A stretch of DNA of 64,000 nucleotides, from contig NIVC01000208.1 of assembly GCA_002269645.1 (NCBI GenBank), positions 441,639 to 505,638 of the forward strand, in the 5' to 3' direction. This document shows, one piece after another, positions 1 to 64,000 of the stretch. The notes under the pieces are model-generated. The model saw only the letters and a program-made list of their open reading frames with translations, was not told where the DNA came from and searched no databases. The position numbers were made by a program, and so were the translations under genes. The stretch is from Macrostomum lignano (lineage: Eukaryota). The number at the start of each line of letters is the position of its first letter. Position 1 is the first letter of the stretch.

Positions 1-426
1 GCTCAATTTTGCAAGTGGCAAGACCACCACTCGCGCTTTTCTCTTCATCTGCTCCCAGTCTGGACTTTCCTGAGTCATCCACTCGGATCAAGGACCGAAT
101 TTTGAGAGTCAGCTTTTTCGAGACGCTTTGCGAGATCTGGTAGTCATGAAAGCAAAAAACAATCGAATTCTCGGGCGATTCAGTGCTGCAGTTACTCGGT
201 GTTCCATTGAGCGAGAGAGGAGTGGGAGAATAAGCTACCCCTGATCCTGCTGCCCCACAATTTCCGGGAGCACTCTCCAACACAGCTGCTGCTAGCAATC
301 GTATCGTATTTAACTTGCGTATCAATCTAATAAACGCCAAAGGGGCTTCGTCAACTCTCAGTCGTATCTCCCTGCCTTAGTCTACACTTTTACTAACGTA
401 AAGCCAACATTTTGACTTTATTTTAG

Positions 427-1590
427 CGTCGAGCAGCGAAGAGCCGAAGCTATTCGGAGTTCTGTCGCCAGCAGATCCACATCAGTATATGCTGTTCTTC
501 TCAACCATGAGCGAGTATCAGAAGCTCGGTGCGACTCAGCTTGTGTACTTTCTAAGCATTGGTGGATCCATAATAGATAAGCGATTTAATCCATCAGAGG
601 TGATTAATTCTCACTAAATTCAGTAGTGCAGGTTTCTTTGCTGATAAATACACACGTTTAATATCTTACAAATTGTACATTTGCACCGCTTTTATCCTCA
701 GGCCACCTGCATAGCCAACTCCAGTTACTGCTTCATGACGGGGAAACTGCCGTCAGACATTTCGCCTAAAGTGTGTCACATTGGAATCACGGTAAATTTG
801 GAAATGTATCGATTGTTTTATTTAGATCATTTAGTTTAGTCAGTTTAAGTATTTTATCTTACCAACTTATCAAAATCAATTACAGCTTCGAATTAGCAAG
901 ATCAACTACGACGGCTGCTTACCGAATAGCTGTCCCAATATTTACTCGACTGACGAGTGCCAGCTTCGGGGTGAGACTCGAAGTATTTGTCCTTTTCGCA
1001 GCCAGGTGGATGGCTCGACCTTTTACCTCAATTCACCTGTACCTCATGAATCCAAATAAACCCCTAGAACTCCGCACAATCTAACCACTACTTCAAAATC
1101 CGTCTCATCACTTAAAATCCGCCTAGCTAAAGCACATTACATGTATTCCAGAATCCCAGCATGCGTCTGACCCCCGGATCGATTACGGTTAAATAGACAG
1201 CCGCTGTATAGTACACCCTATGTGAGCGTGTGCATATATGAGTGCGTGCCTGCGTACAGTATTTGTGAGCTTCTATGTGCTCAGGAGCCAGTGGGATTGC
1301 CCACTGATTGTGGAACTATGTCGCTGAAAGCGTCGCGCCAGGGTGCTCAAAGCATTCCTGCAATTCATATTATTATCATCCCAGTATTCCGCCCAAATCC
1401 GCCCACACCCCTGCAGTGCACGCAGACACCAGGGAGTGCAGCCAGCAGCCCTGGCCCTTCGAGCCGTGTCCGTATCCCCCATCGGTCTCCGAGTTTCTGC
1501 CGAAGAGCCAGCAATACAACAAGAGCAGCAGCGAAAATTCAACTGAAATTAGAAAAGAAGCGCAAGACTCCAGCAAATCGCTTGTTTTAA
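427..1590 (+). CDS. Possible 3' exons of an unidentified gene entering from the left edge
   Basis: Candidate exons 427-599, 702-770 and 1285-1590 have GT-AG boundaries and matching phases and give an open frame (SSEEPKLFGVL...ATCIANSSYCF...EPVGLPTDCG...). No recognisable domain. Confidence 0.3.
1211..1287. repeat. Short (~75 bp) dispersed repeat, second copy at 47189-47262
   Basis: gtacaccct(a/g)tgtgagcgtgtg...tatgagtgc..gtgcctgcgtac(a/g)gtatt occurs at both sites. Confidence 0.6.
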
Positions 1591-2299
1591 TAGGCAGTTT
1601 CAGCGTACTCTTTGTAGCGATTGGGGTCACCATCGGACTACTGATGTCGGTTCTGAGACGCCCACACGTGACGGTCTTGTACTTAATTGAGTCTTGCGAC
1701 AGCGACTGGCAAAGACTGTTGAAGCCGCCACCCAAAAGACAGCTGGAGCGTATCAAGCGGATGCCAGGACATTCCTTCAGCTCTGTGGCAGCCGGCATTA
1801 AAGAGTTAAGCATGAGAAACTGGAAAACCGCTCCTGCACTGAGAACAGCTGATTAAGGGATGTCAACTGCTTAATTTTCCTGTTTGACAGTTTATTGTTT
1901 GATAATCAGCTTTCCCTGCTTTAGACTCATCAGCTGTTTAGTCTGCCAAATGACTAAACGAAAGTGCACTTTATTTGTCTCTGTTAGCCACACCGAGTGC
2001 TAGAGCGCATCCATAAACAGCGCTGTCCCCTCTCGGTTATCATGATTTTTGTGACCTCTTCTGCAGGGGAAGTAATAAATTTTAGAATCTGCGAATCATC
2101 TCAAACGCACTTGTAGCGCCTAAATGGATCTAGACTATCGGGGCTTCAAATCTTCTTTTTATTGCTCCCGTGTGAGTTTTCTATTTGACTGATTTATTTT
2201 ATTGTCTTTGTATGCTGTTGGTGCTGACAAAAATCATTAATATGTGAAGGTAATGGCTTCAGTAAAATAAAAAATTAATCCTATCATTTAGTCATTCCT

Positions 2300-3060
2300 G
2301 GGATTTTTTGTCTATGTAGTTTTTGTTGGAAAGCGTTATGAAAGTGTATTGCTCGTGGTAAAAGTGAGCCTTTAGTTAGCTCAAATAGTTGCTGGTTTTC
2401 TGCAATGCCTATGACAAACCACGTCTTTCGGCTTGGCTCGTTTCCGCTGCGTGTGTCGCACCCAATAGATCGCAAAAAGGTATATAGAAATTCAATGACG
2501 GTGTCGCCGTTGGCTCGAATCTTCAAATTCTTCCCATTTTCCGGATTTAGTCGCACACATCGCACCGTGCCCGACGTAGGATCGTTGGTAACGTCAACTG
2601 GGTTAGTTAACTCGGTATCTACAGCTTGAGAGTTGGTCGTAATTTAGCCACCTTCACGGCAGCTGTTACTTGATGGCTCATAGCACATATGGCTTGCTCT
2701 CGTTTCTGCCCTCGTCGAATGTAGCGCTCGACAGATGCACCTCGCTTGTGGCCTGTCAGTTCGGCGATAGCTTCGACAATAAATCCAGCATTTTTAGAGG
2801 GTATCGTCGGCAAACAAACAAACGATCGGCCATCAACGTTAACACCACAAGAATGAGTTCATAGAAAAATAATTTAAATGCTCTTGTCCGCGTTCACCAA
2901 GTTGGTACTAAAGAATAAACAAAACTGTGTCTGGCCCGGCGCCACTGCGGTCAAAGTATATAGCCACGCAGCCTTGCTATGTCGCCTTCTTCAATTGGAC
3001 CGTAGCTCTTGATTACATCTTCTGACTGGATAAACTTTGAACTTTGAACTTCAACATGCG
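2300..3060 (-). mobile_element. Degenerate, internally deleted Crypton-like tyrosine-recombinase (DUF3504-type) remnant
   Basis: Minus-strand conceptual translation across frameshifts and a stop: KSYGPIEEGDIARLRGY/FDRS...VLFIL*YQLGERGQEHL..SMNSF/..DGRSFVCL..SKN|AGFIVEAIAELTGHKRGASVERY. This matches the Crypton RGxE box and the C-terminal TGH...Y box; the HxxR box is missing. Confidence 0.55.
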
Positions 3061-3776
3061 ATTTAAACCGTCGAAATTCACAACGATATATGGATGTTTT
3101 CCTGAAACAGCAAACCGAGGAGCACCTTGCGGAAGAGAAAATCGAGCAATCCTGATATTAACCTTGATGGCATGTTCGACTGCACGCCGAGCGTTAAGAC
3201 CTCGAAAGATCGATAGAAGAGCTATAAGAAAGTGTCACGAGTGTCAATACCAGACGTCAGACGGATGAATACGTCAAAATGTTGTTCAACTTCATGGCAT
3301 CGACGCCATCTTTTAAAATTGACTTGATGGCGACTGAGCCAGAAAACGCTAACAGTGTGCTGCTATTGTTCTACGGCACGCAAAGTCAACTTTTCACAAT
3401 TTCATTTCACGGAAGCGGGACTGAGAGCACCTTTAATTTACCCAAAGGAGTGTCTACTGTAATATGGACATTATTGCAAATGTGACGCCTCTCATACATG
3501 TAATTTTTTATACTGTTGTCTCGCTGAATCGTCGTATAAAACGTATTCAGTGACTATGTTAAGGTCAGGCCATAGACATCCACTTTATGCACGCGTTTTG
3601 ATCACCAGAACACTTCTTGCATAGCTTGACTATTGGATTTTATCGGCAGCAAGACGACTTTTTGGTGTACAAAATAATTACAAGAGCGGTTTTGCTTTTA
3701 CAAATTTCAGTTTTACCTACCTTTCAATTAGAAGTTTCTCTTTAAGATATGTTTGTACTATGTTCTTTGAACAGAG

Positions 3777-4072
3777 TTTGTGTCTTGTTCCGATTGCGGT
3801 AGCTCGTAGAACGACTTCAAATTCAGACAGCCATTCCACAGCAAAAGACTCTAAAACTGGTCGGAAATCGATATCGAGTCAAAAGTGTTTTGCTTCAGCA
3901 CTCGTTATAGAGAAACGAAAGTATTTTTGTGTCTTGTTCTGATTGCGGTAGCTCGTAGGACGACTTCAAATTGAGACAGCCATTCCACAGCAAAAGACTA
4001 AAACTGGTCGGAAATCAATATCGAGTCAAAAGTGTTTAGCTTCAGCACTCGTTATAGAGAAACGAAAGTATT
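3777..4072. repeat. Tandem duplication of a ~149-bp unit (2 copies) upstream of metalloprotease 1
   Basis: tttgtgtcttgttc...gaaacgaaagtatt starts at 3777 and again at 3926. Confidence 0.85.
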
Positions 4073-4267
4073 GGAAGTTTGAAATTACTTAAATTTTTGA
4101 AGAACCCCACATACTTACACAGTTTCAGGAACGGTTTCCTACTGGAAGTTTTATTTAAAATATTTGTGGCGAATCGACTTTTGTATTTATATTTTACCTA
4201 TTCTACGGCTGCTTCTGTGCTTAAAAGCAAGGCTCAAGCGGTGTGCAAAGTCCAGAAACCAATAAAA

Positions 4268-5758
4268 ATGCAGCGAACAGGTAGGTTTGAAAAAAAAGTA
4301 AAACCATATGCAGGCGATGATTCTGCCGCATTTTCAGTTCTGCTGCTGTTCATTGTTTTTACGGTGGCCCAGGCGTCGGTGTCCGTGACGCAATCCAGCG
4401 GTGACGGACCTCACCCGTCCTCCATGGAGATCGAGCTCCAGCTGCCCGACACCGACAAGAAAGTTCGCATCCCGCTGACTAAGACTGCTCCGTTGGATGA
4501 CGCTGTGGTCACTGTGACGGACGGTGGAGTCTCCAGGACGTTCTCTGGCCGACAAGCTCAACACGGAGATCACGCTCACTACAGAAATGTCGATCGGAAG
4601 TCTGTGATCAGCGTTCGACACGAGAACGGCACAAAGCGCATCAAAGGTCACGTGACGCACCAAGACGCCTTGTATTTCGTCGAGCCGATCGGCGACTTCG
4701 AGCACCGTGTCTCCAAAACCAACGGAACTGACTCGCAGACGGATGGGACGCAGCCCGAGCGGGTTCTGAGTCGCAAGAAACGCCAAGTAAACCGAGAGGC
4801 TACCGAGTACATAGTCGAGATCCACATCCTCATTGATCACCACGTTTGGAAGACTTTCAAGTCAATTTTCGGTTCAGATGAAGAAGCCCTGACTGAGCTG
4901 CACTTCTACTATTCTCACATTGTGATTGGCATGGACACGGTCTTCAGGAACATCGGCAGTCCGTCAATCAGTGTCAGGTGCATCGAGTTAACAGTAGCTA
5001 AGACAGAAGCCGATGCAAAGTGGATGCCACCGGATAGCTCGGCTGACGGTACGCGCTTTATGATAAATAGTGTCCCTTATTGCGTACAGTGTAATTTCCA
5101 ATAATCTCAACGTTGAAGCGTTTGCCTGAACTGATCTTTTTAGCGAAAGATGGAAATGTTATTTTAAACGGCATCGAAGCGTACGCGAAGGCAAAAGAGC
5201 CGATCACGTGATGGCTTTCACCCGCGGGGGCATTGGGAAGGACGGATTCTTGGTCGTGGCAGGATTGGCCTTTCCGAGTGGTGCCTGTCGAAAGTGGAAG
5301 GTCAGCCTTGTTGACGATACGGGCCTCGACAGCTGGAACACGGCGGCGCACGAGCTTGCGCACAGCTTAGGGGCCAGTCACGATAACAGAGAGCCTGGCT
5401 GCGAAATTCATCAGAAGTTCTTGATGTCACCGCATGGTTCGGTCTACGATCTCAGCAACGTAGCCAATTCCTATCGCTTCTCTCCATGCACAGTGAGGCA
5501 GATCAGGACCTATCTCGAATCCAGTAAGCTATTAAAATGCATGTTTTGTTTTAATTTGATTGCGAAAGCAAGATTCAGCTAGTCGATAACGTCTTTCGTA
5601 TAAGTGCTCTATGACGGAATAAGAAACTACTGAGTATGTCCCTGAACGGAATACTCAACCGATATCATTAGCCACATCCGTCACGAACTATATTTTGGAT
5701 CCCTAACTCGCTAGGTGGGAGGGGTAAAGCGATAGCGCGCAAGAATGATTAGTCATTT

Positions 5759-5849
<91 letters not shown>

Positions 5850-7162
5850 ACAACGTGAAAACCAAAGTTTAACCCTCAAATTGTCTCAATGAGGAACTTT
5901 ATTTTCGTCTTTCTTTGTTATGCACGGACTGGCTATTATTTGCACTGTTACTGCAACATGCTGTATTAAATATTAATATGCTATTAGTATATTAATATTA
6001 CTAATTTTAATATTAATTAGCGGCAGATAAAAAAATTGTTAAAATGAAAAGTTAAGAGCGAACAGGCCACTCGACAAAGCTAACGGTAGCTACGGTTGGT
6101 TCAGGATTCAATAGGGCTGGCATATGACGCTGGCTTCGGTTTCTTTGTGAGAGTTTAGGATAGTGGTTCTAGAAGGGAGATCGAGATGATGCTTGGGTCA
6201 AAAGCAGTGGGAAAATGCGCTTTCGGTTCTTGACTCTGACAAGAAGGAAATATTCGGGCGCCTGATTCGTAGCAAAAACGGCATTGAACTGTCCTTGGTT
6301 TGCGTTGCCTAGCAGCCGAGTGACGTCACTTGTCTAGCCGTGCTGTGATTGGTTAGTAAAATGGGGTAGGTACCCCTTGAAAAGGCGGAATAAGCGAATA
6401 GAAAAATGTCTTACTGGTATCGGAGTTCGTCGAGTGCATTTCGTTTCGGTGATTTGAACAACAGCGCTGAGGTTGGGGTGGGTGACAAGAAGTGGGGTGG
6501 GTGTAGGTAATGAGTGATCAGATGATTTATCAGGAGGATGGCAGATATTCAGAGTTGGGATCGGCATTGGTGAACTTGAGGTGAAATAATATAAAAATTT
6601 TGCTGAGATCCTTACCGCTGTCAAATTACGAGATAAAGGCTTGTATTTTTGTTACTCACAAACTGTATTTTTTAATCTCTAACCAGGTGAAGCAGCGTGC
6701 CTGCGGTCTCTTCAAGGCACCGGTGTCAGCCAACTGACAGGCTCTGTCCGCCAAGGAGCTCGCTTATCCCTCGATCAGGTGTGCCGTCTCAGATACCCAT
6801 CCAGTCCTGGCAAATTATTCGTGCATGAGAACTTCATAAAGGACCCAGCTTTGTTGTGCATCAACGTGTACTGCCACAGGGAGGCTTGGGGATCGAGTGC
6901 GCCATTTAGGTACGGCCTTCGAGCCCCGGTCGGCACCCCGTGCGGCAGTCAGAAGAGCTGCAACTGGAACGGCCAGTGCACCTACGACTCGAAGGTCCCC
7001 GCTATCGACATGTCCTGCTTTTTCGGCGACATTAACTCCTTCGACAAGTGCAGCATTGTATACCGGACCATCACCAAGATTCCAAGTGCAGTAATCAGGA
7101 ACAGATATTGCAATCAGATGAAGCCTGCCTGCTGCAAGACGCTGGCCTCCATCTGCTCTTGA
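4268..7162 (+). CDS. Secreted M12B (reprolysin/ADAMTS-like) metalloprotease, copy 1; one -1 frameshift
   Basis: Exons 4268-4280, 4338-5048, 5144-5523, 6687-7162. Signal peptide MQRTVLLLFIVFTVAQA, furin site RKKR, HELAHSLGASHD, Met-turn FLMSP, ADAM Cys-rich domain (LDQVC...GTPCG...C..G.C) and a 6-Cys tail. A missing G at ~5190 breaks the frame before the active site. Confidence 0.88.
5759..5845. repeat. (GA)n microsatellite in intron 3 of metalloprotease 1
   Basis: Direct reading. Confidence 0.95.
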
Positions 7163-8138
7163 CGTTGTCACATAGCTTTAAATGCTGGACCGATTTGTTT
7201 GAGTTAACTATAAACAGCTGATAAAGAGTGAAAATATATTGTCGCAATCCAAAACTCAGTTTCATTCGTTATTGACTCTCGTTTTGCTGTCTATAAATGG
7301 TACCCATTTGGGCAGACGAAGGCCGTTAGAGGCACGGTTCTTTATAAATGAACCGTTCTCACTGTCCTCATTTATAACTCAACACGCCAGGCTTATGGCA
7401 CTAAGCAAGCAAATTCCAGCTCGTAGTTCAGCATCGAAATAAGCGAATTGGGTGGCCCAGTTTCTTTCGGTTAGATTAATAGGAATGGCATGCATCTGCC
7501 CTTTGTCTCTGCATATGAAGCGATTCTCCCTTGAAGTTTTTTTGATAAAACACTAGTGGGCTCTTCAAGCAAAATATTGTCGCCTTGTGGATGCAGGAAG
7601 GAAGAGCTCCAATACTTTTTCGCATTTGAATCTGAATGCGAGGAATATAGTTTTTTGGCTGTTCTGACAGTTTCAAACCGTGTGTGCAACATCTCTTTGT
7701 GACCTAAAGAGAGACTTCTACGGGCTATGTTTTTTCTTTGAGTATCCGCCCAACTTTCTTCTTTTAGATTGGATTTCTCATTGCAGTTGAGCACTAGTTA
7801 CAATATTTGAGAGGGCGGTGTTTTTCATCTTAATACATGTAAATCTCAGCATCACCACACCCTGCACTGGTTGTTGGCAGTATGACCGTACGAGCTATGA
7901 TGTCCTCTGGCGGTCTGGTAAGGGCGTCGAACTGCCCTTTCGAAAAGGCAGCGAGTTTCTGCTCTTGAAAGAACGAAAGATCACTGACGTCGATAGTTGC
8001 TTATAACTTGAGTCAAATTTCAATAGTTTAGTATATATTTTTATTTGGAAGTTCCATCACCAAAAAAGTTTTTTTCGTGCCATTTCTGCTACATTAGTTG
8101 GTGTTTTCGTCTCCATTTGGAACCTGGCTTTTTCCCGA

Positions 8139-10018
8139 TTAGCATAGAGTAGCCAAAGACCTGCAGCAACCCTCCTTGGCGCTGTCAGTACAAGAAGTCC
8201 AGCCCTTCTCGATGTACATCTTCCAGTCTGCGCAGTTGCTCCACGAGTCGCCCCAGAAGCAGCTGTCGTCAGCTGCTGGAGCGGATTCGTCCGCTGAGCA
8301 CTCGCCGTTCCAGTTGCAGCTCTTTTTGTTGCCGCACGGCGTACCAACTGGAGCGCGAAGTCCGCTTACAGATGTACCACCGCCGTCGCTCGAAGCGCAG
8401 TAGATCATGGCGCAGATGGAGGCAGGATTGTTGAAGGTATCAGTAGTGAGGTAAAACTTTCCAGGACCGTTGGGCTGGAAAAAGCGGCAAACCTGGTCGA
8501 GGGTCAAGCGAGTGCCTTCGCGCGTATTCGATGTCAGCTCACTAAGACGGCTTCCCTGGTCGGAAGTCATGCAGTTTGTTGAGCCTGTTTGAGACAAGAG
8601 TCAAGTGTTAATAAAAGTGCAATGTCGCTAAAAATGAATGGTAAAATGAGCACGCACACGGATGCGTACGCAGGGTGCACAACGGTCCTGAATTTGTCAT
8701 CATCACAGGGCATGTACATATCCCTTGACTAAGCCGTTTACCCTCCCTCTGCTTACCCAGAGAGTTAAGATATGCCGCCATGTAGGACACCGAGCAGCTG
8801 GAGAAGCGGTAGGAGTTAGCTACGTTAGCCAGATTGTACATTCCGCCAGACGGAGACATGAGGTTCTTCGCGCCCGAGCTGCAGGTGTTGCCGCTCGCAT
8901 CGTGATGAGAGCCCAAGTTGTGAGCGAGCTCGTGAGCAGCTGTGCCCCAGCTTTGCAGTCCCTGATCCTCGTTGATGCTGACTCGAATATTCCTACAGAC
9001 GCCTCCTACGTACGCCATGCCGCAAACCGATGAGCTACCGCCGCCGGTGATGTCCATACGCGTGAAGGCCATGAAGTGGTCAGCTGTCTTTCCAACGATG
9101 TAGTTCTTCATTGCACTTAAGATGTTGCTTCCCTCAGTATCTAATTTTGAAATCAACTGAATAGCATTGCAATGCGTGCTTAAAATATAAATCACAATAA
9201 AAAGAATCACCCCCTATTTAATTTACCTTCCCCAGCCATCCACTTGTCATCGGCCAGCGTCTTCGAAATGGTCATGCCGATGCAGCTGACGCTGATAGAC
9301 GGGGAGCCGATATTTCTGTACGACGTGTCGATTCCGTTCAAAATATGCGTGTAGTAAAAGTGCAACTCGGTGAGGGCCGCTGAGTCAGTGCTGTAGATGC
9401 TCTTGAAAGCGGACCAGACGCGGCTGTCAATTAGCAGGTAAATCTCCACCTTGTAGTTAGTGGATGCGGTGTTTGTCTGGCGCTTCTTGCGACTCTCGAT
9501 GTCCCTGGCGACGTTGACCTTCTTGGCCAAGTCATGCGGGTTCAACGCGTTCATGGTTACCTGGTGGTCGGCGTCTCCTAGCGGCTCAAGGAAGTACGAC
9601 GTTCCCTCGTGCATCACGTGACCACTAATGCGCCTCTTTCCGTTGACGTGTCGGACGCTGATCACGGACTTGGACTCAATGTCCCTGTAGTGAGCGTGGC
9701 TCGGATGGTGAATCTGGCGAGCCGAAAAAGTCATGGACAGTCCATTTTCTGTCACTGTGACTGGGACATTCTCGAAATCTTGCGTCTTGTTTAGCGGAAT
9801 CCGAACTTTCTTGTTCGAACTGGGCAGCTGTACTTCCATCTCCATAGCTGATGGGTGCAGCTCGTTGCTGCTTGTTCGAGTCACCGTGACGGAAGCCTGA
9901 GCCACCGCGAGGCCCAGCAGGAGGAGCACTGAAAGGAGAGAAATAACAAGATGATGACTTGCATTTTTCCTTGGCTATTTACAAAAAGAAGCAGTATGAG
10001 CTTACCAATCTGACGCAT
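8139..10018 (-). CDS. Secreted M12B (ADAMTS-like) metalloprotease, copy 2; intact
   Basis: Exons 10018-10006, 9928-9227, 9140-8757, 8584-8139, all phase-1 junctions. MRQIVLLLLGLAVAQA, RKKR, HELAHNLGSHHD, NLMSP, Cys-rich domain, tail CFWGD...CCRSLATLC. Confidence 0.93.
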
Positions 10019-11538
10019 TGCAAAGTCTGGAGCTGTTGAAGAGACGACAATCGAAGTCCAGAAACCGATTGGTGGGCAAAGGGCTCGTGTTACCGAAATA
10101 TTTATAGTATTGTCTATTTCCGGTCAAAGTGGAAATGAATTCTTTCGATAAAATAGAACATCTGCTACGGTTGAAGTTGTCCGGATATTAAAGACCCACA
10201 GAAATTAGTCGCAGAAGATTTTCCCGGGACTTGAAATTATTGCATAGTTTCGTCTTCTCTTCCATTTATGTTAATTTCCTTTTCGGTTCCAAAGTTGACA
10301 AGTTCTTCAAGTTAAGGTCAACCCGCTGGTTTTAAAACGAAACTCTGGACGTGACCAACTGTTTGTAGTTTCGTTTAAAAAAAGCTGTAAATACGAGCGT
10401 AGTACGAGTGCTAGGAATTCGTTTGTCAATCTTATGGCAAACTTTTAATAATGAATTTCTGCCTTTAGGGTTCTCAGAGCGGAAATTGAATCGCTTCAAA
10501 CATTTCTTTGCGACACCTATGTGCTGCTTACGCTGATTGTTATACCTGTAGCTTTTTAATACCTGCAACTAGGGGTTCATTGTCGCTAGTCAGTGCTTTT
10601 AGATAGTATTTTGTCTATGGTAAAAACTAACGCAACTTTCACTCCATAGCCTGTGATTCTAGCGTCACTTCTGGATAATGTCCTCGAGTTCTATAAATGT
10701 CTTGATATCGAGCGGCACTGCCGGTCCTTTGGTCAAGCATGACACTTCTGCGTCTTCCTTTTCCTCCGGTAGCATTAGAAATTCGTCACTTGTTCCTCCC
10801 TCTTCGATGTACTTGATAAATGTGGCTAGGTCTTCGGCAGCTGTGTAGTCGTTGCCCGATGTTGATAGCCTTGAAATAAAATCCATGTCGGAGCGTGTGA
10901 CACCAGGAAGACAACTAATCGGCAAGTTGGCCCAGTTAATCAGATGCACTTGGTCTGCAATGATGCTTTTCTTGCTAGTAGTGTTATTTGAGAGCTTTCA
11001 TTTTCTCCCATCACCCCCCTCTATGCCTGCATTCCCCGTTCGCCCGACAACGTGGTCTATGTCTTAAAGCACTTCATTTATTTAAACCGGGCAATAAATT
11101 ATTTATTTCCCGCTGGCCCGGGGCGTATAAACGGCAATTTTACGATAGAAACTTTTAACCATAGACTGTAGACAAAGTCCGAGACAACGACGGGAAATCC
11201 GTCTGCGGGTGATTCTCATGAACCCTGTGTACGAGTGTATGAAGTGTGTCTATAGCCAAAATCAGGGTTCTCTCTCACAGAAAATTATTACCTTAGACTT
11301 TGAGCAAAGAAGATTTGCAAAAAACATAAATTTACCTTTTAAGGTATAACTTCTTTGAGGCTATTTGCTAGTACTGTAAAGGCATTGTTGATACTGAAGT
11401 ATATATAAATAAGTCAAAAAGCCAAAATGACGTACTGTGTCACAACTACACTAGTAATAGCCTCCCTGAGTCCTGGGAATTCTTAGGTCTCTGGTGAACC
11501 TACCGTATTAATGTAATTATTGGCTATAATTTTGACAC

Positions 11539-12480
11539 GAGAGGAGAGGACAAAGGAGAGGAGAGGAGAGGAGAGAAGGGACAGAGAAAAATGAGAGAAG
11601 GGAGAGGAGAGGAGAGGAGAGGAGAGGAGTGGAGAGGAGAGGAGAGGAGAGGAGAGGAGAGGAGAGAGAGGAGAGGAGAGGAGAGGAGAGGAGAGGAGAG
11701 GAGAGAAGAGAAGAGAAGAGAAGAGAAGAGGAGAGAAGAGGAGAGGGAGTAGAGGAGAGGAGAGGAGAGGAGAGGAGAGGAGAGGAGAGGAGAGGAGAGG
11801 AGAGGAGAGAAGAGAAGAGAAGAGGAGAGAAGATGAGAGGGAGGAGAGGAGAGGAGAGGAGAGGAGAGGAGAGGAGAGAAGAGGAGAGAAGAGGAGAGGA
11901 GAGGAGAGAAGAGGAGAGAAGAGGAGAGGAGAGGAGAGAAGAGGAGAGGAGAGGAGAGAAGAGGAGAGGAGAGGAGAGAAGAGGAGAGGAGAGGAGAGGA
12001 GAGGAGAGGAGAGGAGAGGAGAGGAGAGGAGAGGAGAGGAGAGGAGAGAAGAGAAGAGAAGAGAAGAGAAGAGGAGAGAAGAGGAGAGGGGAGTAGAGGA
12101 GAGGAGAGGAGAGGAGAGGAGAGGAGAGGAGAGGAGAGGAGAGAAGAGAAGAGAAGAGGAGAGAAGAGGAGAGGGGAGAGGAGAGGAGAGGAGAGGAGAG
12201 GAGAGGAGAGAAGAGGAGAGAAGAGGAGAGGAGAGGAGAGAAGAGGAGAGGAGAGAAGGGGAGAGGAGAGGAGAGGAGAGGAGAGGAGAGGAGAGGAGAG
12301 GAGAGGAGAGGAGAGGAGAGGAGAGGAGAGGAGAGAAGAGGAGAGAAGGGGAGAGAAGAGGAGAGGAGAGGAGAGGAGAGGAGAGGAGAGGAGAGGAGAG
12401 GAGAGGAGAGGAGAGGAGAGGAGAGGAGAGGAGAGGAGAGGAGAGGAGAGGAGAGGAGAGGAGAGGAGAGGAGAGGAGAG
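11539..12480. repeat. (GGAGA)n pentanucleotide satellite
   Basis: Direct reading; source of the spurious SSPLL/ERRG ORFs. Confidence 0.95.
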
Positions 12481-12709
12481 TCATGACTAGTTAATTGCTT
12501 TCTGAGTGGCAATACTTTATAGCAACAAAAATTAGAATAAAACTTCCAGGTGGCAAGACATATTCACTTTTGGAATGCTTAAAAGTTTCTACAGAAAACT
12601 TAAAGCTTTATTGATTGCTCCTGTTGTCGTCACAGCCGTTTACGAGCGGCGTAGTCTTTCAAAATTATTGCTTCAAGCTCACTTCCATTGTGCAGTTTCA
12701 CCAGCTGAG

Positions 12710-13835
12710 TTACAGTGTGTAAGCCTCAATCTCGCATATGGTTAGTATCCCGCTGAGCAGGTTCGTCACCCGAACTCGGCTGCCGAAGGCGCCGCAACTG
12801 AAGTTGGCCACGGAGAACGACTCCCTCAGTTTCACTCGGTTGCACTCGACGCCGTCCACCTGCAGCGAGAATTTGTTGAGACGGCGTCGGCAGCAGTCCT
12901 GCCTGTTGTAGATGGTGACGTATGAGACAAACGATGGAGCGGCCAGCTGCCCCTCCCACCATTCGAACGGGTTGTTTTCGGCTTGGTTCCTGTTTCCGTC
13001 AATTGCTAGTCCACAAACGCCCGGTGTTGTCGTTGAGCTCTGCGAGCAGCTTCCGAAACGCAGCCGAGTTTGTGAGTCTGAAAATTAGTGGCAGTCAGAG
13101 TACTTGTACCACGAGCTTGTCACCTTAAATTTAGGCACACAATAATTTCTGTAACAGGTAGGATTTTGCGTCCTGCCTGCACCTTCTGCTCACGTCGGAT
13201 AACAAAGAATTGAACTCGAAGCACGGTATTTCTGGGCCCAGGCTGCTGCGGTCTACATCCCAGCCGAGGCAATGAATATGCTTTTAGGCCCGCAAATGCG
13301 GGCGGGAGAAACGTGAAGCGAGTGCCTCCACTGTCTCTCCTTTTTATTTGAAACACTGAAGAACATGCGCGTGGGAACGTAAACTCTTATGCTACGAGCT
13401 CGTACATAGAAAAAATGCAAATTACGCTGCAAGTTTTAGGCGCAGCCGCGCTTCGGAAACATGGCGGCATTCTATGCAGCTCATAATTTCCACGAGATTG
13501 AATAAGTCAAATTCAACATACTTGGTGCATAACATCTTACCGACAATCCTGGTGTACACATCGCATGACTCCGAGACCTGCCAGCCATCCGTGCTGCTGA
13601 ACGCCAGCCAGTCAAAGAGTCGGCACAGACCCTGCAGCCAGCTGAAGCCGAAACAGGTGGGCCTCAAAGCGCAGAGCGTGGCGCAGTTCATTGAATCTCT
13701 GCCACGCAGGGTCTCCATGGCAACTGGAGTCGAGTTGCTGCGCAGTTTGACCACCTTGAATTGGAGGTGGACGGTCATGGCAAACGAAATTTTCAATGTA
13801 TAGCATAGCAGCAGAAGCAGAATTAGCTTCATCAT
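12710..13835 (-). CDS. Secreted PAN/Apple + F-type lectin (FTLD) protein, copy 1; fucose-binding His deleted
   Basis: Exons 13835-13541 and 13077-12710. Signal peptide; PAN-like SMNCATLCALRPTCFGFSWLQGLCRL; FTLD QSST..AIDGN..WW..NRQDCCRRR..LTICEIEAY. Relative to copy 2 there is a 27-nt in-frame deletion. Confidence 0.85.
13150..13482. other. ~340-bp intronic indel relative to lectin copy 2, flanked by 8-bp direct repeats
   Basis: ATAATTTC at 13142-13149 and 13483-13490; copy 2 has a single ataatttc. No TIRs seen. Confidence 0.6.
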
Positions 13836-14333
13836 TAGCTAGCAGAAGCTGGTGTCAGTGTTTTAGTGTCCAACATCAGCGGAAGCAAACGGTTGATTTA
13901 TAGAGTTGAAGATTTTTAGTGACGAGCGACACCTTTGATTGTTTGCTCGGATCTGTCTCTCTAAATTCCATCCTGGGCAAGCCGCTTGCTTCATTTCCTT
14001 TGCTCAATCGAGTTTGCTCAATAAAGAAGGAAGATACACAGCTACCGGTAGTAAGGGGTCCGCGGGCAGCCTTGCTGTATCTTGAAGCCAGCTGCATCTA
14101 ATGGGTACAGAATTCCGATTCTGATGTTTTTAGAACGATCAAACACGAGTTAAATTGTCAAATATTAGCTCTGACAGCAGTGAGCCCGGTTTGTCATCAC
14201 CATGACGACGGAAGCGACAGATGTAGATGGAAAATCCTGGTAGAGTATTCGATAACTCGTTTCACTATCTGCCAGAGGGCGTCGCCATAGATTTTATGGT
14301 TGGGGGTGGGGGCAGGGACTGCTAAATACATAG

Positions 14334-14517
14334 GGACGGGAAGCTACAAAAGTTGGAGGCCGATTTATTAATAACATGGTCCTCGAAAAGCATTACTTGG
14401 ATAGGTTTTTACCCTAGACGCAAACTCACTGACTGCGGGGTAAAACCTATCTAAGTAATGCTTTTTGAGGACTAAGTTATTAATAGATCGGCCTTCAACT
14501 TTTGTAGCTTCCCGTCC
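14334..14517. repeat. 184-bp foldback (~80-bp imperfect inverted arms); MITE-like
   Basis: ggacgggaagctacaaaagttg(g)aggccgat...ataggtttta pairs with taaaacctat...atcggccttcaacttttgtagcttcccgtcc. Confidence 0.85.
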
Positions 14518-14689
14518 TGGGTACAAGCGTTCCTGGGGGAGGGGGGTGGGTGGGTGACAAAGCGAAGAATTTTACGTGTACATATACATCACTCTAAACT
14601 CCTACGTACGTGGTACAATATTTTGAGAATCGGTGTTGTCAGCACTCCTTTTGGCGCCGCAGACACTCATAACGCCGCAGGAACTTTTT

Positions 14690-14910
14690 AGCGCCGCATG
14701 CACTCATTTGAGCGCCGCATGCACTCATTTGAGCGCCGCATGCACTCATTTTAGCGCCGCATGCACTCATTTGAGCGCCGCATGCACTCATTTTAGCGCC
14801 TTAGGCACTCATTTTAGCGCCACAGGCACTCATTTTAGCGCCGTAGGCACTCATTTTAGCGCCACAGGCACTCATTTTAGCAAATCAGGCACTCATTTTG
14901 GCGCCGCAGT
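14690..14910. repeat. 21-bp minisatellite (~10-11 copies)
   Basis: Unit agcgccgcatgcactcattt(g/t). Confidence 0.9.
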
Positions 14911-15805
14911 TGCTATATTTTAGCGCCCTGAAACAAAACTATTGCTTTTCACAACGGGTCACAAGATACGGTGGGTGGGGGGCAAAGCATTGTATGTCTC
15001 CCCCTAAGTTTTTACTAGGGGGACATGTCCCCCTGTCCACTCTGGTGGCGACAACCCTGTTGTCTGCTATAAGTAGTATGGAACGAATAATACTTTATAA
15101 AATTTCTAAAACTAAAAGTCATCATTGCTCTATCTTGGTGAAAAGTACTTTGGTTGCTTGCAACAACCCCCCCTGCTCTGCATGGCACAATCTAATATTT
15201 AAATCCATGGTATATAAATGTATGAGAACTTTTTGAGATAAAAAGCGACAGAATTGGATCGTTCCAGTGAGCAATTTCTGTTGAACTATTCGGAAGTAAA
15301 AGATACGAGAAAACTGATCGGGGTAGCTTTAATCCGTCCAACCCTCGCACACCGCTCCCCCACTTCATTCCTCAACTCAAGTCTGCCGCGGCGTAGCCGA
15401 GTTGCGTCACTCGCAAAGATTGAGAGACTTTACCTGCGCTCTCAAAAGTGACGACCACAGACGGAATCTGCTGTGATGGCGACTTTTCGATGTTGCTGCG
15501 TGTATATTTACATGTAATTTCGAGTATTACTCATGTTCAATGGTACTTTATTTAAAGGCTTAGTTACATCCGAGTCGAGCCTCAAGCTCGCAGATGATCA
15601 GGCACTGGCTGAGCAAGTTTGCCAAATATATGTCACCAATAATTAGTGTCAGTGCCGTCTGGGTTTAATGCCCAGTCGAAAGCAACAAAAAAACTGCCAA
15701 GTCGCAAAGATATATTCGTTTTTGGAATGCTTGAAGGTTCCTACAGAGAACTTTAAGTTTTATTGATTGCTGTGATCCGGTTTGCATCACAGCCGTTCAG
15801 CTCAT

Positions 15806-16616
15806 CTACAGAGTGTAAGCCTCAATCTCGCAAATGGTCAGGCTCTCGCTGCGCAGGTTCGTCACTCGAACTCGGCTGCCGAAGGCGTTGCAGCCGAAGT
15901 TGGCCACGGAAAACGGCTCTCTCAGGTTCACTCGGTTGCACTCGACGCCGTTCACGTGCAGCGAGAATTTGTTGATCCGGCCAGCGCAGCAGTCCTGCCT
16001 ATTGTAGATGGTGACGTATGAGACAAGCGATGGAGCGGCCAGCTGCCCCTCCCACCATTCGAACGGGTTGTTTTCGGTGTGGGCGCAGGAATCTCCATAG
16101 TAGTCTTGGTTCCTGTTTCCGTCAATTGCTCGTCCGCAAACGCCCGGTGTTTTCGTTGAGCTCTGCGTGCAGCTTCCGAATTGCAGCCGAGTTTGTGAGT
16201 CTGGAAATTAGTGGCAGTCAGAGTACTTGTACCACGAGCTTGTCACATTATATTTAGGCACACAATAATTTCCACAAGATTGAATAAGCCAGTTCCGAAT
16301 ACTTGGTGCATGGCATCTTACCGACAATCCTGGTGTACACATCGCATGACTCCGAGACCTGCCAGCCATCGGGGCTGTTGAAGGCCAGCCAGTCAAAGAG
16401 TCGGCACAGACCCTGCAGCCAGCTGAAGCCGAAACAGGTGGGCCTCAAAGCGCAGAGCGTGGCGCAGTTCATTGAATCCCTGCCACGCAGGGTCGCCATG
16501 GCAACTGGAGTCGAGGTGCTGCGCAGTTTGACCACCTTGAATTTGAGGTGGACGGTCATGGCAAACGAAATTTTCAATGTATAGCATAGCAGCAGAAGCA
16601 GAATTAGCTTCATCAT
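15806..16616 (-). CDS. Secreted PAN/Apple + F-type lectin protein, copy 2; canonical fucose-binding motif
   Basis: Exons 16616-16322 and 16200-15806. FTLD reads DSCAHTENNPFEWW...IYNRQDCCAGR, an exact H-X26-R-X-D-X4-R motif with adjacent CC, and ends LTICEIEAYTL. Confidence 0.9.
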
Positions 16617-18802
16617 TAGCTAGCAGAAGCTGGTGTCAGTGTTTCAGTGTCCAACATCAGTAGAAACAAACGGTTGCTTTATAGAGTTTTTCGTGATAAA
16701 AGCGACGCCTAGTGATTATTGGCTCGATCTATCTCTCTCTTCCAAACTTGGGCAAGCCGCTTGCTTCATTTCGAATTTGCCAGTGGAAGCATGGCCGTGA
16801 GTTTGCTCAATAAAGAAGGAAGATGCACAGCTAGTTACGAATCAGCGAGCTATCTTGCTGCATCTTGAAGCTAGCTACATCTAACGGGTACAGAATCACG
16901 ACTTCGATCCGATAAGACCTTCGATTCTGCAGCGACCCTAACTTCACTGTATCACAGAGGCTGACCCTCTAAGGGCGTTAATAATTTCACGAGCAGACCT
17001 AAGCTGAGATACCAATTTTAGACCAAAATTAATGTCACTGCACTTGACATTAGACACGCATTAAAGCTTGTATCAATTCAAGAGAATTTTAAATTCATTC
17101 TTCTCCATGAAGAGTGCAAGCTGCATGGCTTACAGTTTATATTGCCTGATCGATGGCAACGCTCGAAATGGAGACCGGTTGAAGTCCTGATGATAGCTGA
17201 CGTAAAATCTCGTTCGGGTGTCCTTAGTCCCCGGTGTCACCTACTGAAGAATGTGTCTTCGATGCCCAGCAGTTGAGGGATTTGCCCACTGTCGAGGCCA
17301 GAGACCAGTGACGAACGAAGTCCGAGTCAGTGATGCTGATGAAATTTGGAGGCTTGGCACAGGGGTGTGTATTGGATACAGTGGCGCTTGTGGAAAAAAT
17401 CCGACCCTCTGATAAATTTGTTGAATATCTGGACGGTCCTCACGACGGAGCTGGCTTGCAAAAATTTAACGTTGTCACCTTTTATTATTCGAGCTTTACA
17501 AACAGCCATTCTTTTAATTTTGTATTCTAATCAATCACAGACGCTGTAGATGCTGTAGGGCCTAGATTAGCTGCCTTTGTTTCTGAGACCTTTGTAACGG
17601 CTTGGTTTCGGTTGGCTCTGGCTTTTGAAGTATCAATCATCAGAAGAGAATGGATAGTTTGAGACCTATAAAGCTCATACAAGAACATTGAGTCCAATTC
17701 ATTGATCAGCAATTCGATAGCTTTCTGTTCTTTTATAAATTGTACATGTATTTTAATAGAGTTTAGCTCGTAATTCACGATAGACGAAGCATTTTAGAAA
17801 GCTAGGGAATTTTGAATTTTTTTCAAAATCTCAAAGTTCACGTTCAAAACTACAGGATGAGTCGTAGACATATTATATCAAAAAAGACTTTCAAAAAAAT
17901 TGTAATACTAGAGCGTTTACTTGCTTCGTCACACTACTCTTAGTAGTCTTAGTAGTCTGGTAGCTGAATAGATAGGAATTGAGATGGTATAAGCTGCAGC
18001 CTCCTTTGTTCCCTAAAAAAGTAAAAAAAAGATTAAAAATCAATAAGTTTTCATGCCTTTTTAATAATAGATATGAAAGCATTAATAGGAGAACTTCTCA
18101 AATGGCAATGGACGGAGCAGGCTCCACTGCCACCTGGGTCAATGTCAGTTTAGAGTAAATTTATTTATGTTTTTGATATTTTAAAAATCAGATAATTAAT
18201 AAAACATTATTTTTCAGAATTTTATTAGTGAAAAGAAGTGATAAAAGCGTCACATAGTTGAATACGTGAAAAATAATTGTCTGAAATATCAGTTGTATGT
18301 AATCTTGAATTTTTGTCAGTGAATAATCTACAGCTTTGAATCACTATTTTGTTTAATTAATTGATTTCTCAGGGAAAAATACAAGAAAAGTCAGATAAGG
18401 TCACACGGATTAATTAATTATGAATAAAATAAAAACAAGCATTGGTGTCCAATCCATCAGTATCTAAAGGGCTAAAAACCAAGACTCTACCTACAAAGAG
18501 CAATATTTATATGCATAGAAAACGTTCGATATCGACTACCCCTTTCAATATTTGTCAAGGGTCAGTCGCACAATAGCATGAACAGGTATAAGAGCAGACC
18601 ACATGATTCTAAAATTTTATCAAGAAGTTATTTGAATGTGCATCAATATGCAGAGTAGAAGAATGTGCTCAGCCACGCCGCGCCTCTTATTAAATTTCTT
18701 GTCCTTTTTCAGCTTGCAACACCAGAAGCTGACCTCGCAAATCATGCATAATTTGTTAATTGAAAAATTATTTGTTGAAAAACAAACGTGACATCAATGC
18801 AT

Positions 18803-21800
18803 TCACCAGCCCGCTGGCCAGCCAGGACGTCCGGAAGAGACACCTGCGCCGCCTCCGCTTCGCTGACCACCGCCGCGTGTCCTCGTCGCGGAACCTCTGG
18901 CCGAAGCTCGCGACGCTGCCGAGCTTGGACGTGACGAAGCCGACACTCCGCCTGCGGCTGCGCTGCCAGGCCGAACAATGCTGGTGGACGAGTGCACCCT
19001 GGAGACTGGCTGGCAGTACGGGTTCTGCGTGATCCTTGGTTGACGATAGTTCGACTCTTCTCCGAGAAGTGAGAGCGGCAGACCGAAGCTGGCCTGCCGC
19101 TTGTAGTCGGAGATCATCTCGTCCCGGCTCATGCCGCGGGTGGGTCGGATTTGCTTCAGGCGTTGGAAGATTTTCTGTCGAAGCGAGATTAATAATAATG
19201 TAATGCCTCTCTGATTCTGTAATACCTCTTTGACACTGTAATGCCTCTCTGACACTGAAATACCTCTCTGAGACTGTAATACCTCTTTGACACTGTAATG
19301 CCTCTCTGAGACTGTAATACCTCTCTGACACTGTAATACCTCTCTGACACTGTAATACCTCTCTGACACTGTAATGCCTCTCTGAGACTGTAATACCTCT
19401 CTGACACTGTAATACCTCTTTGACACTGTAATGCCTCTCTGAGACTGTAATACCTCTCTGAGACTGTAATACCTCTCTGACACTGTAATACCTCTCTGAC
19501 ACTGCAATACCTTCTGATTCTGTAATACCTCTCTGACACTATAATACCTCTCTGACACTGTAATGCCTCTCTGACACTGTAATGCCTCTTTGAGACTGTA
19601 ATACCTCTCTGACACTGTAATACCTCTCTGACACTGCAATACCTTCTGATTCTGTAATACCTCTCTGACACTATAATACCTTTCTGACACTGTAATGCCT
19701 CTCTGACACTGTAATGCCTCTTTGACACTGTAATACCTCTCTGACATTGTAATACCTCTCTGACACTGTAATACCTCTCTGACACTGTAATACCTCTCTG
19801 ACACTGTAATACCTCTATGACACTGTAATACCTCTCTGACACTGTAATACCTCTCTGACACTGTAATACCTCTCTGACACTGTAATACCTCTCTGACACT
19901 GTAATACCTCTCTGACACTGTAATACCTCTCTGACACTGTAATACCTCTTTGACACTGTAATACCTCTCTGACACTGTAATACCTCTCTGACACTGCAAT
20001 ACCTTCTGATTCTGTAATACCTCTCTGACACTATAATACCTCTCTGACACTGTAATGCCTCTCTGACACTGTAATGCCTCTTTGACACTGTAATACCTCT
20101 CTGACATTGTAATACCTCTCTGACACTGTAATACCTCTCTGACACTGTAATACCTCTCTGACACTGCAATACCTCTCTGACACTGTAATGCCTCTCTGAT
20201 TCTGTAATACCTCTCTGACACTGTAATGCCTCTCTGACACTGTAATACCTCTCTGACACTGTAATACCTCTCTGACATTGTAATACCTCTCTGACACTGT
20301 AATGCCTCTCTGACACTGTAATGCCTCTCTGACACTGTAATGCCTCTCTGACACTGTAATGCCTCCCTGATACTGTAATGCCTCCCTGATACTGTAATGC
20401 CTCTCTGATTTTGTAATACCTCTCTGATTCTGTAATACCTCTCTGACACTGTAATACCTCTCTGACACTGCCATACCTCTCTGACACAGCAATACCTCTC
20501 TGACACTGTAATACCTCTCTGACACTGTAATACCTCTCTGACACTGTAATGCCTCTCTGAGACTGTAATACCTCTCTGACACTGTAATACCTCTTTGACA
20601 CTGTAATGCCTCTCTGAGACTGTAATACCTCTCTGAGACTGTAATACCTCTCTGACACTGTAATACCTCTCTGACACTGCAATACCTTCTGATTCTGTAA
20701 TACCTCCCTGATACTGTAATGCCTCTCTGATTCTGTAATACCTCTCTGACACTGCAATACCTCTTTGACACTGCAATACCTACTACTTGCAATTAAACTC
20801 CCAGAGTTAAAAAACTCACTCTATTCTCCTCCTCAATGCGCCTCTGTTCCTTCTGCCGGTTGACAGTGGAATGGTGCGGCCTCTTCACCGGTGGATCAAT
20901 ATTGTTTGGTTTCTTAGCCCGGTTCTTAGTCCGCATAAGGTTGTACAGCAGTCGCTGGTTCTCAGCCTCGATGTCGTGAATTCTGCTCATAGACTGGGTG
21001 CCGCTGTGAAGGCCTGTCGGATGGGGGTTATGGGTGACCCGTCAATCAGTGATTCAGTGACCTGTCAGACCTTTTTATTACATCCAGAAGGCTGTGTGCA
21101 CCCTGGCGCACATCAAGCGACATTGTCACACAACCGGCGAGAGGCATTGCTGCCCATTCCGCCGACTCCCCTGAGCAGGCACACAAGCGCGCGGATACGT
21201 ACGCAGTCATACGCACAGGCACACACTCACACAGGAGTGTACAGCGGCCCTAACTTTATTTATCGTTAGGCATGTACACTTCACTGCGCCTTGGGGGTTG
21301 GCCATCAAGGCCGTCAATTGTGATGACTTCACTTAAAATCGAGCGCTACGCCCCCTCTCCCCACGTCACACCCTTAATCCCCAAGAGGACTCAGTGACAC
21401 CGTCAGCCCCTTAATCTCCTAGGGGACTCAGTGACCCCGTCAGCCCCTTAATCCCCTAGGGGGCTCGGTGACCGTCTGGATGCAGAGCCCGTACCGGATC
21501 TCTGTGGCCCGGCTGACTGGCCCCTCCGCTTGTCCAGTTCGACCAGCGCTCGCACGATGGTCTCCATGTTGATTCGGTCCTCATCGCGATCCTCTGCTCC
21601 GCCTTGGTGACCAGCGGCAACGCGCGGCGGCTTCCGGGCGGACAAATCGGCGGCGTCGCCCATGGCAGCGGCTCGCGGACTGTCGTGGCCTCTTGGCGAG
21701 GACAGTGGGCTGACGTCGGTGACATCGCTGGCGCTGCTGCTGTTGCTGCGGCTGCGACTGCTGCCTCGTTTCCGGTTTCTTCCAGAAGAAGAGCTGCGAC

Positions 21801-24800
21801 TTCTCGACGACTTCGAAGCGCTCCGGCTGCGGATTTGACGACGCCGCGGTGACGAGCTTCGCTTGGTCTCGTCCTCATCCTGATCCCTGTCGCTGCCGCT
21901 GCGACTGTCCCGACTGCGACTTCTTCGTCTGGACGTTGGCGGCGAGGGAGACCGAGATAGACGACGGGGACTCCGTTCAGGCGAAGAGTTTTCGGGCGAA
22001 TCTTTGGCCTTCTTTACCTGCCGCGGCGTGGGGCTCGGACTTTGACGATTCGAATCGTCTAGATTGTTCGACGGACTTCGTCGACTGCCGGCGCTCCTGG
22101 CGCTTGCCTGGGCATCGTTCCTGTAGTATTGTCAGCAATGCAATGCGACTGTTTTTAATGCTTTCTATTTAAGGACTACAGTTACAGGTAAAAAACAATG
22201 AATATTGTGAGCTTGCTTTTCTACATCTGATCTGAAGGAAATCTGAAGGAGTGAAGGGTGGACAATGTGTAGAGTTGGGTGGAAGAGTGGGTAGAGAGAA
22301 CGGAGGAAGGTGGGTGGAGGAGGGGTGGAGAGAATGGAAGGAGGTGGGTGTAAGGGGCAGAGAGAATAGAGGGAGGTGGGTGGAAGGGGCAGAGAGAATA
22401 GAGGGAGGTGGGTGTAAGGGGCAGAGAGAATAGAGGGAGGTGGGTGGAAGGGGCAGAGAGAATAGAGGGAGGTGGGTGGAAGGGGCAGAGAGAATAGAGG
22501 GAGGTGGGTGGAAGGGGCAGAGAGAATAGAGGGAGGTGGGTGGAAGGGGCAGAGAGAATAGAGGGAGGTGGGTGTAAGGGGCAGAGAGAATAGAGGGAGG
22601 TGGGTGGAAGGGGCAGAGAGAATAGAGGGAGGTGGGTGGAAGGGGCAGAGAGAATAGAGGGAGGTGGGTGGAAGGGGCAGAGAGAATAGAGGGAGGTGGG
22701 TGTAAGGGGCAGAGAGAATAGAGGGAGGTGGGTGTAAGGGGCAGAGAGAATAGAGGGAGGTGGGTGGAAGGGGCAGAGAGAATAGAGGGAGGTGGGTGGA
22801 AGGGGCAGAGAGAATAGAGGGAGGTGGGTGGAAGGGGCAGAGAGAATAGAGGGAGGTGGGTGGAAGGGGCAGAGAATGAAGCGGACATGGGTAGAAGAGG
22901 GGTAGAGAGAATGGATGTGGGTGAAAGAGGGGTAGAGAGAATGGAGGTGGGTGGAAGTGGGGTAGAGAGAATGGAGGTGGGTGGAAGTGGGGTAGAGAGA
23001 ATGGAGGGGAGGTGGGTGGAAGTGGGGTAGAGAGAATGGAGGTGGGTGGGAGAGGAGTAGAAAGAATAGAGATGGGTGGAAGAGGAGTAGAGAATGGAGG
23101 GGAGGTGGGTGGAAGTGGGATAGAGAGCTGGACAGCATGAAACAAAACTGTGACAATGGAACCCATTAACTCCACGTGTGCAAAAAAAGTGAAACAACTG
23201 CATAAAATATCATAAATTAAAGTACCTCATCTTTGAACAGTCAATGAACAAGGCTAATTTTAAGTGCTTGAGAAACAGTGAACTTACTCGCAATTTTCTC
23301 TTGAATTATCACTCATATCATTTTAGTCAATAATTATATATTCTGCAGACAAGCTTAGAAAGGTTTTAGTATTGTATTGGCACTGGCTCCTCGCTATGAA
23401 CTATGCCAACTTTCTGAGCATTTAGGTTATGTACTGGGCCGCAACTCCATTAAATATGCAGCTAACAATAGCATGGCACTGATGGGCTGACTTTTGATTG
23501 GGTTTCTCTGGGTGAGAATTAATAATTAATTTTGTAATGCAGTTATGCATGCAGCAAAGTGTGCTGAGAGTTTTAAGCATACTGTCTATGATTCTAACAT
23601 GAATCATTTGCCCTGATGATCCTGCCAGCCCTTGCTAAGAAAGTCACTGAAGTTTTTTGTGATTTGTATGAATATTGAATGCATGCTTTGCTATAAACTG
23701 TTGTAAATACCCCCATAAAGCCGTATACTTTACCAAAAATCATCATCAAAAACACCTGAAATTTTTGTAAAAAGTTTAGCAAAGATTTGTCAATAATTTA
23801 TAGATTTTATTAAATTTTACTTTAAATATTGAATATATTAATTGGTAAAAAATAGATCAATAAAAATTTGCTAGTTGAAATTCTTTATTTTATACATGTA
23901 AAAACCTTATTGAAAAACTTTCCTTCAGTGGAGCTGGAGCAAGCAAGCAAAAATAGCTGATATACAAAGTCATTGGTGCTTGCTATGCAGTCACATATAA
24001 ACCCTAGATTTATAGTTAGTTTCATTTATGTTTACTATTAGATAAATCTAAAAATTAACAAAGCATTTATTTTGAGCTGCTCTAAATGATAAAGATACAA
24101 CTTAATTTTGACTTTTTATTTAAAGGTTTTGAATTGACCATATAAGCATTTATAGAAATAAATATTTAGAAAATACTATTGACATTTTATGCTTACATAG
24201 CTATAGCATCAGTTGGTTTTGTTGGATCTGTTTGCTATTTTTGCAATAACAATAATTTAATTGTTAACAGTATTAACAACTCTTGCAAAAAGAAAAAATT
24301 ATTTATTGTTCTATTTGATTCTATTATTTAAATTATAAGATTTATATTACGAGGCAGTGTGGCGATTAGGGTTCATTCAATTATTCATATAACTATAGTG
24401 TACTTTAACTTGAGCTATTTCATGTTTTAAATATTAATGCCTTCAAATGGTTGCTTTTGCTTACGTACTTAATTTTTTGCGTTTATAGGCATAGGCTTTA
24501 ATAGGTACGTGAAAATTAAAAACGAAGAAAACCCAACCCCATGATCTTTATAGTCAAGATATATTTGAAGTGCAAGGTCAAAGATTTACGATTTTAGTAT
24601 TTTTTTCCATGAAGTGATTGAACTCCAAATTTAAATTACTGGTTATAAAGTAGAAAAATTATATTAAAAACCCTGTAGCCTTAACAAAAGCTATATCATC
24701 ACAAATAAAAAGCACTGGATCCCTGTGGCTCGGCTCAGGTCAGGCTCAGTGGCTCGTGGCTGTAGGAAAAGAATTGGTTAAAAGTTAACTATTACTCACT

Positions 24801-24897
24801 CTGCTTTTCTCGAGCTCTCTGGGCCATCAGAAAAGAAGTCAAAGTCGACTGATCCTTTCAATTCTTCGTCGTCATAACTTGGTCTTCGGTGAGACAT
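18803..24897 (-). CDS. CFAP97: CFAP97-like (cilia/flagella-associated, KIAA1430 domain) protein, ~429 aa
   Basis: Exons 24897-24800, 22120-21495, 21013-20820, 19174-18803 have matching phases and total 1290 nt. Conserved blocks LKGSVDFDFFSD, SDVTDVSPLSSP, IEAENQRLL..HSTVNRQKEQRRIEEENRKIFQRLKQIRPT.GM. Confidence 0.85.
19198..20780. repeat. 20-bp minisatellite filling CFAP97 intron 3
   Basis: Unit ctctctgacactgtaatacc. Confidence 0.95.
21372..21475. repeat. 37-bp tandem repeat (~2.8 copies) in CFAP97 intron 2
   Basis: ccttaatc... starts at 21372, 21409 and 21446. Confidence 0.8.
22330..23125. repeat. G-rich 32-bp minisatellite with degenerate flank, CFAP97 intron 1
   Basis: Unit gggaggtgggtggaaggggcagagagaataga. 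Confidence 0.92.
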
Positions 24898-26374
24898 TAC
24901 ATTCGGGTAAGTCTAAGCATAGCTAGCAGTGAATTACAATGCGGAATGCAAGTAATGAATAAAAAATGATATTGTAAAGTTAAAAGGATCCTAACGCCTC
25001 AAAAACAACTTAAAAGCCCTTCTTTTTTATATATTTTTATGTATAAGAAGCATATTTTAAATGCGTATTCTATATTTAAAAAAGGAAGTTAAAAGAACCT
25101 GTTAGTTAAACTTTTTTTTTGTTTAAATGTTCAAAAGCAAATTTGAAAAAGCCGGACTTTCTAAGCCCTAAAATATGAAATAATTTATAAAGATTCGACC
25201 ATCCAACCTAATCTAAAAAAATAAAACTTACACACCTTCAACAATCTAAATATTTCTTTCTAAAAAATTTAGCCTTCTCTTCGAAATAAAACTAGTCGTT
25301 TTTAAGCTTTCACGTTACAGAACATAAAAAAGTATACACTAGCTATACCGAAACATTGCACACATAGTGATCAGTAAATGATGCAAATTAGCGAGTACAT
25401 ATCGGTCTTTATTATTTAAGTAGATGTTAGAATTGACTACAAAAGCTTGTTTGGACTTGGACTTTGGCTTGCATTACTTATATTTGTTGAAGCAATGTAT
25501 AAGTAATGTAAAATACATTCTACTGTTACATGTACATGTACATGGTGCTTGATACACGCTGTTGATATTATGTTTTAGGATGTGTACGAGTATGAGGATA
25601 CAGTGTATGTTCTCTCAGGAGTCAGCGAAATGGGCAGAGTAGCCGGTTTTGCACCAGAGTACTTGGCTTGCTGAATTAAACTTCTTTTTGAGTTTTCTGG
25701 GGACATCATGCATTAAATGTACATTAGATGGATTTAGAGAAGGCTTATATGCTAAACTGGAGCAGCGGTAGAACCTCTAACATGCTAGCATTCAGCTTCA
25801 GTAATTATTTAACATGTAGCCAAGGAGAGAGGCGTTGCAGCATCAGCTCAAAAAAGCGAAAGAAACACAAAGAGGAGCAATAGTTCTGTAGAGTCAGCAG
25901 GATTTTCCCAGATAGGATAGGAAACTAGGAGCGTTTTCTAAACTTTGGGCTGCGCATTAATCCTCTAAGCTTAGGAGTAAAAGTGCATGGATCTGTAAAA
26001 CCAAACAGACTTGAGGATGATTCTCTGCAGAATTTTGGGATCGGTGGGAGGATCTTAATTCTCACGACTTCACGGGGGAATGCGTCAGACCCGATCAGCC
26101 TGCCTAAATAACGTCAGGGGCTGTTCCTATGAGGAACTGCCATTTCCCAGACTCCCTTATTGATGAGGCACATGTGTGCTGCAGCCTTGACTCAAAAGTC
26201 GCAGCTTAGATTCGCTGCTCAATCATTGAAAGATGAAGCGGAGTGATGTAGACTACTGTGCTCCGTCTTTTTGCAAGCCAATTTTCTCCAGCATGCCATC
26301 GTTCTCCGCGTTTGCGTGCAATCTTGCACCGTTTACTCGGCGTGTGTTAAATATCTGGATTTACCTTGAGTAAG

Positions 26375-27335
26375 ACTTCCCTGATCTCTCCTGTCTTCTC
26401 TCTTCTCTCCTCCCGCCTTCTCCCGTCTCTCCGCCCTCTCACTTCCCTCTCTCCCCTCCCTCTCTCCCCTCCCTCTCTCCCCTCCCTCTCTCCTCCCCTC
26501 TCTCCTCCCCTCTCTCCTCCCCTCTCTCCTACCCTCTCTCCCCTCCCTCTCTCCTCCCCTCTCTCCCCTCCCTCTCCCCTCCCTCTCTCCTCCCCTCTCT
26601 CCTCCCCTCTGTGCTCCCCTCTCTCCTACCCTCTCTCCTACCCTCTCTCCTCCCCTCTCTCCTCCCCTCTCTCCTCCCCTCTCTCCTCCCCTCTCTCCCC
26701 TCCCTCTCTCCTCCCCTCTCTCCTCCCCTCTCTCCTCCCCTCTCTTCCCTCCCTCTCTCCTCCCTCTCTCCTCCCCTCTCTCCTCCCCTCTCTCCTACCC
26801 TCTCCCCTCCCCTCTCTCCTCCCCTCTCTCCTCCCCTCTCTCTTCTCCTCTCTCCTCCTCTCTCTCCTCTCCTCTCTCCTCCTCTCTCTCCTCTCCTCTC
26901 TCCCCTCTCTCCTCCCCTCTCCCCTCCCCTCTCTCCTCCCCTCTCTCTTCTCCTCTCTCCTCCTCTCTCTCCTCTCCTCTCTCCTCCTCTCTCCTCTCCT
27001 CTCTCCTCCTCTCTCTCCTCTCCTCTCTCCCCTCTCTCCTCCCCTCTCTCTTCTCCTCTCTCCTCCTCTCTCTCCTCTCCTCTCTCCCCTCCCTCTCTCC
27101 TCCCCTCTCTCCTCCCCTCTCTCCTACCCTCTCTCCTCCCCTCTCTCCTCCCCTCTCTCCTCCCCTCTCCCCTCCCCTCTCTCCTCCCCTCTCTCTTCTC
27201 CTCTCTCCTCCTCTCTCTCCTCTCCTCTCTCCCCTCCCTCTCTCCTCCCCCCTCTCCCCCCCTCTCTCCTTTCTCTCTCCTCCCTCTCTCTCCTTCTTTC
27301 TATTCTCCCCTCTATCCCTCTTTCTATCCTTTCTC
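26375..27335. repeat. CT-rich low-complexity satellite
   Basis: ctctctcctccc-type units. Confidence 0.92.
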
Positions 27336-27676
27336 TGCATAGATGCTTGAAATGCAATCAGTTTGTGGGTTGCCAAGAATCCATCAGGAGTATACAAAGT
27401 AAAAGTACTCTCAGAAACGGGATTCACACGATTGGACAGTGAGTGAAGCTTGAACCCCATGCCTACAATTGGCTCAGATGCTGCAGTGTGCTCAACTATC
27501 CATTTTCCATCGGCCCCATCCAGTTTGTCAGCTTGTTGCAAACTAAACTAAGCTAAAATAAAAAAGGCCGTTTTACTGACGATTATTGTATGCAAGATAC
27601 TGGAAACTGGCTGTGCCACAAATCTGAAGTTTGCTGGTGAGTCTGTTGTGTGCTTTATTGCTCTAATAACATTTTT

Positions 27677-27677
27677 C

Positions 27678-27754
<77 letters not shown>

Positions 27755-27755
27755 T

Positions 27756-27802
<47 letters not shown>

Positions 27803-27864
27803 TACAGACAGACAGACAGACATACATACAGACAGACAGACAGACAGACATACAGACAGACAGC

Positions 27865-27938
<74 letters not shown>

Positions 27939-28007
27939 GGCAGGCAGGCAGGCAGGCAGGCAGACAGACAGACAGACAGACAGGCAGGCAGGCAGGCAGG
28001 CAGGCAG
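27677..28007. repeat. (CAGA)n/(CAGG)n microsatellite
   Basis: Direct reading. Confidence 0.95.
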
Positions 28008-28477
28008 TTCAACCATGATATTATAGATTCTCTGTGTATATTCGGCCTTTACTTCTCTCTTAGCCAAAAAGATTTGCCCATAAGCCTCTTGTCTCCTGTG
28101 ATAGCCAAAGTGCATAAAAGCTGCATGGGAGGGCTGGCCGGCAGCAGCAATCACTAAGGCAATAATCTTCCTTCATTTCAGAAAAGTCGCTCATTCGTTC
28201 TGGTTCCCTGCCTCCCTAACTCCCTTGGTGCAATTGTCTTCCTGTCTGCGTCCTCTTCATTTCGTCAGCGAGAAGATCCTGTCAAAGGTGATGCTAACTA
28301 GCGAAGGCATGTGAAGGCTGAGATTAGTCAAGGAGGCCTTATACCGCCAACATCATAACGATGACGTGCATTAGGCCTGTTCGCGTGTAATTTATTTCAA
28401 TTCGGACAGTATGTACTTTTGATTCCGAGTTGAAAGGAACGCTAAAACTTTAGCTTGTGAAGTTAGATTCTCTGAAC

Positions 28478-28955
28478 TCGCTTCAGGGACTATCAATGCA
28501 CACTTCAGCCTGTAAATAAGTCGCTTCAGGGACTATCAATGCACACTTCAGGCTGTAAATAACTCGCTTCAGGGACTATCAATGCACACTTCAGGCTGTA
28601 AATAAGTCGCTTCAGGGACTATCAATGCACACTTCAGGTTGTAAATAAGTCGCTTCAGGGACTATCAATGCACACTTCAGGCTGTAAATAACTCGCTTCA
28701 GGGACTATCAATGCACACTTCAGCCTGTAAATAAGTCGCTTCAGGGACTATCAATGCACACTTCAGGCTGTAAATAAGTCGCTTCAGGGACTATCAATGC
28801 ACACTTCAGGCTGTAAATAACTCGCTTCAGGGACTATCAATGCACACTTCAGGCTGTAAATAAGTCGCTTCAGGGACTATCAATGCACACTTCAGGCTGT
28901 AAATAAGTCGCTTCAGGGACTATCAATGCACACTTCAGGCTGTAAATAAGTCGCT
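28478..28955. repeat. 43-bp minisatellite, 11 near-identical copies
   Basis: Unit tcgcttcagggactatcaatgcacacttcaggctgtaaataa(g/c); no spacers. Confidence 0.95.
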
Positions 28956-29411
28956 CCAGAGGATCTCAGTGCAAATCAATGCTTTATGAGGGATATTGCA
29001 ATCTGTTTCAACTGAGAAAAAACTTTCTTTAAGACAGGTTGAAGAACGAGAGAGGCAATTTTCTTAGGGAGTAGGCCAGAAAATGTAATTAGTGGATTTA
29101 GACTTGAAGGCTTCCGAATTGCTCCGTTCTGCTTTCAACTTTCATGCCAGATTTTTTGTGGCAAATAGGTAGAGTCAACTCAGTCCCAAGCCCCACTGAG
29201 AAAGTTTAAGATGACGGCATTCTCGCCTGACATCAAAGAAGCCTTCAGCTCAGGTTGAATACTGTGGCAATGCCTGTTAGAGGGCGTGAAGCCTTGCTTT
29301 AGGTAAAGGGTCCTAAAGAATTCCCAGTTCTCAAGTGATTTTATGACTTCTTTAGAAAGTTCATGGTTGGGTGCCGAAAGAATTCTGGAGTCTCTTTATG
29401 AGCGAGTTTAA

Positions 29412-30318
29412 AAGTGAGTTCGTGAGTGAGTTCATGAGTGAGTTCATGATTGAGTTCATGATTGAGTTCATGAGTGAGTTCATGAGTGAGTTCATGAGTG
29501 AGTTCATGAGTGAGTTCATGATTGAGTTCATGAGTGAGGTCATGAGTGAGTTCATGAGTGAGTTCATGATTGAGTTCATGATTGAGTTCATGATTGAGTT
29601 CATGAGTGAGTTCATGAGTGAGTTCATGAGTGAGTTCATGATTGAGTTCATGATTGAGCTCATGAGTGAGGTCATGAGTGAGTTCATGATTGAGTTCATG
29701 AGTGAGTTCATGATTGAGTTCATGATTGAGTTCATGAGTGAGTTCATGAGTGAGTTCATGAGTGAGGTCATGAGTGAGTTCATGAGTGAGGTCATGAGAG
29801 AGTTCATAGGTGAGTTCATGAGTGAGGTCATGAGTGAGTTCATGAGTGAGGTCATGAGAGAGTTCATAGGTGAGTTCATGAGTGAGTTCATGATTGAGTT
29901 CATGATTGAGTTCATGATTGAGTTCATGATTGAGTTCATGATTGAGTTTATGAGTGAGTTCATGAGTGAGTTCATGAGTGAGTTCATGATTGAGTTCATG
30001 ATTGAGTTCATGAGTGAGTTCATGAGTGAGTTCATGAGTGAGGTCATGAGTGAGTTCATGAGTGAGGTCATGAGAGAGTTCATAGGTGAGTTCATGAGAG
30101 AGTTCATGAGTGAGTTCATGAGAGAGTTCATGAATGAGTTCATGAGAGAGTTCATGGGTGAGTTCATGAGAGAGTTCATGAGTGTGTTCATTAGAGAGTT
30201 CATGAGTGAGTTCATGAGAGAGTTCATGATCGAGTTCATGATTGAGTTCATGATCGAGTTCATGATTGAGTTCATGAGTGAGTTCATGAGTGAGGTCATG
30301 AGTGAGTTCATGAGTGAG
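29412..30318. repeat. 12-bp minisatellite (atgagtgagttc)n
   Basis: Direct reading; reverse complement of the 38965-39490 array. Confidence 0.95.
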
Positions 30319-30589
30319 CGAGTCCTACTGCTTCTCTGATACTTCCTCTGAAAAGGATAGAAATTCTTACATAGGTACAGGAGGCAATAAGAAATCAAAT
30401 AGCAGCATATGTCCCTTGCCTAGGAAGCATTCGATGCAGTGGGTGATTCGGCAAAATGAGCTTAAAAACTTATCAACACGCAGCCCCATCAGCGGAAAGC
30501 CAGGCGGGACGAGAGTGGGATCGGTTATCAAAGTCTAATGAGGCGTTTTGGAGTCGGATTTCGGAATATGGCATCGAGCTGATGAGGTA

Positions 30590-31325
<736 letters not shown>

Positions 31326-31991
31326 GCTATCAGGGCGCAGGTGCAGTTAGGAGCAGTCAAAAGCTCACAAATTGTTCGCCCCTCACAAAAAAGAGTTGAA
31401 TTTTCGCATATGCAGTCGGCAAAAAATTCGCACGGCAGATGCGATTTGGCTGGGGAAGCGGGTTGGAATGCCATTGGAAAGCGTACAGACAGGCAGTGGG
31501 AGAGGAAAACTGCGGTATTGCATGGCTCGAATTGCCTCCAACAGAAATATGGAAGGCCGACGGGCGCTGACAGGACTACGCGTTTTCTATGCACTTTTTA
31601 GCAGCCTTTCCAAAACCAAGGTCGGTATGGGCTAATGGACGCTTGGGGCTGCAAGGAACCGTCGAGTTTTCGAGACGACGGGAAAGTTAGCTGTAGGCAG
31701 GACCGGGGGGAACGAGGCAAAGAAGGAAGAGGTTCCGGCGCAGCGTTTCCCTTCCCTTAAAAAATCTGGATATTCCATTCCGCTCTCTGTGTTTCGCACA
31801 GGAAAACTGCTGCAACACAAAGTAACAAAGCTGAAAGAGAGATTGCTGTTCAGCCGTTCGCGACAGTCCGCTGTGTTGGACACCACGGGACGCCTTCCTG
31901 TCGGCCTTCATCTACGCTTTGTCCCTCTCCCCGCCTCCATCTGATTATTTCTCTGACCCCCTTTTTTAGTTAAATAGGCCGTTGAACTAAA

Positions 31992-34900
31992 ATGGCCGCC
32001 ACTTCTGGTCCAGCTGACAAGGAAGTTCCTGCTGCTGCCGCTGCTGCCTCTGCTGCTTCTGTTGCGACGTTCAACACTTCACCAACTCAGCAGAGTCAGG
32101 AAGGCGTTGAAGACTTTTCAGCATTTGAACGGTTGAGTTTCTTTAATTTCTTTGGAAATGCATTTTTGAAGGCTTAGCTACCTCTCGAGAAAATACAGTT
32201 ATCTGATGCGTTTTATGTACTGCGTTTTGAACCACGAAACAAATGAAAAGCATGTGTTTGGTCCAATTTCGATTCGTATGTTTCTTCATGGCTCAGTTTT
32301 CGAAACTACAGCTGCAGTTGCAGTCAGCTTACACGAGTTAAAACGCGAGGTTCCAACGCCCGGATGTGAACGTCTATTTATATGGCCAAAAAGTCTCTAA
32401 TCCAGTGCAAAGCCAGCGAAAGCCAGCGAGCACAAAGCACGTTCACCTCGTAATCCACGGCATTGCCCAGCTAATAGTCTATGGCCGTCATTTAATTGGC
32501 CAGGCCTTTAAACGCTGAGTCAACTATTCTGTGGAGTCAGCAGCCATCAGAGTTGTTTCCTTGGGGTCGGGAGCCTCCAGCGCCGTTTCTTACAAGTCAA
32601 CAGCCACCAGAGGCTTCTCTTGCAAGTCAACAGCCACCAGAGGCTTCTCTTGCAAGTCAACAGCCACCAGAGGCATTTTTTGCAAGTCAACAGCCACCAG
32701 AGGCATTTTTTGCAAGTCAAAAGCCACCAGAGGGATCTTTTGCAAGTCAACAGCCACCAGAGGCGTCTCTTGCAAGTCAACAGCAACCAGAGGCGTCTCT
32801 TGCAAGTCAACAGCAACCAGAGGCGTCTCTTGCAAGTCAACAGCCACCAGAGGCTGCTCTTGCAAGTCAACAGCCACCAGAGGCTGCTCTTGCAAGTCAA
32901 CAGCCACCAGAGGCATTTTTTGCAAGTCAACAGCCACCAGAGGCATTTTTTGCAAGTCAAAAGCCACCAGAGGGATCTTTTGCAAGTCAACAGCCACCAG
33001 AGGCGTCTCTTGCAAGTCAACAGCAACCAGAGGCGTCTCTTGCAAGTCAACAGCCACCAGAGGCATTTGTTGCAAGTCAACAGTCACCAGAGGGACCTTT
33101 TGCAAGTCAACAGCCACCAGAGGCGTCTCTTGCAAGTCAACAGCCACCAGAGGCTGCTCTTGCAAGTCAAAAGCAACCAGAGGCTGCTCTTGCAAGTCAA
33201 CAGCCACCAGAGGCTGCTCTTGCAAGTCAAAAGCAACCAGAGGCTGCTCTTGCAAGTCAAAAGCAACCAGAGGCTGCTCTTGCAAGTCAACAGCCACCAG
33301 AGGCTGCTCTTGCAAGTCAACAGCCACCAGAGGCTGCTCTTGCAAGTCAACAGCCACCAGAAGCCGTTTTCTTTGCGTCGGGACCGCCACACCAAATAAT
33401 GCTAAGTTAGAAAACTGGCATTCTAAAGTTGAAAGCCCACAAAAATAATAGGTTGGGCCTATTGACAAACGCAATGCTTTACGAAGAAACTCGACTGAGA
33501 TACAAGCAGGTCTAGTAATGGCTTGCAATATGAATGCATATCTTAAATGTGTCTTCAAACTACTTTTTACGAGCGTACAACATAATTGACGTTATTTATT
33601 GAAATTCCAATCAAGAAAATCAACACAGTTCATAAACTATTATTTTCTTTTCAACAGGCAGTTGTCGCTTAGTCAAAGCATTGGCGAAGATTTGCGACCT
33701 CGGCTGCATCGGAGAAATCAGTTCATCTTTTCTAGAAAAACGGCTGTAAGTGTGACCTCTAATAATAATTTAGTTGCTGGCTTAAACCCTCAAAGGATCA
33801 GACTTACAAACCTACATTATTAAACCCTTCAACCCTACCGTACAACTGGACCTTTCAACCCTCCATACAACCATACAGTACAGTACAGGCTGACCCTACA
33901 ACCCTACAGGCTGACCCTATAACCCTACAGGCTGACCCTACAACCCTACAGGCTGACCCTATAACCCTACAGGCTGACCCTACAACCCTACAGGCTGACC
34001 CTACAACCCTACAGGCTGACCCTATAACCCTACAGGCTGACCCTACAACCCTACAGGCTGACCCTACAACCCTACAGGCTGACCCTATAACCCTACAGGC
34101 TGACCCTACAACCCTACAGGCTGACCCTACAGCCCTACAGGCTGACCCTACAACCCTATAGGCTGACCCCACAACCCTACAGTACAGGCTGACCCCACAA
34201 CCCTACAGTACAGGCTGACTCCACAACCCTACAGTACAGGCTGACCCACAACCCTACAGTACAGGCTGACCCCACAACCCTACAGTACAGGCTGACTCGA
34301 CAACCCTACAGTACAGGCTGACCCCACAACCCTACAGTACAGGCTGACTCCACAACCCTACAGTACAGGCTGACCCCACAACCCTACAGTACAGGCTGAC
34401 TCCACAACCCTACAGTACAGGCTGACCCCACAACCCTACAGTACAGGCTGACCCCACAACCCTACAGTACAGGCTGACTCCACAACCCTACAGTACAGGC
34501 TGACCCCACAACCCTACAGTACAGGCTGACCCCACAACCCTACAGTACAGGCTGACCCCACAACCCTACAGTACAGGCTGACTCCACAACCCTACAGTAC
34601 AGGCTGACCCCACAACCCTACAGTACAGGCTGACCCCACAACCCTACAGTACAGGCTGACCCCACAACCCTACAGTACAGGCTGACTCCACAACCCTACA
34701 GTACAGGCTGACCCCACAACCCTACCTTCTACCCCTCCACCCGCCAGCTCTCCATGGACCAGTGCCCCCTGGCCCCAGCGAGCTGGAGTCAGGCCCCGTC
34801 GCCAACGCCGCTGCAGTCGGGCACCGCCATGGCGGTGCACTCGCACTCCGGCTCAGACACCGGCCTGCTGCTCGCCGACTCTTCAGTGAGCAGAATCGCC

Positions 34901-37900
34901 AGTCGAATCGCCCAAAGCATGGATAACGTGCAGAAACGTCGTTCAGTCACCGATTCGAATCATCTGAGAGTGCTGCACGACAGCCTGACTAGCTTGACTC
35001 ACAGGATCACTGGCGCACACGGTAGTCAGGAGAGTCTGCCAGCAGATCAATCCGCAGCGTCGCCAGGTGGAGCCGTCGCGAGTCTGACTTCGTTGTCGCA
35101 GCCTCCGCAGGTGCATCACGTCAAGTCCAACTCCGCTGGAGGTCGAAGTCGAAAGAAAACTAAGGTTTGCTTGGCTAAATACTGGATTGCAGAGAGGCTA
35201 AACTGAGACAACTGACCATTCTCTCCCCACACACCCTCTCCCTCACTGCACCATTCTCTGCCCCACACACCCTCTCCCTCACTGCACCATTCTTTCTCCA
35301 CACACACCCTCTCCCTCACTGCACCATTGTCTGCCCCACACACCCTCTCCCTCACTGCACCATTGTCTGCCCCACACACCCTCTCCCTCACTGCACCATT
35401 CTTTCTCCACACACACCCTCTCCCTCACTGCACCATTCTCTGCCCCATACACCCTCTCCCTCACTGCACCATTCTTTCTCCACACACACCCTCTCCCTCA
35501 CTGCACCATTGTCTGCCCCACACACCCTCTCCCTCACTGCACCATTCTTTCTCCACACACACCCTCTCCCTCACTGCACCATTCTCTGCCCCACACACCC
35601 TCTCCCTCACTGCACCATTCTCTCTCCACACACCCTCTCCCTCACTGCACCATTCTCTGCCCCACACACCCTCTCCCTCACTCTCTCCGTCTCCCTCACT
35701 GTGTCCCTCTACCTCACTCCACTTCAAAAACGCAATTCTCAGAAAGAACCAATGTGTTGTAGGTACATCTATAAAAATAAATAAACATATATATAAGATT
35801 TTTTAAAACTGACACGTGAAATCTAACAAAGCTGACCAGACTACTTAGAAAAAGTAGTACGAATCGCCCAAGGAATTAAAAATTAACTTCTCTAAATAGG
35901 CTAAAAATCCAGCAATTAAAACAAGTTTTTTTCGACTGTGTCTGTTTAAGCCACTAACTAACAAGTTGTTTGAATGAGCAGTATTGTTATTCTGTCACGT
36001 GAGTAAATTGTTATAACAGCTTTGTTTTAGTATCCGATTGCACAATTTCCATGGCTTATTGAAGTTGAACTGTCAGTACTGTAAAACAAATTGTCAGTGG
36101 ATACATATATAATAGCAGTGTGGGTGAAATCTGGGTTATGACACAAATATTGGCCAAATATTCATGGCAAAGTATAATATAAATGCGCATGCTAAATTCA
36201 AAAGCTTTTTAATTCCGAGACAGTCAAAACAGTTTCTCAATCAAGACCATAGACTATTTTAATAATTATGAATATTGGCAGTTTGCCAAACATATTTGCC
36301 AAGCATACTACTGATGCTACCGCTGCCAAGCATCACAGACGGAAAACGTCATTAAATACATTCTTATACAACGGAAGCAATGACGACAGAAGGCAGAAGT
36401 TACTCACCAATGACGCCTTGTTGAGCTTTCTGGTGCAGCCCAGCAAGTCTGCTTGCGGTGGTGAGTTTCTCAGTTTCTTTAGAATTTTTATGATTAATTA
36501 ATGATTTAGACTGCTCTTGACTCTGTTCTAAAACTTCTGTCTGCAATAAGTCTGCTGTTTGATCTTCAAGTATTTAAGCAATTGTTATAACAGCCTCTTT
36601 ATTATTATTAGTGACCCTGACACCCATATTCCTGACACCCATACTCCTGACACCCATATTCCTGACACCCATATTCCTGACACCCATATTCCTGACACAC
36701 ATATTCCTGACACCCATATTTCTGACACCCATATTCCTGACACTCATATTCCTGACACCCATATTCCTGACACCCATATTCCTGACACCCATATTCCTGA
36801 CACACATATTCCTGACACCCATATTTCTGACACCCATATTCCTGACACTCATATTCCTGACACCCATATTCCTGACACCCATATTGCTGAACACCCATAT
36901 TTCTGACACCATTATTCCTGACACCCATATTCCTGAAACCCATATTCCTGAAACCCATATTCCTAACACCCATATTCCTGACACCCATATTCCTGACACT
37001 CATATTCCTGACACCCATATTCCTGACACCCATATTCCTGACACTCATATTCCTGACACCCATATTCCTGACACCCATATTCCTGACACACATATTCCTG
37101 ACACCCATATTCCTGAAACCCATATTGCTGAACACCCATATTTCTGACACCATTATTCCTGACACACATATTCCTGACACCCATATTGCTGAACACCCAT
37201 ATTTCTGACACCATTATTCCTGACACCCATATTCCTGAAACCCATATTGCTGAACACCCATATTTCTGACACCATTATTCCTGACACCCATATTCCTGAA
37301 ACCCATATTGCTGAACACCCATATTTCTGACACCATTATTCCTGACACCCATATTCCTGAAACCCATATTCCTGAAACCCATATTCCTAACACCCATATT
37401 CCTGACACCCATATTCCTGACACTCATATTCCTGACACCCATATTCCTGACACACATATTCCTGACACCCATATTCCTGACACCCATATTCCTGACACCC
37501 ATATTCCTGACACCCATACTCATGACACCCATATTCCTGACACCCATATTCCTGACACCCATATTCCTGACACACATATTGCTGAACACCCATATTTCTG
37601 ACACCATTATTCCTGACACCCATATTCCTGAAACCCATATTGCTGAACACCCATATTTCTGACACCATTATTCCTGACACCCATATTCCTGAAACCCATA
37701 TTCCTGAAACCCATATTGCTGAACACCCATATTTCTGACACCATTATTCCTGACACCCATATTCCTGAAACCCATATTGCTGAACACCCATATTCCTGAA
37801 ACCCATATTGCTGAACACCCATATTCCTGAAACCCATATTGCTGAACACCCATATTTCTGACACCATTATTCCTGACACCCATATTCCTGAAACCCATAT

Positions 37901-40208
37901 TCCTGAAACCCATATTCCTAACACCCATATTCCTGACACCCATATTCCTGACACTCATATTCCTGACACCCATATTCCTGACACACATATTCCTGACACC
38001 CATATTCCTGACACCCATATTCCTGACACCCATATTCCTGACACCCATTTTCCTGACACCCATATTCCTGACACCCATATTCCTGACACCCATATTCCTG
38101 ACACCCATATTCCTGACACTCATATTCCTGACACCCATATTCCTGACACACATATTCCTGGTACAAAATATTCCTGACATCCATATTTTTGACACCCATA
38201 TTTCTGACACAGAATATTCCCGACACCCATATACTCCTGACACCTATATTCCTGACTCCCATATTTCTGACACCCATATTCCTCACACCCATATTCCTGA
38301 AACCCATATTCCTGACACCCATATTCCTGAAACCCATATTCCTGAAACCCATATTCCTGACATCTATATTCCTGACACCCATATTACTCACACCCACATT
38401 AATGACACCATTATTCCTGACACCCATATTCCTCACACCCACATTAATGACACCATTATTCCTGACACCAATATTGCTGACACCCATATTTCGGACACCC
38501 CAGTTTCCCCAGCTGTCTTGAAACGTAAAATCATTCCACCCGTTGAAGTGACTGGCCAATGCCCAGCTAATGCTAAGGTGTGAGCCAATGCCTACGGCCC
38601 AAGTTAGACAGCAATGCAATATAACAGAACCCTTAAGGACTCCATATCAAGCGCTTTTGTTGCGAGAAAGAGTCACAAACTACCGAGAAAGCTTCTCTAA
38701 ACAAGTCATGAAACGCAGTGAAGGCTCAGACTTGGAAGGCGCTTCGCAGTCACCTGCCTCGACAACTGGCAGTGGCGGCAGGCAGGTTGGGGGAGCCCTG
38801 CCAACCAATATGGCTGGAATCTTTGCTCAGCAATTTTTTCATAAACCAATTGAAGATTTGAAATCGTCAGGTAGGAACTGGGGCGTTAACGTTTTTATGC
38901 ATGCTGAGGTTTTAATTCATTGATTCTAGATCATTAGCTCAGTCATGCACACGATCAAGAGCTCTCTTATGAACTCACTCATGAACTCACTCATGAAATG
39001 ACTCATAAACTCACCCATGATGTCACTACTGATTGTCACTCATGAGCTCACTCATGATGTCACTTATGAACTCACTCATGAACTCACTTATGAACTCACT
39101 AATGATTTCACTCATGAACTCACTCATAAACTCACTCATGAACTCACTTATGATTTCACTCATGAACTCACTTATGAACTCACTAATGATTTCACTCATG
39201 AACTCACTCATAAACTCACTCATGAACTCACTTATGATTTCACTCATGAACTCACTCATGATGTCACTCATGAACTCACTAACTCAGGAACTCACTCATG
39301 AACTCGCTCATGAACTCACTCATGATTTCACTCATGAACTCACTCATAAACTCACTTATGAACTCACTTATGATTTCACTCATGAACTCACTTATGAACT
39401 CACTAATGATTTCACTCATGAACTCACTCATAAACTCACTCATGAACTCACTCATGAACTCACTCATAAACTGGTTTCCATCTCATGAACTTAAACCGCA
39501 CTCATGTCTATTTTTTTATGCCATCAATTGATGCAGGTTTCTACACGAAACAGTGGATTTAAAATCTCGGAATTTAGTCCACTCTTAAATTTCTGAGGGT
39601 GCTTTTAACTTTTACTTTCAATCCACCGTGAGAAACTGAAATTGGGGGCTGGCAGACTCAGTTTTAAATAATTTATAACGTGCAATGGCGCTGGCGTGAC
39701 ACGTAGGCCGAATGTGGCCTCATAAACTCTACACTTCTTTTATCCAGCATTTAAATCGCCCACTCTATCGCCGAGAAGTCAAGATCCGGCAAAGCCCTCC
39801 CGCGTCCAAAACAGTACAGACTTTTTATTGCGGTTGTCAGTTGAAAGATAATTGAAACACGTAAGGCTGAAGTGCAGGAAGCTCCTAGCTATAGCTGCAT
39901 CTCGCACTGCTATTCTCTTTGATCCATAATCTGCTTATTGATTTAATTCGTTCAAAGAATATGCAAAGACATTGTTAGATATGCTTTAATCTGCAGTTTC
40001 TTTTGCACTGATTTGTCTGTCTATCGATTGATCGCATATTTGTGCTGGTTTTGTAAGCTGATAATCTATAGCGATTATTGGATGGTTCTGTGCTTCCCAC
40101 TTCTTCCCCTTTTTAAGCGAATTTTTTCTGTCCTTGTCTTCCTATGCTTCCATTTCTGTCTCGGTCGTAAACCTCACTGTCTACCTCCCTCTGTCTACCT
40201 CTCTCCCC

Positions 40209-40253
<45 letters not shown>

Positions 40254-40492
40254 CTCTCATATCTCTCTTTCATCTCTCTCTCTCTCCTGAGAGAGAGATT
40301 TTTGGCCTGACGAAGAGCCCAGAGGCTTGAAACCGGTAGCCTACTTTCAATTAAATAATTTAACACGCCGTGACCTCTCTTCTCTCTCTCTACCTCTCAT
40401 ATCTCTCATATCTCTCATTCATATCTCTAAAATCTATCCCTCTTTCATCTCTCTCTCTCATATCTCTCATATCTCTCTTTTATCTCTCTCTC

Positions 40493-40528
<36 letters not shown>

Positions 40529-40596
40529 ATCTCTCATATCTCTCTTTCATCTCTCTCTCTCTCATATCTCTCATATCTCTCTTTTATCTCTCTCTC

Positions 40597-40640
<44 letters not shown>

Positions 40641-40708
40641 ATCTCTCATATCTCTCTTTCATCTCTCTCTCTCTCATATCTCTCATATCTCTCTTTTATC
40701 TCTCTCTC

Positions 40709-40790
<82 letters not shown>

Positions 40791-40872
40791 ATCTCTCATA
40801 TCTCTCTTTCATCTCTCTCTGATATCTCTCTTTCATCTCTCTCTCTCATATCTCTCATATCTCTCTTTTATC

Positions 40873-40904
<32 letters not shown>

Positions 40905-40982
40905 CTTCCTCTCTGTCTCACTCTCTCTTTTTCCCCCTGTCACTCTCTCTCTCACTCTCTCTCTTTCCCTCTCTCTCACTGT

Positions 40983-41015
<33 letters not shown>

Positions 41016-44000
41016 CTTCCTCTCTGTCTCACTCTCTCTTTTTCCCCCTGTCATGCACTCTCTCTCTCACTCTCGTTCTCTCTCTTTCTGCCTACTTCTT
41101 AGCCTATATACCTCTCAGCCTGTCTATCTCTCTCCCTGTGTATATTTCTCCTTGTCTGTTTTTCCTAAAATCGTTATTGCTTCTGCCTAAACGCAAAAAA
41201 CCTCTAATCTTCGGTCAAGTAAAACAAAAAAAAACAAAAAACCGCTAATCCCTCATCACAAGTTGTGAAGTTTTTTCTGTAAATCATATATCGATCCTAC
41301 GAAAGATAAATTAAGATTTCTCTCTTGGAGAGAAGAGGTCGTTCCATTTAGCTAAGTAATTTAGGCTTAAAGGATTAAGGTGCTAATTTTTTACGAGTTA
41401 TCAAACTACTAGTCTGTAAAATTCTTGTTAATGACTTGTGTATTCCTGCGCGGTCTCCTTGAGAATCGATTATTTCGAAAAATTCTCTCATTTTTCCAGT
41501 TTTTTCTCACTAAAGACCCGATTTCAGTTTGCACTGCATCGCATTATGCAGCTTGGCTCACCTGGAGACTCACTCGTTTTGCACTTCAGAACGAGATGAT
41601 CGACTGCTGGCTCTCAGGGGACGAGGCGGCGGTAGTGGAGGCAGCGGGGGGATCTCGGAGAGATGCAACGCCAACCCCCTGCTGGGCGGGATCGTGAGTG
41701 CCACTCTCCCGGACACCTACCAGCGACTGTTTGAGCAAAAACTCCCACTAACTTGGGTCCTCCGGGGATGAACTGAAATGACTCCTTCTAATCTAAACTT
41801 TTTTATAGCATAGAAGCCTAGGAACTGTTTAACTTGAAAACACCACGGGCTTGAAGTTAGATTGACCATGGTGTGGGCTCGCTGTTGTTTTTTAGGGAAG
41901 CAATGCGGTAGGTTTTCTTGGTTGCATCAAGGAAACTGGAAGCGGATGCAGTAAAAAATTCGCATATTCTCTTCTCTCCTCTCTTCTCACCTCCGTTCTC
42001 TCTAATTTCTTCTCTCCTCTCTTCTCACCTCCGTTCTCTCTAATCTCTTCTCTCCTCTCTTCTCACCTCCGTTCTCTCTAATATCTTCTCATCTCCGTTC
42101 TCTCTAATCTCTTCTCTACTCTCTTCTCACCTCCGTTTTCTTTAATCTCTTCTCTCCTCTCTTCTCACCTCCGTTCTCTCTAATCTCTTCTCTCCTCTCT
42201 TCTCACCTCCGTTCTCTCTAATCTCTTCTCTCCTCTCTTCTCTCCTTTCTTCTCACCTCTGTTTTCTCTAACCTCTTCTCTCCTGTCTTCTCCTTTGTTC
42301 CCTCTCCTGGCATTTCTCCTATCTCTCTATTTCTACATGTCTATCTCTATCTCTCTATCTATGTCTCTATCTATCTGGCACCAGGGTGCACCGTTCGCGT
42401 GCTGGGGGATAACGGGAATAAGCATAAATCTGTGATGGCACTCGTACTATCAATCCGTTGTTTCAATCTTCAGCAATTGCAGCAGCTGCAGCAGCATCAA
42501 CACTCAATATTGAAGTGGCGACGCAATTCAGCCAGCCAACTTCGTCCAGCGGTTGCTTGGACAGAGTGTTTTTTTCAGTTTTCTAGGCGGAAAAATTCGA
42601 ATTTAATTGAGCACTAAACTTTAGTGTATAAAACGCAAAGAACTGATTATATCTACCTTGTATTTTAACGGGTAGTGCTTTCTCAAATATATGTGCTGCA
42701 TATTGTCTAACAAGTTATCGTTGAGGTTGTGTCCGAGTGAGGTTGTGTCCGAGTGAGGTTGTGTCCGAGTGAGGTTGTGTCCGAGTGAGGTTGTGTCCGA
42801 GTGAGGTTGTGTCCGAGTGAGGTTGTGTCCGAGTGAGGTTGTGTCCGAGTGAGGTTGTGTCCGAGTGAGGTTGTGTCCGAGTGAGGTTGTGTCCGAGTGA
42901 GGTTGTGTCCGAGTGAGGTTGAGGTTGTGTCCGAGTGAGGTTGAGGTTGTGTCCGAGTGAGGTTGAGGTTGTGTCCGAGTGAGGTTGTGTCCGAGTGAGG
43001 TTGAGGTTGTGTCCGAGTGAGGTTGTGTCCGAGTGAGGTTGAGGTTGTGTCCGAGTGAGGTTGAGGTTGTGTCCGAGTGAGGTTGAGGTTGTGTCCGAGT
43101 GAGGTTGAGGTTGTGTCCGAGTGAGGTTGAGGTTGTGTCCGAGTGAGGTTGAGGTTGTGTCCGAGTGAGGTTGAGGTTGTGTCCGAGTGAGGTTGTGTCC
43201 AAGTGAGGTTGTGTCCGAGTGAGGTTGTGTCCGAGTGAGGTTGTGTCCGAGTGAGGTTGTGTCTGAATGAGGTTGTGTCCGAGTGAGGTTGTGTCCGAGT
43301 GAGGTTTTGTCCGAGTGAGGTTGTGTCCGAGTGAGGTTGTGTCTGAATGAGGTTGTGTCCGAGTGAGGTTGTGTCCGAGTGAGGTTGTGTCCGAATGAGG
43401 TTGTGTCTAAGTAAGGTTATGACTAAATAAAATTTTATTTCGATTTGCAGGTCAAATATTTAAGTCGCACGGTGTCAGTTTTAAAAAATCGATGCATCAA
43501 AAAACCTTTTTAAAATTTTTTATAAAAATTCGTTTGACAGCAAATAATAAATCAACCAGGTGATAAAGCTCAACAACTCTTAAACCCCTCAGGACAATCG
43601 AGACAAACTGGCTGACTGCTTGAGACTCTGTGAGCACAGCTCGGCAATGCCAAAGCCTGACAATCAAGAACAATTGGAGTCGCTAGGTCTCGAGCTCGAA
43701 CCCTCCTGGGATCGGGTTGTAGCTCCAGAGGTGAGTTTTGTGCCTAAGCGGCTGCATTTTTGAGTTTTAAAAGAACCACCGAATGCTTGAACAAACCACT
43801 GCTTCCAGAACACAACAACCGCCAAGGCTGTGAAACAGCAGGCGGCAATCTGGGAGCTGCTGCAGACTGAGGTCAATATTTTGAGGCACCTGAAGACTAT
43901 TATTGAGGTGAGCAGCCTTCTCAAACTTGTGATTCTCAATTTCTCTGTACACTCTGCTTGCCTCCCACTCTACTTCTGCTGTCACTCTACTTCTCCTTCC

Positions 44001-47000
44001 ACTCTACTACTCCTTTCACTCTACTTCTGCTTCCACTCTACTTCTCCTTCCACTCTACTTCTCCTTCCACTCTACTTCTCCTTCCACTCGACTTCTGCTT
44101 CCACTCTACTTCTCTCACACTCTACTTCTATCCCACTCTACTTCTGCTTCCACTCTACTTCTGCTTCCACTCTACTTCTGCTTCCACTCTACTTCTGCTT
44201 CCACTCTACTTCTCCTTCCACTCGACTTCTGCTTCCACTCTACTTCTGCTTCCACTCTACTTCTCCTTCCACTCTACTTCTGCTTCCACTCTACTTCTCC
44301 TTCCACTCTACTTCTCCTTCCACTCTACTTCTGCTTCCACTCTACTTCTGCTTCCACTCTACTTCTCCTTCCACTCTACTTCTCCTTCCACTCTACTTCT
44401 GCTTCCACTCTACTTCTCTCCCATTCTACTTCTCTTCCAATCTAATTCTCTTCCACTCTACTTCTCTTCTAATCTACTTCTATCCCACTCTACTTCTCTT
44501 CCAATCTACTACTCTCCCACTCTACTTCTCTCTTACTGATTCGGAGATATTCGAGAACATATTCGGTTCAGATATATGATGAAGCGGATCTGACCCTTAA
44601 GTTGACTCAGTTGATGAAGCAAAAATGGATACTGATTGAAAAATATTCACTCATGGCTCCCAACAGATCGAAAGATAATTCCAAACTGCGTGCATGATCA
44701 TATATAAGTTTCTGGTTGCATTCAGTATTTTTGTTGGAGGCAGCGGGTTACAGATCACAGCACATTAGGGATTTAGGATCAATATTATTCCCATTTGCAG
44801 ATTAGCACTCATAAATTGGTGAACTCTGAGTGCATATAAGATTCAGCTTTGGTGCTTTAGGAAGATTTGGGAAGATGAGAAAGATGGGCACTGGGACAGG
44901 CACTCAGACAGACACTGAGACAGGCACTGCGACACACACTGCGACACACACTGAGACACACACTGAGACACACACTGAGACACACACTGAGGCAGACACT
45001 GAGCCACACACTGAGCCACACACTGAGCCACACACTGAGACACACACTGAGGCAGACACTGAGACACACACTGAGACACACACTGAGACACACACTGAGC
45101 CACACACTGAGATACACACTGAGCCACACACTAAGCCACACACTGAGCCACACTAAGCCACACACTGAGCCACACACTGAGATACACACTGAGCCACACA
45201 CTGAGCCACACACTGAGCCACACACTGAGCCACACACTGAGATACACACTGAGCCACACACTAAGCCACACACTGAGCCACACACTGAGATACACACTGA
45301 GCCACACACTGAGATACACACTGAGCCACACACTGAGATACACACTGAGCCACACACTAAGCCACACACTGAGCCACACTAAGCCACACACTGAGCCACA
45401 CACTGAGATACACACTGAGCCACACACTGAGCCACACACTGAGCCACACACTGAGCCACACACTGAGCCACACACTGAGATACACACTGAGCCACACACT
45501 GAGGCAGACACTGAGCCACACACTGAGATACACACTGAGCCACACACTGAGGCAGACACTGAGCCACACACTGAGATACACACTGAGCCACACACTGAGA
45601 CAGACACTGAGACACACACTGAGACACACACTGAGCTACACACTGAGACAGACACTGAGCCACACTGAGACAGACACTGAGCCACACACTGAGACACACA
45701 CTGAGACAGACACTGAGCCACACACTGAGACACACACTGAGACACACACTGAGGCAGACACTGAGCCACACACTGAGATACACACTGAGCCACACACTGA
45801 GACAGACACTGAGACACACACTGAGCTACACACTGAGCTACACACTGAGACAGACACTGAGCCACACTGAGACAGACACTGAGCCACACACTGAGACACA
45901 CACTGAGCCACACACTGAGCTACACACTGAGACAGACACTGAGCCACACTGAGACAGACACTGAGCCACACACTGAGACACACACTGAGCCACACACTGA
46001 GCCACACACTGAGACACACACTGAGACAGACACTGAGACACACACTGAGACAGACCACCCCCCTCCCCGCAAATGCAGGTGCACATGACGGTCCTGAGGC
46101 ACCTGCAGAGCAGCGCAAATCTCCTGGCTGACGTCAGCTCCGACCAGCTGTTTCCCGGCATCCTGCCAGTCTTCCAGGCTCACCGGGCCCTATGGACGGA
46201 GCACCTGCAACCGGCTCTGGTGTCAGCCAGACAGTCTGGATTGCCAATGCGACCGACAGCGTTCTATCGAGGCTTCACGAGTTTCCGCGAAATATTCGCC
46301 CCGTCAGCGCAGTACTGCCTGCGAATTGCCGAGGCCAAGGACTACTTAAAGAGTCTGGAAAAGAACGAAGTGTTTGCAGACTTTCTTAAGGTACAGCTGT
46401 CATTTGCGAATTGAAATTCTATTAAATTTACTTAAAGTAGTGTTTGCTCACGATATTCGACTCAAACTTTCAGGTACCACTATACCAAAATATACGCGCC
46501 ATTCTATCCCAAAATTTGGCGCCATTATACCTCAACATTTAACGCCATTCCATCCCAACGTTTGGCGCCATTCTACCCCAACATTTGGTGCCATTCCATC
46601 CCAACATTTTGCGCCATTCTACCCCAATATTTGGTGTCGTTCTATCCCAACATTTGACGCCATTCTATCCCAACATTTGGGGCCATTCAATCTTAACATT
46701 TGGCGCCATTCCATCCCAACATTTGGCGCCATTCTACTCCAACATTTAGCGCCAATTTTCCCCAGTATTGGCCGCCATTTTACTTTTCGTCATTTTACAC
46801 TCCTAATTTCAAATGCATTGTTGCCTTAATCTCACTTTCGAGTTTGAATAGTCATTTTAACAAAAATTTACGAGATTAAATTTCACTATGCGACCACCGC
46901 CACTCGTTCCAGTGGGCGCAGAGAGTCAGCCAGCGAAATTACAACTCCGAGGACGGTGCGGTGGACCTGCAGCTTGGCTCACTGCTCACCATGCCCCTAC

Positions 47001-49632
47001 AGCGGGTGATGAAGTACGGCCTGCTGCTGCAGGAGATTCTGCGACACACAGAAGATGGAGAGGAACGGCTGGCTTTGGAATCGATGGTTGGTTTAACTTT
47101 TGACATGAGTAAATTTGTCTTAGATAAGGGCTGATTAACCCATGCATTCATTTTGAGGGTTGTTGACGATTAGAAAGTCAGGGCTAATGTACACCCTGTG
47201 TGAGCGTGTGTATGAGTGCTGTGCCTGCGTACGGTATTGTCGCGCTTTTGTCTACTTAGGAGTCATTTAAAATAATTTTTTGCAATACGCAACAGGCCTG
47301 AATTTCTTCTTTTTTGACAACAGATCAGTCACGTGACGTCGTTCTGCAATGAGTTGAACTCAACATATCGGGCCAAATGCGACCAGGCAGAGCTGCGAGG
47401 AGTGGCAGATCGAATCGAGGACGCCAAGCTGCCTGACTGGATCGACGGCCTGGGAGACGAGACTGCAACTGTGCTGGAGTCCTACAGGCTCAACTTGATG
47501 AGGCCAATGCCGCACAATGGACAGTTGAGGAGGAGAATCTCTGAAGGCGACGTCAGATTCAAGGACGAAAAGGGGAAGGTGAGCAAGGCATTCACCTTGA
47601 CCACTTGAGCTACTTGATTATCTTGCAGTCATTTAGCTGGTTGAGTGTGCTAAATCCTACATATAGCTATTTACAGATTATAGCACAGTTGTTACACTGG
47701 CTATTAAATTAATAAATCAGACATGTTTTTGTTCCACCATTTTAAACAAAAATTTCTATTCTACACTACGAACTCAGTGGAACGACGCCAAGTGCCTGCT
47801 GTTCACCGATCTGCTGCTCCTAGCCAAAAGCAGCAAGCGCAACAGTCTTCGGTTGCTGAGACCGCCGCTGCGTCTGGACCGGCTTGTGTTGCACAAGCTT
47901 AGCGACCCGAATAGTGAGTTTCAATCAGATTTAATACAGTATAGCTACATGGCTGCATCTCGTGGTTGTTGAGAATTTCAAGCGTCCATCATGCCAAGGC
48001 CACATATGGTTAAAATAATTTTGCTGAGATGCCATGGCTCAATGGGGAGTTGCTGAGATGCCAATTTGCTCAATAGAGAGTTGCTGTGATGCCATGGCTC
48101 AATGGAGAGTTGCTTAGATGCCATGGCTCAATGGAGAGTTGCTTAGATGCCATGGCTCAATGGAGAGTTGCTGAGATGCCTTGGTTCAATGGAGAGTTGC
48201 TGAGATGCCATGGTCAATGTGGGAGTTGCTGAGATGCCAGGGTCAATGTGGGAGTTGCTGAGATGCCAGGGTCAATGTGGGAGTTGCTGAGATGCCATGG
48301 CTCAATGGGGAGTTGCTGAGATGCCATGGTCAATGTGGGAGTTGCTGAGATGCCAATTGGCTCAATGGGGAGTTGCTGAGATGCCATGGCTCAATGTGGG
48401 AGTTGCTGAGATGCCATGGCTCAATGGAGAGTTGCTGAGATGCCTTGGTTCAATGGAGAGTTGCTGAGATGCCATGGTCAATGTGGGAGTTGCTGAGATG
48501 CCAGGGTCAATGTGGGAGTTGCTGAGATGCCAGGGTCAATGTGGGAGTTGCTGAGATGCCATGGCTCAATGGAGAGTTGCTGAGATGCCATGGCTCAATG
48601 GGGAGTTGCTGAGATGCCATGGCTCAATGTGGGAGTTGCTGAGATGCCATGGCTCAATGGGGAGTTGCTGAGATGCCAATTGGCTCAATGGGGAGTTGCT
48701 GAGATGCCATGGCTCAATGGGGAGTTGCTGAGATGCCAATTGGCTCAATGGAGAGTTGCTGTGATGCCATGGCTCAATGGAGAGTTGCTGAGATGCCAAT
48801 TGGCTCAATGGGGAGTTGCTGAGATGCCATGGCTCAATGGGGAGTTGCTGAGATGCCAATTGGCTCAATGGAGAGTTGCTGTGATGCCATGGCTCAATGG
48901 AGAGTTGCTGAGATGCCATGGCTCAATGGAGAGTTGCTGAGATTCCAAGGCTCAATGGAGAGTTGCTGAGATGCCAAGGCTCAATTGAGAGTTGCTGAGA
49001 TGCTTCGATTCTTCGAACCGAAACCGAATTTCAAACCGAATTTCTTCTCCACAGATTCCTTACTTCTAGTGGCTCTCACTGATTTTGGCAGCGTTGACTG
49101 CCTGATGTGCCTCGCCTGCGATAGTCAGAAGGCAACGGACGAGTGGAGTGATCGAATTTTGCAGGCCAGGATTCTGCTTGCGGCGCAGCTGCAGCAGCAG
49201 CAACAACAGCTGCAGCAGCAGAAGACGGTCGCTCTGCAACCCAGCGCTCCGTCCCTGCAGCCTCAAACCAGCGTCGACGCAGTACGATTGCGTAATCATC
49301 ATCAGCAGCATCCGGTGCATCAACAGCAACAACGCTCGGCAACTGTTGCCATAGCAACCAGCAGCTACTCAACTATTAGTAGCAATAGCAGCCAGCAATT
49401 ACACTATACTAGGAGTAGCGGCGATATGGAGTCGTTATTGACCACAACAATATCGGTTACTCATCATCACCAGCAACAGCACCAGCACCAGCGTTATACT
49501 ACTCAATTGAGTAGTTTCACTGATGTTGAACCAGCGACTATTGATAGTACGGGAACTGGGAGCGCTGGCATTTCTGCAGCCGGTGGTGTTTCCGGAGTTG
49601 AAGATCAACAAGATGAAAGGAGAAGCTCGTAA
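31992..49632 (+). CDS. PLEKHG5: DH-PH Rho guanine nucleotide exchange factor, PLEKHG5/6/7-like
   Basis: Confident exons 43593-43730, 43809-43907, 46079-46390, 46913-47086, 47324-47578, 47778-47913, 49055-49632 encode [62 protein letters not shown]. Tentative phase-matched 5' exons: 31992-32131, 33658-33745, 34748-35164, 36253-36460, 38628-38870, 41590-41693. The symbol denotes the family; orthology is not established. Confidence 0.82.
32589..33362. repeat. 30-bp minisatellite (RhoGEF intron)
   Basis: Unit cagccaccagaggctgctcttgcaagtcaa; open in several frames, which produces spurious ORFs. Confidence 0.95.
33884..34724. repeat. 21-bp then 26-bp minisatellite (RhoGEF intron)
   Basis: acaggctgaccctacaaccct switches near 34180 to acagtacaggctgaccccacaaccct. 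Confidence 0.95.
35213..35690. repeat. 35-37-bp minisatellite (RhoGEF intron)
   Basis: Unit ctgcaccattctctgccccacacaccctctccctca. Confidence 0.93.
36613..38500. repeat. 15-bp minisatellite (RhoGEF intron)
   Basis: Unit cctgacacccatatt with higher-order variants. Confidence 0.95.
38965..39490. repeat. 12-bp minisatellite (gaactcactcat)n
   Basis: Same family as 29412-30318, opposite orientation. Confidence 0.92.
40195..41100. repeat. (CT)n-rich compound microsatellite
   Basis: Direct reading. Confidence 0.92.
41968..42290. repeat. 38-bp CT-rich minisatellite
   Basis: Unit ctcttctctcctctcttctcacctccgttctctctaat. Confidence 0.88.
42722..43405. repeat. 16-/22-bp minisatellite
   Basis: Unit gaggttgtgtccgagt, with variants carrying an extra gaggtt. 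Confidence 0.95.
43965..44530. repeat. 17-bp minisatellite
   Basis: Unit ttccactctacttct(cc/gc). Confidence 0.93.
44900..46055. repeat. 12-bp minisatellite
   Basis: Unit ctgagccacaca / ctgagacacaca. Confidence 0.95.
46498..46780. repeat. Degenerate 23-bp minisatellite
   Basis: Unit approx. ccattctatcccaacatttggcg. Confidence 0.8.
48020..49005. repeat. 21-23-bp minisatellite
   Basis: Unit gagttgctgagatgcca(tg/att)ggctcaatg(g). Confidence 0.95.
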
Positions 49633-49785
49633 GAATTATGGATATACCTGTAATATATTCGCATACATATATTAGGCAATATGTGAAAAAGTACAGCTTT
49701 TTAACATCAGTTTATCTCCTTAGTGGGGTGGACAATGGTGAAAACTACCAGTTCAGGAAAAAGTATTTTAATTTGAAAAGAGGTT

Positions 49786-50045
49786 GACACTTTGGGAAGG
49801 ATGGTTGACACTTTGGGAAGGATGGTTGACACTTTGGGAAGGATGGTTGACACTTTGGGAAGGATGTTTGACACTTTGGGAAGGATGGTTGACACTTTGG
49901 GAAGGATGGTTGACACTTTGGGAAGGATGGTTGACACTTTGGGAAGGATGTTTGACACTTTGGGAAGGATGGTTGACACTTTGGGAAGGATGTTTGACAC
50001 TTTGGGAAGGATGGTTGACACTTTGGGAAGGATGGTTGACACTTC
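49786..50045. repeat. 21-bp minisatellite
   Basis: Unit gacactttgggaaggatggtt. Confidence 0.95.
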
Positions 50046-52261
50046 AGAAAGGTGCAGCGTGCTTTTCGCTTTAAGATGCGCCACGTCACTTCAGTTAAAG
50101 TACCGAAGCTCTTTTTTATATCCGCATGGTTCTTTAAGATATTTGAAAGAGGTTTAGACTTCTGCCTGAATTCATATCTCTAGAACAGGCTAAATCAGGT
50201 ATGTAGTTATTGTTTAGTAACTCCATATTATTAAAACTATTCGTAACCGTTAACTTTCAGACACGTGTGACCGATGCATATCCATGACTGCAAACAATGG
50301 AATCAAAATGCGTAAAAATGCTAGAAAGGTACATGAAAAAACTTCCAAACACTGATATTCGACCAACGGTTTTGAGTGGGCATTTTTTGTTTAACTATAT
50401 TGACTCTAATTCATATACATGCGATGGTAGTACCATATATAGTTCTGTAGCCATGCATGTAATTCTCTAAATTTACAAACGGAATTTGATAAAGTAATTG
50501 ACTATATCTAGATCTGTATACTTTAGGTTAACTAGAAACATTTTGCATGAACATGTACATAGTATGTGTTCTGTAAATAATGTTTACTCTAATATTTTAT
50601 GTATTGTGTAGCTTTTGCTTATTGTGCATTCAAAATTAATTATATGTGCAGCACAGCCTAAAAAAGCAAATTCAAATTAACAACTGATTGAGCCTACCTA
50701 ACCGCGCACTTCATTAACTTACTCATGGCTATCGTATTTTGTGTTGCATAATTATTTTATATTTAAAAGACGGTAAAAATACTTCATAAAACCACATAAT
50801 CGTGTATATTATCAGGCAAATAATATTTCGTAATGATGTGATTTAATAGTCAATTTATTGCTCTTCAACTGTAAACTTTGTGTAGTGCCAGCGGTCTCTG
50901 AAGGTTACAGAAAAGAGCAAAAATCTTTTGATAAGATACTAAGCTCAAATTATATGCTTTAAAGCGAGTATCTTGTAACTCTTGCACTGACAACGGCTTA
51001 ATTTTCACATCACGATCAGATCATGCATATTCTGCTGTATCTGTATATAGCAGTACATTTTATGCACATTGCTTGGACCCCAGACAAGAAAATGTGGGCT
51101 TTTATACAGCTTTGATACATCCAGCAAAGATGTAAAACTAGAGACGACGGATTTTTCTACCATTTTTTTCAGTCGTTAGATACTTTATTTAAAAGCTTCA
51201 TATAAACGCACATGGACATGCCATATATCTAATTGTAAGTTCTATGAAATGCTTGTTTTGCCCAGTAGGAAATTCTGGTACGTCCAAGGGTGCGCAGACC
51301 GCGGCGCCCGGTGGCCTGTGGCCGGTAGCGGGGCGCACTCTTTGTCCAGTCGGGGCGCCAGCCTTATGCCCGGCTCTCGGTGTGGACGGCTCAATAAATA
51401 AAGGCAAGAATTGGTCCACTCTACTAACAGTAGTATGCATGGCTTTTTATAGATATATTTTGCTCTGGAATGCAGCCTAGCTTTCTGGTTGTTTCAGAAT
51501 TGAATTTATTTCCCAATAATTTTCAATAATAAATTCAAACAACATTGATGCCACTTGCTTACAAAGTTTGCCTTTTGTGATTTTTCTGCAATTTTTAGAA
51601 AACAAGTTTGAGTCTATGAATGAAATCGAATAAGAAACTTAGATCTAATGAAATTTGAATTTATTTAGCGACGTTAAATGGAACTGATATTAAAACACAA
51701 TATTAGAACGAAAAAATGATCAAGTTTTCTGGCGACAAAGGTGTTGAAAGAATGTCAGTTTTAAAATCTTTTTGTCGCAGCATTTATAATACGTGCTCTC
51801 ATAATTAGAATATTTTAAATTGTCCATCACCCAGCTCTCGCTGATCTTCGGACCTGTTTGATCCACTTGATTCGGTTTCGTCATCAGATTCGGGAGAGCA
51901 GTCAGTGCGGTAGTTGGTTTTCGACTTTGCTGAACTTTCGATGGTTGTTCCGCTTTCGAGGCTGAGAATCCAACTGAATACTCGCTCGCTTTCTGGATTG
52001 GGAGCTTGGCTTTGCTGTCGCCGCTGGCGGCACTTCTCCCGCTGATAGTCGCGATGGTGTCTGTGGCATTGGAGTGTCCAATCGGCGTTTGCTGATTGGT
52101 TGTAAACACCCACCCCAAGTCAACCCCCCTCTGCACTGCACCCCTCCGCCGTGAGGTTTATACCACCTAGCTTTTACTCAGCCTGCCTCACCTTTCTCGC
52201 GCTGCATGAATTTTTTTTTATTGTACGGAGTGGCGTGAGTGCTGCCTAGGCTGCAACTGCA

Positions 52262-53316
52262 ATGGCCGAGATTTCAATTGACCAAATGACTGCAAGGCAG
52301 CTTAGAGACCATCTATGCCAAATGGGACTGCCCAGTGGCGGTCGCAAGCGAGAGTTGCAAGTCAGACTGGAACAAGCCAGTTTCTAAAATCAAGCCAAGC
52401 GACGTGGACGGCCAACAGCCACTCACTCGAGCGAAATCGACCGAGTCAGCACCAGCAGAAGCGACGACGATGAGGAAGCGACCCTGGACGAGGCTGGCGC
52501 CCCGCAGGGCACCGACGATCTGGACCAGAGGATCGCCCGTCAGGAGAAGCTGCTTCGGCTGAAGACTCTTCAACGCCAGACTGCTGAGATCGAGGCTGAG
52601 CTGGAGAACAAGCCTTGCCAACAGAGCCGTAAGTTGCGGAGCCCCTTGCCGATTGACCGGTCCCCTGCTGCCCATGAGCCGGAGCTGGGGCTGCCAGACC
52701 TGGGCCTTCAAGGCACTTCTGCCAGGCCGTCGGGACTGTCAAAGCCCCTTCTGGTAAAGGACTTTATCAACCGTGATGGTGAGGAGCCTGCCTCTGGCGA
52801 GAAGTCCAGAGTCCGGACTGAGCAGATCTCGGCGAGTCAGTGGGTAGCAGGCAGCAACCGAATCCTGCTGAAACTCCTCGACGAGGGTTCCCTCGTCACC
52901 GTTAAGGATGGCGCGGTGGATCTTGAACAGCTGAAGGCCTACGTTCGCTACTGTGTGCAGTTCGGCGAGTTTATGCACCAGGGTTTCAGTCAGGCCGCCC
53001 TCAACTGTTACGATGAAGACTTCAGGACCCTGCAACATCAGTCGAGCGGCAGATGGGAGCGGGAGTCGCTGCAGCTGCTATCCAAGCACATTCTGGCACC
53101 AAAGTCAAATCATGGCGGCAACGCGATCTCCCAGCGCACCAACTTCAAGCCCAGAAGGCCAAAGCAGCAGCTGGCGGCCCGATCGATCCTGAAGGGCGGC
53201 AGCTGTGCGTGAAGTTCAACCGCAACGGCTGTCTACGGCGCGACTGCAAGTTCAGGCACGTCTACTCCGCCTGCTACGAGGCGCACCCGCGCCAGTTCTG
53301 CACTTCAAAAAACTAG
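52262..53316 (+). pseudogene. gag-like ORF1 with N-terminal SAP-like domain and C-terminal Cys/His finger
   Basis: MAEISIDQMTARQLRDHLCQMGLPSGGRKRELQVRLEQ; in-frame TAA at 52385; AKRRGRP; frameshift near 53180; LCVKFNRNGCLRRDCKFRHVYSACYEAHPRQFC. Confidence 0.75.
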
Positions 53317-53329
53317 ATCGCGGCCGGCC

Positions 53330-54990
53330 GGGGGGGGGGCTCAACTGGCAGCCAAAGTCGAACCCCCGCTGCCCCCTGGCTGGCCCTGTCCCAAGCCCCT
53401 CGAGTCCGTCGCTTTCTCATCCGACCTCGCCACAGCCGCCTGGGAAACTGAGCTGACTGACGATCCTGACCGCGAATTCCTGCTGAATGACATCCGCAAC
53501 GGCTTCCAACTCACCTGCCCTGACCCATCAGAAAGAGCCTCAACTATGTCAGAAATCCAGAACTACCTATCAGTCAACAGTTACCGGCAGCTGGTCGAGC
53601 AGCAGGTGCGAGAGGAAATCTTTAATGGCCGCTACGTTCAAGTCAGTGACAAACCGGAGGTCATCAGGGCCCTTGGCGCCATTCCGAAGGGCAACAACAA
53701 GATTCGACTCATCCACGACTGCTCTAACCCTCCGGGTCTCTCCCTAAACAGCCGATTTTCTTCCGACTACAGAATAAAGTTCGAGACCGTTAGTCACTTC
53801 ACCGCCAAGCTGCAACCCGGTTGGTTCATGGCCAAAGTCGACCTCGCCAATGCCTACCGGAGTGTCGGCATGAGCCCGCACGATTTTCGGCTCACCGGCT
53901 TGAAGTGGAAATTCAACGACCAGCGCAGCGATTCGTACATCTGCGACACGCGGCTCCCCTTTGGCGCTGCTGCCTCCGTGGAAGTTTTCCACCGCCTGAG
54001 CCAGGCCGTCAAGCGCATGATGCAGAGGCGGGGCTTCAACGATATCGGCAGTTATCCGACGACTTCGCCATAGCAGCCTCCAGCAAGGACGACTGCCAGC
54101 TCGCTCTCGACACCCTGCTCAATCTGCTGCGGAAGCTTGGCTTCACCATCAACTGGAGCAAGGTGGTGGCGCCGTGCACCAGCCTGGTCTACCTGGGCGT
54201 CCTCATCGACACCGTCATTGGCCTGCTGGAGCTTCCGAAGGACAAGCTTGACGCCACCAAGTCTCAGCTGCAGTCCGCGCTCTCTCGCAAGCGCATCACC
54301 AAGCGCCAACTCCAATCGCTCTGTGGCCGCATCAACTGGGTCTGCCAGGTGGTCCGCATCGGGAGGTGCTTCCTGAGACCACTCCTGCTCGAGCTCAGCG
54401 ACCTGAAGCAGTAGCGGCACAAACTGCGCGTGCACAAGGATCTCCGCGAGATCCTTAGCTGGTGGGACGCCTGACTGGCCGCCTCCCCCAGCTGCAAAAT
54501 CTGGCGTTCCCACGGGCCTAGCTGAGCCATCGAGTCCGACGCGTCCAACTGGGGCGGCTGCGGCATCATCCGCGGCCCAGACACCACCAGCTGGCTCATC
54601 ATGGACTGGCACCGCGACTCAACCGAAATCGAGCCGCTGCACATCAACTTCAAGGAAAGTCTCGCGCCAGTGCTTACGGCCCTGCATTTCCAGCAGCAGC
54701 TGCAAACGGGCAGCCAGCTTGTGATCTACTCTGACAGCACCGCCGCAGTCGGCGCCATCAACAAGGGCTCGTCGCCAAATCGGGTCGTCAACTCGGCTCT
54801 GCAACAGTTGATGCTCCTCGCTGCGCACCACGACCTCTCCGTCTAGGCCTTCCACGTCCCCGGGACATTCCAGATCTTCGCTGATAGTGGCAGCCGAGCC
54901 GATGACATCAGCGAGCTGACAAACTTCCTGCCCCGGCTCTTTGGCTCTGTTCACGCTGACCTTAGCAACCTTAGCGAGCACACTCTCTCG
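53330..54990 (+). pseudogene. Reverse transcriptase + RNase H (DIRS-type), disrupted
   Basis: WETELTDDPDREFLL..IRNGF, ALGAIPK..KIRLIHDCS, AKVDLANAYR, RLPFG, Y(fs)DD at ~54055, ESDASNWGG, HINFKE, YSDSTAAVGAINKG. Stops include 54412 and 54844. Confidence 0.88.
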
Positions 54991-55049
54991 CCAGCCACCT
55001 GCGAATTTCTCGCCCTACAGATCGCCTGCCTCAAGTCCCGAGCGCGAAC

Positions 55050-56001
55050 TTCAGCAAGCGCTACCGCGAGCTCTGCCACCTGGCCTTCTCTGAGACAACC
55101 GCGCGCTCTTACCGCTGCCAGATCGACTCCTGGAAGTGGTTCAGCAAGCAGATGCGCATCGACAGCACGAGACCGTCCCTGCAGCATCGCGCTGTCCGAC
55201 CGCCTCTCCTCGCATGCCAGCGTCGGTGCGTACATTAACGCCGCAGACCTGCACTGCAAGCTCAAGACCGGCCGCGGCCTTCCTCGCGACCCCCGCATCG
55301 ACCTGCTCCTCCGCGGTGTGCAGCGCAAACTCGCCAAGCCGCCGGTGCGCAAGGCGCCCATCACTCCGGGTGACCTCCTCAAACTGCGAGGAACCCTGCG
55401 CCTGCAGCAGCCTCAAGATGCAGCCTTCGGGGCGGCGGCCCTGGTCGGATTCTGGGGCCTCCTGCGCCGCGCCAATCTGTGCTGCTCGAAACCCTTCCCA
55501 CCAGCCGGCGAGGCGGTCACCTGCGGCGACCTGCAAGTATCACCGGATCTGGCCATCCTGCACATTCGGCGCTCCAAGACGAATCAGTTCCGCCAGCGAG
55601 TGCACCGCGTTGTCCTGCCGCGCCTCCGGCACGCGGCGCAGTACCCGCTCTGCCCGGTGGCAGCGCTGCTTCACCACCTGCGCATCAAACAGCCCGACCG
55701 CGCTGCTGCTGCCCACCTCTTTGCCTACCGAAGCAGCGGCGGCCTGACGCCTCTGACCGGCACCCGGTTCTGTCGCCTGTTTCAGCACGTCGTCCACCGC
55801 GCCGGCCTGGCAGACCGGTCTCTGTCCCCTCACAGCCTTCGACGCGGCGGCGCCTCGCTGGCGTTCCGCGCCGGTGTGCCGCTGCCGGTCGTCAAGGCCC
55901 TGGGCGACTGGCGGAGCTCGGCGATTGAGGTGTACCTGGAGCTGGAAAAGGGCTTCGACCTCCAGCTGGCGGCTGTTCGCAAACTGTCTCAATGCCTTTA
56001 A
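55050..56001 (+). pseudogene. Tyrosine recombinase; catalytic domain intact, N-terminus frameshifted
   Basis: GLLRRANL (R), RSKTNQ (K), HSLRRGGA (HxxR), LGDWRS (W), IEVYL (Y). The N-terminal SETTARSYR..WKWF block is in another frame. Confidence 0.88.
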
Positions 56002-56494
56002 TTTTTCGTTTTCCTGCCCTGGGTAGAGGCTGGTGTGCTGTCTGCTTTCTTTTTCCACTGGCTTGGACTCAAATGCTCAGATTTTTTTTCTTCTCAACTC
56101 GTGTTTCTTTTTTTTCTTATTTCGTATTTTATCTTTTTCTTGCAATGATGACTGTTGTTTTATCGATTAAGTGCTTTTTTAATGACCGTTTATTTTATTT
56201 TTGCTTGCAAGCGTGTCCCAGCATTCTGCGTGCCCCCCGTTTTTCTTTCACTATTTTCCCATCATTTTTCGGATTTTGGACCGTCGTATCCACTCGCACT
56301 GTACTCGATACTCGCAACCACTCACGTCCGCCTTCCCTTTCCTTGGGGTGTGATGTTTAAAGAAAAAAATTACTGTATGCACATTTTATCTTACTGACAG
56401 TAGTATTTAATGCTTAGCAATCATCGTATTCATCGTTCATCATTCAGTTTAAATAAGTTTTTTACTCACTAGGGAAAAAGAAGATAAATGGCTG

Positions 56495-57134
56495 TGTCTT
56501 TGCACGGCGCTGCCAGAAGCGGGACTTTGAGTCGCTGTTACCAGAGACTGTCTTTGCACGGCGCTGCCAGAAGCGGGACTTTGAGTCGCTGTTACCAGAG
56601 ACTGTCTTTGCACGGCGCTGCCAGAAGCGGGACTTTGAGTCGCTGTTACCAGAGACTGTCTTTGCACGGCGCTGCCGAAGCGGGACTTTGAGTCGCTGTT
56701 ACCAGAGACTGTCTTTGCACGGCGCTGCCAGAAGCGGGACTTTGAGTCGCTGTTACCAGAGACTGTCTTTGCACGGCGCTGCCAGAAGCGGGACTTGAGT
56801 CGCTGTTACCAGAGACTGTCTTTGCACGGCGCTGCCAGAAGCGGGACTTTGAGTCGCTGTTACCAGAGACTGTCTTTGCACGGCGCTGCCGAAGCGGGAC
56901 TTTGAGTCGCTGTTACCAGAGACTGTCTTTGCACGGCGCTGCCAGAAGCGGGACTTTGAGTCGCTGTTACCAGAGACTGTCTTTGCACGGCGCTGCCGAA
57001 GCGGGACTTTGAGTCGCTGTTACCAGAGACTGTCTTTGCACGGCGCTGCCAGAAGCGGGACTTTGAGTCGCTGTTACCAGAGACTGTCTTTGCACGGCGC
57101 TGAAGAGCGGCGCTGCTTTGAGTCGCTGTTACCA
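56495..57134. repeat. 54-bp minisatellite (~12 copies)
   Basis: Unit gtctttgcacggcgctgccagaagcgggactttgagtcgctgttaccagagact; no spacers. Confidence 0.95.
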
Positions 57135-57727
57135 TAAAGTAAAGTAAAGCAGCTGGCTTCCTGTGCGATGCGACCGCCTCTTTAATCGGTCACCGCCATG
57201 ATGCTTTAGCTGCTGAAAAAGTGCCAGTGAAAAAGACTTCCTTAATCGGAATCGTTACTTCTGCAAGGGATTATATTCGTATAATAGTTGCTTTTAATTA
57301 AGTTTGATTAAATTTTCAAGCCTATATATAGTTTTTCGTGAGGTGCAGGAGATGTATTCCATTTTAAATAGCTTTTGTATAAAATATTGTAAGTTGCAAG
57401 CTAAATTGTATAAAATTTGTTTAATTAAAATATAGCTGCAGAAATATAACGAATTCGAAATGCAGTATACTTGAATAAAATAAAAATGAATTAAAATTAA
57501 ATATGCGGTACATATTACTCATATTAAAACTTTAAAAAGTATTACTTTCAATTTATGAACGTATTTTTTATTATTTTCGGTGTCAGAGTTTCATGAAATT
57601 GAAGAAAACGAGACATTTTTGATAACTCAGCAAGATCCCAAATTTTACTCCAAAACGTTTTCAATATATTTTTCTCAGTTCTATGAGTTGTTTGGTAATT
57701 TCTTTGGAACTTTTCTTCCGACCAAGC

Positions 57728-59712
57728 TTAATCAAACCGACACAAATTCTTGAGACTAGCGCAACAATTCGTTTGCGTCTGGCCGCAGTAGCTCCTGCGC
57801 TGAGATTTTTGATCCGTGTTGCGCAGGTACTCGATGTAGGTTTTCCACCCCCACATTGGTCGCCCCATATGTCGCCAAAGAAGCAGCTCTCGTCTGCAGC
57901 GGGTGCTGCTTCGTCGGCAACGCACTGGCCGTCCCAATTGCAGCTCTTCTTGTTGCCACAGGGCGACCCGACTGGGGCGCGGAAGCCGGTGCTAGTTGTT
58001 CCGTGAGCGTGGTCGGCCTTTAAGAGGCAGTGCATTTTGGCGCACAGCAGAGCCGGGTTTGCTTTAACGTCCTCCGTCAAGAAAATGTTGCCGGGACTCG
58101 ATGGGTAATTGAGACGGCACACCTGATCGAGGGACATGCGAGCTCCTTCGCGGACAGAGCTTGTCAGTTGGCTGATGGGGGTGCCTTGACGAGACTGCAG
58201 ACACGCTGCTTTTCCTGGTTAGGCATTCAAATATTTTTGACGTATCAATGTTTTTCACTTCTTTGCGTCGAAGCTTAAGAAAAGCTCTGATTTCCAAATT
58301 AGACAATTCCTTGGAAAGAAAACAACTCAAAGAAACGCGAAAAGCTTACCGGAGTCGAGATAGGTCCTGATCTGCCTCACTGTGCATGGAGAGAACCGGT
58401 AGGAATTTGCTATGTTGCTGAGATCGTAGGATGTAGCGGCAGGCGACATTATGAACTTCAGATCCATTTCGCATCCGGGTTCGTTATTATCGTGACTGGC
58501 CCCCAAGTTGTGCGCGAGCTCGTGCGCGGCCGTCATCCAGCTGTGGAGGCCGGAATCTTCGACAACGCTGACCTTCGTCTCTTGGCAGGCGCTATTTTCA
58601 AAAGCGACTCCTGTCACCGCAGAGTTCTTGCCTAGCGAAATGTCTCTCCGGGTGAAGCCCATCACGTGATCGGCTCTGTCGCCTTTCGAGTACGCTCGGA
58701 TTCTGCCGAGAGTGGCACCACCATCGCTTGCTAAAAAATCAGTTTGAGAGAACACTTCAACGCTGAAATAGTTTTTAAATTATTCATTATTCAAATTACT
58801 ACTCTCTCAACGCCTTTTCGCTGTTTTCGGACGCCCAGAACCCCCTGCAGCTAATTCGGGTATGTCAAGTAAGACAAAAGCACACTAAAGCGCGTACCAT
58901 CAGCCGAGCTATCCGGAGGCATCCACTTTGCATCGGCTTCAGTCTTGGCTACTGTTAACCCAATGCACCTGACACTGATTGACGGACTGCCGATGTTCCT
59001 GAAGACCGTGTCCATGCCAATCACAATGTGAGAATAGTAGAAGTGCAGCTCAGTCAGGGCTTCTTCATCTGTACCGAAAATTGTCTTGAAAGCCTTCCAA
59101 ACGGTGTGATCAATGAGGATGTGGATCTCAACTTCGTATTCGGTAGCCTCTCGGTTCACTCGGCGTTTCTTGCGACTCAGCAACTGCTCGGGCTGCGGCT
59201 CATCCGCGGTTTCGCTGGTTTTGGAGACGCGGTGCCCAGAGTCGCCGATCGGCTGGATGACATACGAGGTGCCTTCGTGCATCACGTGACCGCTGATGCG
59301 CTTTGTGCCGTTCTCGTGTCGAACGCTGATCACTGACTTGCTATCAACGTTTCTGTAGTGAGCTTGATCTCCGTGTTGAGCTTGTCGGCCAGAGAACGTC
59401 CTGGAGACTCCACCGTCCGTCACAGTGACCACAGCGCCATCCAACGGAGCAGTCTTGGTCAGCGGGATGCGGACTTTCTTGTCGGTGTCGGGCAGCTGGA
59501 GCTCGATCTCCATGGAGGACGGGTGAGGTCCGTCACCGCTGGATTGCGTCACGGACACCGAGGCCTGGGCTGCCGCAGAGACGGCCAGAAATATAGCTAA
59601 AATATTGAGCACGTACGACTCGTAAACATACGTAATTAATTTCCTGAAGCATATGCAGTTGACTCCACAGAGCTTCTGTATGTTCTGTGGTTAACTCACC
59701 TATTTTCAGCAT
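57728..59712 (-). CDS. Secreted M12B (ADAMTS-like) metalloprotease, copy 3; one -1 frameshift near the C-terminus
   Basis: Exons 59712-59700, 59596-58898, 58730-58350, 58214-57728. MLKIAIFLAVSAAAQA, RKKRR, HELAHNLGASHD, FIMSP. One G is missing from the run at 57848-57852. Confidence 0.88.
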
Positions 59713-59923
59713 TTTCATCGGTTTTCTTTGGTTCGCTGCCGCGTGTGCGGGCACTGAAGCGGAAGATAGAGATTATTACATCGTTAATAGAAACATACCG
59801 GATAGAAAAATACAAAAGAGGAGAATAAATGCATAAAAAAGAAAGACTAATCAGTCAAGGCGTGTCTGTTTTGGTAAAAAATATTGTGGCAATTTATTAA
59901 TTATAAAGCTGCCGCAGCGCATG

Positions 59924-59959
59924 CAAGGACTACTTAACTAACATACATAGTTGTCCTTG
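59924..59959. mobile_element. 36-bp TIR element with perfect 8-bp TSD
   Basis: AGCGCATG (59916-59923) [caaggactact...agttgtccttg] AGCGCATG (59960-59967). Confidence 0.75.
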
Positions 59960-61589
59960 AGCGCATGTTGTTTGTAGGACTAGTTAGTTGTGTTAGTGCT
60001 ATTATGGGCTGTATCTGAATGAAGTTAATTTACGATTAAACGAAACATTTATTGGAGAGCATGCATGTATTGTTATCGAAACTTATTAACAAACGCTGTA
60101 TTAAATTGATTGGATAGAATTGATTGTACAAAAACTTTTAGTTCGGATTGTATTGCTATAAAGTTCAAATTGAATGGGCTTAAGTATGAATAAAATGATC
60201 ATCTTTAATACTTTTTTTTAGTTCAAATTGCATTTTTCTTCAGAAAAATGCTAAACGCAAGATCTGTTCTCTCAGTGGAATGCGGACAATGTACGGAAGT
60301 GAAATTTCTATGTATTGAGTTTAACTTGTTTTAACTGGTGCTTGAACAAGTGCTACCAGCTAGCTAGCTTTGGGTGTAGTTATGCTTGCCCAATCTATCA
60401 TATTGATCCAGTTTTAGTCTAGACTTGTCTCTATTATACTTAACTTTTTTTTCTCTTTCAAGAAGTTTTTGTTGAAATTAAAAAATTAAAAAAAACTCGA
60501 GTCTCACCTCGATAGATTATTTCCAAGAAAATTCGAAAGTATCGAACAATTATTCTCCAATGCTACAGAAATTCTTGTCTGTAATTTTTTTATTGCAGTC
60601 TACAAGCTCGTGAATACGAATTCTGATCGATGGTCGGTTTGACGAACCACAAGTATAAATACTTTGATGCAGTGTTAAAAAATAATTAGTGCAAGTCAGG
60701 AAACGAAATGGGATGTGTGGACGCTCACATATAGAAAATTGCATTCCCATGCGTCATGCATACTCTTCCCGGGGTGCTCTGGACAGCTTCAAACTGATAT
60801 ACGACTCGTACGCTCGCTGTCAACGATATGTCAAAGCGTTTATACAGTGCGGCTATTTCAAACCTTTCAACAGTCTGTTGTATCATCAAGCATGAAAAAT
60901 CCAGTCATTTAACCCTCTGAAACTTCTGCGAAGCAACTGATTTGCTAAAATGCTAACATTATAGAGTAGTTATAATTCTTAAATTTTGAAATTTGGGAGT
61001 GCATAAAATTTATACTCTACTAATCAAGAATGTTTATTGACTCGTTGCCTGATCGAATCCATCAAGCATGCTATCGATTTGAAATTTTGCCCTGCATCTT
61101 ATGCTACAGCTTAAGTTCGAACGTGTCGAAGTGTTCAAGAAAGTTCGACACGAATTGAATTTTTTAAAAACGATCGACTTCAGTTGAAATAACAATCCCC
61201 GGAAATTGCTGGTGCTTGATTTTTTTAGTTTTAATGGCATTTATGAGACAGAGAAGATGCGCTCTCACGAACATTTTTTTTCGAAAATCACTAGTAGCGT
61301 CGTGGGTCGTGGAAGGGTAATTTATTATTTACGGAATTTAATATCCGGACTGGTAAGTTCTGGCATTTCAATGACTATAGTTTGTCAAGTCCAAGCTGGC
61401 AATCGTTGTTGCCAAAGTCGTGGCCAGGAATTAATTGAGCTTAACCAATATCCGCTACAACTGCGATCAAAAGCATAAAAACGAAGACGGTCAGTGGTTG
61501 ATCCTTGCCGATAAAGATAAGCCCACTTAAACCTTGTGTCTGAGTGGAACAGAAACCTACAAATTGTCCTTTAGACCCGCGCTCTGAAA

Positions 61590-63479
61590 ATGCTGCGCAT
61601 TGGTAAGTAGTCATTTATCATTCATGTGTCACACACACACATCGAAGCAAGTTTTCAGTGTAATTATCTTATCAATTTTGCAGTCATATTTCTGCTCGCT
61701 GTTGCTGCGGCCCAGGCTTCAGTGTCTGTGACTAGATCCAGCAACGATGGACCGCATCCTTCGTCTATGGAGATCGAAGTAACTGCCCAGCACGAACAAG
61801 AAGGTCCGCATTCCATTGGAAAAGACTGACGCCTTTGAGAGTGTGCCAATGACCGTGAGAGAGAATGGAGTCTCCAGGACTTTTTCAGCTCGCCAAGCTC
61901 ACCACGCGAGTCACGCTCACTACAGGGACATCGAGAGCAAGTCTGTCATCAGTGTTCGACACGAGAAGGGAAAGAAACGCTTCAGCGGTCACGTGATGCA
62001 CGAAGGTACATCCTATTTCGTCAAGCCAAGCGGTGCTTCAGAGCATCAAGTCACACGCAACATTGCCCAGCCAGACGGTATTGAGTCGCAGATTGACAAG
62101 TCGAAGGTCATGCAAGTAATGAGCCGCAAGAAGCGTCAGTCCAATCAAGCTGCTACAGATCTTGAGGTGGAGCTCCTTTTGCTTCTGGACCACACTGTGT
62201 GGAACGCGTTTAAGACAATTTACAGCACTGATGCTGCAGCTATGACAGAGCTTCACTACTATTACACGCACATTTTGAACGGAATCGATACAGCGTTCAG
62301 AAACGTCGGAAACCCGTCTATGAGTGTCAAGTGCACCGGCCTCACCGTGGCAAAGACGCAGGCTGATTCGCAATGGATGCCTCCAGCTGGTTCCTCTGAC
62401 GGTAAGTACGATAAATTTTGCTAATAATTCTGAAATAGCTAAATCCATTAAAATATCACTTTCTCAATCCGCTACTGAACAGCAACCGACGCCAGTGCAA
62501 TCCTCGGCTACATCAAGTCTTACGCCGTTGGCAAGACTGCCGATCACGTGATGGCGTTTACGCGCACGGATATCCAGAGTGGCGGCAACACCGCAGTGTG
62601 CGGCATGGCTTACGTTGGAGGCGCCTGTCAGGACACGCGAGTTAGCATCAATGAGGACCAGGGCTTGCAAGCTGGGGCACAGCGTCTCACGAGCTGGCCC
62701 ACAACATGGGATCCGATCACGACAATGACCAACCGGCTGCAAAGTGGCTTACAAGTTCCTAATGTCGCCTTCTGCGGGGTCATACTCCCTTAGCGACGTC
62801 GCCAACTCGTATAGGTTTTCTCCCTGCACAGTGACCTTCATGAAAAACTATCTGGCTACAGGTACGCAGCACAAATCTAACACAAGGACTACTAGACTTG
62901 TTCCTAGTGTTCATAGTGGTCCTTGATCTAACATACAGGCTTTTTGCAAAATTTGAAAAATTACAAATAGTTATAAAATTTACAACTTATTAGGCAAGGC
63001 CGAGTGCTTGAAGTCAGCGTCAAGGCTCTCCAGACTCCTCTGTGGCTACAACGACTCGCGAAGGTGTCGCATGACCCTGGACCAGGTGTGTCGCCTCGCC
63101 TATCCATCCAGTCCGGGCAAGTTCTTCCTCACTGATGACGTCTCTTCTAATCCGGCACTGATCTGCGCCAAGATTCTTCTGCACACCGACCGCCGCTCTT
63201 CAAGCGGAGTGACTGCGCGGCGGTCTCCGCGGCCCCCGTTGGCACACCCTGCGGCAACAAGAAGAGCTGCAACTGGACGGCCAGTGCGCTAGCGACACCT
63301 CCGCTCCCGAAGCCGACGAGAGCTGCTTCTGGGCGTGACTCCTGGGGCGACACGTGCACAGGATGGAAGGACTATATCAAGTACCTGCGAGACAATAATG
63401 CCTTGGAAACGCTAAGACCTACTGCGGACAGTGTCAGAGTGGTTGCTGCCGATCTGTCAAGACTCTGTGCACATTCTAA
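61590..63479 (+). pseudogene. Secreted M12B metalloprotease, copy 4; multiple small deletions (pseudogene or sequencing error)
   Basis: Exons 61590-61602, 61684-62401, 62483-62861, 62994-63479. MLRIVIFLLAVAAAQA, RKKR, HELAHNMGSDHD, FLMSP. Frameshifts at ~61780, ~62670, ~62735 and several in exon 4. Confidence 0.8.
62883..62925. mobile_element. 43-bp TIR element with perfect 8-bp TSD, in intron 3 of copy 4
   Basis: ATCTAACA (62875-62882) [caaggactacta...tagtggtccttg] ATCTAACA (62926-62933). Confidence 0.78.
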
Positions 63480-64000
63480 CCTAGCTGCCTTCAGCGAGAA
63501 AAGCGTCGTAAAAGTCTTAAGTCAAAATCTAACTTAACTCTTTAAATCTCTTGGTTTCTGGTGTCGTATTATTTTCGATTCGTCCGACTGAAATAAAAAA
63601 GCTGAAATGACAATATTTTCGCATACGCGGTTCTAAGAACTTTGAAAACGAGAAAGACTTAAGAGCAAAATGCGCCAGCCTTAATCCTCACTTTTTTTCT
63701 ACTATTTAGTCTCGCGCTACGACTATTAAGGTGTCTATTAAGAGTAAAACATTGGAATACACACAGGTGATACTTGAGCTTGACTGCAGATGCATCTTAT
63801 GCCTCGTTCATTCTGTTTGAAATTTTTTCGGAAAAAAAACTTTATGATGCTATTAGTAGTGACTCGCCAATTCAAACACAACTGTTGGCTCTGCATATCC
63901 AGGACTTCATTGAGTATGAAAATCCGGGAATTCGAAAAGAAATCTTTTTAAAATAAATTTTTCGCTTAAGCTGTATCTCGGAGCCGAGTTAATTTCTGAT

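What the first reader, a model, noticed from the sequence alone, without database searches (positions are those of the whole stretch)
52103..56361. YR retrotransposon ends reconstruct a palindromic att-like circle junction with a TAAA crossover core
Seen: left junction ttg-TAAA-cacccaccccaag, right junction cttggggtgtgatgtt-TAAA-gaaaa. Joining the ends gives cttggggtg-tga-tgtttaaaca-cc-caccccaag, an imperfect palindrome centred on TTTAAA; the empty site is ttgTAAAg. No long ITR/ICR (DIRS1) or split direct repeats (Ngaro/PAT) were visible by eye. Known: DIRS-order elements are thought to integrate through circular intermediates using their YR and leave no true TSD. Inference: the inverted arms are recombinase binding sites flanking a 4-6-bp overlap. 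This would be a compact terminal structure that may define a distinct subgroup with a tractable recombination site.
Basis: partly seen in the sequence, partly recalled or inferred. Interest (0 to 1): 0.7.

Follow-up and report, generated by a model that had tools for sequence, protein, structure and literature searches.

The report
Dead Ngaro-like retrotransposon, palindromic end junction
This is one decayed copy of a Ngaro-type tyrosine-recombinase retrotransposon whose two ends, when joined, form a loxP-like palindrome around TTTAAA; related elements share the TTTAA crossover motif but carry the usual split repeats, so the ends look genuine while the claim of a new repeat-less subgroup is unproven.

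Summary
TAAA lies at 52103-52106 and 56358-56361. The arms CACCCACCCCAAG and CTTGGGGTGTGATG sit just inside. No split direct repeats or long ITR/ICR occur in the element or elsewhere in the window.

The element has the order gag(SAP, CCCH)-RT-RNase H-YR with no methyltransferase. It is dead, with eight frameshifts or premature stops. No second copy is reachable: the nearest relatives are 44-49% identical in RT and at most 40% in YR.

In the nearest RT clade, all eight families whose repeats could be resolved are classical A1-[ORFs]-B1A2B2 Ngaro elements. In every one, B ends in TTTAA. In 11 of 11 independent insertions the perfect TTTAA is on the right. The five bases left of A1 are a TTTAA-like variant (34 of 55 positions match, about 17 expected). 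The window shows the same polarity: TGTAAA on the left, TTTAAA on the right.

So the crossover-core idea is supported, and it applies to the whole clade. The relatives place TTTAA at the foot of a hairpin inside A. The window places TTTAAA at the centre of a 33-bp palindrome, which is a real variant.

"No split repeats" rests on one decayed copy. Single-B derivatives occur in split-repeat families (L001, L048, L055). A distinct subgroup is therefore not shown.

The parts
52101..52106 (+). By analogy with relatives this is the target-derived, imperfect copy of the TTTAA(A) crossover core.
   Evidence: for the sequence. Searches show that in 11 of 11 related insertions the variant copy is on the left.
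52107..52119 (+). Left terminal arm CACCCACCCCAAG, the inverted partner of the right arm.
52107..52262 (+). 5' non-coding region, equivalent to repeat A of Ngaro elements. No second copy (A2) exists anywhere in the window.
52263..53316 (+). gag-like gene. SAP domain at 52278-52379. Premature stop at 52385-52387. Frameshift somewhere between about 53150 and 53205. C-terminal CCCH zinc finger at 53206-53259. Stop codon at 53314-53316.
   Evidence: Pfam SAP E = 2.9e-7. The gag core and CCCH finger are conserved in the close clade.
53441..55008 (+). pol (RT, thumb, RNase H). Frame 0 runs to 54055, with a frameshift at 54055/54058 inside the YxDD box, then frame 2. In-frame stops at 54412, 54472, 54523 and 54844. 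There is no room for a methyltransferase domain before YR.
   Evidence: Pfam RVT_1, RVT_thumb and weak RNase_H. tblastn with the pol of L088 and L094. RT is 41-46% identical to the fetched close-clade loci and up to 49% in the protein database.
55050..56001 (+). Tyrosine recombinase. The N-terminal part is in frame 1, with a frameshift at about 55170-55215, then frame 2 to the stop codon 55999-56001. The catalytic R...K...HxxR...W...Y residues are still present.
   Evidence: Pfam Phage_integrase E = 3.3e-5. Alignment A1. tblastn.
56002..56355 (+). 3' non-coding region, T-rich, equivalent to a single repeat B. No B2 is present.
   Evidence: Its length is within the range from YR stop to B1 end in relatives, 187-538 nt.
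56342..56355 (+). Right terminal arm CTTGGGGTGTGATG.
56356..56361 (+). It matches the clade-wide B end ...TTTAA.
   Evidence: B-end motifs come from SDR-defined L004 and L085-L094, and by analogy from L016, L021 and L051.

Best explanation
The feature is one old, inactivated copy of a Ngaro-like (DIRS-order) tyrosine-recombinase retrotransposon. It comes from a lineage only distantly related (about 45% RT identity) to a large radiation of marine-animal and holobiont Ngaro elements.

Its two ends are genuine. Joined, as they would be in a circular DNA intermediate, they form a 33-bp imperfect palindrome: arms of 14 and 13 nt around TTTAAA.

I infer that the element's tyrosine recombinase crossed over at this TTTAA(A) core with a TTTAA-like genomic sequence (TGTAAA). 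That left the target's imperfect copy on the left and the element's own perfect copy on the right, with no true target-site duplication. The same core and the same left/right polarity are seen in the related split-repeat families, so this is a clade-wide integration signature and not peculiar to this copy.

The copy has the form A-[gag-pol-YR]-B. It most likely lost A2-B2 secondarily, either by recombination between B1 and B2 or between the internal and terminal junction sites.

Shown here:
- the sequences and the gene content;
- the decay of the copy;
- the absence of repeats;
- the shared TTTAA end and polarity in relatives.

Inferred:
- the circular intermediate;
- recombinase binding to the arms;
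- the exact crossover point;
- the secondary loss of A2-B2.
For: - Domains and order are gag(SAP, CCCH)-RT-RH-YR, with YR catalytic residues retained.
- The terminal inverted match is beyond chance and coincides with the GC step.
- Eight nearest-clade families are resolved as A1-B1A2B2 (L004, L031, L085, L086, L087, L088-90, L091, L092-93, L094). More distant families are resolved likewise (L002, L017, L042, L081, L034/47/71).
- B ends in TTTAA in L004 and L085-L094. The same TTTAA|GTGC/ATGC junction motif appears in L016, L021 and L051.
- In 11 of 11 insertions the perfect TTTAA is on the right and the variant on the left. 34 of 55 left positions match TTTAA. Three copies of one family have TTTAT, TTGAA and TTAAA.
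- The window shows TGTAAA against TTTAAA with the same polarity.
- Single-B copies exist in SDR families: L001, L048 versus L042, and L055 versus L047.
- The unit length of 4.25 kb matches the unit circles of relatives, 3.9-5.1 kb.
Against: - Only one copy exists in reach, so neither the boundaries nor the original presence of A2-B2 can be checked directly.
- The relatives are distant.
- In the relatives TTTAA sits at the foot of a hairpin wholly inside A, followed by a second TTTAAA. It is not at the centre of inverted arms, so the window's junction is not simply homologous.
- L031, a close-clade family, has a different junction (..CACCC|ACAACC).
- The L048 and L055 single-B forms could be short-read assembly collapses.
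- Some related insertions match the core poorly on the left (2 of 5 in L004, L091 and L094).
Confidence: 0.55

Rival explanations
1. This lineage never had split direct repeats. It circularises and integrates as a unit circle through a compact loxP-like site: inverted YR-binding arms around a TTTAAA overlap. It would therefore be a distinct Ngaro-related subgroup.
For: - No SDR in the copy although its ORFs are still recognisable, so SDRs of 100 bp or more would still be detectable.
- The junction geometry of 14 + 6 + 13 bp is that of simple YR sites.
- None of the examined relatives has the core at the centre of inverted arms, so the architecture really differs.
- The 5' UTR is short, 156 nt against 220-560 nt for A in relatives.
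- A Ngaro-like family without SDRs has been reported: DIRS-54_XT (PMC9210276).
Against: - The sample is a single dead copy.
- All eight resolved families of the nearest clade have SDRs.
- Single-B derivatives arise within SDR families.
- Without an internal B1A2 junction the published replication model has no template to restore the termini.
Confidence: 0.25
2. The terminal palindrome and the TAAA repeat are coincidences. The copy is truncated or its true ends lie elsewhere.
For: - The significance is moderate: 1 of 200 and 5 of 200 shuffles.
- The boundaries were chosen by eye.
- The right-hand TAAA is partly made by the A-rich flank.
- There is no second copy to confirm the ends.
Against: - Both arms sit exactly at the composition step.
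- The right end matches the clade-wide B end TTTAA. The left/right polarity of the core matches 11 of 11 related insertions.
- The unit length and the UTR lengths fit relatives.
Confidence: 0.1
3. The genomic element has normal split repeats, and the assembly of this window collapsed B1-A2-B2 into a single B.
For: Same-locus pairs with and without A2 in short-read metagenome contigs (L042/L048, L047/L055) show that such collapse or deletion is common. Many short-read contigs of relatives close on themselves through the repeats.
Against: The window carries dozens of long minisatellite arrays assembled through, which suggests long reads. L001, from a long-read-style contig, shows that genuine single-B copies exist.
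Confidence: 0.07

Closest known systems
Ngaro-like retrotransposons (DIRS order; Goodwin & Poulter 2004, as summarised in PMC9210276, PMC4157794, PMC8547959)
   Same: - gag, RT/RNase H and YR in that order on one strand.
- No methyltransferase domain.
- RT is 44-49% and YR at most 40% identical to proteins of elements that carry A1-[ORFs]-B1A2B2 repeats.
- The gag CCCH finger is shared.
- There is no true TSD.
   Different: - This copy has no A2 or B2.
- Its junction palindrome is split between the two ends, with the core in the centre.
- Its gag carries an N-terminal SAP domain not seen in the relatives examined.
DIRS1-like elements: 3-bp circular junction / target model (Poulter & Goodwin 2005 via PMC7192593; Piednoel et al. 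2011, PMC3266345)
   Same: - A short sequence at the joined termini recombines with an identical or similar genomic sequence.
- The element ends up flanked by that sequence on both sides, without a TSD.
- TTT/AAA-type trinucleotides are common.
   Different: - DIRS1-like elements have long ITRs, an ICR and a methyltransferase domain. None of these is present here.
- The core here is 5-6 nt (TTTAA/TTTAAA), not 3.
Ngaro-like copies reported without terminal repeats (DIRS-54_XT of Xenopus, PMC9210276; truncated Ngaro of Neosartorya fischeri, PMC3783388)
   Same: Ngaro-type coding content with no detectable SDRs.
   Different: Those reports describe no terminal palindrome or core. Whether they are derivatives or true SDR-less families is also open.
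Simple tyrosine-recombinase sites (loxP, FRT, dif; my own knowledge)
   Same: Two inverted arms of about 13 bp around a 6-8 bp spacer. Here 14 + 6 + 13 = 33 bp.
   Different: - The arms are imperfect (one mismatch and one 1-nt indel).
- The site exists only after circularisation.
- No binding or cleavage data exist.
- The target only approximates the core and has no arms.
Cryptons (YR DNA transposons; PMC3212892, PMC13465315)
   Same: Eukaryotic YR elements flanked by short direct repeats that reflect microhomology with the target and not duplication.
   Different: Cryptons have no RT, RNase H or gag.
Folded single-strand YR sites (integron attC, CTX phage attP; my own knowledge)
   Same: Applies to the relatives only.
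- A conserved two-tier hairpin carries the core in its outer stem.
- There is a single, polar exchange point, with the perfect core always on one side.
- DIRS-1 is reported to use single-stranded cDNA (PMC7192593).
   Different: This is purely an analogy. In the window the core would lie in the hairpin tip, not in a stem.

Membership tests
Ngaro-like retrotransposons | RT/RNase H and a tyrosine recombinase encoded in one element on one strand, in the order gag - RT/RH - YR | tested here: met
   Pfam SAP, RVT_1, RVT_thumb, RNase_H (weak) and Phage_integrase, in that order. tblastn with relatives' pol and YR.
Ngaro-like retrotransposons | No methyltransferase domain between RNase H and YR | tested here: met
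   The pol match ends at 55008 and YR begins at about 55050. No Pfam hit falls in between. There is no room for a domain of about 250 aa.
Ngaro-like retrotransposons | Split direct repeats A1-[ORFs]-B1-A2-B2 | tested here: not met
   No repeat of any part of 52000-56500 occurs in the window. The feature is met in the relatives L002, L004, L017, L031, L042, L081 and L085-L094. The window copy is therefore Ngaro-related by genes and sequence, but as found it lacks the structural hallmark.
Ngaro-like retrotransposons | Sequence relationship of RT and YR to elements with the Ngaro structure | tested here: met
   RT is 41-46% identical to fetched close-clade loci, including SDR-bearing L004 and L031, and 44-49% to the best database hits. 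Five of those hits (P0110, P0113, P0114, P0117, P0119) were fetched and their loci L085-L090 and L094 are SDR-bearing. YR is at most 40% identical. No formal tree with reference Ngaro, DIRS1 and PAT sequences was made.
DIRS1-like retrotransposons | Long inverted terminal repeats plus an internal complementary region, and a methyltransferase domain | tested here: not met
   Only a 13-17 nt terminal inverted match is present. The best internal complement of an end (54633-54653, inside the RNase H coding region) is at chance level, E about 0.3 by my estimate. There is no methyltransferase domain.
PAT-like retrotransposons | Methyltransferase domain plus split direct repeats | tested here: not met
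   Neither is present.
Simple YR recombination site (loxP/FRT/dif type) | Two inverted arms of about 11-14 bp flanking a 6-8 bp overlap region | tested here: met
   The joined ends read CTTGGGGTGTGATG-TTTAAA-CACCCACCCCAAG. This holds at sequence level only.
Simple YR recombination site (loxP/FRT/dif type) | Recombinase binds the arms and cleaves at the edges of the overlap | not testable with these tools
   This needs biochemistry. The YR of this copy is frameshifted.
TTTAA-core Ngaro clade (defined here from relatives) | [quoted passage not shown] | tested here: met
   The window has ...GATGTTTAA(A) on the right and TGTAAA on the left.
TTTAA-core Ngaro clade (defined here from relatives) | The start of A carries N3-5, then a 6-10 bp hairpin, then N2-3, then a second TTTAAA | tested here: not met
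   The window's first 50 nt are C-rich and cannot self-pair. The nearest motif is TTTATA, 49 nt in. Relatives fold at z -2.0 to -6.9.

The most novel reading that the evidence does not exclude
The window preserves a relic of a Ngaro-derived lineage that gave up split repeats. It would use a minimal, self-contained loxP-like site, with 13-14 bp inverted arms around TTTAAA, that forms only when the ends meet. More broadly, the polar TTTAA signature across the clade (perfect copy always on the B side, plus a conserved junction hairpin) may mean that these retrotransposons integrate by a single strand exchange on a folded or partly single-stranded site, as integron attC and CTX phage do. That would give a concrete, testable mechanism for DIRS-order integration.
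Probability: 0.2. Interest if true: 0.65.

Novelty: new variant of a known kind. Interest (0 to 1): 0.4.

Why it matters
How DIRS-order retrotransposons integrate has never been shown biochemically. The published model (a circle, a short junction sequence and the element's YR) rests on sequence comparison of DIRS1-like elements.

This finding, with the relatives gathered for it, points to a defined 5-6 bp core, TTTAA(A), and a fixed polarity in one Ngaro clade. In the window's lineage it also points to an unusually simple palindromic site.

If intact relatives of either kind are used, the recombinase/site pair could be tested directly. It might also be of interest as a eukaryotic site-specific recombination tool.

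The window copy itself is an ordinary dead transposon with no likely effect on its host.

Tried and rejected
1. Other copies. There are none in the window. The exact-protein look-up of the 227-aa YR ORF found nothing. Protein searches with YR and RT found nothing closer than 40% and 49% identity. No fetched locus matches beyond one 47-52-nt stretch of RT coding sequence.

2. Host identification. The ADAM-like exon gave no homologue. Rfam gave no hit. Pfam found nothing on the left-flank ORFs.

3. An alternative 'GT parse' of the ends (element = GTAAACACC...GATGTTTAA, by analogy with TTTAA|GTGC junctions). I dropped it once three independent insertions of one family showed that the bases left of A are a target-derived core variant. 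Both parses give nearly the same palindromic junction.

4. A DIRS1-type ICR. The best internal complement of the right end (54633-54653) lies in the RNase H coding region and is at chance level.

5. A hairpin in the left flank (52078-52099) as a target signal. It is not seen in the left flanks of 11 related insertions, and 12% of background windows fold as well.

6. Inverted arms flanking the core in relatives. None are convincing on reading the junctions.

7. Formal covariation on a MAFFT alignment of junction hairpins. The stems are mis-registered by slippage in the T/A runs, so I rely on the individual folds and on the differing stem sequences.

8. A scan of the window for the relatives' TTTAA-hairpin-TTTAAA module. 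It found only an unrelated hairpin at 10331-10379.

9. Goodwin & Poulter 2004 and Poulter & Butler 2015 are not held. I cannot say whether the TTTAA core or the junction hairpin was already described there.
Full report
**The observation.** TAAA occupies 52103-52106 and 56358-56361. CACCCACCCCAAG follows the left TAAA, and CTTGGGGTGTGATGTT precedes the right one. Between them lies a GC-rich block (58-67% GC) in a window that is about 40-48% GC on either side. Joining the ends with TAAA counted once gives CTTGGGGTG-TGA-TGTTTAAACA-CC-CACCCCAAG.
- This is the best inverted alignment between the two end regions, and 1 of 200 shuffles reaches it.
- The top-ranked of 24,111 possible joins all use this pair of arms.
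- The joined 41-mer folds at -9.5 kcal/mol as DNA, z = -2.56.
- No part of 52000-56500 is repeated anywhere in the 64-kb window. There are therefore no split direct repeats, no long ITR and no ICR.

The flanking repeat is better read as TGTAAA against TTTAAA, 5 of 6.

**What the element is.** Reading left to right:
- A gag-like gene from 52263. It has an N-terminal SAP domain (Pfam E = 2.9e-7) and a C-terminal CCCH finger at 53206-53259.
- RT with thumb, then RNase H.
- A tyrosine recombinase ending at the stop codon 55999-56001.

Nothing fits between RNase H and YR, so there is no methyltransferase domain. The YR keeps the catalytic R, K, HxxR, W and Y residues.

The copy is dead:
- gag has a premature stop at 52385 and a frameshift before the finger.
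- pol has a frameshift at 54055/54058 in the YxDD box and in-frame stops at 54412, 54472, 54523 and 54844.
- YR has a frameshift near 55170-55215.

The gene content and order are those of Ngaro-like elements, not of DIRS1-like or PAT-like elements.

**Other copies.**
- The window holds no second copy.
- The exact-protein look-up found nothing.
- The closest YR and RT proteins in 5.8 billion clusters are only 40% and 49% identical.
- The host could not be named.

I therefore turned to relatives whose termini can be read directly.

**Relatives have classical split repeats.** I fetched 95 loci in all. In the RT clade nearest to the window (41-49% identity), every family with both ends, or the full 3' end, in reach is A1-[ORFs]-B1-A2-B2. 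These are L004, L031, L085, L086, L087, L088/L089/L090, L091, L092/L093 and L094. Most come from long-read-style contigs of hundreds of kilobases. More distant families are the same: L002/L003, L017, L042, L081 and L034/L047/L071. Many short-read contigs close on themselves, as expected from collapsed split repeats. Their unit lengths are 3.9-5.1 kb. The window element is 4.25 kb.

**Copies without A2-B2 occur inside such families.**
- L001, from a long-read-style contig, ends exactly at the end of a single B.
- L048 and L055 share their flanks with L042 and L047 at 98-99.8% identity. They lack precisely the A2-to-B2 segment. This is either an allelic deletion or an assembly collapse.

One decayed A-ORFs-B copy is therefore not evidence for a lineage without split repeats. 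Its ORFs are still recognisable, so repeats of 100 bp or more would still be seen. Their absence is real for this copy. It is most simply explained by recombination between B1 and B2.

**The junction in relatives.** B1|A2 is the natural image of the circle junction. B ends in TTTAA in L004, L085, L087, L088-90, L091, L092-93 and L094. In L086 it ends in TTTAATA. L016, L021 and L051 show the same TTTAA|GTGC or TTTAA|ATGC motif in their YR-to-gag spacer. The window's right end is ...GATGTTTAA(A).

After TTTAA, A begins with 3-5 nt, a 6-10 bp hairpin whose sequence differs between families, 2-3 nt and a second TTTAAA. Examples of the stems are CAAGGCTAC/GTAGCCTTG, CAGATAAT/ATTATCTG, TCTCCA/TGGAGA and AACTTCA/TGAAGTT. 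The whole module folds as a two-tier hairpin with z from -2.0 to -6.9. L031 lacks the motif, and so do the more distant families.

**A polar core.** In all 11 independent insertions of this clade the perfect TTTAA is at the right end. The five bases immediately left of A1 are a variant.
- The three copies of one family have TTTAT, TTGAA and TTAAA.
- The two copies of another family have TTTAT and GATAA.
- In L085 the left flank matches the B end at 9 of 12 positions.

Overall 34 of 55 left positions match TTTAA, against about 17 expected. Fisher's combination of the per-locus tests gives about 0.002. The perfect copy is never on the left (11 of 11). The window fits this pattern: TGTAAA on the left, TTTAAA on the right. 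The published model for DIRS1-like elements is the same in principle, with a 3-bp junction (PMC3266345, PMC7192593).

**How the window differs.** In the relatives the core sits at the foot of a hairpin that lies wholly within A. I saw no inverted arms on either side of it. In the window the first 50 nt are C-rich and cannot self-pair. The pairing partner of the left end is the right end, and TTTAAA lies at the centre of a 14 + 6 + 13 bp palindrome. That is the geometry of loxP, FRT or dif. It is a genuine variant of the junction, whatever the history of A2-B2. Whether the arms bind the recombinase is inference.

**Mechanism proposed.** An RNA is reverse-transcribed to cDNA, and the termini are brought together. 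The element's tyrosine recombinase then exchanges strands at the 3' edge of TTTAA(A) with a TTTAA-like genomic site. This leaves target-core - A...B - element-core. The copy later lost A2-B2 and decayed.
- The ends and core are right: about 0.8.
- Secondary loss of A2-B2 as against a primary repeat-less structure: about 2:1.
- The strict polarity, the conserved hairpin and the report of single-stranded DIRS-1 cDNA (PMC7192593) invite comparison with attC and CTX-type single-strand recombination. This is speculation.

**Verdict.** The element is a new, distant Ngaro-related lineage with a variant junction and a SAP-bearing gag. The window copy itself is an ordinary dead transposon. Interest is moderate. 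It lies mainly in the clade-wide TTTAA signature, which makes the integration step testable.

Noticed in passing
window 52278-52379: The gag of this element begins with a SAP (DNA/scaffold-binding) domain (Pfam E = 2.9e-7, above the gathering score). Residues 1-150 of this gag have no match in the gag of related loci. In Cafeteria Ngaros, ORF1 was proposed to set integration-site choice (PMC8547959).
   Followed up: partly
window 52078-52099: A hairpin, CCAATCGGC-GTTT-GCTGATTGG, abuts the insertion site one base before TGTAAA. Left flanks of 11 related insertions show no such hairpin, and 12% of background windows fold as well, so it is probably a coincidence.
   Followed up: yes
window 56495-57134: A 54-bp minisatellite of about 12 copies at 97% identity starts 133 bp to the right of the element. 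The whole window is packed with minisatellites and microsatellites: Tandem Repeats Finder gave 39 rows, some of them overlapping descriptions of one array, with units of 2-147 bp.
   Followed up: no
window 6779-9929 (- strand): Exons of a secreted reprolysin/ADAM-like zinc metalloprotease, with a signal peptide, an HELAHNLGSHHD active site and Cys-rich C-terminal repeats. The word-indexed search of 5.8 billion proteins found no homologue, so the host lineage is poorly sampled.
   Followed up: partly
window 10331-10379: A strong 49-nt hairpin, TTTAAAACGAAACT...AGTTTCGTTTAAA, superficially like the TTTAA-hairpin-TTTAAA module of Ngaro relatives. It has no Ngaro sequence around it.
   Followed up: no
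L042 6960-7088 vs L048; L047 3320-3474 vs L055: Pairs of contigs share their flanks at 98-99.8% identity but differ by presence or absence of exactly the A2-to-B2 segment of a Ngaro element. This is either an allelic B1xB2 deletion or an assembly collapse.
   Followed up: partly
L085 3960-3990: The left flank of this insertion matches the element's own B end at 9 of 12 positions (TTCGGGTATTTTTT against TTTGGGTAATTTAA). It looks as if the element integrated next to a junction-like sequence, possibly the remnant of an older copy.
   Followed up: no
P0188: A protein named 'amiloride-sensitive sodium channel [Branchiostoma belcheri]' by NCBI matches this element's RT at 43% identity over 95% of the query. 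It is therefore probably a mis-annotated Ngaro-like pol, or a gene model that includes one.
   Followed up: no
L002, L004, L017 (B repeats): The B repeats of several relatives carry AATAAA 35-50 nt before the B end, followed by a GT-rich stretch. Transcripts probably end close to the B end. The window's 3' region has no AATAAA.
   Followed up: no
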